Part shown: positions 1 to 60,252 of the stretch, piece by piece
How the letters are laid out: every line of letters starts with the position of its first letter
Position numbering within the stretch: the stretch's first letter is position 1
The notes under the pieces: generated by a model
Told to the model about the DNA's origin: nothing
What the model saw: only the letters and a program-made list of their open reading frames with translations
Databases searched by the model: none
Assembly: GCA_044070495.1 (NCBI GenBank)
Contig: JBIPSI010000032.1
Coordinates: 1 to 60,252, forward strand
Source: Spirulina sp.
GTDB lineage: Bacteria > Cyanobacteriota > Cyanobacteriia > Phormidesmidales > Phormidesmidaceae
DNA length: 60,252 nucleotides
Direction: 5' to 3'
Position numbers and translations under genes: made by a program

Positions 1-410
1 CGCTATCCCACCGTCCGAAAACGAGCGAGTCGTCCTAAAAAAACGTCAAAAACCGTCGCGTAGCTCTCATATCATCTTTAAGACGTCACTATCTTCCCTT
101 TCTGACGACAGGGGAGAAATTTGCCTTAGTCTAAACTCCAAATAGCCAGAAATTTATCTGGCAGTGCTTAGCGACTACACTCTGCCATACGGCAACTCCA
201 CAACAATCAAAAAAGGGTTACATTCAGCGCTGTTAGCGTAATGAAAACGCTCGTGCAAGACAACCTTTTTACTCTGGAAATTGATAGAAGATTTACCATC
301 AGACTGGCCACGTTTAGCAAGCTCTGGGTTGCCACCTCTAGCCCCTGTCTAGAATGAGCAAATCGCTCGTTACCTGTCGTTGAGAGCTGATTGCCTGACA
401 CATCTCCAAA

Positions 411-495
411 GTAGGTTGGGTGCAGCGGAGCGGAACCCAACAATCGCCGCAAATTGTGGGCTTGTTGGGTTCTGCTATCGCGCCACCCAACCTAC
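411..495. repeat. GTAG-type REP-like inverted repeat pair
   Basis: gtaggttgggtg (411-422) / cacccaacctac (484-495), with inner gaacccaaca/tgttgggttc arms. Confidence 0.7.
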
Positions 496-530
496 GAGAA
501 ATCAATACTTTTCGGCGTTGTGTCAGTCAG

Positions 531-3191
531 TCAGCGTTGAGAGCGCATGGTGGGATGGGGTAGGTCGAGGGCTTCGGTTCTGAGGGATTCTAGGCGGCGA
601 TCTAGGGCGGGGAATTCCCTGGGCCAGGGCTGAAAGAGGTCTAATTCCTGGATGACAGGGTGGATTTGCAGGCGGCTGGGGGGCAGCATTTGGGTAATTT
701 GTTTGGCCTGGGCGTTGCGGTAGGCGAAGGTCAGGGCTCCTCGGTAGGAGGGATCGGGGGGCTGGGCGAGGGAGGTGAGCCAAGCTCGGAGGGGTTGGGT
801 ATCGAGGGTTTCCTCTAGGCGCAGGGTGTCGAGATCTAAGGGATCGCCGAGGGCTTCGGTGTAGGCGGGCCAGTGGGTGGCCGGATCGAGCCATGCGGCT
901 AGGAGGAGGTTGGGCAGAGAAGGATCGTTGGGAAGCCAGGATTCTAGTTGGGCTAGGGCGGCTTGGGGATCGGTGTCGGCCAAAAATAGGGTTTGCACCA
1001 TCGGGCGCAGACGGTCGGTATATGCTGAGTCCAAAGGTTGACCGACCCACCAGCCGAGGACGGCACGGGTTTCGTAGAGGACGCTGTAGCCGGGAGTTTG
1101 TGGGTCAAGGTCGGCAAGCAACTGGTCGTATTCGGCCAGGGTTTGCGCCACCACGGCGGGGTAGAGGGCTTGCAGGGGCGGTTCCTGCCACTGGGGATAG
1201 GTGAGGGAGGCTGGGTTGACCAGGGCTTCTAGGGTGAAGGCGGCGATGGCTTCGGATTCTTGGCCTGTGGCAAGCAACAATTCGCCCAATAGCCAGTAGC
1301 CATAGTTGCGGTTGCGGGGCATAAGCTGCACGGCCCGCTGAGCGTAGGGCAGGGCTTGGGCGGGGTTTTCGGGCTGATAGAGAACCGCCAGGTTTTGGTT
1401 AAACCAGGCATCGTTGGGGGCGGCGGCTTGGGCCTGCTGGGCATAGTCCACCACCAGGGATCGCACATTGTCCTTAGCTTCGGAGTCGCCCAAAATCGCG
1501 TCTAGGCCGTAGAGGGCTTCGCTGGCCACCGCCGCCGCCGTCGGATCCCACGGGCTGAGGAGGGTGGCCTTGTGCCAGCGGGTATCCGCGAGGTTCACGT
1601 TCTGGTTGTAGAATGCGCCATCGGCCCAGGCCCCAAAGCCCACGGTCAGCGAAAAGGGTAGCCACATATAAAACAACAGCCCCACCCAGGCCCAGATCGT
1701 CAAGCTGGCCAAACGGCGACGGGAGGGTAGGACTTCTGTCCCATAAACGCGCTCTTGTGGCACGATCCAGCCCTCACCCCCAGCCCCACTCCCCGTGGGA
1801 GAGGGGAGTTGGAGGCTGTCTTCAAAGTCCCTCTCCCCACGGGAGAGGGATTTAGGGTGAGGGCTGCGGGGACTTGGCGATGAACTGCCCCTCGGTAAGC
1901 CGTAGGCATCGGCTAAGCAAATCAGCAAAACCACCAAGGCCATTAGGGTTCCGGCGATGGGGATGTTTTCAAGCTGGTAGTCCGTCAAACTAGAGACCCC
2001 GTAGGCTAGGAACCCGCCGCCGATGCCGCCCAATAGGTAGCGATCCTCAGCCGTTAGGGGCAGCCGCCACAGCCGCCACCAGAGTTTGCCGATCAGAAAA
2101 AGTCCCGCTAAGTACAGGAGTAACCCCGGCAGGCCCAGTTCTCCCGCAAGCTGCACCGGGGTATTGTGCAACTGCTGAATGTGATCCAGTCCAGCCCCGG
2201 TTTCGATGGGGCGATAGAGGTTGGAAACCCGACTCATCACCCCAGGGCCAACGCCGACGAGGGGCCGATCTCGCAGAATATTGCCCCCCAACCGCAGCAT
2301 AAACCAGCGATCCAACGTGGGGCCATCGGTAGCCCCTGCCGTGCTAAACCAGCCGCGAATACGAGGATTCGTCACCAGGGCCAGCCCCACGCCGCCTAGG
2401 GTCATCAGGCCAATCAGCCCCCAGCGCCAGCGATGAGACGCTTTGGCCCGCACTAGGCCACAGAGCCAAGTCACCAGCAGCCACACCACCAGCCCCAACG
2501 CCGCCCCACGGGAGCCGCTGACGTAGAGCGCTACGGTGATCAGTCCTGCGGATGCCGCCGCCGCCCAACGCCAGATCCCCGACCAAGACAACGCCGCCGC
2601 CACCGCCAAAGGCAGCATCAGCCCCAGATAGCCGCCGACAAAGTTGTGGTGCCCCAGGGGTTGGTGGTTGCGAATCGCCGTCACGAAATTTTGAGATTGC
2701 CACAGATCCGCCGTGGGTCGCCACAGGGCTAGGCTAATCAGCGCCACCCCCGCCGCCACCGTCACCAAGCCCAGCCCCAGCCGCCGTCGCGTTAGCCAAC
2801 CTTGATCGACCCAATTTCGATAGGCATAGATCCCTAGGCCATAGGTCACCGCCAAGCTGGCATTTAGCAACGCTACACGGGGAAAGGGGGAGCGCAGACT
2901 CGATACCACCAAAACGCTCATCAAGGTCAGCAGCCAGCCATCCAGTCCGTGCCCTAAGGAATAGAAAGGTTGTTGAAACTGGCGCAGTCTCACAATGAGC
3001 CAGATCACCAGCGCTAGAAATCCTCCTTGCCATAGCAAAATCCAGGGCCAGCCCACCATGCGGTAGTAGCTCAGGGGTAGCCAGCTAAACCCCACAAAAA
3101 CAGCCACACTCAGCCACAGCAGCCCACTCCATCGCCCACCCAATTGCGGGACAGACAATGACGATGGGGGGCATTCGGAGGAATCATTCAT
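531..3191 (-). CDS. O-antigen ligase (Wzy_C/IctB-like) family membrane protein with C-terminal TPR-like region
   Basis: Multiple TM helices, SGSRGA motif, 'PLVGVGPG' and 'HNTPVQLAGELGLPG' ligase-family motifs, helical C-terminus; start placed at ATG 3191 (MNDSS). Confidence 0.8.
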   Translation of the reverse strand: MNDSSECPPSSLSVPQLGGRWSGLLWLSVAVFVGFSWLPLSYYRMVGWPWILLWQGGFLALVIWLIVRLRQFQQPFYSLGHGLDGWLLTLMSVLVVSSLRSPFPRVALLNASLAVTYGLGIYAYRNWVDQGWLTRRRLGLGLVTVAAGVALISLALWRPTADLWQSQNFVTAIRNHQPLGHHNFVGGYLGLMLPLAVAAALSWSGIWRWAAAASAGLITVALYVSGSRGAALGLVVWLLVTWLCGLVRAKASHRWRWGLIGLMTLGGVGLALVTNPRIRGWFSTAGATDGPTLDRWFMLRLGGNILRDRPLVGVGPGVMSRVSNLYRPIETGAGLDHIQQLHNTPVQLAGELGLPGLLLYLAGLFLIGKLWWRLWRLPLTAEDRYLLGGIGGGFLAYGVSSLTDYQLENIPIAGTLMALVVLLICLADAYGLPRGSSSPSPRSPHPKSLSRGERDFEDSLQLPSPTGSGAGGEGWIVPQERVYGTEVLPSRRRLASLTIWAWVGLLFYMWLPFSLTVGFGAWADGAFYNQNVNLADTRWHKATLLSPWDPTAAAVASEALYGLDAILGDSEAKDNVRSLVVDYAQQAQAAAPNDAWFNQNLAVLYQPENPAQALPYAQRAVQLMPRNRNYGYWLLGELLLATGQESEAIAAFTLEALVNPASLTYPQWQEPPLQALYPAVVAQTLAEYDQLLADLDPQTPGYSVLYETRAVLGWWVGQPLDSAYTDRLRPMVQTLFLADTDPQAALAQLESWLPNDPSLPNLLLAAWLDPATHWPAYTEALGDPLDLDTLRLEETLDTQPLRAWLTSLAQPPDPSYRGALTFAYRNAQAKQITQMLPPSRLQIHPVIQELDLFQPWPREFPALDRRLESLRTEALDLPHPTMRSQR
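1770..1864. repeat. REP-like palindromic element inserted in frame in the ligase gene
   Basis: Terminal IR gccctcaccc/gggtgagggc with internal ctcccc..gggagag hairpins; a similar intergenic copy lies at about 50990-51078. Confidence 0.8.
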
Positions 3192-3243
3192 GACCAGGAG
3201 GCAGGATAAGGAGCGGGGTGGGAACCGTATCGTGGGCTGTTTT

Positions 3244-3306
3244 CTTAAACTTTTATTGAGGTATAGACAACGTAGCCTTAGTCTAGCCATGAGGTCACCT
3301 TAGGCT
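3244..3306 (+). promoter_or_regulatory. Putative Pho-box (SphR/PhoB) repeats upstream of pstS
   Basis: cttaaact (3244), cttagtct (3277) and cttaggct (3299) fall on an 11-bp register and resemble the cyanobacterial PyTTAAPyPy(T/A) unit. Confidence 0.4.
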
Positions 3307-3367
3307 GGGCCTCGTATTCTCTGTGATGGCGAAAATTTATTCCTTCGACCGCTACGGAGAATGATCT

Positions 3368-4291
3368 ATGGTGATGAGCAGACAAAAGTTTAACCGCTAT
3401 GCCCTAGCTAGCGCAGTGGCGGCCACCGTGGCGCTAGGGTTTGGTACGGCCCAGGCCCAACCCCAACGCCAAGTGGTTCAAGTGGATGGGTCTAGCACGG
3501 TATTCCCCATCAGCGAGGCGATGGCGGAGGAGTTTATCGCCGCTAACCCTGGGATGCAGGTGACCGTAGGAGTTTCCGGTACTGGGGGTGGCTTCCGAAA
3601 GTTCTGTGCCGATGAGTTGGATATCACCGGAGCCTCTCGGCCCATTAAAGACACAGAAATCGAAGCCTGTGCCGCCGCTGGGGTGGAGTATGTGGAAATT
3701 CCCATTGCCATCGATGCCCTGACTGTGGTGATTCACCCTGAAAATACCTGGGCCAGAAGCATGACGGTGGATCAACTGCGTTCCCTATGGGAACCCACCG
3801 CCGAGGGCCGCATTATCCGCTGGAACCAGATCAACCCAAGCTGGCCCAATACGCCCATTTCGCTGTATGGCCCCGGTACCGACTCTGGCACCTTCGACTA
3901 CTTCACAGAGGTGATTGTGGGCGAATCGGGATCGAGCCGCACTGACTACACCGCCAGCGAAGACGACAACATCCTGGTATTGGGCGTATCTCGTGATCGG
4001 GGTGCCCTGGGCTACTTTGGCATGGCCTACTATCTGGAAAACCAAGGTCGCCTTGCCTCCGTTGCCATCAACGGGGTAACTCCCACCGTTGACCACGTGG
4101 CCGATGGCACCTACGTCCCTCTTTCTCGGCCCATCTTCCTCTATGTGAAGAAGACCAGCCTGGAGTCTCGCCCTGCGGTGCGGGCCTATGTGGAGTTCAT
4201 GCTGGAAAATGCCACCGAACTGGTGCCCGATACGGGGTATGTGCCCCTGTCGGAAAGTCGCTATGCCGACATCCTGGCAGACGTGCTGTAA
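3368..4291 (+). CDS. pstS: Phosphate ABC transporter substrate-binding protein
   Basis: DGSSTVFP, SGTGGGF, DSGTFDYF, SEDDN and YVPLSRPIFLYV motifs; Sec signal ending AQA. Confidence 0.93.
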   Translation: MVMSRQKFNRYALASAVAATVALGFGTAQAQPQRQVVQVDGSSTVFPISEAMAEEFIAANPGMQVTVGVSGTGGGFRKFCADELDITGASRPIKDTEIEACAAAGVEYVEIPIAIDALTVVIHPENTWARSMTVDQLRSLWEPTAEGRIIRWNQINPSWPNTPISLYGPGTDSGTFDYFTEVIVGESGSSRTDYTASEDDNILVLGVSRDRGALGYFGMAYYLENQGRLASVAINGVTPTVDHVADGTYVPLSRPIFLYVKKTSLESRPAVRAYVEFMLENATELVPDTGYVPLSESRYADILADVL

Positions 4292-4418
4292 GTCTACTGC
4301 CTGATTGACCGCCCCCGGTTGCGTGTCCAAGCCCCAGCCCCGCTATCGTCGGACGCCCGGATGGTGATGTCTGGATAGGGGGACTGGGGTTTTGTTCTGA
4401 GTTGCCTACGGAGCGTGA

Positions 4419-5294
4419 ATGATGGATGTTGTAAAGCCGCAACGAGGGCCGCGCCGTGCCTGGATTAAACAGGTGATTGCGCCGCTGTTGGGGCTTTCCT
4501 TAGGGCTGCATGGTGTGCTGCTGCTGGCCCCGCTGCCGGATTCTAAGCCAGCGGAGGATAGCCCCGAACCCGAACCCGCAGCCGAAGAAACGGCGGTGGA
4601 TTTGCTCAGCATTAGCGCCCTCGCTAGGGCTACTCCGGTGCCTGATTCATCCCCAGCGCCTCCGCCCCCCCCTACGGCACCGCCCCCCCCTACCGCCCCT
4701 GTGGCTCCTACCCCCTATCCGACGGAGGCTCCCCCAGTCCCCCTGGCTGATACCGAGGCTGGCGAGGAACCCATAGAAGAACCGCTGCCGGAATCAACGG
4801 ATGCCTTGACTCCTGAGGATCCGACCCAGGCCGATCCGATGGCAGACTCGACCCCAACGCCGGGGTTTGACCCCAACCGTCAGGCCCAGTTGGTGGGTGC
4901 GGCGGTGGGGGGGTTGGGTCGCGCACCGGGCAGCAGCAACTTTGATCTCACGGATCAGTTTCCGGGGGATATCTGGGATCTCTATGTTTCTCGCTGGGGA
5001 GCGGCGAAACAGCAATGCTTTTTCAACACCATCGACCGGGAGCGCTATGCCCTGCGCCCCGCCGCCGCTGACCTGCGCTACCTCAGCCGCAATGTTCAGC
5101 TTGTGGAGCAGCAGGATATTCCCAGAACCTTTCCCGGACAGGTGGTTCAGCCCCTAGGATCCGCCTACTGCGAGGCTGATTTGTTTGAGGTGCAGGACAA
5201 TGGCGTACCGATTTTATGGGTGTCGCTAGTGCCCGTCAGCCCCGGCGGATCCACGACGCTGGTGGTGTTTTGGCAGGCGGATCCTAGGCTCTAG
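4419..5294 (+). CDS. Hypothetical protein with TonB-like TM anchor and Pro-rich linker
   Basis: N-terminal TM 'LGLSLGLHGVLLL' (SxxxH), Pro/Glu-rich spacer, globular C-terminal domain. Confidence 0.65.
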   Translation: MMDVVKPQRGPRRAWIKQVIAPLLGLSLGLHGVLLLAPLPDSKPAEDSPEPEPAAEETAVDLLSISALARATPVPDSSPAPPPPPTAPPPPTAPVAPTPYPTEAPPVPLADTEAGEEPIEEPLPESTDALTPEDPTQADPMADSTPTPGFDPNRQAQLVGAAVGGLGRAPGSSNFDLTDQFPGDIWDLYVSRWGAAKQQCFFNTIDRERYALRPAAADLRYLSRNVQLVEQQDIPRTFPGQVVQPLGSAYCEADLFEVQDNGVPILWVSLVPVSPGGSTTLVVFWQADPRL

Positions 5295-5479
5295 AACCGA
5301 GAGACGGTTGCCCAACGGATACTATGAACTCCTAGGCCATCGCCCAACCCTCCGCAGCGCATCGTTCCAACGTGAACCCTTTCAAAACGACGACCTGGCC
5401 TTGAGGACGACTGTCCTAACCCTATGCCCCGCCGCCCCTAGGGGTGATCTAACCTGGTATGGAATCTGTTTGAGTCTCT

Positions 5480-6547
5480 ATGATGAATCGCGGCACCTCG
5501 GCCCCCTCTAAACCCCAAGCGCCCCTGTGGCAACGGCTGATCGCCCCCATGCTGTTGGCCTCCTTGGGGCTGCACGGGCTGATTTTGCTGGTGCCCACCG
5601 GAGCCTCCCAGGATGCGGCGATTCCCCCCCCTGACCCAGAGCAGGACAGCGTGGCCATTACCCGCATTCCCCCTACCAACCCTGCGGAACCTGATGGGGA
5701 TGACGTAGCAGCAACCCGCCCCCCGATGGGCCAAACACCCCCCGGCCAGAGTCCAGCCGCCCCCGTAGGAGGAATTGCCCGAATTCAGCGCCCCACAACC
5801 GGATCCACTGCTGGATCCAGTGCTAGATCTACGGCGGCCTCCCAACCTACATCCAGCCGCACCCCTAGCCGCACCGCATCCCGTCAGTCCGGTCGGTCGT
5901 CCAGCCCTTCACGATCTCAAGCCAACACCCCTGCCCCAGGATCCGCCAGCGGGGCAGATCGGCCCGCTTCCCCAGCCCCGGCAAGCCCAACACCCCAGCC
6001 GTCAGCGCCCCCAGTATCAGCCACCCCAGCCCCAACAACGAACAGCCAGCCCCTAACTCCCTCGGATCTACGCGCCCAGTTGCAAGCCTACGCCGCCGAA
6101 CTCAACCTACCCCAGGGCCGCATTGATCGCCTCGCCGCCAACCTTCGCCAGCGGTTTAGCTACAACGCCGCCGCCAGCGCGGAGGAGGTCTTACCCATCA
6201 ACCAAACCCAGTGGCAAGATCAGATCCGCCAAGCCACGGGCCTCGCTGATCTCACCGCCACCCCCCTGCCCGACCCTCTAGCTATGGTCTATCGGCAGCG
6301 AGTTTGCCTCACTCCGGCCCCTGGCCCCGTCAAGGTTGGCCTTCTGGCCAATCCCGATGGCACCCAGGCCGAGGATCCAGTGGTGCTGCAAAGTTCTGGC
6401 TATGGAGCCGTAGATACTAGAGCCATTCGGGCCGCAACGGATCACACCCTCCCTAGGGCTGACCAGCCCAAAGCCTACATCCTCACGGTAGACCCTGAGG
6501 TAGACCCAGGCCGTACCCCCTGCCTCGACCCGAATGCCGCCTCATAA
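5480..6547 (+). CDS. TonB-like energy transducer family protein
   Basis: TM 'LLASLGLHGLILL' (SxxxH), long Pro/Ser linker, TonB_C-like 'VVLQSSGYGAVDTRA'. Confidence 0.7.
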   Translation: MMNRGTSAPSKPQAPLWQRLIAPMLLASLGLHGLILLVPTGASQDAAIPPPDPEQDSVAITRIPPTNPAEPDGDDVAATRPPMGQTPPGQSPAAPVGGIARIQRPTTGSTAGSSARSTAASQPTSSRTPSRTASRQSGRSSSPSRSQANTPAPGSASGADRPASPAPASPTPQPSAPPVSATPAPTTNSQPLTPSDLRAQLQAYAAELNLPQGRIDRLAANLRQRFSYNAAASAEEVLPINQTQWQDQIRQATGLADLTATPLPDPLAMVYRQRVCLTPAPGPVKVGLLANPDGTQAEDPVVLQSSGYGAVDTRAIRAATDHTLPRADQPKAYILTVDPEVDPGRTPCLDPNAAS

Positions 6548-6563
6548 TGGAGATCCCAGATAG

Positions 6564-6628
6564 AGATCCCAGGGTTCTGCTCTGGCCAACGCCACAGGTC
6601 ATTGGCTAGCGATAGAACCCTGGGATCT
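6564..6628. terminator. Long inverted repeat between convergent genes
   Basis: agatcccagggttct / agaaccctgggatct arms; the same core palindrome occurs at 41664-41700. Confidence 0.55.
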
Positions 6629-6647
6629 AACCGTCCTAGCTGGAATA

Positions 6648-8297
6648 CTAGGGTTGAATTGGGTTGACACTGGTGCGGAAGCGAATCACGCCCACCTGGC
6701 TAGGCCCAACGGTGCCCACATTCACAACCAAGGCTCCATTGCCTCGGTCGGCCCCACAGAGGGCAGGCAGGGGCGCTCCGGGGGGTAGGAAGGTGGCGGG
6801 ATCGCCATCGCTGGCCCCCGTGTAGTTCACGGTCGGGTAGTTGACGGGGGGATTCTGGGAGTTGCTGGGCGGAATCGCCTGTACCCCAAAGCCTGCCCCA
6901 AAGGTATCGGGACTAAAGCTGGTGCCGGGGGGAATTTGGTCGCAGATTTGAACGTTGCTCACCGCCGTTTCGCCCGTGTTGTTGAAGTAGAGGGCGTAGT
7001 CTACGGTATCGCCGGGTTGCAGTTCGGGGGTCGTTACCGTAACGGTACCCTGCCCCAAACCCGCCGCCACCAGGGCCGGAAAGCCAGCGTCATTGGGATT
7101 GGTAGAGGTTTCGGTGCCGGGGAAGGGAATGACAGTACCTGCCGCCGTCAGTTGGGTGATGCGCTTATTCAAGAACAAGTTACCTGGCACGGGCGGACGG
7201 GGCACCCGGAACAGGCCAAAGCCCCCGGCTACCAAGTCAAGCCCACCGCTTACGTTTCCGTCTGTGGCGGTGGGGAAGGTTTCAGGCTGGGTTAGGTCTG
7301 TACCAGGGAGCACATCATTCGCCACCAAGGAGTAGCCGAAGATCCGCCCATTGCTTTGGGGTGCGGTTAACAGAGCATTGATCGGGAAGAAAATCCCTCG
7401 CACAGACTGATCGCCTACCGTGTGGGATGGGAGAAATGGGTTCGCAGGGTTAGTACCGTCGTTGCGGCGAAAGACCACCGTTGGCAGGGTCACCCCGATG
7501 TCACCCCCGCCCCCCCAACTGCCCGCCCCCACTGTTCTCAGGGGGCCGTAGGTGGCGGGGGTACCGTCGGGATTGAGGCTTGTAATCGCTGCAATCTGAA
7601 AGGGATCGTTCCCGCCTCGCTCTAGCACCACAAAGCCCTCCTGGGCTTGAAGGTCGGGCGGAACCACCACCCCATCGGGCAGGATATAGTCAATGCGCTC
7701 GATGTTATTGCGGGTATCCTGGTTCCCCCCAGTGACGTTGTTAAAAACGTTGTCAATCCCTCTATTGACAACGGGGCTGAGAAAGGCAGATGGGATGTCT
7801 TCAGCTCGCTCAGGGGCTAGGTTGATAGCCGTGGGCGGATTAGCCCCTACCGTGCCAGCGTTCTCGAAGAACACAACCTGCCGATTGGCGTCGCCATCAA
7901 TCAGGAGAGTAGGATTACGGACAAATACGACGCGCTCCGTAATCCCCGTAGCGCGGACGAGAGGGGGTAAGGTTGGAACCGTAAAGGTCTGCAAACTCCG
8001 GTTACCCGTAGTTCCAAAGGTGAGGTCGACACTATTACCCGCACATCCCCCAATGTCGCAGGGGGCGGAGTAGGGGGTAAGGGTAGGCCCATCGGGTACG
8101 GTGGGTTGCAAAGGCGCGTTTATCGCCGTAACGGCCTGGAAGGGCGCTAATCCCGCCTGGGCTTGGGCAGGGGCTGCCCATCCGACCAGACTGGTGACAA
8201 CAAAAAGTGCAGCGACCAGGGCACTGGTCAGCCGTTTAGCCAAGGGCCAGAGTGCTTGGGCAAAGAAGGGCATGGGGGTTTTGGAAGGGTCAAACAT
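6648..8297 (-). CDS. Secreted DUF11 (conserved repeat domain) protein
   Basis: Signal peptide ending AQA; C-terminal 'LQPGDTVDYALYFNNTG..ICDQIPPGTSF' DUF11 motif. Confidence 0.75.
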   Translation of the reverse strand: MFDPSKTPMPFFAQALWPLAKRLTSALVAALFVVTSLVGWAAPAQAQAGLAPFQAVTAINAPLQPTVPDGPTLTPYSAPCDIGGCAGNSVDLTFGTTGNRSLQTFTVPTLPPLVRATGITERVVFVRNPTLLIDGDANRQVVFFENAGTVGANPPTAINLAPERAEDIPSAFLSPVVNRGIDNVFNNVTGGNQDTRNNIERIDYILPDGVVVPPDLQAQEGFVVLERGGNDPFQIAAITSLNPDGTPATYGPLRTVGAGSWGGGGDIGVTLPTVVFRRNDGTNPANPFLPSHTVGDQSVRGIFFPINALLTAPQSNGRIFGYSLVANDVLPGTDLTQPETFPTATDGNVSGGLDLVAGGFGLFRVPRPPVPGNLFLNKRITQLTAAGTVIPFPGTETSTNPNDAGFPALVAAGLGQGTVTVTTPELQPGDTVDYALYFNNTGETAVSNVQICDQIPPGTSFSPDTFGAGFGVQAIPPSNSQNPPVNYPTVNYTGASDGDPATFLPPGAPLPALCGADRGNGALVVNVGTVGPSQVGVIRFRTSVNPIQP

Positions 8298-8397
8298 AAA
8301 CGGGCTCTGGGTGAAGGCGACATCCCTAGGACAGGCAAATCAGTCAGCAATGCAGTGGTCAAGATTCAGCAAATAAGCACCGGGGTTAGGCAACCGC

Positions 8398-10494
8398 CTA
8401 CTCAAGCTGAAGGTCGTCTTCTTGGTTGATGAAGATAATCTCCAGCCCCCGTAGGTCATTGAAGACAAATTCCACCCGCCGATCCCGGGCGTAGGCCAAG
8501 CGCGAACTGTCCTGGCTGCGCCGCTGGGTGAGGCCAAAGGGCACAATCTGCATTCGCTCAGGGGCCACCCCTTGGCGCAGCAGGTAATCTCGGGCGGCCA
8601 AGGCGCGGCGTTCGCTGAGGGCCAAGTTGTAGGCGGCACTGGCCCGTGGGTCGGTGTGGCCATGGAGTTCCACGGTGAGGAAGGGATGTTCTAGCATCAC
8701 CGCCGCAATCTCATCTAGCACCGCCGCACTCTCTGGGCTGATGTTTGACCGATCCAGGGCAAAGTGAATGTTGCGGGCCACCTCCAGTACCAGGGGTTCC
8801 GGCGGCGGGGCTTCCATCGACACCGGGGGCGGTAGGGGCGACGGCGGCGAACAATCCGGCACATAAGGCGTGAACGGGGGCCGATTCGGCGCGGAGCCAT
8901 CGTCGGCTTGCAGGGTGGCAATGGCCGCTGGTTCGGAGGTGCCGTAGGCGGGATCCGTGGCAATGGCGCTGATGCGGCTTCCCGGTGCTAGGGCAAGGGT
9001 GGCGGTAAAGTGCCCCGCTGCGTCCGTGGAGACGGTGCCCGCGAAGGCGGCTAGGGGGCCGTAGGGAAACCCTGGCTCTAGGACCTGGTAGAGATCTACC
9101 TCGGTATTGGGGTCGGCGGTGCCCGTTACCGTGACAGAATTGCCGCTAGCGGGAAAGCCGTAGTCATCAAATTTCGGCGCATTGACCGCCCCATTCCCCG
9201 TTTCCGCCCGCCGATGGGGGGAATTGCGGGGGGGGTTGGGGCCATCCCCCACTTGAAAGTCGCGCACCCCCGTATTGCCCTGGGTATTGAGGTCAATGCT
9301 CAGGCCGTTGAGGGCGTCAAACCGATTGCCTCGCAGAACATTGCGCTGGCTGCTGGGGTAGGCGGCTACGGTAATCCCTGGCCCCGGCTGGAAGCCAATG
9401 GCGTTATCCAAGACCTGGTGACCGCTGCCCATCAAATACACCGCCGACCGTTGCAACCGCCGACCGTTATACCGAATTTGGTTATCGCGAATCTGGGTTG
9501 ATCCTTCGGGCTTGAACAGGTAAACGCCGCTGCCATCGCTGGCACAGATGAGGTTGCTGGTAATGGCGCTCCCGGCAATCATCCCCTCTAGGCGGATGGC
9601 GTCGGGCATTCCGGCCAAACCATTGGCCACTAGGGCATTTTCCTGGATTTGCAACCCCTCGGCCCGATAGCCCGTAATCACGGCGCTGCCGTCGTGGAAG
9701 CTGAAGCGGTTGTGGCGAATCACCGTATCTACGCCGTTAAACACCACCACCCCAAAGGCGGAGGGTCGTTCTGGAAACTCACCCTCGGCGGTGAGACCCA
9801 GCCAGTTTTGCTCAATCACCACATTGCGGGGGGCGGCTTCCGGTTCCGTGAGCCGAAACACCGATAGCGGCGGCAGGTTGGGTAAAGAATCCACCGCTGG
9901 GGCCTGGGCACTAATGAAAATATTGGCCGGGGGCGTGGTTTGGGTAGATCGGTGGTCGGTACGGAAGCCGTGCATGATAAACCCGCGCACGGTGACATCG
10001 CTGGCGGCAATGGTGAAGCCCCTGGCCACTTCAGCATTGGGGGCCACGGTGAGGGTGACCACCGGAGGAGCCGGAAACTTGGGATCCAGCATCAGGTTAG
10101 GGTCGTAGCCTGTCTGGGTGGTGCCGTCTAGGGTCAGACCAGGGGCGACGATCTCCGGCAACAGAGCCCTCAGAGCAATGGTGGTTTCGCCCTCTGGCAG
10201 AGCAAAGCCAATCTCAGATCCTTGGCCCTCCGGCAGTGCCATCACCAGGGCTTGCTCCGCTGGGCTGAGACTGTCCCAGGCTAGGGTGCCGTTGGCCAGT
10301 TCCAGGGCTTCCCGCAGAGTCAGGGCCTCGTCGGCCTGGGCGGGGCCATCTAGGGGACTGGTGACGGTGATTTGGTAGCTAGGCAGCGAGGTCTCTTCTG
10401 CCCAAGCCTGTCCCACCGTCAGGGCCAATCCGGGTAAGGTGAGGGCCATCGCCCCCAGGCCGATCCACCGTTGCGCCATCATTCGCTGCGCCAT
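8398..10494 (-). CDS. OmpA-family protein with right-handed beta-helix and Ig-like domain
   Basis: CSLREA-like 'LTLREALELANG', parallel beta-helix repeats, C-terminal 'IHFALDRS..HGHTD..YNLALSERRA..DRRVEF' OmpA domain. Confidence 0.85.
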   Translation of the reverse strand: MAQRMMAQRWIGLGAMALTLPGLALTVGQAWAEETSLPSYQITVTSPLDGPAQADEALTLREALELANGTLAWDSLSPAEQALVMALPEGQGSEIGFALPEGETTIALRALLPEIVAPGLTLDGTTQTGYDPNLMLDPKFPAPPVVTLTVAPNAEVARGFTIAASDVTVRGFIMHGFRTDHRSTQTTPPANIFISAQAPAVDSLPNLPPLSVFRLTEPEAAPRNVVIEQNWLGLTAEGEFPERPSAFGVVVFNGVDTVIRHNRFSFHDGSAVITGYRAEGLQIQENALVANGLAGMPDAIRLEGMIAGSAITSNLICASDGSGVYLFKPEGSTQIRDNQIRYNGRRLQRSAVYLMGSGHQVLDNAIGFQPGPGITVAAYPSSQRNVLRGNRFDALNGLSIDLNTQGNTGVRDFQVGDGPNPPRNSPHRRAETGNGAVNAPKFDDYGFPASGNSVTVTGTADPNTEVDLYQVLEPGFPYGPLAAFAGTVSTDAAGHFTATLALAPGSRISAIATDPAYGTSEPAAIATLQADDGSAPNRPPFTPYVPDCSPPSPLPPPVSMEAPPPEPLVLEVARNIHFALDRSNISPESAAVLDEIAAVMLEHPFLTVELHGHTDPRASAAYNLALSERRALAARDYLLRQGVAPERMQIVPFGLTQRRSQDSSRLAYARDRRVEFVFNDLRGLEIIFINQEDDLQLE

Positions 10495-13400
10495 TACTCT
10501 TCACCTCCTAGGACGATGCGACCGTCCTGCATCACCGCAGGATGGGGGTTTTCCCTAGCCAATTCCAGAAAATCAGCCCTCACCGACCGGGAGGCTTGCC
10601 CCGAAGCGGCGTTGCCCTCTAGGGGCTGGCTATTCGCTGGTGGAAATTGATCCGTGGGCTCCGCATCCCCAGGGCCGATCAGCTCTCCATCCGGCACGAT
10701 GGACTCCTGCTGTTGGGGGGGCGCAATGGGCTGCACCCCAAAGGAATTAAACAGTTGGTTGACCTTGGCGGTGATGCCAAAGTAGGGGCCGCTGGCGGAA
10801 CGATAGCCGCCGCCACCGATGAAGGATCCATCGTTGGCCGCCCCAAAGCTGTAGCCCAGGCCCAGCCGCACGTCGGGCGTTAGGTAGTAGCCTGCCTCCA
10901 CCGCAAAGCCGGTTTCGTTGTAGCCCACCACGGGCTGGCCAATCCAGCGCACCTCGCCGCCCACATCCCAGCGGTAGGCAAAGCGGTAGTTGGCCCGCAA
11001 CTGCGCCAGGTGAATGGTGTTGGAGGCGCTGACGGTTTGAGCGAGGCTGGCGGTGCTGTGGCGCAACCCGTAGCGTCCGTAGAACTCCCACTGCCAGTTG
11101 GGGGCGTAGATGCCCTCCAGGGAGAGGGTGTGATCCTGGGAGGCGCTGCCCGCCCCAAATAGCAGGGTGTCGGGGGTGGTGCTGGGGTTGTTGCGATACT
11201 CGTAGCTGAGCAGGCCGTTGAATTGGTCGCTATAGGGGTTGCGGTAGGCGAGGCCCAGCTTGAGGTTGCTGGAGTTGCCCAGTTGGTCGGTGATGGTTTG
11301 GTTGGCAAAGTTGGCCATCTCAAACCGAAACAACCCCGTCAGGGCATCGGTGAAGCGCCCCGCCGCCGAGGCCCCCAACACCAGGTTGCTGGATCCGGGG
11401 GAATCGCGGTATTCCACCCGTCCACTGGCCTGCCAGTCGGGGTTATCGGTGTATTCAATCCCCACCCGGTAGGCGGTCGAGGCTTGTAGCCCCAGGGCCG
11501 ACGCCCCCTGGCCCACGGCAAAGGGCTGGGCAAACTGCTGCCCCGATCCGGTGAGGTTAAAGGCATCGCCAAAGATGCGCTCGAAGCCAAAGGTGGCCCG
11601 CAGTCCCGGAGCCAGCACTAGGCGATGGTTTAGCCCCACCGCCCCCTGGCCCGTGATGCCGTTCGCCCCTCCCAGCAGGGAGTAGCGGTTGGTGAGGGTG
11701 GTGTTGTCGTCGAGGTCGTAGCTGACCAGGCTATCGAGGCTGGTGATCGACCCTGGCCCCTGCCCGCCAGAAATAAACTGCTGGGCTAAGCGCAGGCTGA
11801 CACCGGGCTGCAAGGCCCACTCTAGACCCACGGTATTGCGGGTGGGGTAGAGCGGGTCGGACTGGCTGCTGAGGTTGAGTTCGCTCTGGGCCAAAAAGCT
11901 GAGGGTGCCCGTAATCGGCAGGTTAAATCGCGAGGCCAGTTGGCTAGCGTTGGCCGACTGGTTGCCAATCCGGTCGGTGCGGGAACGGTTGACGAAATCG
12001 ACCCCTAGGGTAGCCGAGCCAAACTGCTGAATTACCCCGGCCCGATATTCGGTGAGGGTATTGTCTACAATGGGGCCAGGGAAGGGGGTTTGCCCCGGTC
12101 GCAGCAGGGCCGCTGCACTGGTCTGCACCGCTGGGGTAGCGCCAAAGTTGCGCTCCTGATCCACCAAGGCCCGCAGTTGGGTAGTGGCCCCTACCTGGGC
12201 GGTAATTTGCCCCCCCCAGCGGGTTTGCCCCGGCCTAAAGCTACTGGAGGCATTGTTGATAAAGCCGCTGTCCGTGGATCGGAAGTAGGCTTGGCCCAGC
12301 AGTCCCTCCAGGGGCGACCCAGAAATCTCTAGACGGTAGGCGTTGCCTTGGCTAGAGGATCGGTCGGTGCTAGCGGAGGATCGGGCAAATTCCCCGACAA
12401 TTTGGCCCTCTTCGCCCAGGGGCAGCAGCAGGTCGAAGCCGTAGAGGGTGAAGTCTTGCAAACCCTGATCTTCGGTGAGTAGGGTGGCCCCCACTAGCAG
12501 CCCCTCATCGCCCTGGGGTCTATACTGCACCCGTCCGGCGTAGACGCTGCCCCGGTTATTGGGGTCGTCAATTTGATAAGTGGCTACAATCCGCCGCACC
12601 AGGGTGGCCCCCAGGGGATTGAGGTCTACGGCGCTAATCGGCTGACGGAACAGCAGGGTGCCCCGGTCGTAGTCAATTTCGTAGTCCACGCCTCGGTAGA
12701 GGGGTTCGCGACTAATCACCGTGCCGGGACGGTTGATCTCCTCGGTTTCGAGAAACACATTTTCGCTGCCGCGCAGAATCAGCCGCCGCGATAGGAAGTA
12801 AAAGCCACTGGTGCCGTCGGGGGCGATGGTATCCCGCTGGAAGGGCTGCACGTTGTCGCCGTAGAGGGCGGTGATTTGGATGCCGTTGCCAAAGGTAAAG
12901 TTGCCCTTCAACCCGTGGAACTCCCGCACCGTGGCGGTAAAGCTCTGGGAGGGGCCAGCAAATTCCTGGGTGCCAAAGTCGCCCCACATCAGGTAGTCGG
13001 GGTCGGCATCGGGCACCAGGGAATCCCGCTGGAACCGCAGGTAGAGGCTATCGGCGGAGGGGGTGAGGAAGTCGGTGGTGGAACTGTCGCCGTAGACGGC
13101 GTAGCTTTGCTCACAGAACTGCACATCCCGGTAAAGCCCGCCGCTCTCGCAGCGGTCGTTCAGCCCCCGCTGGCTGTTGTAGGCCCCGGTGAAGGTCCAT
13201 TCCCCGATGCTGCCGGTGCCAAAAATTCCGGCACTGAGGTCAAACTCAACATCATCGTTCAGGTTGGTGGGGTTGAGGAAGTCCCGGAAGCTGCCCAGCA
13301 GGTTGGTGCCGCCTCGGCCCACCCGAAAATCGACCACCCCAGAAATCAGGGTGGGGCGCAGGTCGGTGAGGAAATGTACCTGGGTTTCCCCCAGCAGCCG

Positions 13401-14162
13401 TGGGTAAACCTGGCTAGGTTGGTCGTCCTCCAGCCCCCGCACCGCCCGACCCGCCACCGTGGCCTGCACCGTCACCACCTGGGCGGCAAGGGTAGACCGC
13501 AGTTGCGCCTCAAACCGTCCCTGGCGGGCCAACACCTGGAAGCCCCCCTGATCGGTGTCGTAGTCGGCCCCAATAAATTCTCCGGCAGTGGTGGTTAGGG
13601 TAACCACCACATCGCGATCCAAGGGGTTGCCCTCTGGATCCAGAATTTCCCCCTCCACCACCAGGGAGGATCGGCCATTGGCGGGAATTTGCACCTCCCG
13701 CTGGGGTCGCACCAGGAGGATATACTCCGGCTCCTCAGTGATTTCCACCGGCTCCACGGGTAACTCCTGGGCCGGGGGCGGCGTCAGGGGTACCTGATGC
13801 TGCCAGGGGGCTGACTCAAACAACTCGGTGTTTTCCCGCCGATTGGCCAGATCGGCCTCGCTCGGTGGCTCCAGGTTGGACGGCGCATCTTCCCCTAGGG
13901 CGGCGGTGGGCAGGGGGATGGGCAGGACACGATCCGTCGCTTCGTCAGATTCCCCTAGGGTCGTCTCAGGCTGGGCCAGCCCTTCGGCCTCCTGAAGGTC
14001 GGCCCCCATCGGCGGTGCAGGTTGCGCTGTAGTCGAGGTTGTGGCGGAGGCGGGACTAGGGATCGCCTCCGGTTCTGGACTGCCCTGGGCAGACTCCACA
14101 ACCCCTAGGGATCCGGCCAGGGTAACCCATAGCCCCAGCCCCAAGGTGCGAAGGGTGATCAT
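10494..14162 (-). CDS. Large outer-membrane beta-barrel protein of the DUF11 cluster
   Basis: Signal peptide, acidic linker, invasin-like 'IPANGRSS' Ig domain, 'DYEIDYDRGTLLF' motif, long run of amphipathic beta-strands. Confidence 0.7.
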   Translation of the reverse strand: MITLRTLGLGLWVTLAGSLGVVESAQGSPEPEAIPSPASATTSTTAQPAPPMGADLQEAEGLAQPETTLGESDEATDRVLPIPLPTAALGEDAPSNLEPPSEADLANRRENTELFESAPWQHQVPLTPPPAQELPVEPVEITEEPEYILLVRPQREVQIPANGRSSLVVEGEILDPEGNPLDRDVVVTLTTTAGEFIGADYDTDQGGFQVLARQGRFEAQLRSTLAAQVVTVQATVAGRAVRGLEDDQPSQVYPRLLGETQVHFLTDLRPTLISGVVDFRVGRGGTNLLGSFRDFLNPTNLNDDVEFDLSAGIFGTGSIGEWTFTGAYNSQRGLNDRCESGGLYRDVQFCEQSYAVYGDSSTTDFLTPSADSLYLRFQRDSLVPDADPDYLMWGDFGTQEFAGPSQSFTATVREFHGLKGNFTFGNGIQITALYGDNVQPFQRDTIAPDGTSGFYFLSRRLILRGSENVFLETEEINRPGTVISREPLYRGVDYEIDYDRGTLLFRQPISAVDLNPLGATLVRRIVATYQIDDPNNRGSVYAGRVQYRPQGDEGLLVGATLLTEDQGLQDFTLYGFDLLLPLGEEGQIVGEFARSSASTDRSSSQGNAYRLEISGSPLEGLLGQAYFRSTDSGFINNASSSFRPGQTRWGGQITAQVGATTQLRALVDQERNFGATPAVQTSAAALLRPGQTPFPGPIVDNTLTEYRAGVIQQFGSATLGVDFVNRSRTDRIGNQSANASQLASRFNLPITGTLSFLAQSELNLSSQSDPLYPTRNTVGLEWALQPGVSLRLAQQFISGGQGPGSITSLDSLVSYDLDDNTTLTNRYSLLGGANGITGQGAVGLNHRLVLAPGLRATFGFERIFGDAFNLTGSGQQFAQPFAVGQGASALGLQASTAYRVGIEYTDNPDWQASGRVEYRDSPGSSNLVLGASAAGRFTDALTGLFRFEMANFANQTITDQLGNSSNLKLGLAYRNPYSDQFNGLLSYEYRNNPSTTPDTLLFGAGSASQDHTLSLEGIYAPNWQWEFYGRYGLRHSTASLAQTVSASNTIHLAQLRANYRFAYRWDVGGEVRWIGQPVVGYNETGFAVEAGYYLTPDVRLGLGYSFGAANDGSFIGGGGYRSASGPYFGITAKVNQLFNSFGVQPIAPPQQQESIVPDGELIGPGDAEPTDQFPPANSQPLEGNAASGQASRSVRADFLELARENPHPAVMQDGRIVLGGEE

Positions 14163-16651
14163 GGCTGCTCCTCCCCAAAGGTAGGCGTTACGGCAAAGTT
14201 CATGCGGGCCAAGCCCCCAGGCGAGAGCCTCGCCATGCGAGAGACGCTGTTTTCCTCAATGCGGAAGAGGTTGGGGGCCAGGGTATACCCCGGCAGGCTA
14301 TAGAGGTCGAGGGTGCCCACTCGGTAACCGGGCAGCACGTTGATCAAGGAGAAGAGGCCATCGGCATCGGTGAGGATGCGGTTGCCATCGTCCATGAAGA
14401 TCACGGCGTTGGGCACCCCTGGTTCCCCTGGTTGCTGCTGGCCGTCAAAGTTTTTGTCTACAAACACCCGCCCTAGAATGGTGCCACAGTCGGCCAAAAT
14501 GCCGGGACGCACCGTAATTTGGTAGGTCGCCACCACCGGGTCTGCCCCCGGAGTTGACGCCTGGGCAATGTTGCGCCCATCGCCGCGCACCGCATCGGGG
14601 GTCATCAGCACCGCGTAGGCCACGGAGATCGACTGCCCCGGTGGCAAGGCCCCAAAGGTCAGATTCAGGGTGCTGTCGGTGGTCACCACCTGGGTGGGCG
14701 GATTGGGCGTGGCCTGCACGGAGTCGGGCACGTAGGCGAGGCCCCTCGGCAGTTGGTCGGTAATGGTGACGGGGTCAGCCACCACGGTTCCAACGTTGGT
14801 GACCACCAGCCGGTAGACCGCCACATCCCCCGGCTCTGCCGCCGCCCGATCCGAGGTCTTCACGATCTGCAACTGGGGTGGGGCGTTGATGGTCACCTGG
14901 GCCGTCGCCGTAGTGGGTGGTGCCCCCGGCGTTGAGGCTTGGGCGGTATTGATCCCATTGCCGCGTGAGGCATCGGGGGTCACCCGCACCTGGTAGTTCA
15001 CGGTAATGGCTTGCCCCGGCGGCAGGGCTCCAAAGGTGAGGGTGAAACGGCTGTCGGTGGCGACCACCTCCGTTGGCGGATTAGGCGTGGCCTGGATCGA
15101 CCCTGGCACGTAGACCAAGCCCACGGGCAACTGGTCGGTGACGGTGACTGGGTTGGCCGCTACGGTAGACCCATTGGTTACCACAAGCTGGTAGTCCACT
15201 ACCTCGCCGGGGGCCACCGATGGCCGGGCCACGGTTTTCACCAGCTGAAGCTGGGGCGGCGGCGGCGGATTAATCACCACCCGGGCAATGGAGGTGATTG
15301 GTGGCACCCCAGGGGTTGAAGCCTGGGCAGTGTTGAGGCCATTGCCATTCACCGCATCGGGCGTCAACTGTGCCTGGTAGTTCACGGTGATCGACTGCCC
15401 CGGTGCCAAGGCTCCAAAGGAGAAGATCAGGACGCTGCCCGTATTCGCCACCTGGGTTGGTTGGTTGGGCGTGGCCTGCACCGAGTTGTCCACGTAGACA
15501 AAGCCCTGGGGCAACTGGTCGGCAATGGTGACCGGATTAGCCACGACGTTGGAGGTGTTGGTCACCACCACCTGGTAGGACACCACATCACCGGGGGTTG
15601 CCGCCGTCCGATTCGGGGTCTTTACAATTTGGAGCTGCGGCAGGGCGGGTGGGGGCAAAGGCCCTGTGGTGACCTGGGCCGTCGAGGTAATGGGCGGAAT
15701 CCCCGGTGTTGACGCCTGAGCCGTGTTGAGACCATTGCCATTCACCGCATCGGGCGTGACTTGCACCCGATAGGTCACCGTGATCGACTGCCCCGGTGCC
15801 AGGGCTCCAAAGGCAAAGGTGAGGGTGCTGCCCGTGTTCACCACCTGGGTGGGCTGGGTGGGCGTGGCCTGCACCGAGTTGTCCACATAGACAAAGCCCT
15901 GGGGCAACTGGTCGGTAACGGTCACCGGGTTGGCTGTCGTCGTAGACACGTTCGTGACCACCACCTGGTAGGTGGCCACATCACCGGGCACCACCGTCGC
16001 GCGATCCACCGTCTTCACGATCTGAAGCAGGGGCGGCGGCGGCGGCGTAATGGCAATTTGGGCCGTTGCCGTCACGGTTGGAGCCCCCGGCGCTGAGGCC
16101 TGGGCGGTGTTGACCCCGTTGCCATTCACCGCATCGGGCGTAACGCGCACCTGATAGTTCACGGTAATGGCTTGCCCCGGTGCGAGAGCCCCAAAGGTGA
16201 GGGTGAAGGTGCTGCCCGTATTCGTCACCTGGTTGGGCGGATTGGGCAAAGCCTGGATGGAATTATTGACGTAGACCAACCCCCGGGGTAACTGGTCGGT
16301 AATGGTCACCGGGTTGGCCGTCGTCGTAGACACGTTCGTGACCACGATCTGGTAGCCCGCCACTTCGCCAGGGGTCGCGGTGGTTCGATCCACCGTCTTC
16401 ACAATCCGCAGGGCGGGCGGGGCGGGCGGGGCCAACACCACCGTCGTCACCGAGGGCGGCAACACAATGGGCGGCCCACCGCCATCGGGCACGTAGGAAG
16501 CCTGGGCCTGGTTCTGAATCTGCGTCGGCGCAGGTTGGGCCTGTACCGCCGTGGATCCATAAAAACCATGGCTAAAAAGACTACTAACCAGAATGGATAG
16601 GGTAAAGAGGAACCCCATCCACAGGTGTCGATAACGTCGTCTCACACTCAC
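14159..16651 (-). CDS. Repetitive surface protein with five DUF11 domains and an SdrD-B-like C-terminal domain
   Basis: Five ~125-aa repeats (L.(I/L)VKT..PG..Y..VVTN..DQLP..N(T/I)AQAS), then 'GRVFVDKNFDGQQQPGEPGV'. Confidence 0.85.
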   Translation of the reverse strand: MSVRRRYRHLWMGFLFTLSILVSSLFSHGFYGSTAVQAQPAPTQIQNQAQASYVPDGGGPPIVLPPSVTTVVLAPPAPPALRIVKTVDRTTATPGEVAGYQIVVTNVSTTTANPVTITDQLPRGLVYVNNSIQALPNPPNQVTNTGSTFTLTFGALAPGQAITVNYQVRVTPDAVNGNGVNTAQASAPGAPTVTATAQIAITPPPPPLLQIVKTVDRATVVPGDVATYQVVVTNVSTTTANPVTVTDQLPQGFVYVDNSVQATPTQPTQVVNTGSTLTFAFGALAPGQSITVTYRVQVTPDAVNGNGLNTAQASTPGIPPITSTAQVTTGPLPPPALPQLQIVKTPNRTAATPGDVVSYQVVVTNTSNVVANPVTIADQLPQGFVYVDNSVQATPNQPTQVANTGSVLIFSFGALAPGQSITVNYQAQLTPDAVNGNGLNTAQASTPGVPPITSIARVVINPPPPPQLQLVKTVARPSVAPGEVVDYQLVVTNGSTVAANPVTVTDQLPVGLVYVPGSIQATPNPPTEVVATDSRFTLTFGALPPGQAITVNYQVRVTPDASRGNGINTAQASTPGAPPTTATAQVTINAPPQLQIVKTSDRAAAEPGDVAVYRLVVTNVGTVVADPVTITDQLPRGLAYVPDSVQATPNPPTQVVTTDSTLNLTFGALPPGQSISVAYAVLMTPDAVRGDGRNIAQASTPGADPVVATYQITVRPGILADCGTILGRVFVDKNFDGQQQPGEPGVPNAVIFMDDGNRILTDADGLFSLINVLPGYRVGTLDLYSLPGYTLAPNLFRIEENSVSRMARLSPGGLARMNFAVTPTFGEEQP

Positions 16652-17099
16652 CCTCTGAGGTCACCCTCACACCGTCATACGAAACTGAGGCAGTTGACAC
16701 CAAGGTTCAACTCACCCACCCATGCTGTCGGAGCATCAGGCCACTCCAACGGATTTAACGCTTTGTTAACTGGTCAACCCAGATTCCCTAGACTCAGTTG
16801 AAGGAACCTGGCTATGCTAATTCCCTGAGGTACGCCCGTAATTGTACGGAGTCCCTATTAAAAGTTTCATAAAACTACAAAAAAATCAAAGTTTTTCCTG
16901 GAATTGCTAACCAAAATGACCCACCCCACCCCGATTTACTCCGACCACTAAGGGATGTTCTGGGGATTCTAGCCCGAACTCGGTCGGGGAAACCCCAGCG
17001 CTAATTTTGGTAAAAAGCCAAGGCGGACAGCGGGCCAGAGGCTATGATCGAACCATCACGGTGATCCGACGCCCCATCGCCCAGGGCACCGCAGGTTTT

Positions 17100-17342
17100 A
17101 TGGGATCAGCATTGAACACTATGGCAACCAATTCCTCTGCCGACATGGCTCCCCCTGGGGCCAACCCTCCGTCCAGCAGCTATACCCCCCTATCGGGCAG
17201 CGAGTCGCGGGTGGAAAGCCCCCGCTACCGATGCCCGGTGGCCAGTTGCCACCAAAACTGGTATCGCCACGACAGCGATGAACCCATCCCCCACTGCCCC
17301 ATCCACGACGTCGTGATGGTGCGAGACAGCAAGGTTCACTAG
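17100..17342 (+). CDS. Small hypothetical protein with a CPxxxC..CPxH putative metal-binding motif
   Basis: YRCPVASC..PHCPIH; start codon uncertain (17100 or 17121). Confidence 0.55.
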   Translation: MGSALNTMATNSSADMAPPGANPPSSSYTPLSGSESRVESPRYRCPVASCHQNWYRHDSDEPIPHCPIHDVVMVRDSKVH

Positions 17343-17836
17343 GTCTCGGTCTCGCCTTGTCCCTGTACCACCAGCACCGCACAGGGAGATCGGTGCATCA
17401 CGTAGCTGCTAACGCTGCCCAAGAGCAGTTCTCCCAGCCCGTCCATCCCCCGTCGTCCTAGCACAATCAAATCCGCCGACCAGTCTTTGGCCAGGGTGCA
17501 GATGGCTTTGCCTGGATCGCCCACCAGTTGAGTTGCGGTGGTGGAGATCCCCTGCTGGCGTGACGCCTCAGCCCAGGTTTGAAGTTGGGCCTGGGTTTGC
17601 TGCTGTATTGCTTCCCAGTTGGCTAGATAAATTTCGTAGTTCGGCAGGTTAACGGTGGATAGGGCCTTATCAATGGCCATATAGGCCGGATCGGGGTAGC
17701 CACTCTGCACAGGAGACAACACATGCACTAGGTGCAGTTCGGCCTGGTAGGCGAGGGCAATGGCCTCGGCCTCGGCCAAAACTTGGCTGGCCATGGCCAG
17801 GGATCGATCCACGGCCACCAAAATGCGCTGGAACAT
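17339..17836 (-). CDS. Universal stress protein
   Basis: 'FQRILVAVD', 'ADLIVLGRRG..LLGSVSSYV'. Confidence 0.92.
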   Translation of the reverse strand: MFQRILVAVDRSLAMASQVLAEAEAIALAYQAELHLVHVLSPVQSGYPDPAYMAIDKALSTVNLPNYEIYLANWEAIQQQTQAQLQTWAEASRQQGISTTATQLVGDPGKAICTLAKDWSADLIVLGRRGMDGLGELLLGSVSSYVMHRSPCAVLVVQGQGETET

Positions 17837-17899
17837 GGCTTTACCCCCTCCTACATCGTCCGGCAGGATTGCCCCCGATTTGTGCTGTATCCAGCTTAC

Positions 17900-18307
17900 C
17901 TACTGTTCAGCCTCGGCGGCGATCTGGGCCAAAAGAGAGGTTACCCGTTCTTTAATTTCGTCGCGCACGCGGGGGAAAATCTCCGGTTGTTCGGCGGGGT
18001 CATCCAGTTGCCAGTCGTCAAAATACTCGCGCATCAGCCAGTCGGGGGGCAAATTCACGCCGCAGCCACAGAGGGAAATCACCGCATCAAAGGTCTCTGG
18101 GCTAAATTCATCTAGGGCGTTGGAGGTTTGTTGGCTGATGTCAATGCCCACCTCGGCCATGGCGGCGATGGCCTCTGGCCGCACAGAACTGGCCTCTAAA
18201 CCAGAACTGACGACCTCAATTTTTCCGGCCCCTAGGGTTTTGGCAAAGCCCTCCGCCATTTGGGAACGGGAGGAATTTTTCTTGCAGACAAACATGATGC
18301 GCTTCAT
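17900..18307 (-). CDS. arsC: Arsenate reductase, cyanobacterial LMW-PTP type
   Basis: P-loop CKKNSSRSQMAEG, 'SLCGCG', downstream of acr3. Confidence 0.92.
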   Translation of the reverse strand: MKRIMFVCKKNSSRSQMAEGFAKTLGAGKIEVVSSGLEASSVRPEAIAAMAEVGIDISQQTSNALDEFSPETFDAVISLCGCGVNLPPDWLMREYFDDWQLDDPAEQPEIFPRVRDEIKERVTSLLAQIAAEAEQ

Positions 18308-18359
18308 GGCAGGTACTCTTCAGTAAAAGATTTATGGATGGGAAGATATGGGATTTTTG

Positions 18360-18559
18360 GATCCCCCCTAGCCCCCCTTTGCAAAGGGGGGAACCGGATT
18401 TAAAGTCCCCTTTGCAAAGGGGGGAGCTAGATTCAAAGTTTCCCTTTCAACCGGGAGAAAAGTTTCCCTTTCAACCGGGAGAACCGAATTCAAAGTCCCC
18501 CTTCGTAAGGGGAAAATCAGAGTCAAAGTCCCCCTTCGCAAGGGGGATTTAGGGGGATC
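18360..18559. repeat. Tandem array of about six cccc-tt..aa-gggg hairpin REP-like units
   Basis: Repeated aaagtcccc(c)tt..aagggg units bounded by gatccccc..gggggatc. Confidence 0.8.
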
Positions 18560-18568
18560 CTCCTCCCG

Positions 18569-19720
18569 TTAACCCAGGGGCCGCATACAGCGGGGATCGC
18601 GTAGGGTGGCTTTTTCAGGATCACGGGGGAACCAAAAGGCCGTTTTTTTGCAAAATTCCACCAGCATTAACATCACCGGAACTTCGATCAGCACCCCGAC
18701 GACCGTGGCCAAGGCGGCCCCAGAGTTGAGGCCAAACAGCGTTACGGCGGTGGCAATGGCGACCTCAAAGTGATTGCTGGCCCCAATCAGGGCAGCGGGG
18801 GCGGCGTCTTCGTAGACCATCCCTAACTTTTGGGCGGCCACGTAGGTAAGCCCAAAAATCACATTAGTTTGCAGCAATAGCGGCACCGCAATCAGCAGAA
18901 TATGCAGGGGATTGCGCACAATCAGGTCGCCTTTGAAGGCGAACAGCAGCACCAGGGTGGTGAGCAGGGCAATGACGGAAATCGGGCTGAGGTACTTCAA
19001 AAACACGGTTTCAAAATAGTCTCGGCCCCTGTGGCGTAAAATCCAGGTGCGAGAAATCGCCCCCGCCAGCAGCGGCAGTCCCACATAGATCAACACCGAC
19101 AGCACAATGGTTTGCCAGGGCACCGTGAGGCTATTTGCCGCCAGCAGCCACCGCCCCAGAGGCGCGTAGAGAAACAGCATGGCCAAGGAATTGACCGCCA
19201 CCATCACCAGCGTATGGCCCTGGTTGCTGAAGGATAGATAACCCCACATCAACACCATGGCGGTGCAGGGGGCAATGCCTAATAAAATGCAGCCCGCAAT
19301 GTAGGAATCCGCCAGGGCAATTTCGGTGCCGCGAATGATTTCCGTTTCCATCAGCAGGGGCCGAAACAGCCCACCCAGAAAAACCTGAGCAAATAGCACC
19401 ATGGTAAAGGGCTTGATCAGCCAGTTCACCACCAGGGTGAGCACCACGGGCCGAGGGGTACGGGCGGCTTTTTTGGCCTGGGAAAAATCAATCTTCACCA
19501 TGATGGGATACATCATGAAAAACAGGCAGATGGCAATGGGAATCGACACCTGGTAAAGACTCATGGCATCTAGGGCCACCGCCATCCCAGGGAAAACCCG
19601 CCCCAGAATAATTCCAGCTACGATGCAGAGAAACACCCACAGGGTGAGGTAGCGCTCAAAGCGGTTGAGTTGCCCTCCCGCCTGGACGGCCTTGGGGTTA
19701 GGATTGGGCTGAGCATCCAT
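18569..19720 (-). CDS. acr3: ACR3-family arsenite efflux transporter
   Basis: 'FERYLTLWV', '[11 protein letters not shown]', '[12 protein letters not shown]', '[11 protein letters not shown]'. Confidence 0.95.
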
Positions 19721-19735
19721 ACAGGGCACACCTGA

Positions 19736-19783
19736 AACAACAAAACTTGATGCGACCCTTCCATCATTTCAAATTTTCTTGAT
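19736..19783 (-). promoter_or_regulatory. Two ArsR operator-like boxes upstream of acr3
   Basis: aacaa-N6-ttgat (19736-19751) and ttcaa-N6-ttgat (19768-19783) match the ATCAA-N6-TTGAT pattern of the Synechocystis ars operator. Confidence 0.65.
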
Positions 19784-19786
19784 TTG

Positions 19787-20116
19787 TCAATCCTGATCAG
19801 GCGCACAGGCACGGGCAGGCAGCATGGGGCTGAAGCGGCGAAAATCCGCCAAATACTGCTCTAGGGCCACCAGTTGGGGCAGATTAAGGCTGTAGTAAAT
19901 CCAGCGGCCTTCCTGGCGAGAACGCACCAGTTCCGCCGTTTTCAAGGCTTTGAGGTGAAAGGACAGCTTCGACTGTGCCACCCCCATTTGGTCACAGAGG
20001 TCGCAAACACAGAGTTCCTGGCTGCGCAGGCGATCCACAATTTCTAGGCGCAGGGGATCGGCGAGGGCTTTGAATCCCAAAACAACTAAATTTGATGCGC
20101 TTGAGGTTTCCAGCAT
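19787..20116 (-). CDS. arsR: ArsR/SmtB-family repressor
   Basis: 'FKALADPLRL', 'ELCVCDL', 'SFHLKALK', 'RQEGRWIYYSL'. Confidence 0.92.
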   Translation of the reverse strand: MLETSSASNLVVLGFKALADPLRLEIVDRLRSQELCVCDLCDQMGVAQSKLSFHLKALKTAELVRSRQEGRWIYYSLNLPQLVALEQYLADFRRFSPMLPARACAPDQD

Positions 20117-20614
20117 CTAAATTCCTTGGGGTTCCTCCTCAAGATACTGCCACTGGTGAAACATGGCGGCTTGGCCGTAGGGGTTGCCAGCGTCATCGGT
20201 CACATTCCACACGATGGCGTTTTGGATGGTAAACCGCCGCCCAGACTTGGCAATGCGCACCCCGGCATAGTTGCGAATGTAGCCCTGCTGGGTCACTTCT
20301 GCCAGCAGTCTATCCCGTTCCGCCCGGTTCGGGAGTTCCGCTGAAAGTCGGGAAGGTAGGGCGGTAAATTCTTCCCAAGAAAATTCAAACAAGCGCTGGG
20401 CGGTGCGGTTGGCATAATTGAAAATGGGGTCAGCCTCGGTGCCGTGGGATACCAACACAAAGGGCGCATCGTACAACGCCTGGGCCGCTGCCATGCCGGA
20501 GAGCAATGGATCAATTAAATCTCCCCCTAGCAAACGACGGAAACTTTGGCACAGCCGATTCCCATGTTCCGCTAGGTTGGAAAAGTCTGGGATAAATTCG
20601 GCACTTTGCCCCAT
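20117..20614 (-). CDS. MEKHLA (PAS-like) domain protein
   Basis: 'APFVLVSHGTEADPIFNYAN', 'LPSRLSAE', 'YAGVRIAKSGRRF', 'GQAAMF'. Confidence 0.88.
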   Translation of the reverse strand: MGQSAEFIPDFSNLAEHGNRLCQSFRRLLGGDLIDPLLSGMAAAQALYDAPFVLVSHGTEADPIFNYANRTAQRLFEFSWEEFTALPSRLSAELPNRAERDRLLAEVTQQGYIRNYAGVRIAKSGRRFTIQNAIVWNVTDDAGNPYGQAAMFHQWQYLEEEPQGI

Positions 20615-21015
20615 GGCATTTTCTCCGGGCTTTACACTAGGCGCAGTGAGGGGAGATCGGGTCGAGACATTCCTTCTTAGCCCCGACTTCAACCGCAAAC
20701 GGGAAGATCGGCCCACTCAATTATAGGTGGCCTTTAAACAATCGCGACATCTTTAAGGCGTGTTTTTCTAGCCAGGCTGGTCAAGACCGTTTTAAGGATC
20801 TTACAACCAAGTCATAAAAGCCCTGAACCCAGCATCAATTATGGTGCTTCATTTCGGTTTTGTCGTGTTTCTGTTATGTCAAATTTCATAAAATCCTAAT
20901 TTTAACTTCCCACAATGCCTCCAGTAAATATCTTACTTTTCAGTCTTGAGACTAGTTTAAATAATCGATTAACCTATTCTTAGGATGAATTCAAAATGAG
21001 TCTAGGCCCATTTTA

Positions 21016-21167
21016 GAGGATGTTTGAAAAGTCCTGTTGCTTGTCGCAACGGTGGCGATCCCCCTAAATCCCCCTTGGAAAGGGGGACTTTTACCCCCCT
21101 TTCCAAGGGGGGCAGGGGGGATCGGCGGGTGACTAAAGCTACAGGGGATCCCTTTTCAAACGCCCTC
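21016..21167. mobile_element. MITE with 16-bp TIRs and TTA target duplication
   Basis: gaggatgtttgaaaag / cttttcaaacgccctc (14/16 match), TTA at 21013-15 and 21168-70, internal REP-like palindrome. Confidence 0.8.
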
Positions 21168-21351
21168 TTAGTAGCGCCCTCTGCCATTAAGACAGCGAAT
21201 TAAATTCGATGGATAAGGGATAAGGCCCTGCCATTCTGGCCAAGCAGTTCCCACGGGGGTCTTCCCTTGTCATCCGGCAGGTCGTTTCAGATGGCGCTTA
21301 GGCTAGTCGAATTCGTTTCCTTCCTTCGTCGGTCTATATCTATGGGTGCTA

Positions 21352-21669
21352 ATGATGTCCAACTTTTTTGAGCCGGTGGCGGTTAACATTTCATCTCAGA
21401 GAACGTCCCAGTCCTTCGATCAAGATCGGTTTCATGAGATCGCCACCTATCTTCGCCAGGTGCGGCTAACGCAGGGCTGGAGTATTACTGATATGGCTCA
21501 GCGGAGTTCCCTCGCCCCCTTTCTCATCCAGATCATTGAGCGCGGAGACTTCCAAGATTTACCAGAGACCTTGCCCAGCGGTGTTTGTATTCAGCGCTAT
21601 GCCGACGCCCTAGGGCTGAAGGGGTCTGAGGTAGCCAGTGGGCTATCGCGGCGGGCCAGTGCGCGGTAG
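21352..21669 (+). CDS. XRE/RodZ-like helix-turn-helix protein
   Basis: 'LRQVRLTQGWSITDMA..IERGDFQDLP..IQRYADALGL'. Confidence 0.75.
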   Translation: MMSNFFEPVAVNISSQRTSQSFDQDRFHEIATYLRQVRLTQGWSITDMAQRSSLAPFLIQIIERGDFQDLPETLPSGVCIQRYADALGLKGSEVASGLSRRASAR

Positions 21670-21763
21670 GGGACGGGTGGGCCAAGGGCCATCGAGAACA
21701 CTGCGCGAACCCACGCAACAGGGTAAGATCTGACCTTGGTTGAGCAACTGAGAGGACAGACCC

Positions 21764-23125
21764 CTGAAAACCCGCATCATTATCGTCCGCCACGGGCAAA
21801 GCACCTATAACCAGCTCAAGCGCATCCAAGGCCACTGCGACGAATCGGCCCTGACGCCCAAGGGGGAAGCCCAGGCGCTTCAGGTGGCCCAGGCCTTGGG
21901 GGGGATTCCCTTTGATGCGGTGTGGTGTAGCCCTCTCCAGCGGGCACGAAAAACCGCTGAAATTATCACCGCTGAGCTACAAAAGAGTTTGCCCAGTCTG
22001 TCCAGCCCGCAAACCACCGACGATCTGAAGGAAATCAGCCTGCCCCTGTGGGAGGGGATGCCCTTCACCGAGGCTGAGGCTCAGTTCCCGGAAACCTTCC
22101 GCCAGTGGCGTACCGATCCGGCCAACTTTGTCATGGCCCTGCCCACGGCAGACGGCGGCACCGAGGACTTTTATCCCGTGCGATCCCTCTACCAGCAAGC
22201 CGCTCGGTTTTGGCAAGCTTTGCTAGATGCGCACGAAGGGCAAACCGTTTTGGTCGTGGCCCATAGCGCCATCAACCGCGCCCTGGTGAGTACGGCCATT
22301 GGCCTGGGGCCAGATCACTTCAACCAGCTCAGCCAAGCCAACTGCAATATCAGTGTGCTCAACTTTGAGGGCGGCTGGAACGGCCCGGTGCAGGTGGAGG
22401 CCATGAACCTAACCAGCCACATGGGCAGTCCGCTGCCGGAGATGCGGAAGGGCCACCGGGGGCCGAGGCTGCTGCTGGTGCGCCACGGCGAAACGGAATG
22501 GAACCGCAATGGACAGTTCCAGGGCCAGATTGATGTGCCCCTCAACGACAATGGCCGCGCCCAGGGCCAAAAGGCGGCGGAATTTCTTAAATCTATCCAA
22601 ATCGACGCGGCCTATACCAGTTTTATGGCCCGACCCAAGGAAACCGCTGAAATTATCCTTCAGCATCATCCTGGCCTGGAATTGCACAGCGTCACCGACC
22701 TGCAAGAAATTAGCCACGGCGAATGGGAAGGGCTGTACGAGGCCGACATTGAAACCAACTATCCCGGAATGCTGCACCAGTGGCAAACCGCCCCAGAAAC
22801 CGTGCAGATGCCGGGGGGCGAAAACCTCCAGCAGGTGTGGCATCGAGCGATTTTGGCCTGGAAGCAAATTGTGGCGGCCCACAGCGGCAGCGATGAGGTA
22901 CAGACCGTTTTGGTGGTGGCCCACGATGCCGTCAACAAAGCGCTACTCTGCCACCTGGTTGGCCTTGGCCCAGAGTCTTTCTGGCGATTTAAGCAGGGCA
23001 ACGGGGCCGTTAGCGTGATTGACTATCCCAACGGCATCGACAGCCCCCCCGTCCTCAACGCCGCCAACATCACCATTCACCTATCGGGTAGCGTGCTGGA
23101 TAAAACGGCAGCGGGGGCGTTGTAA
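21764..23125 (+). CDS. Two-domain histidine phosphatase (phosphoglycerate mutase-like) family protein, probable CTG start
   Basis: The frame extends upstream of 21884 to CTG-AAA-ACC (L/M-KTRIIIVRHGQS); second RHGETEWN domain; SD gagga upstream. Confidence 0.85.
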   Translation: MKTRIIIVRHGQSTYNQLKRIQGHCDESALTPKGEAQALQVAQALGGIPFDAVWCSPLQRARKTAEIITAELQKSLPSLSSPQTTDDLKEISLPLWEGMPFTEAEAQFPETFRQWRTDPANFVMALPTADGGTEDFYPVRSLYQQAARFWQALLDAHEGQTVLVVAHSAINRALVSTAIGLGPDHFNQLSQANCNISVLNFEGGWNGPVQVEAMNLTSHMGSPLPEMRKGHRGPRLLLVRHGETEWNRNGQFQGQIDVPLNDNGRAQGQKAAEFLKSIQIDAAYTSFMARPKETAEIILQHHPGLELHSVTDLQEISHGEWEGLYEADIETNYPGMLHQWQTAPETVQMPGGENLQQVWHRAILAWKQIVAAHSGSDEVQTVLVVAHDAVNKALLCHLVGLGPESFWRFKQGNGAVSVIDYPNGIDSPPVLNAANITIHLSGSVLDKTAAGAL

Positions 23126-23127
23126 CC

Positions 23128-24420
23128 GTGACCAGCGAGGCAGATCAAGGCCAAATCCAGCTAATCCAACAGGTGCGGGTGCTGGATGCCGTCACCCAAA
23201 TGGATCAAGTCAACGACGTGCTGGTTCAGGGAGGGCACATCCAGGCCATCGCCAACCCCATCACCGACTGGCCCGCCGAAGCCGAGGTGATTTCGGGCCA
23301 GAGTAAGGTGCTGATTCCGGGTTTGGTGGATCTCTACAGCCACTCCGGGGAACCGGGCCACGAAGACCGGGAAACCCTGGCCTCCCTGCTGCGGGCTGGA
23401 CGGGCCGGGGGCTTTACCCGTTTGGGGGTGCTGCCCACCACGGAACCCGCCGTGGACAATCCGGCCATGGTGGAGAAACTCCTCCATCAGCGCCAAGCCC
23501 TCGCCGCCGCTGAGCCGAACCTGCCCCACCTGTATCCCTGGGGTGCCCTCACCCAATCAGCCCAGGGGCAACAGATGACGGAACTGGCGGAACTGGCCCA
23601 AACCCCCATTGTGGGCTTTGCCGATGGCCGTGCGCTGCAAAATCCCCTACTCACCCAGCGCTTGCTGGAATACCTCAAACCCCTCAACCGTCCCGTGGCC
23701 CTGTGGCCCTGCGATACCAGTCTGCGCGGCAGTGGTGTGGCGCGATCTGGCCCCTCTGCCCTGATCTACGGGTTCGTGGACGATCCCGTTCTCTCGGAAA
23801 CCGCCGCCCTCGCCGCTCTGCTGGAAACCATCGCCGCCGTGGGCACCCCCGTCCACATCATGCGACTCTCTACCGCACGGGGGGTTGAGCTAGTGCGGCG
23901 GGCCAAGGCCGAAGGATTGCCCATCACCGCCAGCGTCTCTTGGATGCACCTGCGGTTTAACAGCCGCAACCTCGATAGCTACGACCCCAACCTGCGCCTC
24001 GCCCCACCCCTGGGTAACCCGGAGGATCAAGTCGCCCTGATGACCGGGGTGAAAAACGGCACCATCGACGCCATCGCCATCGACCACCGACCCCACACCT
24101 ACGAAGACAAAACCGTGGGATTCCCTGCCGCACCACCGGGGGCCATCGGCCTAGATCTGGCCTGGAGCGTGTTGTGGGATGGCTTTGTGCAAACCAGCCT
24201 ATGGGAACCCCTCACCCTCGTCCAAGCCCTCAGCACCAACCCCGCCCGCATCTGGGGCCAAACGCCCCCCACTATAGCCCCCCAGCAGCCCGCCGAAATG
24301 TCCCTATTCGACCCCGCCCAATCCTGGACGGTGACGCCCGACAGCCTAGAATCCCTCTCCGCCAATACTCCCTGGCTGGGCCAAACCCTCAAAGGTCGAG
24401 TGCTTCGCACCTGGGTTTAA
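23128..24420 (+). CDS. pyrC: Dihydroorotase-like protein (probably PyrC'-type)
   Basis: 'PGLVDLYSHSGEPG..ETL', 'AGGFT', 'PPLG', 'IDAIAIDH', 'NTPWLGQTLKGRV'. Confidence 0.8.
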   Translation: MTSEADQGQIQLIQQVRVLDAVTQMDQVNDVLVQGGHIQAIANPITDWPAEAEVISGQSKVLIPGLVDLYSHSGEPGHEDRETLASLLRAGRAGGFTRLGVLPTTEPAVDNPAMVEKLLHQRQALAAAEPNLPHLYPWGALTQSAQGQQMTELAELAQTPIVGFADGRALQNPLLTQRLLEYLKPLNRPVALWPCDTSLRGSGVARSGPSALIYGFVDDPVLSETAALAALLETIAAVGTPVHIMRLSTARGVELVRRAKAEGLPITASVSWMHLRFNSRNLDSYDPNLRLAPPLGNPEDQVALMTGVKNGTIDAIAIDHRPHTYEDKTVGFPAAPPGAIGLDLAWSVLWDGFVQTSLWEPLTLVQALSTNPARIWGQTPPTIAPQQPAEMSLFDPAQSWTVTPDSLESLSANTPWLGQTLKGRVLRTWV

Positions 24421-24441
24421 GGAATGGGCGTTTAAGGAGCG

Positions 24442-25332
24442 TTACACCGCCCCTAAGCCCAGCACCCAATCGCGCAGTAGGCTATTCACCTGGTCGGGCA
24501 CTTCGTCGTGGGGGCAGTGGCCCGCTTGCAGGTAGTGCTCTGTCAGGCTGGGATAGTATTGGCGGAATTTGGCTCCCTTGGCGCGGCAGTTCATCCAGGG
24601 GTCGCCCTCGCCCCACAGCATCAGCAGGGGGCAGGTCATCTTTTGTAGCAGTTCGTCCACCTTTTCGCCCTGGCGGGATTTGAACACCGAGGCGAACACC
24701 TGGGCGGCACCGGGGTCGCAGGAGGGGCGGCGGATGTCTGCCACCAGTTCGTCGGTGATGGCGGATTTGTCTACATAGACCTGGTTGAGGGTGCGGCGAA
24801 TCACCGAGGGCTGGCGCACGTACTGAAACAACAGCCAACTGGGCAACGGTTGCAGCATCACCGATTGGATCAGCTTGGCCACGGGGTTCGGTTTGGCGGC
24901 GGGGGCTGCATCCGAAAACGGCCCCGCACTGTTCAGCAACACCAGACCAGCGGCGGATTCGGGATGGTTCGCCGCCACGCAAAGGGACGCATAGCCCCCC
25001 AGGGAGTTGCCCGCCAGGATGGCCGGACGACCGATTTTTTCTTGAATAAACTCGTGCAGTTGGGCCTGCCACAGACTGCCGCTATACTCTCCGTTGGGTT
25101 TGGCCGAGCGACCAAACCCCATCAGGTCGATGGCCCACACCTCAAAGTCGGATTGCAGACCCCGGATATTTTTGTGCCAGTGGTCGGTGGAAGCCCCAAA
25201 GCCATGCACCAACAGCAGCGGCGGACGGCTGGGGTGTGGTTCACCTGCCACAACGTAGTGAATGGCTTGGTCTCGCCACATCCAATACTGACTGGGGGTG
25301 CGGTGGGTGGTGGTGGGGAGGGTGGCGGTCAT
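24442..25332 (-). CDS. Alpha/beta hydrolase
   Basis: 'LLVHGFGAS', GNSLG nucleophile elbow, 'WGEGDPW', 'GHCPHDE'. Confidence 0.9.
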   Translation of the reverse strand: MTATLPTTTHRTPSQYWMWRDQAIHYVVAGEPHPSRPPLLLVHGFGASTDHWHKNIRGLQSDFEVWAIDLMGFGRSAKPNGEYSGSLWQAQLHEFIQEKIGRPAILAGNSLGGYASLCVAANHPESAAGLVLLNSAGPFSDAAPAAKPNPVAKLIQSVMLQPLPSWLLFQYVRQPSVIRRTLNQVYVDKSAITDELVADIRRPSCDPGAAQVFASVFKSRQGEKVDELLQKMTCPLLMLWGEGDPWMNCRAKGAKFRQYYPSLTEHYLQAGHCPHDEVPDQVNSLLRDWVLGLGAV

Positions 25333-25497
25333 GGCGGGGATCACTCAGGGATTTACAGAATTTACAGAGTGGTACTGTGCAGCGATTTTACAAAACTTAA
25401 TCTAAATGGTAGCGAATCTGGGGCACCATCGCCGCCCAGGTGACAAACCGACCAATCCGGGGCATTGTGGCATTGAAATAGGTGGAGTTCAGAGGCT

Positions 25498-26973
25498 ATG
25501 GCAGCGCTATCTCGTCCTCGTTCGGCCCAAAAGGGGCGGCAGTTTTCTAAGTATGATGCGCGGCGGGCGGGGGCGCGTTGGTTTGAGCGGCTGATGGCGG
25601 GAATAGCCCTCGTAAACCTTGGCTTGGTGGCCCTCGACCTCAGCTACATCCCCATGCGGGATCTCTACCTGCGTTTTTTGCCCCAGATCACGGTCTGGTA
25701 TGGCGAAACCTTTAAGGGCATTGAACCGCACCGCTTCACCACCCACTACCTAGAAACCGTGGAGCGTCTAGAACAGCAGGTGGCCCTGACAGGGTTGACC
25801 TCCCCCGCAGCCCAGGAGATTTTGGCCGAGTTGCAGCAGCAGAGTGCGGCGATGGTGGCGGAAAATCCCTTCCAGTTGGCCAACCGTTCTGGCAACCTTG
25901 AGCAGATTAAGAACCACCTGCGGGATCGCATGGAACTAGACTCGGCCACCGAGGCGTTTACCGCCTTTTGGAGCGACGAACACCTGCGTTCGGCGGGGTT
26001 TCCCCAGGAAATCGCCTTTTTCAATGATGATGTGCGGCCTCTGATTGAAACGAATTTCTTCCGCAATCTGGCGGTGCATGGCGGCTTTGAGGATCTGTTT
26101 TGGCGCATTGATATGTGGTTCAACATCCTCTTTGCCGTGGAGCTGCTGGCCCGCAGTTTCTACCTAGGGCGGCGCTACAAAAACTTCACCTGGCGCGATG
26201 CCATTCTCTGGCGCTGGTACGATCTGCTGCTGATTGTGCCCTTCAGCGCCCTGCGAATGCCCTGGCTGGCCCTGTCCCGCGTCATTCCGGTGATCATCCG
26301 CATCAACCAGTCCAACCTGATTGACCTCGAACCCGCACAGCAGCGCATCAGCCGCTTTGCCATTAGCCATGTGGCCGTTGAAATTACGGAAATTGTGGTG
26401 CTACGCATCATCGACCAAATGCAAGCCCTGATTCGGGATGGCAGCTTGTCTCAAATCGTACTGCGGGATCCGGGCAGCCGGCGCTACATCGACATTAGCG
26501 GCGTCAACGACCTAGAGGTGCTGGCCCAGCGCTTGGCTACCCTCACCGTCTACAGCGTACTGCCCCACATCAAGCCCGAATTCGACGAATTGCTCCACCA
26601 CACCGTTACCACCGCCTTCGACCAAGCCCCTGGATACCAAAGCTTTCGCCAACTTCCTGGCCTCGGCAACCTGCCCGACCAAATCGCCCAGCGCATCGTC
26701 GCGCAACTGTCCACCAATGCCTACGCCGTTGTGAAGGGTAGCCTGGAAAACAAAGAAGGCGTGGCCCTCACCCAAGCCCTCGTCACTAAGTTCACGGAGA
26801 CCTTCCGGCAACAGCTCCAGGAGGAGGAAAACATTACCGAACTGGAAACCCTCCTGGTGGACTTCCTCGAAGAAGTGAAACTCAACTACGTGAAACGGCT
26901 GGCCTCCGAGGACGTGGATCGCCTGATTGAGGAGCGCTACCAGATCTACAACGTTACCCAAACCGACGCCTAA
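25498..26973 (+). CDS. Hypothetical membrane protein
   Basis: 491-aa ORF with TM segments and host-like codon usage. Confidence 0.7.
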   Translation: MAALSRPRSAQKGRQFSKYDARRAGARWFERLMAGIALVNLGLVALDLSYIPMRDLYLRFLPQITVWYGETFKGIEPHRFTTHYLETVERLEQQVALTGLTSPAAQEILAELQQQSAAMVAENPFQLANRSGNLEQIKNHLRDRMELDSATEAFTAFWSDEHLRSAGFPQEIAFFNDDVRPLIETNFFRNLAVHGGFEDLFWRIDMWFNILFAVELLARSFYLGRRYKNFTWRDAILWRWYDLLLIVPFSALRMPWLALSRVIPVIIRINQSNLIDLEPAQQRISRFAISHVAVEITEIVVLRIIDQMQALIRDGSLSQIVLRDPGSRRYIDISGVNDLEVLAQRLATLTVYSVLPHIKPEFDELLHHTVTTAFDQAPGYQSFRQLPGLGNLPDQIAQRIVAQLSTNAYAVVKGSLENKEGVALTQALVTKFTETFRQQLQEEENITELETLLVDFLEEVKLNYVKRLASEDVDRLIEERYQIYNVTQTDA

Positions 26974-27225
26974 TCCATTGCCCTGTCTGCCTAACACAAC
27001 CCCGAAAAGCATTGTGTCAGACAGACAGGCTCTACCCGCCCTTCGATCAGAGCCGTATTGCCATAGCCCTCGTACCAAAGCCGACTTGCTTCCCCCCGAT
27101 AAGGAGACCTCGCCCTTCTCTAATCTGCCCACCCCTTTGGGTTTCAGGAATTTGATCTAGGGTTCCTTTCTTAGTAGGATGCAATGATGCGAGTTCATAG
27201 ACAAACCCTTTAATCCTGAGACACC

Positions 27226-27954
27226 GTGCGAAAAATTATTCTTGCTGGCAACTGGAAAATGTACAAAACCCAGGCGGAAACCCTGGAGTTTCTGAAGCAA
27301 TTTTTAGGGCAGCTCAACGAAACCCCTGAGGATCGCAGCGTGGTGCTGTGTGCACCCTTCACCGCCCTCAGCGCCCTATCCAAGAGCCTGCACGGAGCCA
27401 GAATTAAGGTGGGTGCCCAGAATATCCACTGGGAAGACGAGGGAGCCTATACCGGGGAAATTTCCGGCGATATGCTGCGGGAACTGGGGGTGCGCTACGT
27501 GATCGTGGGCCACAGCGAACGCCGTCAATACTTTGGCGAAACCGACGAAACCGTCAACCTACGGCTGAAGCAGGCCCAAAAATGCGGCCTCATCCCCATC
27601 CTCTGCGTGGGCGAAACCAAGCAGCAGCGGGATGCGGGCGAAACCGAAGCCGTGATTGCCGCCCAGATTGAGAAAGATTTGGTCAATGTCGATCAAACCA
27701 ACCTAGTGATTGCCTACGAACCGATCTGGGCCATCGGCACCGGGGACACCTGCGAGGCCGAAGAAGCCAACCGCGTCATCGGCGCAATCCGCAAATTGCT
27801 GACCAACCCCAACGTCACCATCCAGTACGGCGGCTCCGTCAAACCGGGCAACGTAGACGAACTGATGGCCCAACCCGAAATCGACGGTGCCCTCGTCGGT
27901 GGGGCCAGCCTAGAACCCGACAGCTTCGCCCGCATCGTCAACTTCCAGCCCTAG
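27226..27954 (+). CDS. tpiA: Triosephosphate isomerase
   Basis: [35 protein letters not shown]. Confidence 0.98.
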
Positions 27955-27980
27955 CCTAGATCGGTCGCCATATCCCCCAA

Positions 27981-28003
27981 GGGCGAGGAGACCTCGCCCC
28001 TAC
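27981..28003. repeat. REP-like palindrome
   Basis: gggcgaggagacctcgcccctac; identical copy at 39458-39480. Confidence 0.75.
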
Positions 28004-28026
28004 CCCACAATCGTACTGTGCCTGAT

Positions 28027-28461
28027 CTACCGCACCAGCAGCGTCACCCCTGCCATCAACAGCCCTAACCCCAGGGCTTTGGTCAAATCCATAGGCCGCA
28101 CCATGGCCCCAAATAGGCCGTAGTGGTCGATGATGGCCCCCGCCACAAACTGGGTGGCCACCATCACCGTAAACCCCGCCGCCACCCCCAGCCGGGGCAC
28201 CACATAGCCAATCGCCCCAATAATCACCAGCCCCATCAGGCCAGAGGTGAGGGCATACCAGGGCACCGTGTTCCAAGCCTTGAGGTTACCCCCCTGGGCG
28301 ACCAGCATCGCCATGGCCACAATCACCGCCCCGCCAGAATAGGTAATAAACACACTCTCCAGCGGCCCCATCGCCACCGATAGCAGCCCCATAAACTGCC
28401 CTTGCAGCGCCGTGGCAATGCCGCCCATCATGGCCAGAACAATTACAAACAGGTTTGCCAT
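28027..28461 (-). CDS. DMT-superfamily (YdcZ/DUF606-like) membrane protein
   Basis: 'ALQG', 'VPWYALTSG', 'VPRLGVA', 'IIDHYGLFG'. Confidence 0.8.
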   Translation of the reverse strand: MANLFVIVLAMMGGIATALQGQFMGLLSVAMGPLESVFITYSGGAVIVAMAMLVAQGGNLKAWNTVPWYALTSGLMGLVIIGAIGYVVPRLGVAAGFTVMVATQFVAGAIIDHYGLFGAMVRPMDLTKALGLGLLMAGVTLLVR

Positions 28462-28553
28462 AGGAGATGTCTATTCAAGGGTGGGGTCAACGTCTATTTA
28501 ACTTACCCTTAAAGGCGAATGCTCCGCCGCAAATTTGCGCGTGTCGCTTTGGT

Positions 28554-29006
28554 CTATTCCCAGTCCACCCGATCAATGTGCTCGATATAGTCTAAATTCG
28601 CCAGTTCCATCAGCACCAGAACCGCATTGGGCTGGTGGGTATTGCCAATTGCTAGCACCTGATCCGCCGTACAGCCAATCCGGCCCGGACTGTCGGGATA
28701 CAGCGTCACAGACGGATCGATAGCCTGCACGGTTTCTAGAACAGCAGGCTCCCCAGGCAGGCAAAACTCGTAATCTAAGGATCGCTTGCCGTCCGGTGGC
28801 CCATAAAGCCCGTTTTCGTCAAGCTGTTCTAGGTCAAAGGTAATTTTGTCGAGGGTCATCGGTGAGTCAGTCTCGGTAACGGGTTGGCAGGCTAAGGTTA
28901 GCAGACCAACCAGCCCCAACCCAGCCCAGCGTCCACCCTGCCGCAACAAACAAAACGCCATCCGCCCACTCCCAAAAGTCAACAATTCAGCCATCTTTAC
29001 GACCAT
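28554..29006 (-). CDS. Hypothetical lipoprotein
   Basis: Lipobox-like LTLAC; ATG overlaps the upstream stop (TGATG); start uncertain. Confidence 0.6.
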   Translation of the reverse strand: MVVKMAELLTFGSGRMAFCLLRQGGRWAGLGLVGLLTLACQPVTETDSPMTLDKITFDLEQLDENGLYGPPDGKRSLDYEFCLPGEPAVLETVQAIDPSVTLYPDSPGRIGCTADQVLAIGNTHQPNAVLVLMELANLDYIEHIDRVDWE

Positions 29007-29233
29007 CACCGCTGGGTTTTACGCTTCGCCGGAGCCAGCCTCAGCAGCGCTAGCCCCACTGCCGCTGCCACCATGCCCCCCGCTGCCCCAAAGGCCAGCA
29101 GCACCCCAAAGGGAATTTCGATGGATTGCAGCGTCAACAGCCGAATCGAAACCGGGGTCGCGTTTTGCACGGCCACAATCGCTATTGCCGCCACCCAAAG
29201 GGCCGGAATGATTGCCAATAACGGTCTTGCCAT
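29006..29233 (-). CDS. LapA/DUF1049-like small membrane protein
   Basis: 'AVQNATPVSIRLL..IEIPFGVLL'. Confidence 0.75.
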   Translation of the reverse strand: MARPLLAIIPALWVAAIAIVAVQNATPVSIRLLTLQSIEIPFGVLLAFGAAGGMVAAAVGLALLRLAPAKRKTQR

Positions 29234-29332
29234 AGAAAATTACCCAGAATCAGGACGGATCTAAAAAAGTAGGGGTTGCCAGGGGGGTGTCTCTTTGAGT
29301 AGTATAGTCAACTGGGCTATACGAGAAAGATC

Positions 29333-29791
29333 ATGGCAAAACGGGTACAGGTAGTTCTTACCGAAGACATTCGCAAACTGGGTCAGAACGGTGACCTCGT
29401 GGACGTGGCACCGGGTTACGCACGCAATTATCTCCTGCCAAATGGCAAAGCCGTCCGCACCACCCCCGGCGTGCTCAAGCAGGTGGAGCGCCGCCGTGAG
29501 GCCGAGCGTCAGCGCCAGCTCGAAATTAAGCAAGAGGCCGAGGCAACTAAAACCGCCCTGGCCACCATTGGCATGTTCACCATCCAAAAACCCGTGGGCG
29601 AAAACGACGCCATCTTTGGTACCGTCACCTCCAGCGATGTGGCCGATGTGATCAAGTCTCTATCTGGTAAGGACGTAGATCGCCGCGACATCACTGTGCC
29701 CGACATCAACAAACTGGGTGAGTATGAGGCCCAAATCAAACTTCATGCCGAAGTGACCGCTACGGTCAATCTGCGTATCATCGCAGAGTAA
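29333..29791 (+). CDS. rplI: 50S ribosomal protein L9
   Basis: '[21 protein letters not shown]', 'IFGTVT', 'KLHAEV'. Confidence 0.98.
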
Positions 29792-29814
29792 CCTGCTTCG
29801 GGCCACGATTTGGA

Positions 29815-29844
29815 TAACCCTGGCTTTGTGCTGGGGTTATTTTT
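29815..29844 (+). terminator. Intrinsic terminator after rplI
   Basis: ataaccctggc-tttgt-gctggggttat followed by a T tract. Confidence 0.7.
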
Positions 29845-29856
29845 AGGACAACAAAA

Positions 29857-29872
29857 TAGTACAATTATACTA
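29857..29872. promoter_or_regulatory. Putative cyanobacterial LexA box upstream of dnaB
   Basis: TAGTACAATTATACTA; one mismatch to RGTACNNNDGTWCB. Confidence 0.5.
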
Positions 29873-30148
29873 AATTAAATTGTCGGGATCCGTCTTGCCC
29901 TGTCTTTTTTGCCCCCAGTCATGTTTATCGTCGTCCGTGCCTAAACCGTCCATTGCCCAGGCTTCTACAATTCCACAGATTGCGATTCCACGGTTTACGA
30001 TTCCACGGTTGTGGAACTTCATCATTTCCTACAGGTAGCCCTTTTCCCTAGGCCATCGCCCAGGCCCACCGACGGAATCCGCCCCAAAATCCTAGGGCTT
30101 GATACACTAAGGCTCTAAACATTGGCCCCCTGCCGCCCCGGACTTGCC

Positions 30149-33100
30149 ATGGTACAAAACTTGCAGTTTGATGCGGTCAACGACCGACTACCGCCCCAAA
30201 ATATTGAGGCCGAAGAGGCCATTCTGGGCGGCGTACTGCTCGACCCGGAGGCCATTGGTCGGGTGATGGAAATTCTCACCCCCGACGCCTTTTACATCGG
30301 TGCCCACAAGGAAATTTACCGTGCCGCCCTCGACCTCCATGCCAAGGGTCAGCCCACGGATTTGCTCACCATTACCGTGTGGCTGAAGGATCACGACAAG
30401 CTGGAGAAGGTGGGGGGCCAAGCCCGCATTGCCCAACTGATCGATCGCACCGTTAGCGCCGCCAACATCGACCAGTACGCCACCCTGGTGATGGACAAGT
30501 ACACCCGGCGAATGCTGATCCAAACCGGGGGCGAAATTGCCCAACTCGGCTACGACACCACCGTGCCGCTGGAAAAGGTGCTGGATCAGTCGGAGCAAAA
30601 GCTGTTTAGCATTACCCAGGTGCGTCCCCAGGTGGGCCTCACGGCAACCTCGGATATTTTGATCGACACCTTTGCCGAAATCGAACAGCGTTCCCTCGGC
30701 GTGGTGCTGCCCGGTGTGCCCTGCGGCTTCTACGATCTCGATGCCATGACCCAGGGCTTCCAGCGCTCCGACCTAATTATTACGGCGGCCCGTCCGTCCA
30801 TGGGCAAGTGTCTTAGTGCGGAGGCCCAAATTCTGCTGGCCGATGGCAGTCTCAAAACCATGGGCGAAATTTACCACGCCCAAACCGCCGATCTACTCAC
30901 CCTCGGCCCCAACTGGCGCTTTCACCTCACCCAGCCCAGCGCCTATGTGGATGATGGCCACAAGCCCGTCTTTCGGGTCAGCACCCGATCTGGTCGCACC
31001 CTAGAAACCACCCTCACCCATCCCTATCTGACCATTCAGGGCTGGCGACCGTTATCAGAATTGGCGGTAGGCCAAAAAATTGCCGTTCCCCGCATTCTGC
31101 CCGTCTTTGGGAGTGAAGAGCTACCGGAACATCAAATCAAACTCCTGGCCTACCTTATTGGTGATGGTTGCCTGACTGGCACTTCTCCCCAATTCACTAA
31201 CGAGAACCCAGCGATTCAGGCTGATTTCACCGCCGCCGCCCTTCTATTGCCAGGGGTAAAGGTGCGTCCAGAAACCTCCCAAGGCACCCGTACACCAACG
31301 TTTTACGTCACCTCGGATTGCAACGATGTGCAGCAAGCCCGCCAAACCTTTGGGCAGCACTTACGAAGTTTGATTCAACTCAGCGATAAACCAGCGAGTT
31401 GGTTTGCCCAAGAGCTAGGCATTAGCCCTAGCCTGGTAACTCAATGGCAGCAGGGAATTTGCGCTCCAAATCCGGCTAACTTTGAGCAACTCTGCCACCT
31501 CCTACAGGTTGAACCAGAGGAACTGGCCCCTGGCGGTCTTGCCACGGTTCGCTGGATGAGTCAAAACAACCTCACACTTTGGCTCCAAGAGGTCGGGCTT
31601 GGGGGCAAGTCAGCCCACCACAAAACCATTCCGGCATTCGTATTTCGGCTCACTCGACCCCACCTATCGCTATTTCTCAACCGTCTTTTTGCCACGGATG
31701 GCTGGGCCTCAGTACTGGCATCGGGTCAAGTTCAGCTAGGCTTTTCCAGCGTGAGTGAAACTCTGGTGCGTCAGATTCAGCATCTCTTGCTGCGCTTTGG
31801 CATTTTGGCCCAGGTGAAGACCCGCTCCATCAAATACAACGACGAACGGCGGCCTGCTTGGCAACTCGACATCACCGATGCCCCGTCCATCAAAACCTTT
31901 ATTCAAGACATTGGCATCTTTGGCAAAGAAGATGCCATCGAACGGGTGAAATCGGCCCTACAAAATCGTCGCTATCAAATCAACCAAGACCTCATTCCTA
32001 TGGAGGTTTGGGAGCTGTTGCGGAAAGCCAAAGGTGAGGAATCGTGGCAATCCCTAGCTCGTCGGGCTGGGTTAAAAGGCACCAGCAACATTCATGCTGG
32101 CAAACGTGCCCCCACCAGGGAACGCCTCTTTGCCCTAGCCACGGCCCTAGAGAACACCGAATTACAAAACCTGGCCACCAGTGATGTGTATTGGGATGAA
32201 ATTGTCGCCATTGAACCCTTGGGCCTCAAACAGGTTTACGACCTCACCATCCCAAAAACCCACAACTTTGTGGCCAACGATATTTGTGTGCATAACACTA
32301 GCTTCGTGCTCAACATTGCCCGCAACATTGCCGCGCTGCAAAAGCTGCCCGTAGCCATCTACAGCCTAGAAATGTCGAAGCTGCAACTGGTTTACCGATT
32401 GCTCTCCAGCGAAGTGGAAATGGAAAGCAGTCGCCTCCGTACCGGGCGCATTGCCCAAAACGAATGGGAAAAGCTGGGCCATGCCATCAGCGTGTTGTCC
32501 CAAATGCCCATTTTTATTGACGACACGCCGAACATTTCCGTCACCGAAATTCGCTCCCGCTGCCGTCGGCTCCAGGCCGAACAGGGCGGTGCCTTGGGCC
32601 TCGTGCTGATCGACTACCTGCAACTAATGGAAGGCGGCGGCGACAACCGGGTACAGGAACTTTCCAAAATGACCCGATCCCTCAAGGGTTTGGCCCGTGA
32701 GCTAAACGTTCCCATCATTGCCCTGTCGCAGCTCAGCCGGGGGGTCGAATCTCGCACCAACAAGCGCCCGATGATGAGCGACTTGAGGGAATGCGTCACC
32801 GGAGACACCTTAGTCGTCCTGGCTGATGGTCGTCGAGTCCCGATTCAAGACCTGGTGGGACACACCCCTGAAGTCATTAGCCTAGACAGCCACGGCAAGC
32901 TCATCCAGGCCCAAGCTGAAGTGGTTTGGGAAGTCGGCACTCGCCCGGTTTATATGCTAACCACAGCCAGCGGACGTAAAATTCGGGCCACCGCAGAGCA
33001 TCGGCTGTATACCTTCGATGGCTGGCAACGGCTGAAGGAACTCAAGTCGGGAAGCCGTATCGCCATCGCTCGGTATTTACCCGAACCTAAGCCTGCTGAA

Positions 33101-34234
33101 ACTTGGCCAGAGTTGAGGTTAGCGCTTCTGGGTCAACTGATTGGCGATGGCAGCTATCTAAAAGGGCAACCGCTTCGCTATACAACCGCGTCTGAAGAAA
33201 ACAGCCAGATTGTGCAGTTAGCGGCTGAGCAAGAATTTGGTTGTGAAGTAAAACGCTACAAAGGCAAAGGTCAATGGCACCAGCTCTTGATTTCTGGTAA
33301 CGGCAATCGCTGGCATCCTGCTGGGGTCAACCTTTGGTTACGACAGCTTGGAATCTTTAACCAATCTTCTCGCCAAAAGCGAATTCCTGCCGAGGTATTT
33401 CAGCTCTCTAATCAGCAAATCATCCTGCTGCTAAGACACCTGTGGGCGACGGATGGCTGTATTTCAGTGCGCCAGGGTAAAGGTAGCGATGCCATCTTTT
33501 TCTCGACCAGTAGCGAAGGCTTAGCCCACGATGTTGCTTCCCTGCTTCTGAGACTAGGTATTTGGGCCTCTGTAGGTTGGCAGCCTAGTCAGTGCTTTAC
33601 TGTTAGTGTGCAAGGCAGCGTTAATCAACTCAAATTTCTTAATCAAGTTGGTGCTTTTGGGCCTAGGGTAGAGCCTGCTGATGCCCTACGTCTAAAGCTT
33701 GAGAACATGGCGTCCAACCCTAATCGAGATACCTTACCGAGGGAAGTATTTGCTCAAGTCAAGGCTGATATGCGTCACCAAGGGATCAGTCAACGCCAAA
33801 TGGCTACTCTGCGAGGCACGTCCTATGGCGGATCAGCCCACTTCAAATTTGCTCCTTCTCGACAAACGCTACTGAGCTATGCCGAGATCTTAGGCAATGA
33901 AACATTGAAGGAAATCGCCAACTCAGATATTTTCTGGGATGAGGTAATTTCTATTGAACCCGCCGGGGAAGAATCGGTGTATGACTTGACGGTTCCAGGG
34001 CCAGCCTCTTGGTTAGCAGATGGCATCGTTTCCCATAATTCTGGAGCCATCGAGCAAGACGCCGACTTGATTATGATGCTCTACCGCGAGGAATACTACG
34101 ATCCTGACACGCCGGATCGCGGCATTGCCGAGGTGATTATTACCAAGCACCGCAATGGCCCCACGGGCACCGTCAAGCTCTTGTTTGAGCCGCAATTTAC
34201 CCGGTTCCGCAACCTGGCCAGTCCGGGGATGTAG
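30149..34234 (+). CDS. dnaB: Replicative DNA helicase precursor with two inteins
   Basis: '[14 protein letters not shown]', AARPSMGK|T, 'SLEMS', 'LIDYLQL', 'LSQLSRGVE', [13 protein letters not shown], 'KHRNGPTG'. Confidence 0.97.
30809..32296 (+). mobile_element. DnaB intein 1 (496 aa, Walker A site) with LAGLIDADG endonuclease
   Basis: GK|CLSAE..ICVHN|T; block B 'TLTHPY'; 'LLAYLIGDG' and 'LFATDG'. Confidence 0.93.
32792..34039 (+). mobile_element. DnaB intein 2 (416 aa) with LAGLIDADG endonuclease
   Basis: [20 protein letters not shown]; 'ATAEHRL'; 'LLGQLIGDG' and 'LWATDG'. Confidence 0.93.
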
Positions 34235-34306
34235 GGCGACGGCATTCTCTAACCACATTTCCCACTGCTTACAATAGCGATAGTCCCCTCACTCACTGAA
34301 GCCGTC

Positions 34307-34774
34307 ATGCCGTTTTCCACAACCACCGCTACGGTTTCCACACTTTATGACACCGACTTTTACCTGTGGATTCAGCACACCGTTGAAGCCCTGAAGCAGC
34401 AGGATTTTGATCGGGTGGATTGGGACAATCTCGTTGAAGAAGTGGAGAGCATGGGCCGCAGTGAAAAACGGGAACTAAAAAGCCGCCTGCTGGTCATTCT
34501 CGAACACCTGCTGAAGCTGATGTTTTGGGAGAGCGAAAAGCCGCAAAACACCAGGGGTTGGCGCAATACGGTGATCGAACAGCGCAATCAAGTGGATCTC
34601 ATTTTGGAGGATAGCCCCAGTCTTAAGCCCTGGTTAGCGGAGAGTTTTGTTGAATCCTACGCCAAGGCCAGACAACAAACCCTCCAGAAATATGGACTGC
34701 CTGGGGATTTGTTTCCGACCCAGTCGCCCTTCTCTCTGGAGGATGTGCTTAACGCCGATTGGTTGCCAGAGTAA
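34307..34774 (+). CDS. DUF29-family protein
   Basis: 'LYDTDFYLW', 'DWDNLVEEVESMGRSE', 'HLLKL', 'DSPSLK'. Confidence 0.9.
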   Translation: MPFSTTTATVSTLYDTDFYLWIQHTVEALKQQDFDRVDWDNLVEEVESMGRSEKRELKSRLLVILEHLLKLMFWESEKPQNTRGWRNTVIEQRNQVDLILEDSPSLKPWLAESFVESYAKARQQTLQKYGLPGDLFPTQSPFSLEDVLNADWLPE

Positions 34775-34788
34775 ACCCAAGGCAGCGA

Positions 34789-35577
34789 TTAATTCGATGC
34801 ACCCTTAGGTTGCTGAAATCCTTTCATCATGGTGGCGAGGGCTTTGTCAGATTGCAGACGAGTGGCGAAGACTAGCAGGTTATTCACCAGCCCGTGGACT
34901 GCCGTGCGTTCGCCCTTTTCCATGGCTTGATAGCCAAAGGTGGCGACTTCAGCGGAGGTGGGCAGTTTGCCGCTGAAGAATTCCAGTTGTCCCATGCCCG
35001 CCACATCCTGAAATTCGGATTCTGTGGGGCCAGGACAAAGGGTGGTAGCCGTTACGCCCGTGCCCTCTAGTTCGCTGGCGATGGCTTCGGTGAAGGACTG
35101 CACAAAGGCTTTGGAGGCGTAATAACACGCCATGTATGGCCCCGGTAAAAAGGCGGCAGTGGAGGCCACGTTCAAAATGCGGCCCTGACCTTGGGCGATC
35201 ATTCCAGGCATAAACAGGTGAGTGAGATGGGTCAGCGCCACAATGTTGAGATGGAGCATGGCGTTTTGCTGTTCCCAATCGGTTTTGGCAAAGGGTTCCA
35301 GCAGGCCAAACCCAGCATTATTCACCAAGGCGTAGAGGGGTTGGCCGAGGGTTTGCGTCCAGTCAAATAGCGTTTGACGAGCCTGAGCGTCGGTCAAATT
35401 TGCCGCATAGGGCCACACTGTCACGTCATAGGTTTGTTCAATCTCTTGTTTGAGGGCAGTCAAACGATCTTCGCGGCGGGCCACCACAATGAGATCGTGC
35501 CCCTTGGCGGCGCACACCTTTGCCATTTCGTAACCAATACCGCTGGAGGCACCCGTAATCAGAACAAGCCTTGCCAT
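34789..35577 (-). CDS. Short-chain dehydrogenase/reductase
   Basis: TGASSGIG, NNAG, YYASK catalytic motif. Confidence 0.92.
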   Translation of the reverse strand: MARLVLITGASSGIGYEMAKVCAAKGHDLIVVARREDRLTALKQEIEQTYDVTVWPYAANLTDAQARQTLFDWTQTLGQPLYALVNNAGFGLLEPFAKTDWEQQNAMLHLNIVALTHLTHLFMPGMIAQGQGRILNVASTAAFLPGPYMACYYASKAFVQSFTEAIASELEGTGVTATTLCPGPTESEFQDVAGMGQLEFFSGKLPTSAEVATFGYQAMEKGERTAVHGLVNNLLVFATRLQSDKALATMMKGFQQPKGASN

Positions 35578-35664
35578 AGGAATGAGAAACCGAGGTCAGA
35601 ACGTCTTTATCCTAACGAAGGTCGGAAATCTAGGAAACGCAAAAACCCTGCCACGGAGACAGGG

Positions 35665-35809
35665 TTTTCAACAATATTGCCAAGTTTTCAACAGCACGGG
35701 CTGGTTTTCCACAGGGGAATATTTTTTCCCCAGACCCCTAGTTTTTCAACGGTTTGGCCTGTTTTCCACAGGGGGCTGTACTTTTCAACAGGATCAGATG
35801 TTTTCCACA
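35665..35809 (+). promoter_or_regulatory. Array of eight co-oriented DnaA-box-like 9-mers downstream of dnaN
   Basis: TTTTC(C/A)(A/C)C(A/G) at 35665, 35685, 35705, 35724, 35743, 35762, 35782, 35801. Confidence 0.85.
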
Positions 35810-35810
35810 G

Positions 35811-36941
35811 CTAGCTACGGATTTGCACAGGCATCACCAGATAGGTGATTTTGGCTTCCCCTAGGGGGCTAAGCACGGCGGGGCTGGTGGCAGCATTGCA
35901 CTGCATCTGCACTTGGTTGCCATCAAAGGCCTTGAGTCCGTCCAGCAGGTAGCGCACATTAAAGGCAATATCGAGGTCGTCGCCGCTAATTTGGGCGGGC
36001 AGTTCTTCTCGACCACTGCCTACTTCCTGGGCTTCCACCGACAGGGCAATAACCTGCTGAGCGCTATTCAGAGACATTTTGATAATGTCGTTTTTCTGGC
36101 TGGCCAAAACGGCAATGCGCTCTAGGCTTTTCATCAACCCTTGGCGGTCGAGGGTAATTTGGCGGGCAAATTGCTTCGGCAGCAGTTGGCGATAGTTGGG
36201 ATATTGCCCCTCCAACAACCGCGTGGTGAGCTTTTGATTGCCCAGGTCAAACATCACTTGGGTTTCGTCCAAGCGCACCTGCACGGGTTCGCTGGAAGTG
36301 TGGGACTGAATCATTCGCTCCAGTTCCCGCAGCGCCTTGGCCGGAACCGTCACATCCATTTCGGGGGTGGGGGTGCCCGTTTCGTCTACGGTTTGCACTA
36401 CGGCCAAGCGGTGGCCATCGGTGGCGGCAAACTCCAGGGTGTCGGCATCGGAAAGCAAATGCACCCCGGTCAGCACCTGCTTGGTTTCGTCGCCGCTGGT
36501 GGCAAAGAGGGATCCTTTCAATCCGTCGAGCAGGGCTTCGGCAGAGAGGGCGATGGCGTCCCCATCCTCCACGGTGGGCAGAGAAGGATAATCCTCAGCC
36601 CCCAGACCGCGCACCTCGTAATGGCCGGAGGAACTGGTAATCGTTACCGTGGTGCCCTCGTCATTCAGTTCCGTCACCACATCTTCGTTGGCCAGACGAG
36701 ACACAATATCGCCCCACAGCTTGGCAGGTAGCGTCAGCATTCCAGAGGCTTCTACCTGGGCCGCAAAGCAGCTTTCAATGCCTAGCACCTCATCAAAGCC
36801 CACTAGGGTCACGGTTTGCTGGGCAGCATCGGCCTTCACCCAAATATTGCCCAACACAGGCCGACTGGGGCGCGAGGGCACGGCCCGACTCACCGACGAC
36901 AGTTGCTGATTCAGCTCGCTTTGGGAACAGACAAACTTCAT
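35811..36941 (-). CDS. dnaN: DNA polymerase III beta sliding clamp
   Basis: 'AATDGHRL', 'RLLEGQYPNY', 'IAFNVRYLLD', 'YLVMPVQIR'. Confidence 0.97.
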   Translation of the reverse strand: MKFVCSQSELNQQLSSVSRAVPSRPSRPVLGNIWVKADAAQQTVTLVGFDEVLGIESCFAAQVEASGMLTLPAKLWGDIVSRLANEDVVTELNDEGTTVTITSSSGHYEVRGLGAEDYPSLPTVEDGDAIALSAEALLDGLKGSLFATSGDETKQVLTGVHLLSDADTLEFAATDGHRLAVVQTVDETGTPTPEMDVTVPAKALRELERMIQSHTSSEPVQVRLDETQVMFDLGNQKLTTRLLEGQYPNYRQLLPKQFARQITLDRQGLMKSLERIAVLASQKNDIIKMSLNSAQQVIALSVEAQEVGSGREELPAQISGDDLDIAFNVRYLLDGLKAFDGNQVQMQCNAATSPAVLSPLGEAKITYLVMPVQIRS

Positions 36942-37489
36942 AGTGGCTTCACGAAGGTCAGATTACAGGGGGCAAGGCATGGAGGTCTTCCAGGCCATCG
37001 CGGCAAAAACGAGTTTCCACGGTTGTGGAAGTCCCTTAGTTTTAGCAGTATCTCACTTTTCTTGATCGCTGGAAGGAGCCCCTTCGAGGCAGACTCATCT
37101 AGGGTAGATCAGGTGAGCTAAGACCTAATCCGTCAAAGAATGGGGTCAGCCATTGACAAGAGATGGCTATTTCAAGGGAGAAAACCAACGAAGAGAATGG
37201 TGAAAAGGCCGTTCAGGGGCAAAGATCATCACAGAATTGAACACGCAAAAAACAATTACCTAGACTCTCTTTGTAAAAAAGCAAGAGAGCCAGGTCAAAA
37301 CATGACTTTTTAATCTAGAGTCAGCCTGTTAAGACTGGGCTATCCCTAAATAGATAAGAAACCTAAGAACCCTAGGTATAGCTGGGATTCCTGACTCTAC
37401 ACCTAGGAATGTATCGAGATGAGATTTGTTTAGCTCACACAATCTAACACTGTTTTTGTTGTTCATCAACTGGCTATTTTTTGGGATTT

Positions 37490-38440
37490 TGAAACAGCCT
37501 TTAAAAGAAATAATTTAAAAGATAGTAGTAGTAATAGGGGCTGTGGAAACTGAGGAAAACTCTGGGATCGCTTGCTGTACATAGCTTTGAAATTTCAAGA
37601 CCTTGGGGAAAACGTCGTAAGAAGTGGGAGGGTTTTCAACAGGCTTAAGGAAGGTATTTAATAATCCACATTTTTATCGTAGTTCTCCACGGGTTTTCCA
37701 CGACTTTTCCCCAGAAAAAAGCCTCTTTTCCACAGCCATTTTTTGAGAAATTTAATGATCTTTGACGATTATTTTTTGATCTTTGATGGCGTTATAAAAT
37801 TGACTGAAAAAGGTATTTGCCTACGCTGCCGACTAAAGCCATTTATTTTTGCAGCGGGAACGCTTCTGACAAGGATGAATGCCCATCAATGGGTTCAAAA
37901 TATTGTTGCTTGATAGCCCTTAAACCCATGTTCTGTCGATGTGACGATCTGTCTTTGGATATCTGAAGGCCGAGGCTTAAACGGGGCACTAATTCCTGGT
38001 AATCCTTGGCTCACAAGGGTTTTGGGTGCTGGTATCCATAGCGCATCAGCGTTGATCGCTGTGAAATGGTAAGGAATTTTGATGCGGAGATTGCTCTACT
38101 CGTTGGGCTGAATTTTTTACGGTACGAGTAAAAATCATTGCCAAGTTGTTTGATAACGTCTGTTGATCAACAGAATGAAAGAACGACATAAAAAATGCCT
38201 GCATTTTTCCATGCAGGCATTTTTTATGTCCGGATTGGCCCAAGCAATTACAAATTGACCGCGAAACGGCCAGGGTAGATGTCTTTGTGGTGGTGAGGAT
38301 GCCTACCCTGTTGTGATTTTTTGATCTTTCTGGTCTAGGCTACGGGCGTTTTTCTCGCAATGTGCAGTAGATCAATGATGATCTGTGGTGTGGAATCTGT
38401 GGATAACTGCCTAAAACCTGTGGATAACGCCTGTGAAAAA
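37490..38440. other. Probable chromosomal replication origin (oriC)
   Basis: AT-rich tract, DnaA-trios TAG-TAG-TAG-TAA-TAG (37523-37537), GC clamp, boxes TGTGGAAAC/TGAGGAAAA (37542-37559), a box cluster at about 37600-37735, and perfect TGTGGATAA at 38398 and 38419; upstream of dnaN. Confidence 0.8.
38185..38230. terminator. Perfect 20-bp hairpin, bidirectional terminator-like
   Basis: gacataaaaaatgcctgcat-ttttcc-atgcaggcattttttatgtc. Confidence 0.7.
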
Positions 38441-38619
38441 CGTTTTGGCTAAACGTCCTGAGTAAGAATGCTGGCTGACGAACACAATATGCCAGAATCT
38501 AGATCCGTTAAAGGGTCAGGAAACCTGACCCCTACATTTTTAGGGCGAGGGATTTAGGGTGTAGCTTGCTTCCCGCAGGGTGAGCCATAAAACGGAGCTA
38601 CATCCCGTTTGACTACGGC

Positions 38620-39105
38620 CTAAGTGGAGGATTTGAGGACTAAAACGGTGCAGGGAGCGCGATGCATGACATAGTTGCTGACGCTGCCCATCATCATTTC
38701 TGTGAGGCCACTGCGGCCATGGCTGCCCATCATAATTAGGTCGGCGTCCCACTGTTGGGCCACGGTGCAAATTACTTTTCCTGGACGGCCCAACAGTTGA
38801 CGAAATTCGGTTCGCACACCTGCTGCATTAGCCTCCCCGGCAAGCTGCTGAAGCTGCTCTAAACTGCGAGCTTCATAGTGCCGCCATTCAGCCTGCCAGG
38901 TTTCTAGGTTAATCTCGGTGCCCGGTGCCCAATAGATGGAATCGAGGCGATGGCCGAGGGGAATGGGGCTGCTTTCGTCTTCCCCAGACAGGCTATGGAC
39001 GAGCAGCATGGTGGATTGCATGGCCTTGGCGAGGTCTAGGGCCTGCTCGAAAACCGTATTGCTAATGGCACTGTTATCAATGGCGACGAGAATTTTTTGG
39101 TACAT
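38620..39105 (-). CDS. Universal stress protein
   Basis: 'YQKILVAID', 'ADLIMMGSHGRSG..GSVSNYVMH'. Confidence 0.92.
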   Translation of the reverse strand: MYQKILVAIDNSAISNTVFEQALDLAKAMQSTMLLVHSLSGEDESSPIPLGHRLDSIYWAPGTEINLETWQAEWRHYEARSLEQLQQLAGEANAAGVRTEFRQLLGRPGKVICTVAQQWDADLIMMGSHGRSGLTEMMMGSVSNYVMHRAPCTVLVLKSST

Positions 39106-39182
39106 AAACTCAGCCCTCAAAGCGATGGGTCAACATAGTGGGTCGGTTGAGGGCAATGAGTCGCCAAGGCGCTGGGATGCGT

Positions 39183-39308
39183 TTACCCGTGATGGGTGGC
39201 GTGATCATGGCGGATTACTAGCCAGTAGGCCAGCACCACAACCCCTAAGGCTCCCAATTTGGTGACGAGATAGAGGGTGTCTTGGTAGGTGAAGATGAAG
39301 GACAGCAT
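39183..39308 (-). CDS. Putative 41-aa single-TM small protein with His-rich tail
   Basis: MLSFIFTYQDTLYLVTKLGALGVVVLAYWLVIRHDHATHHG, SD ggagg upstream; below the ORF-track cutoff. Confidence 0.55.
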   Translation of the reverse strand: MLSFIFTYQDTLYLVTKLGALGVVVLAYWLVIRHDHATHHG

Positions 39309-39505
39309 GGGAATACCCTCCGGGGACGATGAACCGTGAAGCGCCGTTGGACTGGAATCGCCCTTACCTCTATTGTCTGAGGGATTTCTCGGATTTTGGA
39401 GATTTGCAATGAAGCGTTAACGGCCCTTACAAAGGATTACAGTCCCTAGTGAGGCGTGGGCGAGGAGACCTCGCCCCTACCGTGGGATGGGGTGAGATGG
39501 CAGAC

Positions 39506-41011
39506 CTATGCCGTGGCGAAGGGTTTGCTGTCTTCGTGGCAGAGTTCGTACACCAGGTTGCGCCCAGACATAGCGGCAATGGGGATGCTGCCGCCGGGTT
39601 CTGTCCAGTGGCCGATCATGGCAAAGTTTTTTAGCCCCGGCAGGCGCTTGGGGATGCCCTGCACCATCATCGGCAGGGTGTCTTTGGTCAACAGCCAGCC
39701 ACAGCTCGACCCCTGCCAGTTGCGGGTGGTGCGTTCGTGGCTGAGGGGGGTGCGTACCTGCATTACCTCAATGTCGCTGCTCAGGCCGGGGTAGCGCTGG
39801 TTCAGCCATTCTAGGACGGTTTGCACCTCTGGCAGTTCGTTTTCTGGGGGATGACCATTGCCGTAGGCGGTTTGCCAGTGGCGGTAGGGGGTGGTCATCA
39901 GGGCCATGAGGACGGATTTGCCCGGAGGCGCTAGGGACGGGTCGATGTTGTAGTGCTTGAGGCCGATCTCGAACTGCGGTGCTCCGGCGATGGTGAGGGG
40001 TTCTTCTAGCAGGTAGGTGCTCCAGTGCGGGTCGGCGGAGAGGTCGCGGTTCACGCCGAGGCACACCTGAAACTGAGAATACATCGGCAGATCGCTACCG
40101 TAGATGCGTTCTAGCCGTCGATGCAGGTACTCCCCTTGCAGCAGATTAAAGAGGGTGTGGCGGCCATCGCAGGCGGAAATGACGCGTCCAGCTCGGTATT
40201 CGCGCTGATCGGCAAGACGCACCCCGACGGCCTCGTCGCCCTCCAATAAAATTTGTTCCACAGGGGTGGAATAATAAATTTCTCCACCCAGGGACAGGTA
40301 GCGCTGCTCGATGGCCTTCACAAAGGCGAGGGAACCGCCCTGGGGAAAGCCCGCGTTGCCGTTGTCGAGGTAGGCCAACAGCGACATGCCCACCATCACC
40401 GGCACCTCTGGCCAGGAAAACATATGGGGAACGGCCCGCTGCAAAAACGGATCTTTAAACTTGGTGCCCAAATCTTGCAGGGACAGGCTCCCCCACTTGC
40501 CGAGGGAATTCACAAAGGGCAACACCTGCCGCCCAATTCTGGCCCAGTCGGCCCCGGTCATCAGCGATTTGGGCTTTTGTTGCAGAATCGACAAATCGAA
40601 AGCCTTGAAGTTACGCACCCCTTTGCAAAACTGATCGATCAGCTTGGCATCCTGGGGCGCGAGGGCTTTCATGTGCTCGGCCAGAACTTCCGTGTCGCTG
40701 TGGACGGTGAGCACTTCCCCATTGGGGCCGTATAGCTGAGCCAGATAATCCTCATGCAGAAAGGGCACCTGGGGAATCACGCCCAATTCTTCCCAGGTGG
40801 TGTAGAACGGCTGCCCTGGCCCATTGCCAAAGATGTAGTGCAGGCCGCCCTCCAGACAATAGCCCTGCTGCCAATCGGCCCAACAGGAACCCCCTGGCCC
40901 CGCCTGGGCTTCGATGATGCGGCTGCGGTAGCCATTCATTTGGGCATAGCAGCCCGCCGCCAGCCCCGCCACCCCGGCACCAATAATCACAATATCGGTC
41001 GTATCCGCCAT
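39506..41011 (-). CDS. FAD-dependent oxidoreductase, phytoene desaturase-like family
   Basis: GAGVAG dinucleotide fold, 'PQGGS', 'TPLSHER', 'GHWTEPGGSIP'. Confidence 0.85.
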   Translation of the reverse strand: MADTTDIVIIGAGVAGLAAGCYAQMNGYRSRIIEAQAGPGGSCWADWQQGYCLEGGLHYIFGNGPGQPFYTTWEELGVIPQVPFLHEDYLAQLYGPNGEVLTVHSDTEVLAEHMKALAPQDAKLIDQFCKGVRNFKAFDLSILQQKPKSLMTGADWARIGRQVLPFVNSLGKWGSLSLQDLGTKFKDPFLQRAVPHMFSWPEVPVMVGMSLLAYLDNGNAGFPQGGSLAFVKAIEQRYLSLGGEIYYSTPVEQILLEGDEAVGVRLADQREYRAGRVISACDGRHTLFNLLQGEYLHRRLERIYGSDLPMYSQFQVCLGVNRDLSADPHWSTYLLEEPLTIAGAPQFEIGLKHYNIDPSLAPPGKSVLMALMTTPYRHWQTAYGNGHPPENELPEVQTVLEWLNQRYPGLSSDIEVMQVRTPLSHERTTRNWQGSSCGWLLTKDTLPMMVQGIPKRLPGLKNFAMIGHWTEPGGSIPIAAMSGRNLVYELCHEDSKPFATA

Positions 41012-41155
41012 CGGGAGAAACCCATCAGTTCCTCTAGCCTAGGCCAAGTTTTGCCGCGATGCCCCAGATTTCAGAATCTTTCCCAAAGCGCAGAATACCC
41101 TGCTGGTACGCCCTAAAAATTGAATCCCTAAACCTGGTTTTTGGGTCTCTAGTTC

Positions 41156-41303
41156 TATGGCGGTTCTCGATAGGGTGAGCTAAACAGTTACCGGGTTCTA
41201 AATCCCCCAGTACCTAGCTGTCTCAGTTGTACTGTGTACCCCCTTGATAAGGGGGGCAGGGGGGATCGTCACAATGGGCTTCACCCAAGGGACATCCGCC
41301 ATA
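41156..41303. mobile_element. MITE-like element carrying a REP hairpin
   Basis: Ends tatggcgg..gggtga / tcaccc..ccgccata; a related degenerate copy lies at about 49165-49307. Confidence 0.55.
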
Positions 41304-41372
41304 TCATGCTGCCGATAAGCGATGCAGAAACCGGGGGTGTAGAACCTAACTCTAGAGCTTAGTACGCTTGAT

Positions 41373-41618
41373 CTAAGCGTCTGATGTATGATGGTGACAG
41401 GTCTCAACCGAAGGTACTGGGTCGTAGCCACCGGGATGAAAGGGATGGCAGCGAGTGATGCGCCGCACCGCCAGCCAGGTTCCCTTCAGCGGCCCAAAGC
41501 GTTCAATGGCCGTGAAGGCATACTGCGAACAGGTGGGCGTGAACCGACAGGTAGGCGGAAACAGCGGCGAAATGAACCGCCGATAGCCCTGAATGAGCAG
41601 CAATAAAATAGCTTTCAT
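41373..41618 (-). CDS. yidD: Membrane protein insertion efficiency factor
   Basis: '[17 protein letters not shown]', '[14 protein letters not shown]'. Confidence 0.95.
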
Positions 41619-41865
41619 GGCTCTATTGTAGCGGTCTGTCTTTTCAGCGAGTCTTAGGATTTTCAAGATCCCAGGGTTTTTCAAAAACCCTGGGATCTTG
41701 GGGTTGCCTGGGCGGTAAGAATAATATGGACGAAGTGATCCCTAGGACGCTTCCAGGATACCACGGTGTTATTGGGAGACCTTAGGGCACGGGAAGACGC
41801 GGGTAAATGGGTGAATTGGCGGCTAGGATGGCGGCTTAGAATAGTGATAGATCTACGGTACAGGT

Positions 41866-42498
41866 ATGGCTGATCCCGTCACCATCGAAGATATTTATGA
41901 GCTGTTTCGGCGCTCCCAGTCCGAGGCGGATGAACGCTTTCGGCGCTCCCAGTCCGAGGCGGATCGGCGGGCAGTAGAGGCGGATCGGCGGGCAGCGGAG
42001 GCAGATCGGCGGTCGGCGGAGGCGGATCGGCGGCTGAAGCGATTGGAACAAATTGCCGCCAATACCAGCCGCGAAGTGGCTGGGCTGACCACGCGGTGGG
42101 GCCAGTTCGTGGAAAATCTCGTGGAGCCTGCCGTGGTGCGGTTGTTTCAGGAGCGGGGGATTGAGGTGCAAGAAACCTCTCGTCGGCTCAAGTCTCAGCG
42201 CCCTGGGGCCTCAATGGAAATTGATATCCTGGCGGTCAATGGCGATGTGGCTGTAGCGATTGAAGTCAAATCTCGCCTTTCCCGTCAGGATGTGGAGGAT
42301 TTTCTGGGCCGTTTGCCTAAATTTAAGCAGGCTTTTCCTCAATACGGTGCTTACCACATTCATGGCGCGGTGGCCGGAATTGAACTTGATAAGGGGGTAG
42401 ACCGCTACGCCTACCAACAAGGTTTGTTTGTGATTAAGCAAACTGGGGATACCGTTACCCTGGCCAATGACCGCAAGTTTCAGCCGATGGCCTGGTAG
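41866..42498 (+). CDS. Coiled-coil PD-(D/E)XK nuclease-like protein (DUF3782-like)
   Basis: Heptad repeats EADRRxx, then 'EIDILAVNG..IEVKS'. Confidence 0.75.
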   Translation: MADPVTIEDIYELFRRSQSEADERFRRSQSEADRRAVEADRRAAEADRRSAEADRRLKRLEQIAANTSREVAGLTTRWGQFVENLVEPAVVRLFQERGIEVQETSRRLKSQRPGASMEIDILAVNGDVAVAIEVKSRLSRQDVEDFLGRLPKFKQAFPQYGAYHIHGAVAGIELDKGVDRYAYQQGLFVIKQTGDTVTLANDRKFQPMAW

Positions 42499-42533
42499 GG
42501 ACGGATTGGAAAAGAGCCGTCCTAGCGCTTGAC

Positions 42534-43127
42534 TTATTGGGTGCCTAGGGTGGAACCTGTAAAGAGGCCGGAGAGATTGAGGCAAAATCCAGGCAGAAGT
42601 TCCTCGTCCGATAGCGATTGAGGCTGGTGCAACACCTCAACGGGGCGATTGGCCCGATAGATTTCTACCTGTGGCAGATCGGGGTTGATCAGCCAACCCA
42701 GTTGCACGCCGTTATCTAAATAAAACTGCATTTTGGTTTGCAGATCAGCGAGATCGTCCGATGGCGATTTCAATTCGATCACAAAGTCGGGGCAAAGGGG
42801 TAAAAATCGCCGCCGTTGATCCAGACTCAGCGCTTGCCATCGTTCTAAACGCACCCAGGCCACATCGGGGGAGCGGGTGCTACCGTCTGGCAGCTTAAAT
42901 CCGGTGGAGGAGTCGAACACGACACCGAGTTGGCTGCGACGATTCCACAGCACCAGGTCGGCGGCGATCTCAACGTTGGCTCGGCCCGTTTCGCCCCCGG
43001 TCGGTGCCATGATGATCAAATCTCCTTGGGCCGTGCGCTCGAACCGTAGATCGCGGTTGTGTTGACATATCTGGGCAAACTGCTCGTCAGAAATTGAGAT
43101 GCTGGGAGGAACAGCAAGAGTAATCAT
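42534..43127 (-). CDS. Uma2-family endonuclease
   Basis: 'FDSSTGFKLP..RSPDVAWV', 'PDFVIELKSPSD', 'LGWLINP'. Confidence 0.92.
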   Translation of the reverse strand: MITLAVPPSISISDEQFAQICQHNRDLRFERTAQGDLIIMAPTGGETGRANVEIAADLVLWNRRSQLGVVFDSSTGFKLPDGSTRSPDVAWVRLERWQALSLDQRRRFLPLCPDFVIELKSPSDDLADLQTKMQFYLDNGVQLGWLINPDLPQVEIYRANRPVEVLHQPQSLSDEELLPGFCLNLSGLFTGSTLGTQ

Positions 43128-43231
43128 GGCCCAATGCCTGGATGCAGGATTATATAGTTCATAGGTATTAAGCCGCCGCTGCTATGGGCACGGAGGTTAG
43201 ACGATGATGCCCCTGAGGTTGCGCTGATGAC

Positions 43232-43594
43232 CTAATACTCCAGCAGCACGGTGCTGAAGTCGCCCTGGGGTGGGGTGGGGCGGTCGGGGGTAAACACGTT
43301 GCTGGTGGGGGCGGCGGTGGGGGCTGGACGGGAACGACTAGCGCCCATACGCTGGCTATCCTGGATCCGAATGGTGCCCGCTAGCCCATTGAGGTGATCG
43401 GTTTCTTGATCAATTTCGGCCAACCGAGCATAGAGGCGGGCGCGTCGTTGTTCGAGGTTTTCTAGCTCTTGCTGGATGCGCTTTTTTTCCACCGTCAGCT
43501 TATAGAGGTCGAGGTAGTGAGCGGCCTCGGTGCGTTGGCGGGGCAGGGTGCTCACCTTAGGATGAATTTTGCTGGGAGGACGCTGGCTCATCAT
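43232..43594 (-). CDS. GvpV-like coiled-coil protein
   Basis: 'PKVSTLPRQRTEAAHYLDLYKLTVEKKRIQQEL' recalls cyanobacterial GvpV-type proteins (recognition from memory). Confidence 0.5.
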   Translation of the reverse strand: MMSQRPPSKIHPKVSTLPRQRTEAAHYLDLYKLTVEKKRIQQELENLEQRRARLYARLAEIDQETDHLNGLAGTIRIQDSQRMGASRSRPAPTAAPTSNVFTPDRPTPPQGDFSTVLLEY

Positions 43595-43697
43595 GGCTCT
43601 CTCCTGGGGGCTAAAAACTCCGTAGATCTAGCTTGCCCAGGTTCGCCAAAATTGTCCAGGAACGTTGCTAATTGTGTCAGGGCCACCTGGGTTTTGG

Positions 43698-46280
43698 TTA
43701 GCCCGCTACCACAAAGTTCACCAGTTTGCCGGGGACGACGATCACCTTTTTGATCTCCTTGCCTTCTAGATAACGCTGGGCAATTTCCGACTCACGGGCG
43801 AATTTTTCCAGGGCCGCTTTGTCGGAATCGGCGGGGACTTCCAGGGTGCCGCGAGTTTTGCCCATCACCTGAATCACTAGGGTAATTTCGTCCGACACCA
43901 GGGCCGCAGGGTCGAAGCTGGGCCAGGGGGCGAGGTGGACGGAATCCGCATGGCCCAACTGATGCCACAGTTCATCGGCGATGTGGGGGGCAAAGGGAGC
44001 CAACAGCAGCACTAGGGCACGCACCCCTTCGGCATAGACGGGGGAGTCTTTGCAGGGGGCATCGCCGAGGGCGTTATTGAGCTTCATTAGCTCGGAAACG
44101 GCGGTATTGAACTGATAATCGCCATCAATGTCTTCCGTGATGTCCTTAATGGCGGCGTGGATGGCACGACGCAGGGTTTTCTCGTCTTTAGACAGGCTTT
44201 CGGGCAGGGCCGCGTGGATATCGGCCTCTTCGCGAGAGGCAAATTCCGTCACCAGTCGCCAAACGCGGTTGAGGAAGCGATACTGTCCCTCTACGTCGGC
44301 ATCGTCCCACTCCAGATCCTTTTCGGGGGGCGCTTTGAAGAGGATGAACATCCGCGCCGTATCGGCCCCATACTTGGCGAGGACGGCTTTCGGATCCACA
44401 CCGTTGTATTTGGATTTGGACATCTTCTCGTAGAAGACCTCCAGGGCATCCCCGGTATCGGGATCCACAGGATTCGCCGTATCCGCCACTTGATCCGTGG
44501 GGACGTACTTGCCCGTTTTGGGATTTTTGTAGGTGAGGTTTTGCACCATGCCCTGGGTCAGCAACCGCTGGAAGGGTTCGTCGAAGTTCAGCAAGCCGCG
44601 ATCTCGCAGCACCTTGGTCAAAAATCGGGAATAGAGCAGGTGCAGAATGGCGTGTTCAATGCCGCCCACGTACTGATCCACGGGCATCCAGCCGTTCACC
44701 TGGTCGGCGTCGAAGGCTTGCTCGGTGTTTTTGGCATCGGTGTAGCGCAGGAAGTACCAGGACGAATCAATAAAGGTGTCCATGGTGTCGGTTTCGCGCT
44801 TGGCGGGTTCTCCACAGGAGGGGCAGGGCACATTCACCCAGCGATCCAACTGGGCCAAGGGCGAGGCACCCCGACCGGAAAACTCCACATCCTCCGGCAG
44901 CGTCACCGGAAGCTGATCATCGGGCACAGGCACAATGCCGCAGGAGGGGCAATGCACCACCGGAATCGGTACGCCCCAGTAGCGCTGGCGAGAAATCAGC
45001 CAGTCCCGCAGGCGATAGTTGGCCTCACCGTTGCCCTTGTTCTGAGACTCTAGCCACTGAATCGCCGCCGCCACGCTTTGGCCTTCTCCTTTTCCGGCGG
45101 GGGTGCCATCCAAGGGGCCAGAGTTCACCATCATCCCTTCTCCGGGCCAAGCCTCGGTTAGGGTGTCGCCGTCGAGGGTGTCCCCTTCTGGCTGAACGAC
45201 CACCTTTACGGGTAGGGCAAACTTACGGGCAAAGGCAAAGTCGCGCTGGTCGTGGGCGGGGACGGCCATAATCGCCCCGGTGCCATAGCCCATCAGCACA
45301 TAGTCGGCAATCCAGATGGGGATTTTCGCGCCGTTGACCGGGTTCACGGCATAGCTGCCCGTCCACACCCCGGTTTTTTCGCGATCTTCGGCGGTGCGGT
45401 CAATTTCGCTTTTGGCGGCGGCTTCCTTGCGGTAGTCCTCCACTGTGGCGACGCGATCTGGTGCGGTCAGCTTTTCTACCAGGGGATGCTCTGGCGACAG
45501 CACCATAAAGGTGGCCCCCCAGAGGGTATCGGGCCGAGTGGTGAAGACGGGCAGTTCATCGCCGCCCTCGGTGGTGAAAACAACCCGTGCCCCGGTGGAT
45601 TTGCCAATCCAGTTGGCCTGCATGGTACGCACCCGCTCTGGCCAGCCGGGGAGTTTATCCAGGTCTTGCAGCAGTTCTTCGGCGTAGTCGGTAATTTTGA
45701 GGAACCACTGACGCAGCAATTTCTTTTCCACCAAAGCACCGGAACGCCAGGAACGGCCTTCGCTATCCACCTGCTCGTTGGCCAGCACCGTTTGGTCGAT
45801 GGGATCCCAGTTCACCGCCGCCTCTTTTTGGTAGGCGAGGCCCATGGTCAGCATTTGGATGAAAATCCACTGCGTCCAGCGGTAGTAATCCGGCGCACAG
45901 GTGGCCACTTCCCGCTCCCAGTCGTAGGAGAGGCCGAGTTCCTGGAGCTGCGCCCGCATTTGGTCAATATTTTGGTACGTCCACTGGGCCGGATGAATGC
46001 CCCGGTCGATGGCGGCATTTTCGGCGGGTAGGCCAAAGGCATCCCAGCCCATGGGGTGCAGCACCCGATAGCCCTGCATTCGCCGCACCCGCGCCACCAC
46101 GTCGGTAATGGTGTAGTTGCGAACGTGGCCCATGTGCAAATTGCCCGACGGATAGGGAAACATCGACAGGGCGTAGAACTTGGGCTTGCTGGCATCGTCG
46201 GATGCCTGATCTAGCCGCTGATTGGCCCAAACCTGCTGCCACTTCTGCTCAATCTCACCGGGGGTATATCTGGACTCCAC
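43698..46280 (-). CDS. leuS: Leucine--tRNA ligase
   Basis: 'MFPYPSG.LHMGH' (HIGH), KMSKS, '[11 protein letters not shown]'; GTG start at 46280. Confidence 0.98.
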
Positions 46281-46512
46281 GTCCCTAACTCCTACTGCTG
46301 CTCTGGTGCGGTTCTCCCCATAATAACTAGGAGTGGTAGCGAGGATGTCAGCAGAAGGAGGTGCTCTCCCGAAGTTAGCCCCACCAAGTTCCATACTCGC
46401 AGGCCATACCCCATAAGTTGGAACTGGCTATGTAGAGCGACCGCTTCCTACCTAGTTCAGTAATGCTTCAGGGAGCGGAGCCAACCCGCTGTATCACTTT
46501 AGATGGCTATCA

Positions 46513-46547
46513 AAAAGCCGGATTTCTTGTGCAGAAACCCGGCTTTT
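46513..46547. terminator. Intrinsic terminator after the PEP-CTERM gene
   Basis: aaaagccgg..ccggctttt hairpin with A/T tracts on both sides. Confidence 0.7.
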
Positions 46548-46595
46548 CATCAGTTATTGGGGGAAACGGCGCATCGAGGCAGAATGTGCTGAAGC

Positions 46596-47441
46596 CTAAC
46601 GGCTCGCTTGTTCCCCAGGCTTCCATTGCCGCTTCGCGATGAAGGCACCACCGACCACCAAAAGGCTCAGAACCATGCCCGGTTCAGGCACAGACTCAGG
46701 TTCATTAAATCCCGTGGTACCCGCCCTAAAGGTGTGGTTGTCGGTCTCAAAACCACCGCCACCCTGTTGGGAGATCACAATTCGATTGAATAGGTCAGAA
46801 CTGGAATCGGCAAAGAAGTTAAAGTAGGCATTGTACTCCTTCCCATTGCCGATGGTGCCATAGGTTCTGAGAACAGAGGCTACGTTGGTCGTTCTCTCAG
46901 AGTCTGCAAAGGTGCGATTGTCGTTGTAGTAGACAAATCGCTGAACCAATGAATCACCGTTAAAAAAGGAAAACTCATTGCCGTCGTGGGCTGATCCCCA
47001 GTTGATGCCAAAGTAATTATGGGTGGCATCCAAATCAATTTGTACGTTTGTTCCTTTAAAGGATGTCAAATAGGAAGATTGGTTATCCCTTGGAGATTCA
47101 AAGGTGGGTGCCCATTGATCTTTGATAATTCTGGCATTATTACTAGTAGCACCGACATAGGAATACCGAATGCCTGGATTGGCTACGGTTTGGTTATTGG
47201 AATCAACAACGGTAAAATCACCATTGTTGAAATTCACCGTATTAAAGCCCTCATCCCAAGCATAAATAGAGTAGGCTCCTTGGTTGGTTTCGCCATTAAA
47301 CCCAGCGATACCTTTCATGGAAGCCTGGGTGGCACTTTCGTTGCCCAGGGTAAAAGAAATGGCTTGGGCCGGTTGAGTTAAGCTAGCAAGGGTGGCAATA
47401 CTGACTAAGGTGCCTAAGGTATAGGCTCGATTAAGGTTCAT
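46596..47441 (-). CDS. PEP-CTERM exosortase-sorted surface protein
   Basis: Signal peptide ending AQA, 'YFGINWGS', 'FETDNH', C-terminal VPEP + TM + basic tail. Confidence 0.88.
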   Translation of the reverse strand: MNLNRAYTLGTLVSIATLASLTQPAQAISFTLGNESATQASMKGIAGFNGETNQGAYSIYAWDEGFNTVNFNNGDFTVVDSNNQTVANPGIRYSYVGATSNNARIIKDQWAPTFESPRDNQSSYLTSFKGTNVQIDLDATHNYFGINWGSAHDGNEFSFFNGDSLVQRFVYYNDNRTFADSERTTNVASVLRTYGTIGNGKEYNAYFNFFADSSSDLFNRIVISQQGGGGFETDNHTFRAGTTGFNEPESVPEPGMVLSLLVVGGAFIAKRQWKPGEQASR

Positions 47442-47683
47442 AGAAAAAGCTCCATGCTGCGGCTATCTTGCCTCATCTTGGAGCAGACACCTGGAAAAAC
47501 AATCGGAGCTTCTACGGACGCAATCGCCTCGATTCCACCGTACCTAGGAGTAAGCACGGAGAATTGTCTCCGTAGCGCTTTCCGATCCACCTCATATCAT
47601 TGGCAATATATCCTTGGCAACGGAAATGCCGATCTAGACGGAGTGGATAAAAAACAGGTAGGGGACGGGGGATCCGTTGTGGG

Positions 47684-48070
47684 TTAGGAACCTTGGGTCA
47701 GGTAGGCTCGCCAGCCGCCAAATTCCGAAATTTCCCGCTGCCCTTCGCAGAGGATGGGTTCCCCCAGCACCCCCAACACCGTTTCCCCATTGCTGAGGGT
47801 GACTTTGCCGATGGACAACCCTGGCGGTTCTTGCAACAACACCTGCACCAAGCCAGCAGCGGGAATTTGCCACACCTCTAGGGCTACCGCCACCCCGCCC
47901 TCGGAAACTCTCACCATGGCCGGATGCTGATCGTGAATGGACCACAGCCGATAGGTGGGCGTGGTTGTGGCTTCATACAAAAACTCAGCCCCCGCCTGAA
48001 TCAGGTTGGGGTTGAGTTCTAGGCCTCGCATGAGGGTACCGTTTACGGCAAGTTTAAGGGCCTCGGCCAT
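47684..48070 (-). CDS. Allophanate hydrolase C-domain / gamma-glutamylcyclotransferase-like protein
   Basis: 'LAVNGTLMRGLELN', 'PPGLSIGKVTL', 'EISEFGGWRAYL'. Confidence 0.8.
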   Translation of the reverse strand: MAEALKLAVNGTLMRGLELNPNLIQAGAEFLYEATTTPTYRLWSIHDQHPAMVRVSEGGVAVALEVWQIPAAGLVQVLLQEPPGLSIGKVTLSNGETVLGVLGEPILCEGQREISEFGGWRAYLTQGS

Positions 48071-48509
48071 GGGGTGAGAAAAGACGCGTCGCTTCCCATC
48101 TTCGCTGATTTACGACGGGATGCAACCCTGAGGCTCCCCACGGACAGAGGGCATGGATTTGATGCAAACCCCTCAGTCAATTACACAGTCCCTGAAGTTC
48201 TCACCCTAAAGCCCTGGCCCCATAGGGACTACCGCTTATACAACGAGCGTATCAAAGCCGTCTTTAGTCGGCTTCGGCAGACTTTGGCAATAAGCTAGGG
48301 AGTTCACTCCCTGGCTTACTGACACAACGCCGGAAAGCCTTGGACGTTGAGTCCAAGGCTCAAATCCCCTCTCCTGGGATGGAGAGGGGACTGGGGGGAG
48401 ATGGCTTCCTGGAGGGTGGGCAAAGCACCGAATGAGAGTAACCCTTAACCGAAAGATAAACTTTGGTATCATTCCCTAGCAGTGGTTCTGGAAAGCGCTA
48501 TTGTAATAA

Positions 48510-49175
48510 CAAGAGGTGAGGCAAACCTCCCTCCCAAATCGAATAGTTCAGTCCCCGTTAAATAGGAGGTTGTTATCTCGTTAACGTCTGAATCTATCTC
48601 GCACATCAAGCAGCCTTTCTCCTTAGTGGCTGATATTTCCTCCCCTTACTCCTAGAGAGCTCTGCATTAGATACCCAGAGACGCAACAACCCACTACGAC
48701 GGTATCGACCCATCTCTACTTAGTCACATCCTATTTGAGGAAATGCTTCACAAATCCTTGGAAAGGCTGCTGTTATCCTCCTTCTTTACGGAAGAGATAG
48801 ACCGTTTTTCGTTCATGGTTGAAGAGTTCAGTCTTCTTGTTGTCAGGAGGTTGTTACTTCGGATACATCTCAATTTCTTGCTTCAACATCAGCCCTGCCC
48901 TACTTCATGCTACTGATGTTTCTACCTCTGATCTGATAGAGAGCACTGCATTAGATACCTAGAAACGCAACAATACTCTACACGACGGTATCGACCCATC
49001 TCTAAAGTATCAGTCTCTATGTGAGAAACCATTCCTAGTAGCTGGTCTGGGTACTGCTGATAGCCTCAGTGGTTCACTTTCATTATTTCGATTTCGTTCA
49101 ACTCATTTTCGTTTGATTTCTGTCTAGTTTGTAGAATAGTCCCGGCTCTGGTTTCAGGGTTGGGGCTATTCTTTT
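48510..49175 (+). ncRNA. Candidate long structured ncRNA made of two tandem ~280-nt rod-like modules
   Basis: -10 tattgt (48499-48504), 5' hairpin, two diverged repeat units with compensatory stems, strong terminator, no ORF >=60 aa. Confidence 0.65.
49133..49175 (+). terminator. Intrinsic terminator
   Basis: agaatagtcccggctctg-gttt-cagggttggggctattct followed by a T tract. Confidence 0.8.
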
Positions 49176-49335
49176 AATGTGAGATAAACCGCTGCTGAGT
49201 TCTAGATCCCCCCAGGGCCTCGCGGTCTAAGGTTCATGCCGTACCCCCTTGGTAAGGGGGCGGGGGGGATCATCGCCATGTGCTTAACCTGAGTGAAATT
49301 CGCTATACATTTAAGGCAGTTTTTACGCTGCTGCC

Positions 49336-49992
49336 ATGCCGATCATTTTGCCACTGTTTGCCAAGGCCTTTCTCACCCTCTTTGTGGTGATTGATCCGGT
49401 GGGGCTGGTTCCCCTCTATCTGGCCCTCGTCCATGATCGGTCGGAGGAGGAGCAGTCTCAAATTGCCATTCGTGCCGTGGTGGTCTCGGCGGTTATTCTG
49501 CTGGCTTTTGGGCTAACGGGGGCCTACGTTCTGCACAATCTGGGCATTAGCCTGCAAGCCTTTCAAATTGCGGCGGGGGTGTTGCTGTTCAAAATTGCCC
49601 TAGACATGATTTTCGTTCACCAAGAGCGCGAAACCCAGGCCGAAGCCAAGGAGGCCGAGTCTCGCCAGGATGTGAGCGTGTTTCCCCTAGCGATTCCGCT
49701 GATTGCTGGCCCTGGTAGTTTGGCGAGTATTTTGGTGCTGTCGCGGGAGGCCACCAACTATTACCTGGGGCTGAGCGTGGTCTTGGCGGCGGCGGCCATC
49801 GTGATTTTGCTGTGCTATCTATTTTTGCTGTTGTCTCGCCCCCTGGCCAAACTCCTCGGACAAATTGGTATCAACGTGGTTACCCGTGTGCTGGGGGTGC
49901 TGCTGGCGGCCCTGGCGGTGCAGTATATGCTAGACGGCCTGCTAACGCTGCTGCAACTGCCCCCCGCCCAAGCCTTTGGGTTGGATGGTTGA
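49336..49992 (+). CDS. MarC-family membrane protein
   Basis: 'LFVVIDPVG', 'FPLAIPLIAGPG', 'TRVLGVLLAALAVQ'. Confidence 0.92.
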   Translation: MPIILPLFAKAFLTLFVVIDPVGLVPLYLALVHDRSEEEQSQIAIRAVVVSAVILLAFGLTGAYVLHNLGISLQAFQIAAGVLLFKIALDMIFVHQERETQAEAKEAESRQDVSVFPLAIPLIAGPGSLASILVLSREATNYYLGLSVVLAAAAIVILLCYLFLLLSRPLAKLLGQIGINVVTRVLGVLLAALAVQYMLDGLLTLLQLPPAQAFGLDG

Positions 49993-49997
49993 ATCCC

Positions 49998-50264
49998 CTA
50001 ACCCTTTCCCGCCGCATTCCCCACTAGCGCATTAATGGCAGGGGCCACGGCCTGTAGGACGGGCGATAGAATCACCACGGACGCTGCCGCGATCACAATC
50101 GTCGTGGCTAGGCGCATGACTTGGTCTGAGGCCGTTTGATAGGTATCAAACTTGTAGTCCAGCTTTTCAACATCTGTTTCTAGGCGATCTAGGCGTTGGC
50201 TAATTTGCCGCAGTTCCGACAACACCTGTTGCTGAAAGTCGTTCGATGGCTCGTTGACTTGCAT
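49998..50264 (-). CDS. Small coiled-coil protein with C-terminal TM
   Basis: 'QRLDRLETDVEKLDYKFDTYQ' followed by a hydrophobic helix. Confidence 0.6.
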   Translation of the reverse strand: MQVNEPSNDFQQQVLSELRQISQRLDRLETDVEKLDYKFDTYQTASDQVMRLATTIVIAAASVVILSPVLQAVAPAINALVGNAAGKG

Positions 50265-50341
50265 AACCCTGGGGGATGGTGACTGCCTATCATTATCGCT
50301 GATATACACTAGGGAGGATGGACGACTTCTGCGCTGCACGT

Positions 50342-50932
50342 ATGACCCACGCCACCGATGTTCAAACCCTGGCCCGCTGGATGGCCGCCGACTTTAGCAA
50401 CCAGCAGCAAGCCTTTGACAATCCGCCGCTGTTTGCCCACATTCGGGTGTGTATGCGGCCCCTGCCCAAGGAAACCCTGGATGGCTTTGGGTTTTACATC
50501 GAACAAGCCTACGACTACATGCTGGATCGTCCCTACCGGGCGCGGGGCATGAAGCTGGTGGCCCACGGCGACCATATTGTGATTGAGAACTACACCATCA
50601 CCGATCCCGAAACCTTCTACGGGGCCTCTCGCAACCCAGAACAATTGGCCAAATTCACCTCCAGCCACTTTCAGCGCACCCCTGGCTGCAATTTGATTGT
50701 GCAATGGACGGGCCGCAGCTTTAAGGGATCCGTTGAACCCGGAAAAGCCTGCATGGTGGAGCGCAACGGCAAGCTCACCTACCTCGACAGCGAATTTGAA
50801 ATTGACGCCGACCAGTTCATTAGCTGGGACCGAGGCCGCGACCCCGAAACCGACGAACACCTCTGGGGTGCCCTGGCGGGGCCATTTCAGTTTAAGCGGC
50901 GGGCCAGCTTTGCCCATGAGGTAGCGGCTTAG
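50342..50932 (+). CDS. cpcT: Phycobiliprotein lyase CpcT/CpeT
   Basis: 'LARWMAADFSNQQQA..PPLFAHI', 'EQAYDY..PYR', 'SWDRGRDPET..WG'. Confidence 0.93.
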   Translation: MTHATDVQTLARWMAADFSNQQQAFDNPPLFAHIRVCMRPLPKETLDGFGFYIEQAYDYMLDRPYRARGMKLVAHGDHIVIENYTITDPETFYGASRNPEQLAKFTSSHFQRTPGCNLIVQWTGRSFKGSVEPGKACMVERNGKLTYLDSEFEIDADQFISWDRGRDPETDEHLWGALAGPFQFKRRASFAHEVAA

Positions 50933-51148
50933 TTGGTCTCAGTAGATCGCAGAGTCCCGGCAGCCCACCCTGACGGCAATCAAGCTACATCCCCAGCCCC
51001 GCTCCCAGGAGGCAGAGGGTGCCGGAAAGTCCCTCAAAGTCCTTCTCCCAATGTGGGAGAGGGATTTAGGGTGAGGGCCAAATCAGGGCAGTAGAGCAAG
51101 TTTGTGATCTACTGAGTCTCCATCCCATTCCGTTCCAAGGACGTTTCT

Positions 51149-51886
51149 ATGCTCAGCCTGTGGGCCAAAACCAGCGGCACCTGGATTAATGTGGCCACGG
51201 TGATCGCCGGAACCAGTTTGGGGCTGTTGTTGCGTAGCCGTTTGCCCCGCGCCATGCAGCAGGTAATTACCCAAGCGGTGGGCCTGATGACCCTGGTGAT
51301 TGGGGTGGCCATGGCGGGGAGTTTGTCTGCGGTGCAGGTTGGCCCCCTAGACGGCATTATTTTGGCGCTGCTGGTGATGGTGGCGGGGGGCCTGCTGGGG
51401 GAATGGGGCCAAATTGAAAAACGCCTTGCCGGGTTGGGAGACTGGCTGAAGGCCCAGGTGAAGGGGGGCGGCAAGTTTACCGAGGGCTTTGTGGCGGCCA
51501 GTTTGCTGTTTTGCATTGGCCCCATGGCGATTTTGGGGAGCCTCAACAATGGCCTGTCGGGGGATAACACCCTGCTCACCCTCAAGGCCACCATGGACGG
51601 GCTGGCCTCCATTGCGCTGACGGGCAGCTATGGGGTGGGGGTGGGGTTTTCGGCCCTGAGTGTGTTGGTGGTGCAGGGCAGTTTGTCGCTGCTGGCCAGT
51701 GTGTCGGGGGCGGCGATTCCCGATCCCGATACCAACCCCTACATTCTGCTGATTACGGGCATGGGCGGGCTGATGATCCTCGGCATTGGCTTTGGCCTGT
51801 TGGAAATTGCCCAAATCCGGGTGGCCTCTTTCCTGCCTGCCCTCGTTCTAGGGCCGTTGGTGATTGCCGTCTTTCGTCTGTTTTGA
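51149..51886 (+). CDS. DUF554-family membrane protein
   Basis: 'GTWINV', 'FTEGFVAASLLFCIGPMAILGS', 'KATMDG'. Confidence 0.88.
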   Translation: MLSLWAKTSGTWINVATVIAGTSLGLLLRSRLPRAMQQVITQAVGLMTLVIGVAMAGSLSAVQVGPLDGIILALLVMVAGGLLGEWGQIEKRLAGLGDWLKAQVKGGGKFTEGFVAASLLFCIGPMAILGSLNNGLSGDNTLLTLKATMDGLASIALTGSYGVGVGFSALSVLVVQGSLSLLASVSGAAIPDPDTNPYILLITGMGGLMILGIGFGLLEIAQIRVASFLPALVLGPLVIAVFRLF

Positions 51887-51920
51887 CCCTCGATTCAGCC
51901 CCATCAGCCTCGTTCTGGCC

Positions 51921-52472
51921 CTAGGGCACCTGGCTACAGCGGGCCATCCGCAGCATCAGGGCATCGAGGCGAGCCAAGTCGGCAAAGCCCCCACCGCGCC
52001 CGGTACCCAAGCCGCCAGTTTGCAGCGACTCTAACCAAGTAAGCCGCCAGTACCACAGGGCGGGCAGATGGCCATCGGGGGCATCGAGACTGAAGTCCAG
52101 AAAGTCGTAAAACTTGAAAAAGGCCAGGGGCCGGGGCATGGTCACCATCAGCCAACCCACCGCCTGACAGAAAGGATGAGGATTGGCGGGGCTAAGGCGG
52201 GTGGGGTCGAAGGTTTGGTCGAGGGCTTGGTAGATGCGCTGCTGCACCGAAAAGCCAAACTTGCCCTGGCTGGCCGTCCCCCATAGCCAGTCGATGCGAT
52301 GGAGCAGATTGCAAGGCATTTGAGCCAAATCAATGGGGGTGAGGCTATGGTCTCGTTGACGGTTGGCGGCCCCCAGCATCAGGCTGTAGGTCACCTGGTC
52401 GGCGGCTTGCCACTCCTGGCCATGGAGCAGAGCAGCCAGATCGGTCATCGTCCAGTCTTGGGGGGATACCAC
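51921..52472 (-). CDS. GUN4-like domain protein
   Basis: 'WQAADQVT', 'IDWLW..SQGKFGFSVQQRIY', 'APDGHLP'. Confidence 0.85.
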   Translation of the reverse strand: MVSPQDWTMTDLAALLHGQEWQAADQVTYSLMLGAANRQRDHSLTPIDLAQMPCNLLHRIDWLWGTASQGKFGFSVQQRIYQALDQTFDPTRLSPANPHPFCQAVGWLMVTMPRPLAFFKFYDFLDFSLDAPDGHLPALWYWRLTWLESLQTGGLGTGRGGGFADLARLDALMLRMARCSQVP

Positions 52473-52604
52473 ACGACCTCCTTAGCATTGATCGATCCAG
52501 TATGCCAAGATCTCAGACCCCTGAGACCAAATCCTCGTCCTATCCGTCCATTTCCAAGCCCGTCCGCCTTAGGGGAAGTGTCTTCGCCCTGGCTCCAGGA
52601 CAGG

Positions 52605-54179
52605 CTAACCATCCCCCTGGGAGGGGAGGGTGGCGTCGTGGCCGTGCCCTGGTGCAGCGTCGGGGGTGAGGGCGATCATGGGCAGGGAGGACGGTGGGCT
52701 ACTGGCGGCAAAGCATTTATCGAGGTGTAAGAAAAGGGCTTCTACCACCGATTCGCTGACGTTGTAGCCATTTTCCAGGCTAGGGCAGCACCAGCGCCAG
52801 GTGGGCAGGTGTCCAGCGGGGGCACTGGTGTTGAACTGCAAGCTTTTGTAGGGCTTGATACCGCCTTGGAAGCTCATCCGAGAACCGCGCCAGTCTAAGG
52901 CCCGCAGAAAATCTACTGGGCGTCGATCCACCTGAAGATAGATCTGCTCCTGGGCTTTAAAGCCAAAGCGCCCGTTACTGTAGCGGCTCCAGAGGTGATC
53001 AATGGTGTTCAGGTCAACACAGGGCAATTGCAGAATGGCATCGCGATCTAAGGGTTCCATATTGTTCCGCAGCGCCTTGAGAATGACGTTTTCCGTTTCC
53101 GCGTCGGCCTCGCGCCAAAGCTGCGACCAAAGCAGTTGGCGGAGGCGACCATAGTCAATCCCGAGGGCAGACTGGATGGCTCCGTAACGCTCACTGCGCA
53201 CCGCCTCTTCCAGGTGCAGCGCCTCCTCGGCGTCAATCTCCCACAGACGGCGGGCCTGTTCCAGACGGCCCCGGTCAAAATCGGGCGGGTAGAGGGTCGT
53301 TTGCATGGCGTGGTACAGCATGTCGCGATACTGCCCCAGAGTTTGCTGGCGGTCAAACTCCTGCTCATGGTGCTGGTCTAGGGATTTCGCCTGCTGGGCT
53401 GCCAACTGGGCAGATTCGGCCTCGGCCTGCTGCTGCTGGCGGATGGCTTCGGCCTGCACCTGAATGACGGTTAACTGCTCTTGGTAAAGACGCTGGGCCT
53501 TGGCTAGGGGCAGCCCTAGGTTTTCTGCTAATTCCGCCAGGGTGGCCCAGGTGTCCTCTGGTAGCGGGCTTTGGCGGGCCAGTTCCTCTAGCAATACGTG
53601 GTTGAAGTAGCGCTCTTTTTCCGCCAGAGTTTGGTAAGGGCCAAGGGCAATCGATTTCAGGGTTTGGGCCTCTTTTTCCGATAGCCCCAACCGCTGGCGC
53701 AACACCTCCAAGTTGGCCTCCTCGGCGGGGGAAAGTTCGCCGTGGCTGTGGCCGTAGATTTCGGCCTTGGCCAGGTACACACTCTGGGGATCGACCATGT
53801 CCTCAGCTAGGCGAACCATCTGGGCCAAATCCTCCGCCTCCTGGGTGGTCATCTGCACCGCCACGACCCCATAGTGAATCTCAACCCGTGTGGCCTGGGG
53901 ATAGTCCTCCAGGCGATCACACAGCCGCCGCACCACCCCCCGCAGGCGTTCGGCAGGAATGTCAAACCGCACCCCCAGCCAGCGATCCTGCTGAAACGGC
54001 CCCTCCCCCTGGGGTTGGCGCAACACCTCCATCGCCAGCCCCCCCAGCCCATTCAGGGCGCGTAGATCCGCCTGGAGGTACTGCACCTCCGTCGTGGCCT
54101 CCTCTAGGGAAAGGTTAGGATCCACTAACTGCACCACAAACCCCAACCGGGGTCGATTCATCGGATCTGGCATGGGCAT
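52605..54179 (-). CDS. Multidomain protein with C-terminal GUN4-like domain
   Basis: 'DYGRLRQLL..WREADAET', 'IDHLWSRYSNGRFGF', 'APAGHLP'. Confidence 0.85.
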   Translation of the reverse strand: MPMPDPMNRPRLGFVVQLVDPNLSLEEATTEVQYLQADLRALNGLGGLAMEVLRQPQGEGPFQQDRWLGVRFDIPAERLRGVVRRLCDRLEDYPQATRVEIHYGVVAVQMTTQEAEDLAQMVRLAEDMVDPQSVYLAKAEIYGHSHGELSPAEEANLEVLRQRLGLSEKEAQTLKSIALGPYQTLAEKERYFNHVLLEELARQSPLPEDTWATLAELAENLGLPLAKAQRLYQEQLTVIQVQAEAIRQQQQAEAESAQLAAQQAKSLDQHHEQEFDRQQTLGQYRDMLYHAMQTTLYPPDFDRGRLEQARRLWEIDAEEALHLEEAVRSERYGAIQSALGIDYGRLRQLLWSQLWREADAETENVILKALRNNMEPLDRDAILQLPCVDLNTIDHLWSRYSNGRFGFKAQEQIYLQVDRRPVDFLRALDWRGSRMSFQGGIKPYKSLQFNTSAPAGHLPTWRWCCPSLENGYNVSESVVEALFLHLDKCFAASSPPSSLPMIALTPDAAPGHGHDATLPSQGDG

Positions 54180-54376
54180 TGGCCCTTTAATGACAAGGAC
54201 TAGCCACTGTTATAGCAGCCCAGCCCGTCCCTGGATGCGAACTGGTCGCACCATCTAGGTTGCGGCACCGGATGGCAACCGGGCGGGGATCAAAATCGGG
54301 TAGCATAGCCTCGGATTCGATAGTGTCTCTGGCAATTTCCCTGGCGACTTCCCTAGCAACCTCTCTGGCAATTTCT

Positions 54377-55855
54377 GTGCTGCAAACCTTTTCCTCCGAT
54401 TCGGTGATTCCTTCCCCTAAGGCCAGCTTTCAGCGGGATCTAAAAACCTATTTTGAGGAATTGGCCCCGGATCTGCTGACATGGCAGCGGCGCAATCGCT
54501 ACTACTACCACGACCTCGCCCGCCTGCATCGGTTTATGGTGCCCCCCGGTAGCCGAGTGCTAGAGATTGGCTGTGGGGCCGGGGATTTGCTGCAAGCGGT
54601 GGCCCCCCAGGTGGGCGTCGGCATTGATTTTGCCCCGGCCATGGTGGATCTGGCCCGCCAGCGTCACCCCAATCTCGCCTTTTATACCCTCGATGCCGAA
54701 CAGATCGATCCAGCCCAGCTTGCCCCCAATCACCGCCAATTCGACTACATTCTGCTCTCCGGTGTTCTCGGCTACCTGGGGGATATTCAGGCCGTCCTGG
54801 AACGGCTGCAACCCCTTTGCCATCCCCACACCCGCCTCATCCTCACCTTCCACAACTACCTGTGGGAACCCGCCCTGCGTGTGGCCGAACGCCTAGGCCA
54901 GCGCTGCCCCCAACCGCCCCAAAACTGGCTGGGCATGGACGATGTGGCCAACCTGCTCACCATTACCGGATACACCCCCCTAAAGCGAGGCCGACGCTTC
55001 CTGTTGCCCAAACGCCTGATTGGCCTCAGCGGCTGGGTGAACCGCTACCTAGCCCCCCTGCCCATCCTCAAGCACCTCTGCCTAACCAATTTTGTCGTAG
55101 CCCGTCCCCAGCCAGCACCCGCCCCCCTTGAACCCCTCACCTGTTCGGTGATCATCCCCGCCCGCAACGAGTCCGGCAATATCCAGGCTGCCCTCGACCG
55201 CCTGCCGCCCCTGGGCGATGCTACCGAAGTCGTCTTTGTCGAAGGTCACTCCCAGGACGACACTTGGGCCACCATTCAAACTGTGGTCGCCCACTACCAG
55301 GGGCCGCTCAAACTCAAGGCGTTTCAGCAAACGGGTAAGGGTAAAGCCGACGCCGTGCGCCTAGGGTTCGACCAAGCCAGCGGCGATATTTTGATCATCC
55401 TCGATGCCGACCTCACGGTGCCCCCCGAAGACCTGCCCCACTTTGTGGAGGTGCTGCGCTCTGGCCGAGGGGAGTTTGCCAACGGTTCCCGCCTGATGTA
55501 TCCCCGCTCCAAGGTAGCCATGCCCTGGCTGAATACCCTGGCCAACAAAACCTTCGCCCAAATGTTCTCCTTTTTGCTAGAGCAACCCCTCAAAGACACC
55601 CTCTGCGGCACCAAAGTTCTCTGGCGCACCGATTACGAACGCATCGCCGCCGGACGCACCTACTTCGGCGACTTCGACCCCTTCGGCGACTTCGACCTGC
55701 TGTTTGGGGCCGCCAAACTCAATCTCCACATCGTGGAAGTGCCCATCCGCTACCAGCCCCGCACCTACGGCAGTTCCAACATTGCCCACGTCAAAGAAGG
55801 GCTTGTCCTGCTGAGGATGTGTGCCTACGCCAGCCGCAAACTCAAATTCTGGTAG
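54377..55855 (+). CDS. Bifunctional SAM-methyltransferase / GT2 glycosyltransferase
   Basis: 'VLEIGCGAG', then 'SVIIPARNE', DADL, 'DTLCGTK'; start uncertain. Confidence 0.88.
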   Translation: MLQTFSSDSVIPSPKASFQRDLKTYFEELAPDLLTWQRRNRYYYHDLARLHRFMVPPGSRVLEIGCGAGDLLQAVAPQVGVGIDFAPAMVDLARQRHPNLAFYTLDAEQIDPAQLAPNHRQFDYILLSGVLGYLGDIQAVLERLQPLCHPHTRLILTFHNYLWEPALRVAERLGQRCPQPPQNWLGMDDVANLLTITGYTPLKRGRRFLLPKRLIGLSGWVNRYLAPLPILKHLCLTNFVVARPQPAPAPLEPLTCSVIIPARNESGNIQAALDRLPPLGDATEVVFVEGHSQDDTWATIQTVVAHYQGPLKLKAFQQTGKGKADAVRLGFDQASGDILIILDADLTVPPEDLPHFVEVLRSGRGEFANGSRLMYPRSKVAMPWLNTLANKTFAQMFSFLLEQPLKDTLCGTKVLWRTDYERIAAGRTYFGDFDPFGDFDLLFGAAKLNLHIVEVPIRYQPRTYGSSNIAHVKEGLVLLRMCAYASRKLKFW

Positions 55856-56026
55856 CGCCCCCAGAACAACGCTTTTATGTCCACCTCCCTGATGTGCACA
55901 TAAACCTGATTGCCCAACCTACAGGGTCGATGGGTCAGACAATCAGCGCCTTAAGACCAACGCCTAGAAGCGCCTGCGCTAGGATAGAGGTTGTGTCTTA
56001 GGGCGATTCAGCGCAGCAATTTGGCC

Positions 56027-57139
56027 ATGGAAAAGATTGTGGTGGGGCTTTCGGGCGGGGTGGATAGTTCGGTGGCGGCGGCGACGCTGCATCGGCAGGG
56101 CTATGACGTGGTGGGCCTGACGCTGTGGCTGATGAAGGGCAAGGGCCAATGCTGCTCGGAGGGTATGGTGGATGCCGCTAAGCTCTGCGAAGACATGGGC
56201 ATTCCCCACCACATTGTCGATAGCCGCGATGTGTTTCAAAAAGAAATCGTCGATTATTTAGTCGAAGGCTACGGCAGCGGCATCACCCCTTTGCCCTGCT
56301 CCCAGTGCAACCGGGCGGTGAAGTTTGGCCCCATGCTGCAATACGCCAGGGAAGAACTGGGCTGTGATCGCATCGCCACGGGGCACTATGCCCGCATCCT
56401 CCACAACGCCGAAACCGGGCGCTACGAGCTTCTGCGGGCGGTAGATCCGGCCAAGGATCAGTCCTATTTCTTGTACGATTTGACCCAGGATTTGCTGGCG
56501 GCCTGTCATTTTCCCCTAGGGCACCAAACCAAAACCGAAACCCGCCGCATCGCCGCCGAACTGGGCCTGCACACCGCCGAAAAGCCCGACAGCCAAGACC
56601 TCTGCCTAATCGAGCAGCACGGCTCCATGCAGACTTTCCTCGACAAGTACCTCGCCCCCAAGCCGGGGGATATCGTCGATACCGAGGGCCGCATTCTGGG
56701 CCAGCACACAGGCATTCACCACTACACCATCGGCCAGCGCAAGGGCCTGGGCATTGCTGCCCCCAACCCGCTCTACGTGGTGGGGTTTGATGTGGGCCGC
56801 AACCAAGTTATCGTTGCCGACCGCAGCGATGCCCACTTACCCGACTGCACCGTGCAGCGAGTCAACTGGGTTTCCATCGCCGCACCCCAGGAGCCAATCT
56901 CCGTTTCGGTACAAATTCGCTACCGCAGCGGAGCGGTGGGGGCCACCCTCATCCCCCTCGAAGGCCCGAATGGCTGGGCAGATCGGGTGAAGCTGGTGTT
57001 TGACGAACCCCAGTTTGGCGTTACCCCCGGCCAAGCCGCCGTGTGGTTTGATGGCGACCGAGTCCTGGGCGGCGGGCTAATTGAAATGGCCGTTGAACCT
57101 ACCGTTGTCGCCACAGAAGCCAGCGTTCTAAGCCGATAG
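56027..57139 (+). CDS. mnmA: tRNA 2-thiouridine(34) synthase
   Basis: SGGVDS, 'ATGHYAR', 'KDQSYFL', 'YTIGQRKG', 'TPGQAAV'. Confidence 0.97.
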
Positions 57140-57277
57140 TCCCTGTAGGGTGGGCAATGCCCACCCTAGGGAATGGGGAAGAGGGGTTCTCACCGTCGCC
57201 CCAAACCGTTTCACACCACCACTCCCGACGGATATTCCCCTATTCCTGCTGACGTTTACCCCTCAGGACGATCCGAA

Positions 57278-57562
57278 ATGGCCGATCTCAAGGAACAACA
57301 ACACCCCCAGTACAAAGCCGACCGCGAGGTGGTGAATCAGCTTTTGGCCGGAGAAGCCACCGACTATAACCTGGTGGAACTGGCCCGCTTGATGATTCGC
57401 TACGAGGGCTTCCCCGGCGCACGGGATATTCAAACCGACCTGAAAAAGGCGATGACCCGCTGGCAGTTCACCGAAGCAACCCTGTTTGCCAAAACCCGCG
57501 CCATCCACCAGCAGGGGGATGTGTACAAAGGGCTAGGGCGAGGACGAGAAGACTGGAGTTAG
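57278..57562 (+). CDS. DUF3288-family protein
   Basis: 'QQHPQYKADR', 'LARLMIRYEGFPGARDIQ', C-terminal EDWS. Confidence 0.8.
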   Translation: MADLKEQQHPQYKADREVVNQLLAGEATDYNLVELARLMIRYEGFPGARDIQTDLKKAMTRWQFTEATLFAKTRAIHQQGDVYKGLGRGREDWS

Positions 57563-57660
57563 GACGTTTTGACAAGACTGATTTCGCGCAGCCGCCCAAC
57601 AAAGTCAGCGCCATCAACGCTCCTTACAATGGTAAAAAACGCTCCCTTGGGGATTGGCCC

Positions 57661-58239
57661 ATGACTGCCTTCACCATTACCCTCGACCCCGTTGGCGTCC
57701 TCACCGAAGAAGCCTTTTACCAGCTTTGTCGGGCCAACCCTGACGTGAAATTTGAACGCTCGGCCCAGGGAGAACTGATCATCATGGCCCCCACTGGCGG
57801 TGAAAGCGGTCGCCGCAATGCAGATATCAACGCTGACTTAACGATTTGGAATCGCCAAAGCCAATTGGGCTACACCTTTGATTCCTCCACCTGCTTCAAA
57901 CTTCCCAATGGAGCCGAACGTTCCCCCGATGCCGCCTGGATTGAAGCTAGCCGATGGGAGGCCCTCAGCCCTGGCGACCGGGAGAAATTTCCGCCCATCG
58001 CGCCGGATTTTGTCATCGAACTACGCTCGGCCAGCGATAGCCTGTCCACCCTCCAGGCCAAAATGCAGGAGTACCAGGCCAACGGTGTGCGCTTAGGTTG
58101 GCTGATCAATCCCCAAGACCAACAGGCGGAAATCTATCGCTTCGGTCAGCCTGTGGAAATCCTAAACGCCCCTCATCAGCTCTCTGGAGAAGCCATCCTA
58201 CCCGGTTTTGTCCTATCGCTCATCCGCATCTTTAACTAA
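57661..58239 (+). CDS. Uma2-family endonuclease
   Basis: 'FDSSTCFKLPNGAERSPDAAW', 'PDFVIELRS', 'LGWLINP'. Confidence 0.92.
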   Translation: MTAFTITLDPVGVLTEEAFYQLCRANPDVKFERSAQGELIIMAPTGGESGRRNADINADLTIWNRQSQLGYTFDSSTCFKLPNGAERSPDAAWIEASRWEALSPGDREKFPPIAPDFVIELRSASDSLSTLQAKMQEYQANGVRLGWLINPQDQQAEIYRFGQPVEILNAPHQLSGEAILPGFVLSLIRIFN

Positions 58240-58476
58240 CGAAACGACAGCTACCCAAACGACGACCCACCCATAAACCGTACCGCCAGCGCGGCATCAG
58301 ATGGTCTGTGGCACAGCACCCCCTGACCGGGACGACCAGCCATGTCTCTGCACTCTATGGCCGAAATCCTCGCAGCCACGGCAACGTCAATCACCTGGTA
58401 TGCCCCACGGCTTCATCAAATCTCCGCTTAGGGTTACCCTAGGGGCAGATTTGTCGCTGGATAGCCCCCTTGCCCC

Positions 58477-59472
58477 ATGAAAGTTGCGGTTTTTAGCACC
58501 AAGCCCTACGACCAGGTTTCCTTTGACCAGGCCAATGCTGCCTACGGCCACGACTTCACCTTTTTTGAAGCCCGCCTCAACTCGCGCACCGTGTCCCTGG
58601 CGGGGGAGGCCGAGGCCGAGGCCGTGTGTGTGTTCATTAACGACGAGGTGAACCGCAAAGTCCTGGAAAAATTGGCCAAGCTGGGAATTCGGCTCGTGGC
58701 CCTACGCTGTGCCGGGTTCAACAATGTGGACTTGGCCGCTGCTAAGGAACTGGGCATCACCGTGGTGCGGGTGCCCGCCTATTCTCCCTATGCCGTGGCC
58801 GAGCACGCCGTGGGGCTGATTTTGATGCTGAACCGCCGCCTCTACCGGGCCTACAACCGAGTGCGCGACGACAACTTTGCCCTCAACGGTCTGCTGGGGT
58901 TTGACCTGCACGGCAAAACCGTGGGCATTGTCGGCACGGGCAAAATTGGCCAATGCTTTGCCCAAATTATGAAGGGCTTTGGCTGTCGGCTGCTGGCCTA
59001 CGATGTCTACCCCAGCCAGACCTGCATCGACCTGGGCGTCAGCTACGTTGACCTGCCCGACCTCTTTTCCCAGTCGGACGTAGTTTCCCTACATTGCCCC
59101 CTGCTGCCCGCTACCTACCACATGGTCAACGCCGAAACCATCCAGCACATGAAGCCGGGGGTGATGCTAATCAACACCAGTCGCGGCGCGTTGATGGACA
59201 CCAAAGCGGTGATTGAAGGGATTAAATCTGGCCAAATTGGCTACCTGGGCACCGATGTCTACGAGGAAGAAGAGGATCTGTTCTTTGAAGACCTTTCAGG
59301 CACCATTATTCAGGACGACACCTTCCAACTGTTGCAGTCTTTTTCCAACGTGGTGATCACCGCTCACCAAGCCTTTTTCACCCAAGAAGCCCTCAGCAAC
59401 ATCGCCGATACCACCCTGTCCAACATTAGTACCTTGGCCAAGGGCGAACCCTGTCCCAACGAGGTGAAGTAA
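58477..59472 (+). CDS. ldhA: D-lactate dehydrogenase (D-2-hydroxyacid dehydrogenase)
   Basis: 'RCAGFNNVDL', 'VPAYSPYAVAEH', GTGKIG, 'INTSRG', 'TAHQAFFT'. Confidence 0.9.
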   Translation: MKVAVFSTKPYDQVSFDQANAAYGHDFTFFEARLNSRTVSLAGEAEAEAVCVFINDEVNRKVLEKLAKLGIRLVALRCAGFNNVDLAAAKELGITVVRVPAYSPYAVAEHAVGLILMLNRRLYRAYNRVRDDNFALNGLLGFDLHGKTVGIVGTGKIGQCFAQIMKGFGCRLLAYDVYPSQTCIDLGVSYVDLPDLFSQSDVVSLHCPLLPATYHMVNAETIQHMKPGVMLINTSRGALMDTKAVIEGIKSGQIGYLGTDVYEEEEDLFFEDLSGTIIQDDTFQLLQSFSNVVITAHQAFFTQEALSNIADTTLSNISTLAKGEPCPNEVK

Positions 59473-59477
59473 GCCAC

Positions 59478-59509
59478 AAAAAAAGAGGCGATCCTTGAAT
59501 CGCCTCTTG
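59478..59509. terminator. Terminator between convergent ldhA and psbD
   Basis: aaaaaaagaggcgat-cctt-gaatcgcctctt. Confidence 0.7.
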
Positions 59510-59573
59510 ATGATTGGGGTTTGGGTAAGGCCAGTTAAACCTGCCCCAAACGCCCGGATGAGTTGGTTTTCCC

Positions 59574-60252
<679 letters not shown>

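Follow-up and report, generated by a model that had tools for sequence, protein, structure and literature searches.

Organization of the locus

The window analysed here, a stretch of 60,252 nt from Spirulina sp., contains an ORF-free transcription unit on its forward strand (positions 48499-49176) within which two units of about 280 nt, diverged in sequence, stand in tandem. A promoter, with its -10 box at 48499, and a terminator at 49133-49176 bracket both units as one RNA, which comprises the following features together with its upstream region:

48457..48471 (+), promoter-upstream motif TAAACTTTGGTATCA, conserved, located 27 nt before the -10 box
48499..48504 (+), -10 box TATTGT; relatives carry TAnnnT-like hexamers at the aligned position
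48513..48529 (+), 5' terminal hairpin GAGGT/ACCTC, as read in the sequence
48541..48601 (+), 5' domain of unit 1, made of the blocks best conserved in the family
48582..48772 (+), match of unit 1 to the covariance model R1 (171.3 bits, E 9e-40)
48773..48820 (+), inter-unit linker that carries a small hairpin, CTTC..GAAG; RNA contigs cross it
48821..48881 (+), 5' domain of unit 2, with GTTCAG at 48826-48831 and AGGAGGT at 48845-48851
48863..49059 (+), match of unit 2 to R1 (133.3 bits, E 3e-30)
49060..49132 (+), T-rich 3' tail, with RNA contigs ending at 49074, 49118 and 49124
49133..49176 (+), intrinsic terminator, an 18-pair stem (49133-49172) followed by a T run

A preliminary description of this DNA had proposed that a -10 box, a 5' hairpin and a strong terminator enclose two homologous tandem modules of about 280 nt that are free of ORFs of at least 60 aa, and each of these readings is borne out. 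The sequence reads as proposed at the -10 box and the hairpin, the stem and T run of the terminator are present, and the largest ORF touching 48499-49175 encodes 57 aa. The duplication itself is evident from direct repeats lying 280-286 nt apart (45 nt at 87%, 47 nt at 77%, 30 nt at 77% and 13 nt at 92% identity) and from a pairwise alignment of the two units with 79% column identity at an offset of about 281 nt. Transcription would start near 48511. Relatives retain a hairpin at the position of 48513-48529, its sequence and length being variable, and no promoter-like or strong terminator-like site was found in the linker (48773-48820).

A protein-coding role for the unit finds no support in its homologues. 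Among 61 homologous sequences there is no conserved reading frame, the median longest closed ORF is 24 aa, and in none of the 61 is any forward frame free of stops. Most gap runs have lengths that three does not divide (592, 209 and 195 runs for lengths of 1, 2 and 0 modulo 3, respectively), and on the minus strand the MGRYRR ORFs of the two units diverge in frame after a 2-nt indel. A small-protein or dual-function mRNA is accordingly not supported, and a coding reading from the ATC that follows AGGAGGT was likewise rejected, its frame and stop differing between clades.

Scanning the entire window against Rfam 15 gave no match at the gathering score. A permissive scan of 48300-49350 returned four matches (E 0.57-9.3), none of which falls on the RNA body: they sit on the terminator or on a hairpin outside the RNA. 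The latter is a perfect G+C-rich hairpin, CCCCTCTCC..GGAGAGGGG, at 48363-48392, upstream of the promoter, and it is the source of the weak Rfam matches there (Pab91, 20 bits).

Two genes lie upstream on the reverse strand, one (46596-47441) encoding a 281-aa protein without a Pfam family, the C-terminal end of which we take to be PEP-CTERM-like, and the other (47684-48070) a protein of 128 aa with a match to the allophanate hydrolase C-terminal domain. The stretch that separates the terminator from the MarC-family gene contains an inverted repeat at 49201-49270, GATCCCCCC ... GGGGGGGATC, which encloses approximately 50 nt and is possibly a palindromic repeat element of small size.

Expression of the locus

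Expression of the locus is well supported. RNA-flagged sequencing runs of nine studies contain parts of the stretch, and four runs from four studies were compared with positions 47900-49800 as contigs assembled from small metatranscriptomes. The contigs start at 48520, 48524 and 48526 and end at 49074, 49118 and 49124, and within 47900-49800 no contig from these four studies covers the flanking genes. The unit had been described as self-contained and transcribed, in line with the confinement of these RNA contigs to 48520-49124. A contig of 597 nt (depth 103) and another of 569 nt each span both units and, therefore, molecules crossing the unit junction exist. Depth reaches 1701 in a contig of 168 nt that lies on the first half of unit 1, although contig depth is only a rough measure of abundance. 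The contigs show 88-99% likeness, which indicates that some of them derive from close relatives; strand, exact ends and processing are beyond the reach of such contigs.

Secondary structure and covariation

Each unit consists of a 5' domain, the loop of which presents AGGAGGU, and, downstream of it, a rod of about 165-190 nt composed of five to seven stacked helices. In unit 1, the 5' helix pairs GTTCAG (48546-48551) with CTGAAT (48588-48593) and encloses the loop AGGAGGT (48564-48570) together with a small hairpin, TGTTA-TCTCGT-TAACG (48571-48586). This GTTCAG/CTGAAT pairing is near-invariant in 29 sequences, with GTTCAA/TTGAA variants in the loci L203 and L208. The 5' domain of unit 2 has a degenerate 3' block, ATACATCTCAAT in place of TAACGTCTGAAT, which introduces one helix mismatch and is seen in six second units of the Nodosilinea subclade; given this degenerate block, unit 2 may be the less active of the pair. 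A candidate pseudoknot, in which ATCGA on the upstream side of the 5' helix would pair with a TCGAT hairpin loop, was discarded, since G-to-A changes on its 5' side are uncompensated.

The rod helices, all on the forward strand, are as follows:

48609-48619/48761-48771 (+), unit 1, rod helix H1
48636-48642/48737-48743 (+), unit 1, rod helix H3
48656-48659/48714-48717 (+), unit 1, rod helix H4
48663-48664/48711-48712 (+), unit 1, rod helix H4'
48670-48675/48701-48706 (+), unit 1, rod helix H5
48887-48899/49049-49061 (+), unit 2, rod helix H1
48918-48923/49024-49029 (+), unit 2, rod helix H3
48940-48943/49000-49003 (+), unit 2, rod helix H4
48954-48959/48987-48992 (+), unit 2, rod helix H5

Between H3 and H4 the rod opens into an internal loop of 17/20 nt, the sequence of which is poorly conserved.

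Two alignments were used to evaluate this fold. In a genus-level alignment of 29 first units, 15 of 42 predicted pairs carry compensatory changes. For wider comparison, we built the covariance model R1 (193 positions, 38 pairs), its structure written by hand from 42 units of less than 92% identity; R1 derives from window-type units only and begins at TAACGTCTGAA, so that it covers the rod rather than the 5' domain. Across 61 R1-aligned homologues, 90.6% of cells pair, and shifting the partner by one to three columns leaves 37-51%; changes on both sides occur in 31 of the 38 pairs, compared with 12-18 in the slid controls, and the covariation score is 0.365 versus at most 0.113. None of 500 shuffles reached any of the covariation measures. 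This alignment had been fitted to the structure and so favours it, but the counts obtained with MAFFT alone agree. The earlier proposal that the modules have diverged in their stem sequences yet retain pairing, which was to be examined by covariation among homologues, is thus upheld by these counts, and a covariation-backed fold is supported, one that may be new to the literature.

At the level of individual helices the outcome is mixed. Covariation agrees with the proposed helices AGCAGCCTTTC/GAAAGGCTGCT (48609/48761), TTTCCTC/GAGGAAA and GATACC/GGTATC. The helix proposed as tagaga/tctcta is off by two in register: A-U to G-C exchanges place AGAG (48656-48659) opposite CTCT (48714-48717). The proposed outer helix AGGAGG/CCTCCT is not conserved, most relatives and distant copies being without CCTCC; read by eye, this motif follows the rod in three of six aligned two-unit genomes.

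With regard to strand, whole-transcript folding did not tell the two orientations apart (z -2.0 for the forward and -1.3 for the reverse strand). The forward assignment stands instead on G-U pairs, which are compatible with that strand only, and on the terminator and the promoter.

Distribution, copy number and duplication history

Of 36 other genomes in the genus, 33 carry the element according to blastn; none of 24 genomes from other families does, and the window's own genome has no second blastn copy. Within the genus it occupies a single syntenic locus, most relatives carrying one unit. In the course of a motif scan of the genome collection, which is noisy, at least 118 loci were recorded, of which an nhmmer profile confirmed 50 of those listed, including loci in Nodosilinea, Halomicronema, Leptolyngbya sp. 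PCC 6406, Stenomitos frigidus and Oscillatoria sp. CS-180; the other 68 listed loci were left unconfirmed by nhmmer, and most of these are labelled non-cyanobacteria.

The covariance model reaches considerably further. Within the order, R1 matches 112 of 151 genomes, representing 17 of 18 genera and all 48 genomes of the genus, at 1-17 copies per genome and with tandem arrays in several; within the class, matches were obtained in 49 of 151 genomes and 37 of 81 genera. Homologues beyond the genus, for which a sequence search had been suggested, thus came to light with R1 and not with blastn, the matches of which stayed within the genus. The window's own genome has three R1 copies, the third being a diverged one at C2:100379-100562 (-). 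Rfam models gave no match at the RNA positions of 13 related loci. As to the extremes of copy number, genome G097 has 17 R1 matches, and arrays of three or four members spaced by roughly 200-850 nt lie at G107:C12:51439-53081, G152:C346:5792-6415 and G249:C114:6609-7968.

In the distant copies L202-L208, the sequence ..GCUGUUG just after the R1 match is followed directly by UUGUUUUAAA, and because the two abut, the rod closing helix and the U run may together act as the terminator; if so, the RNA of these distant copies may be about 250-270 nt long. The Nodosilinea copies have instead an extra tail and a separate terminator.

In a tree of 61 rods, the eight second units form one clade (support 100/98) and the first units of the same eight genomes another (98/93), with matching inner branching. 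Such unit-wise clades with matching branching indicate one old duplication, after which both copies were kept. Hence, the tree points to a pair that arose once, in the ancestor of the Nodosilinea subclade, and in which both copies keep the fold; the R1 score of unit 2 is still 133 bits.

Multiple copies, up to 17 in some genomes, and the occurrence of tandem arrays could also suggest a miniature mobile element or a functionless repeat, the inverted ends of which give the rod. We regard this as extremely unlikely in view of the compensatory changes in 31 of 38 pairs, the dedicated promoter and terminator, the single syntenic locus in the genus, the specific and apparently high expression, and the presence of only three diverged copies in the window's genome.

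Relationship to PmgR1/Ncr0700

The preliminary description had put forward a candidate novel RNA and suggested a comparison with PmgR1/Ncr0700, among others. Ncr0700 of Synechocystis 6803 is 251 nt long, with its sequence printed in the supplement of a review (PMC6596454), and this printed RNA starts 2-3 nt before its 5' hairpin. R1 matches loci of the canonical PmgR1 type over the full length of the model, namely L196 in the window's own genome (E 2.8e-13) and loci in G049 (2.1e-16), G257 (7.9e-16) and G210 (1.6e-15). The diverged copies L196, L204, L205 and L206 in turn have about five colinear blocks of roughly 8-22 nt in common with the 251-nt Ncr0700. After the shared 5' hairpin, these blocks follow in the same order: GCTTC.CTGGCAGAT..AACAGCC; AGAGGTAAAA..GCTGTTT; AATCTGTCTCGT; ACAACACCCAAAC; and GGGAG.TAGGCA. 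This last step is a by-eye comparison with the printed sequence, and R1 forms the bridge between window and canonical types. The combination of R1 matches to canonical loci and blocks that those loci share with Ncr0700 identifies the family as Ncr0700/PmgR1, and the family membership is well supported by these sequence comparisons. We therefore consider it likely that the locus is one transcription unit of two tandem paralogous copies of a PmgR1-like sRNA.

It follows that the RNA belongs to a known, named family, and the proposal of a novel class falls. A class of its own, with no link to described RNAs, might have been read into the absence of Rfam matches for the window and for the RNA positions of the 13 related loci; R1 and the blocks common with Ncr0700 tie the family to canonical PmgR1-type loci, leaving such a class very unlikely and largely refuted. 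PmgR1 itself is read as absent from Rfam: the authors of a 2026 survey of 202 genomes built their own PmgR1 model from a published alignment, their sRNAs being otherwise limited to Rfam. Of the earlier interpretation, an expressed structured ncRNA of two homologous rod modules stands, and its novelty as a class does not.

The canonical PmgR1-type gene of the window's genome (L196) lies at G000:C2:100379-100613 (-); the genes on either side encode a cytosine/purine permease-like protein and an alpha/beta hydrolase, and about 1.2 kb away there is a tRNA gene. The canonical 5'-domain pattern occurs exactly once in 58 of 401 genomes of the class (36 of 169 genera) and never in a reversed control, and it adjoins an R1 rod match in G000 and 16 other genomes.

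Window and canonical types have the same general architecture, -10 box and upstream motif at a 27-nt spacing, and PmgR1 resembles the window units as an RNA of about 250 nt with a 5' hairpin, the common block order and rod, its own promoter and a free-standing gene. PmgR1 is very abundant (PMC6596454), to which the contig depth at the window's locus may correspond, and it has no Rfam family. The window units are nonetheless paralogues, with the orthologue-like copy on contig C2, and they are fused into a two-unit transcript with an extra 3' tail and terminator. Their 5' domains also differ: that of the window units reads AGTTCAGTCC..AGGAGGT..hairpin..TAACGTCTGAATCTATCTCG and pairs GTTCAG with CTGAAT, whereas that of PmgR1 reads CTGGCAGAT..AACAGCC..AGAGGTAAAA..GCTGTT..AATCTGTCTCG and the canonical type pairs AACAGC with GCTGTT. 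The 5' helices of the two types did not reduce to one structure.

Motifs resembling AACTTTnGTnTCA occur at the same upstream position in 12 of 22 printed copies. Such a motif was noted at the window's locus and at L074, L077, L185, L186, L198, L200, L201, L203, L204, L208 and L196, of which L204 and L196 are canonical. In L204 the same 27 nt separate the motif from the TATTGT box. The motif crosses families and is found at paralogue and canonical genes alike; it is probably the site of a common regulator. Readings of the motif as an NtcA-type or Pho-box-type site, based on consensus sequences, were rejected in that they fit this sequence only and not its relatives.

Neighbouring genes and a possible cis-acting role

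In 14 of 20 loci of the canonical type, a gene for a 255-aa protein follows directly on the same strand, and in L205 its ATG lies 33 nt past the rod. These observations would fit a cis-acting leader, or 'actuaton', that controls the downstream gene. At the window's locus, however, the MarC-family gene is set apart from the RNA by 160 nt and a strong terminator, and the contigs stop before it; moreover, the neighbours of window-type copies vary, many single-unit loci of the genus being divergent from a 195-aa gene that we take to be leuD, and others having unrelated genes beside them. A cis-acting leader is consequently a highly improbable explanation.

The 255-aa gene was located at L204:2039-2806, L205:1735-2505 and L206:665-1432 and in loci L212-L227, while the copy of the window's own genome, at G000:C13:139550-140311 (-), is unlinked to the canonical PmgR1-type gene. 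Neither Pfam nor NCBIfam has a family that matches the protein. Its homologues number 1751, and among the 120 listed of these all source names are 'hypothetical'. A glutamine riboswitch (RF01739, 52.5 bits) was seen in another genome at L208:253-334 (-), about 1.2 kb from a family member.

Comparison with other abundant RNAs

The preliminary description had set the RNA apart from 6S RNA, RNase P RNA, tmRNA and SRP RNA. The Rfam models agree: RNase P RNA, SRP RNA and tmRNA each match elsewhere in the genome above the cut-off and none at the locus, and a genuine 6S RNA lies at C5:176834-177017 (96.5 bits). 6S RNA (RF00013) and mycobacterial Ms1 nevertheless invite comparison, as abundant, rod-like RNAs with internal loops that accumulate as growth slows. 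With its length of about 165-190 nt and the 17/20-nt loop that separates H3 from H4, the rod could mimic an open promoter and sequester RNA polymerase; the apparently high abundance in RNA contigs would be in keeping with this, as would the accumulation of PmgR1 in darkness and stationary phase (PMC6596454). Against such a 6S-like or Ms1-like function, RF00013 gives no match at the locus even at E 10, a separate 6S gene is present, the internal-loop sequence is poorly conserved, and the window RNA has an additional 5' domain. We judge this function improbable.

Multi-copy sRNA families are known in cyanobacteria, Yfr2 being one of them, and NsiR1 and Yfr2 RNAs, at about 60-90 nt, are much shorter than the window RNA. 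Their sequences are unrelated to it and the Rfam scan of the window was without match, the likeness lying in NsiR1 arrays of paralogous sRNA genes, sometimes arranged head to tail (PMC6596454). A closer parallel in length is the most abundant ncRNA of Trichodesmium erythraeum IMS101, a cyanobacterial RNA of about 260 nt in tandem repeats that is extremely abundant (PMC4143802). It is encoded in a 7-fold array with near-identical repeats of 736-973 bp and, per its authors, has no GenBank similarity (Pfreundt et al. 2014, PMC4143802); this RNA and the PmgR1 family are likened here by description only.

Mode of action and significance

PmgR1/Ncr0700 of Synechocystis sp. PCC 6803 was reportedly described by de Porcellinis and colleagues in 2016 as having a role in photomixotrophic growth and glycogen control. 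By analogy, the RNA described here would, like PmgR1, be abundant and act in trans to regulate carbon and energy metabolism. Our best guess at its mode of action is the binding of an abundant partner, which might be a protein, or the 30S subunit via the Shine-Dalgarno-like AGGAGGU; extra copies would then raise the dose. Darkness, stationary phase and heat all bring PmgR1 to very high levels (PMC6596454), and the RNA is strongly induced in a crhR helicase mutant (PMC6693541). It acts downstream of PmgA, which, like its induction and phenotype, is known for Synechocystis only (PMC6596454, PMC8682795, PMC6693541). A hint of partner binding comes from a Synechocystis gradient, where the PmgR1 maximum falls in fractions 8-9, near those of RNase P RNA (9-10) and tmRNA, and short RNAs peak in fractions 3-6 (PMC12475003).

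The RNA could alternatively be a classical trans-acting base-pairing sRNA, in which a conserved single strand pairs with mRNAs and the rod only stabilises the molecule. Indeed, PmgR1 is treated as an sRNA regulator (PMC8682795, PMC6166021), RNase E processing has been proposed to produce or remove its putative seed (PMC8682795), and the window RNA offers candidate seeds in the AGGAGGU loop and in the C/U-rich strand UUUCCUC, which is highly conserved and anti-Shine-Dalgarno-like. UUUCCUC, however, pairs with GAGGAAA inside the covarying rod, conservation covers about 250 nt and not a single seed, and the direct targets of PmgR1 are given as unknown in one of these reports (PMC8682795). We regard seed pairing as the less likely mode. 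Since the scaffold is large and covarying and conservation is concentrated in loops and helix flanks, binding of a partner, that is, a sponge, is our first choice for the mode of action and seed pairing the second, both being guesses at this stage.

A more far-reaching model can be drawn from the same features, though as a whole it is rather improbable. The PmgR1 superfamily would be a ribonucleoprotein scaffold or ribosome decoy in place of a seed-pairing RNA, its loop AGGAGGU (AGAGGU in the canonical type) would mimic a Shine-Dalgarno sequence and hold 30S or another abundant partner at low energy, copy number, from tandem dimers to arrays of 17 genes, would set the dose, and the 260-nt array RNA of Trichodesmium would be a member.

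Within the literature on cyanobacterial sRNAs that was compared, a set to which the 2016 PmgR1 paper and the supplement of the 2026 survey do not belong, we found no description of the fold, the paralogue type, the arrays, the shared promoter motif or the neighbour-gene link; these elements, tandem dimers included, may therefore be new. PmgR1 ranks among the most abundant sRNAs of cyanobacteria and its phenotype is clear; for this family the locus provides a covariation-supported fold and a covariance model with matches in 37 of the 81 genera sampled. Diverged paralogues, tandem dimers and arrays of as many as 17 copies occur in filamentous cyanobacteria, and the promoter motif common to paralogues and canonical gene points to common regulation. 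The invariant loops are clear targets for mutagenesis, and the frequent pairing of the canonical gene with a highly conserved, uncharacterised protein of 255 aa represents a new lead.
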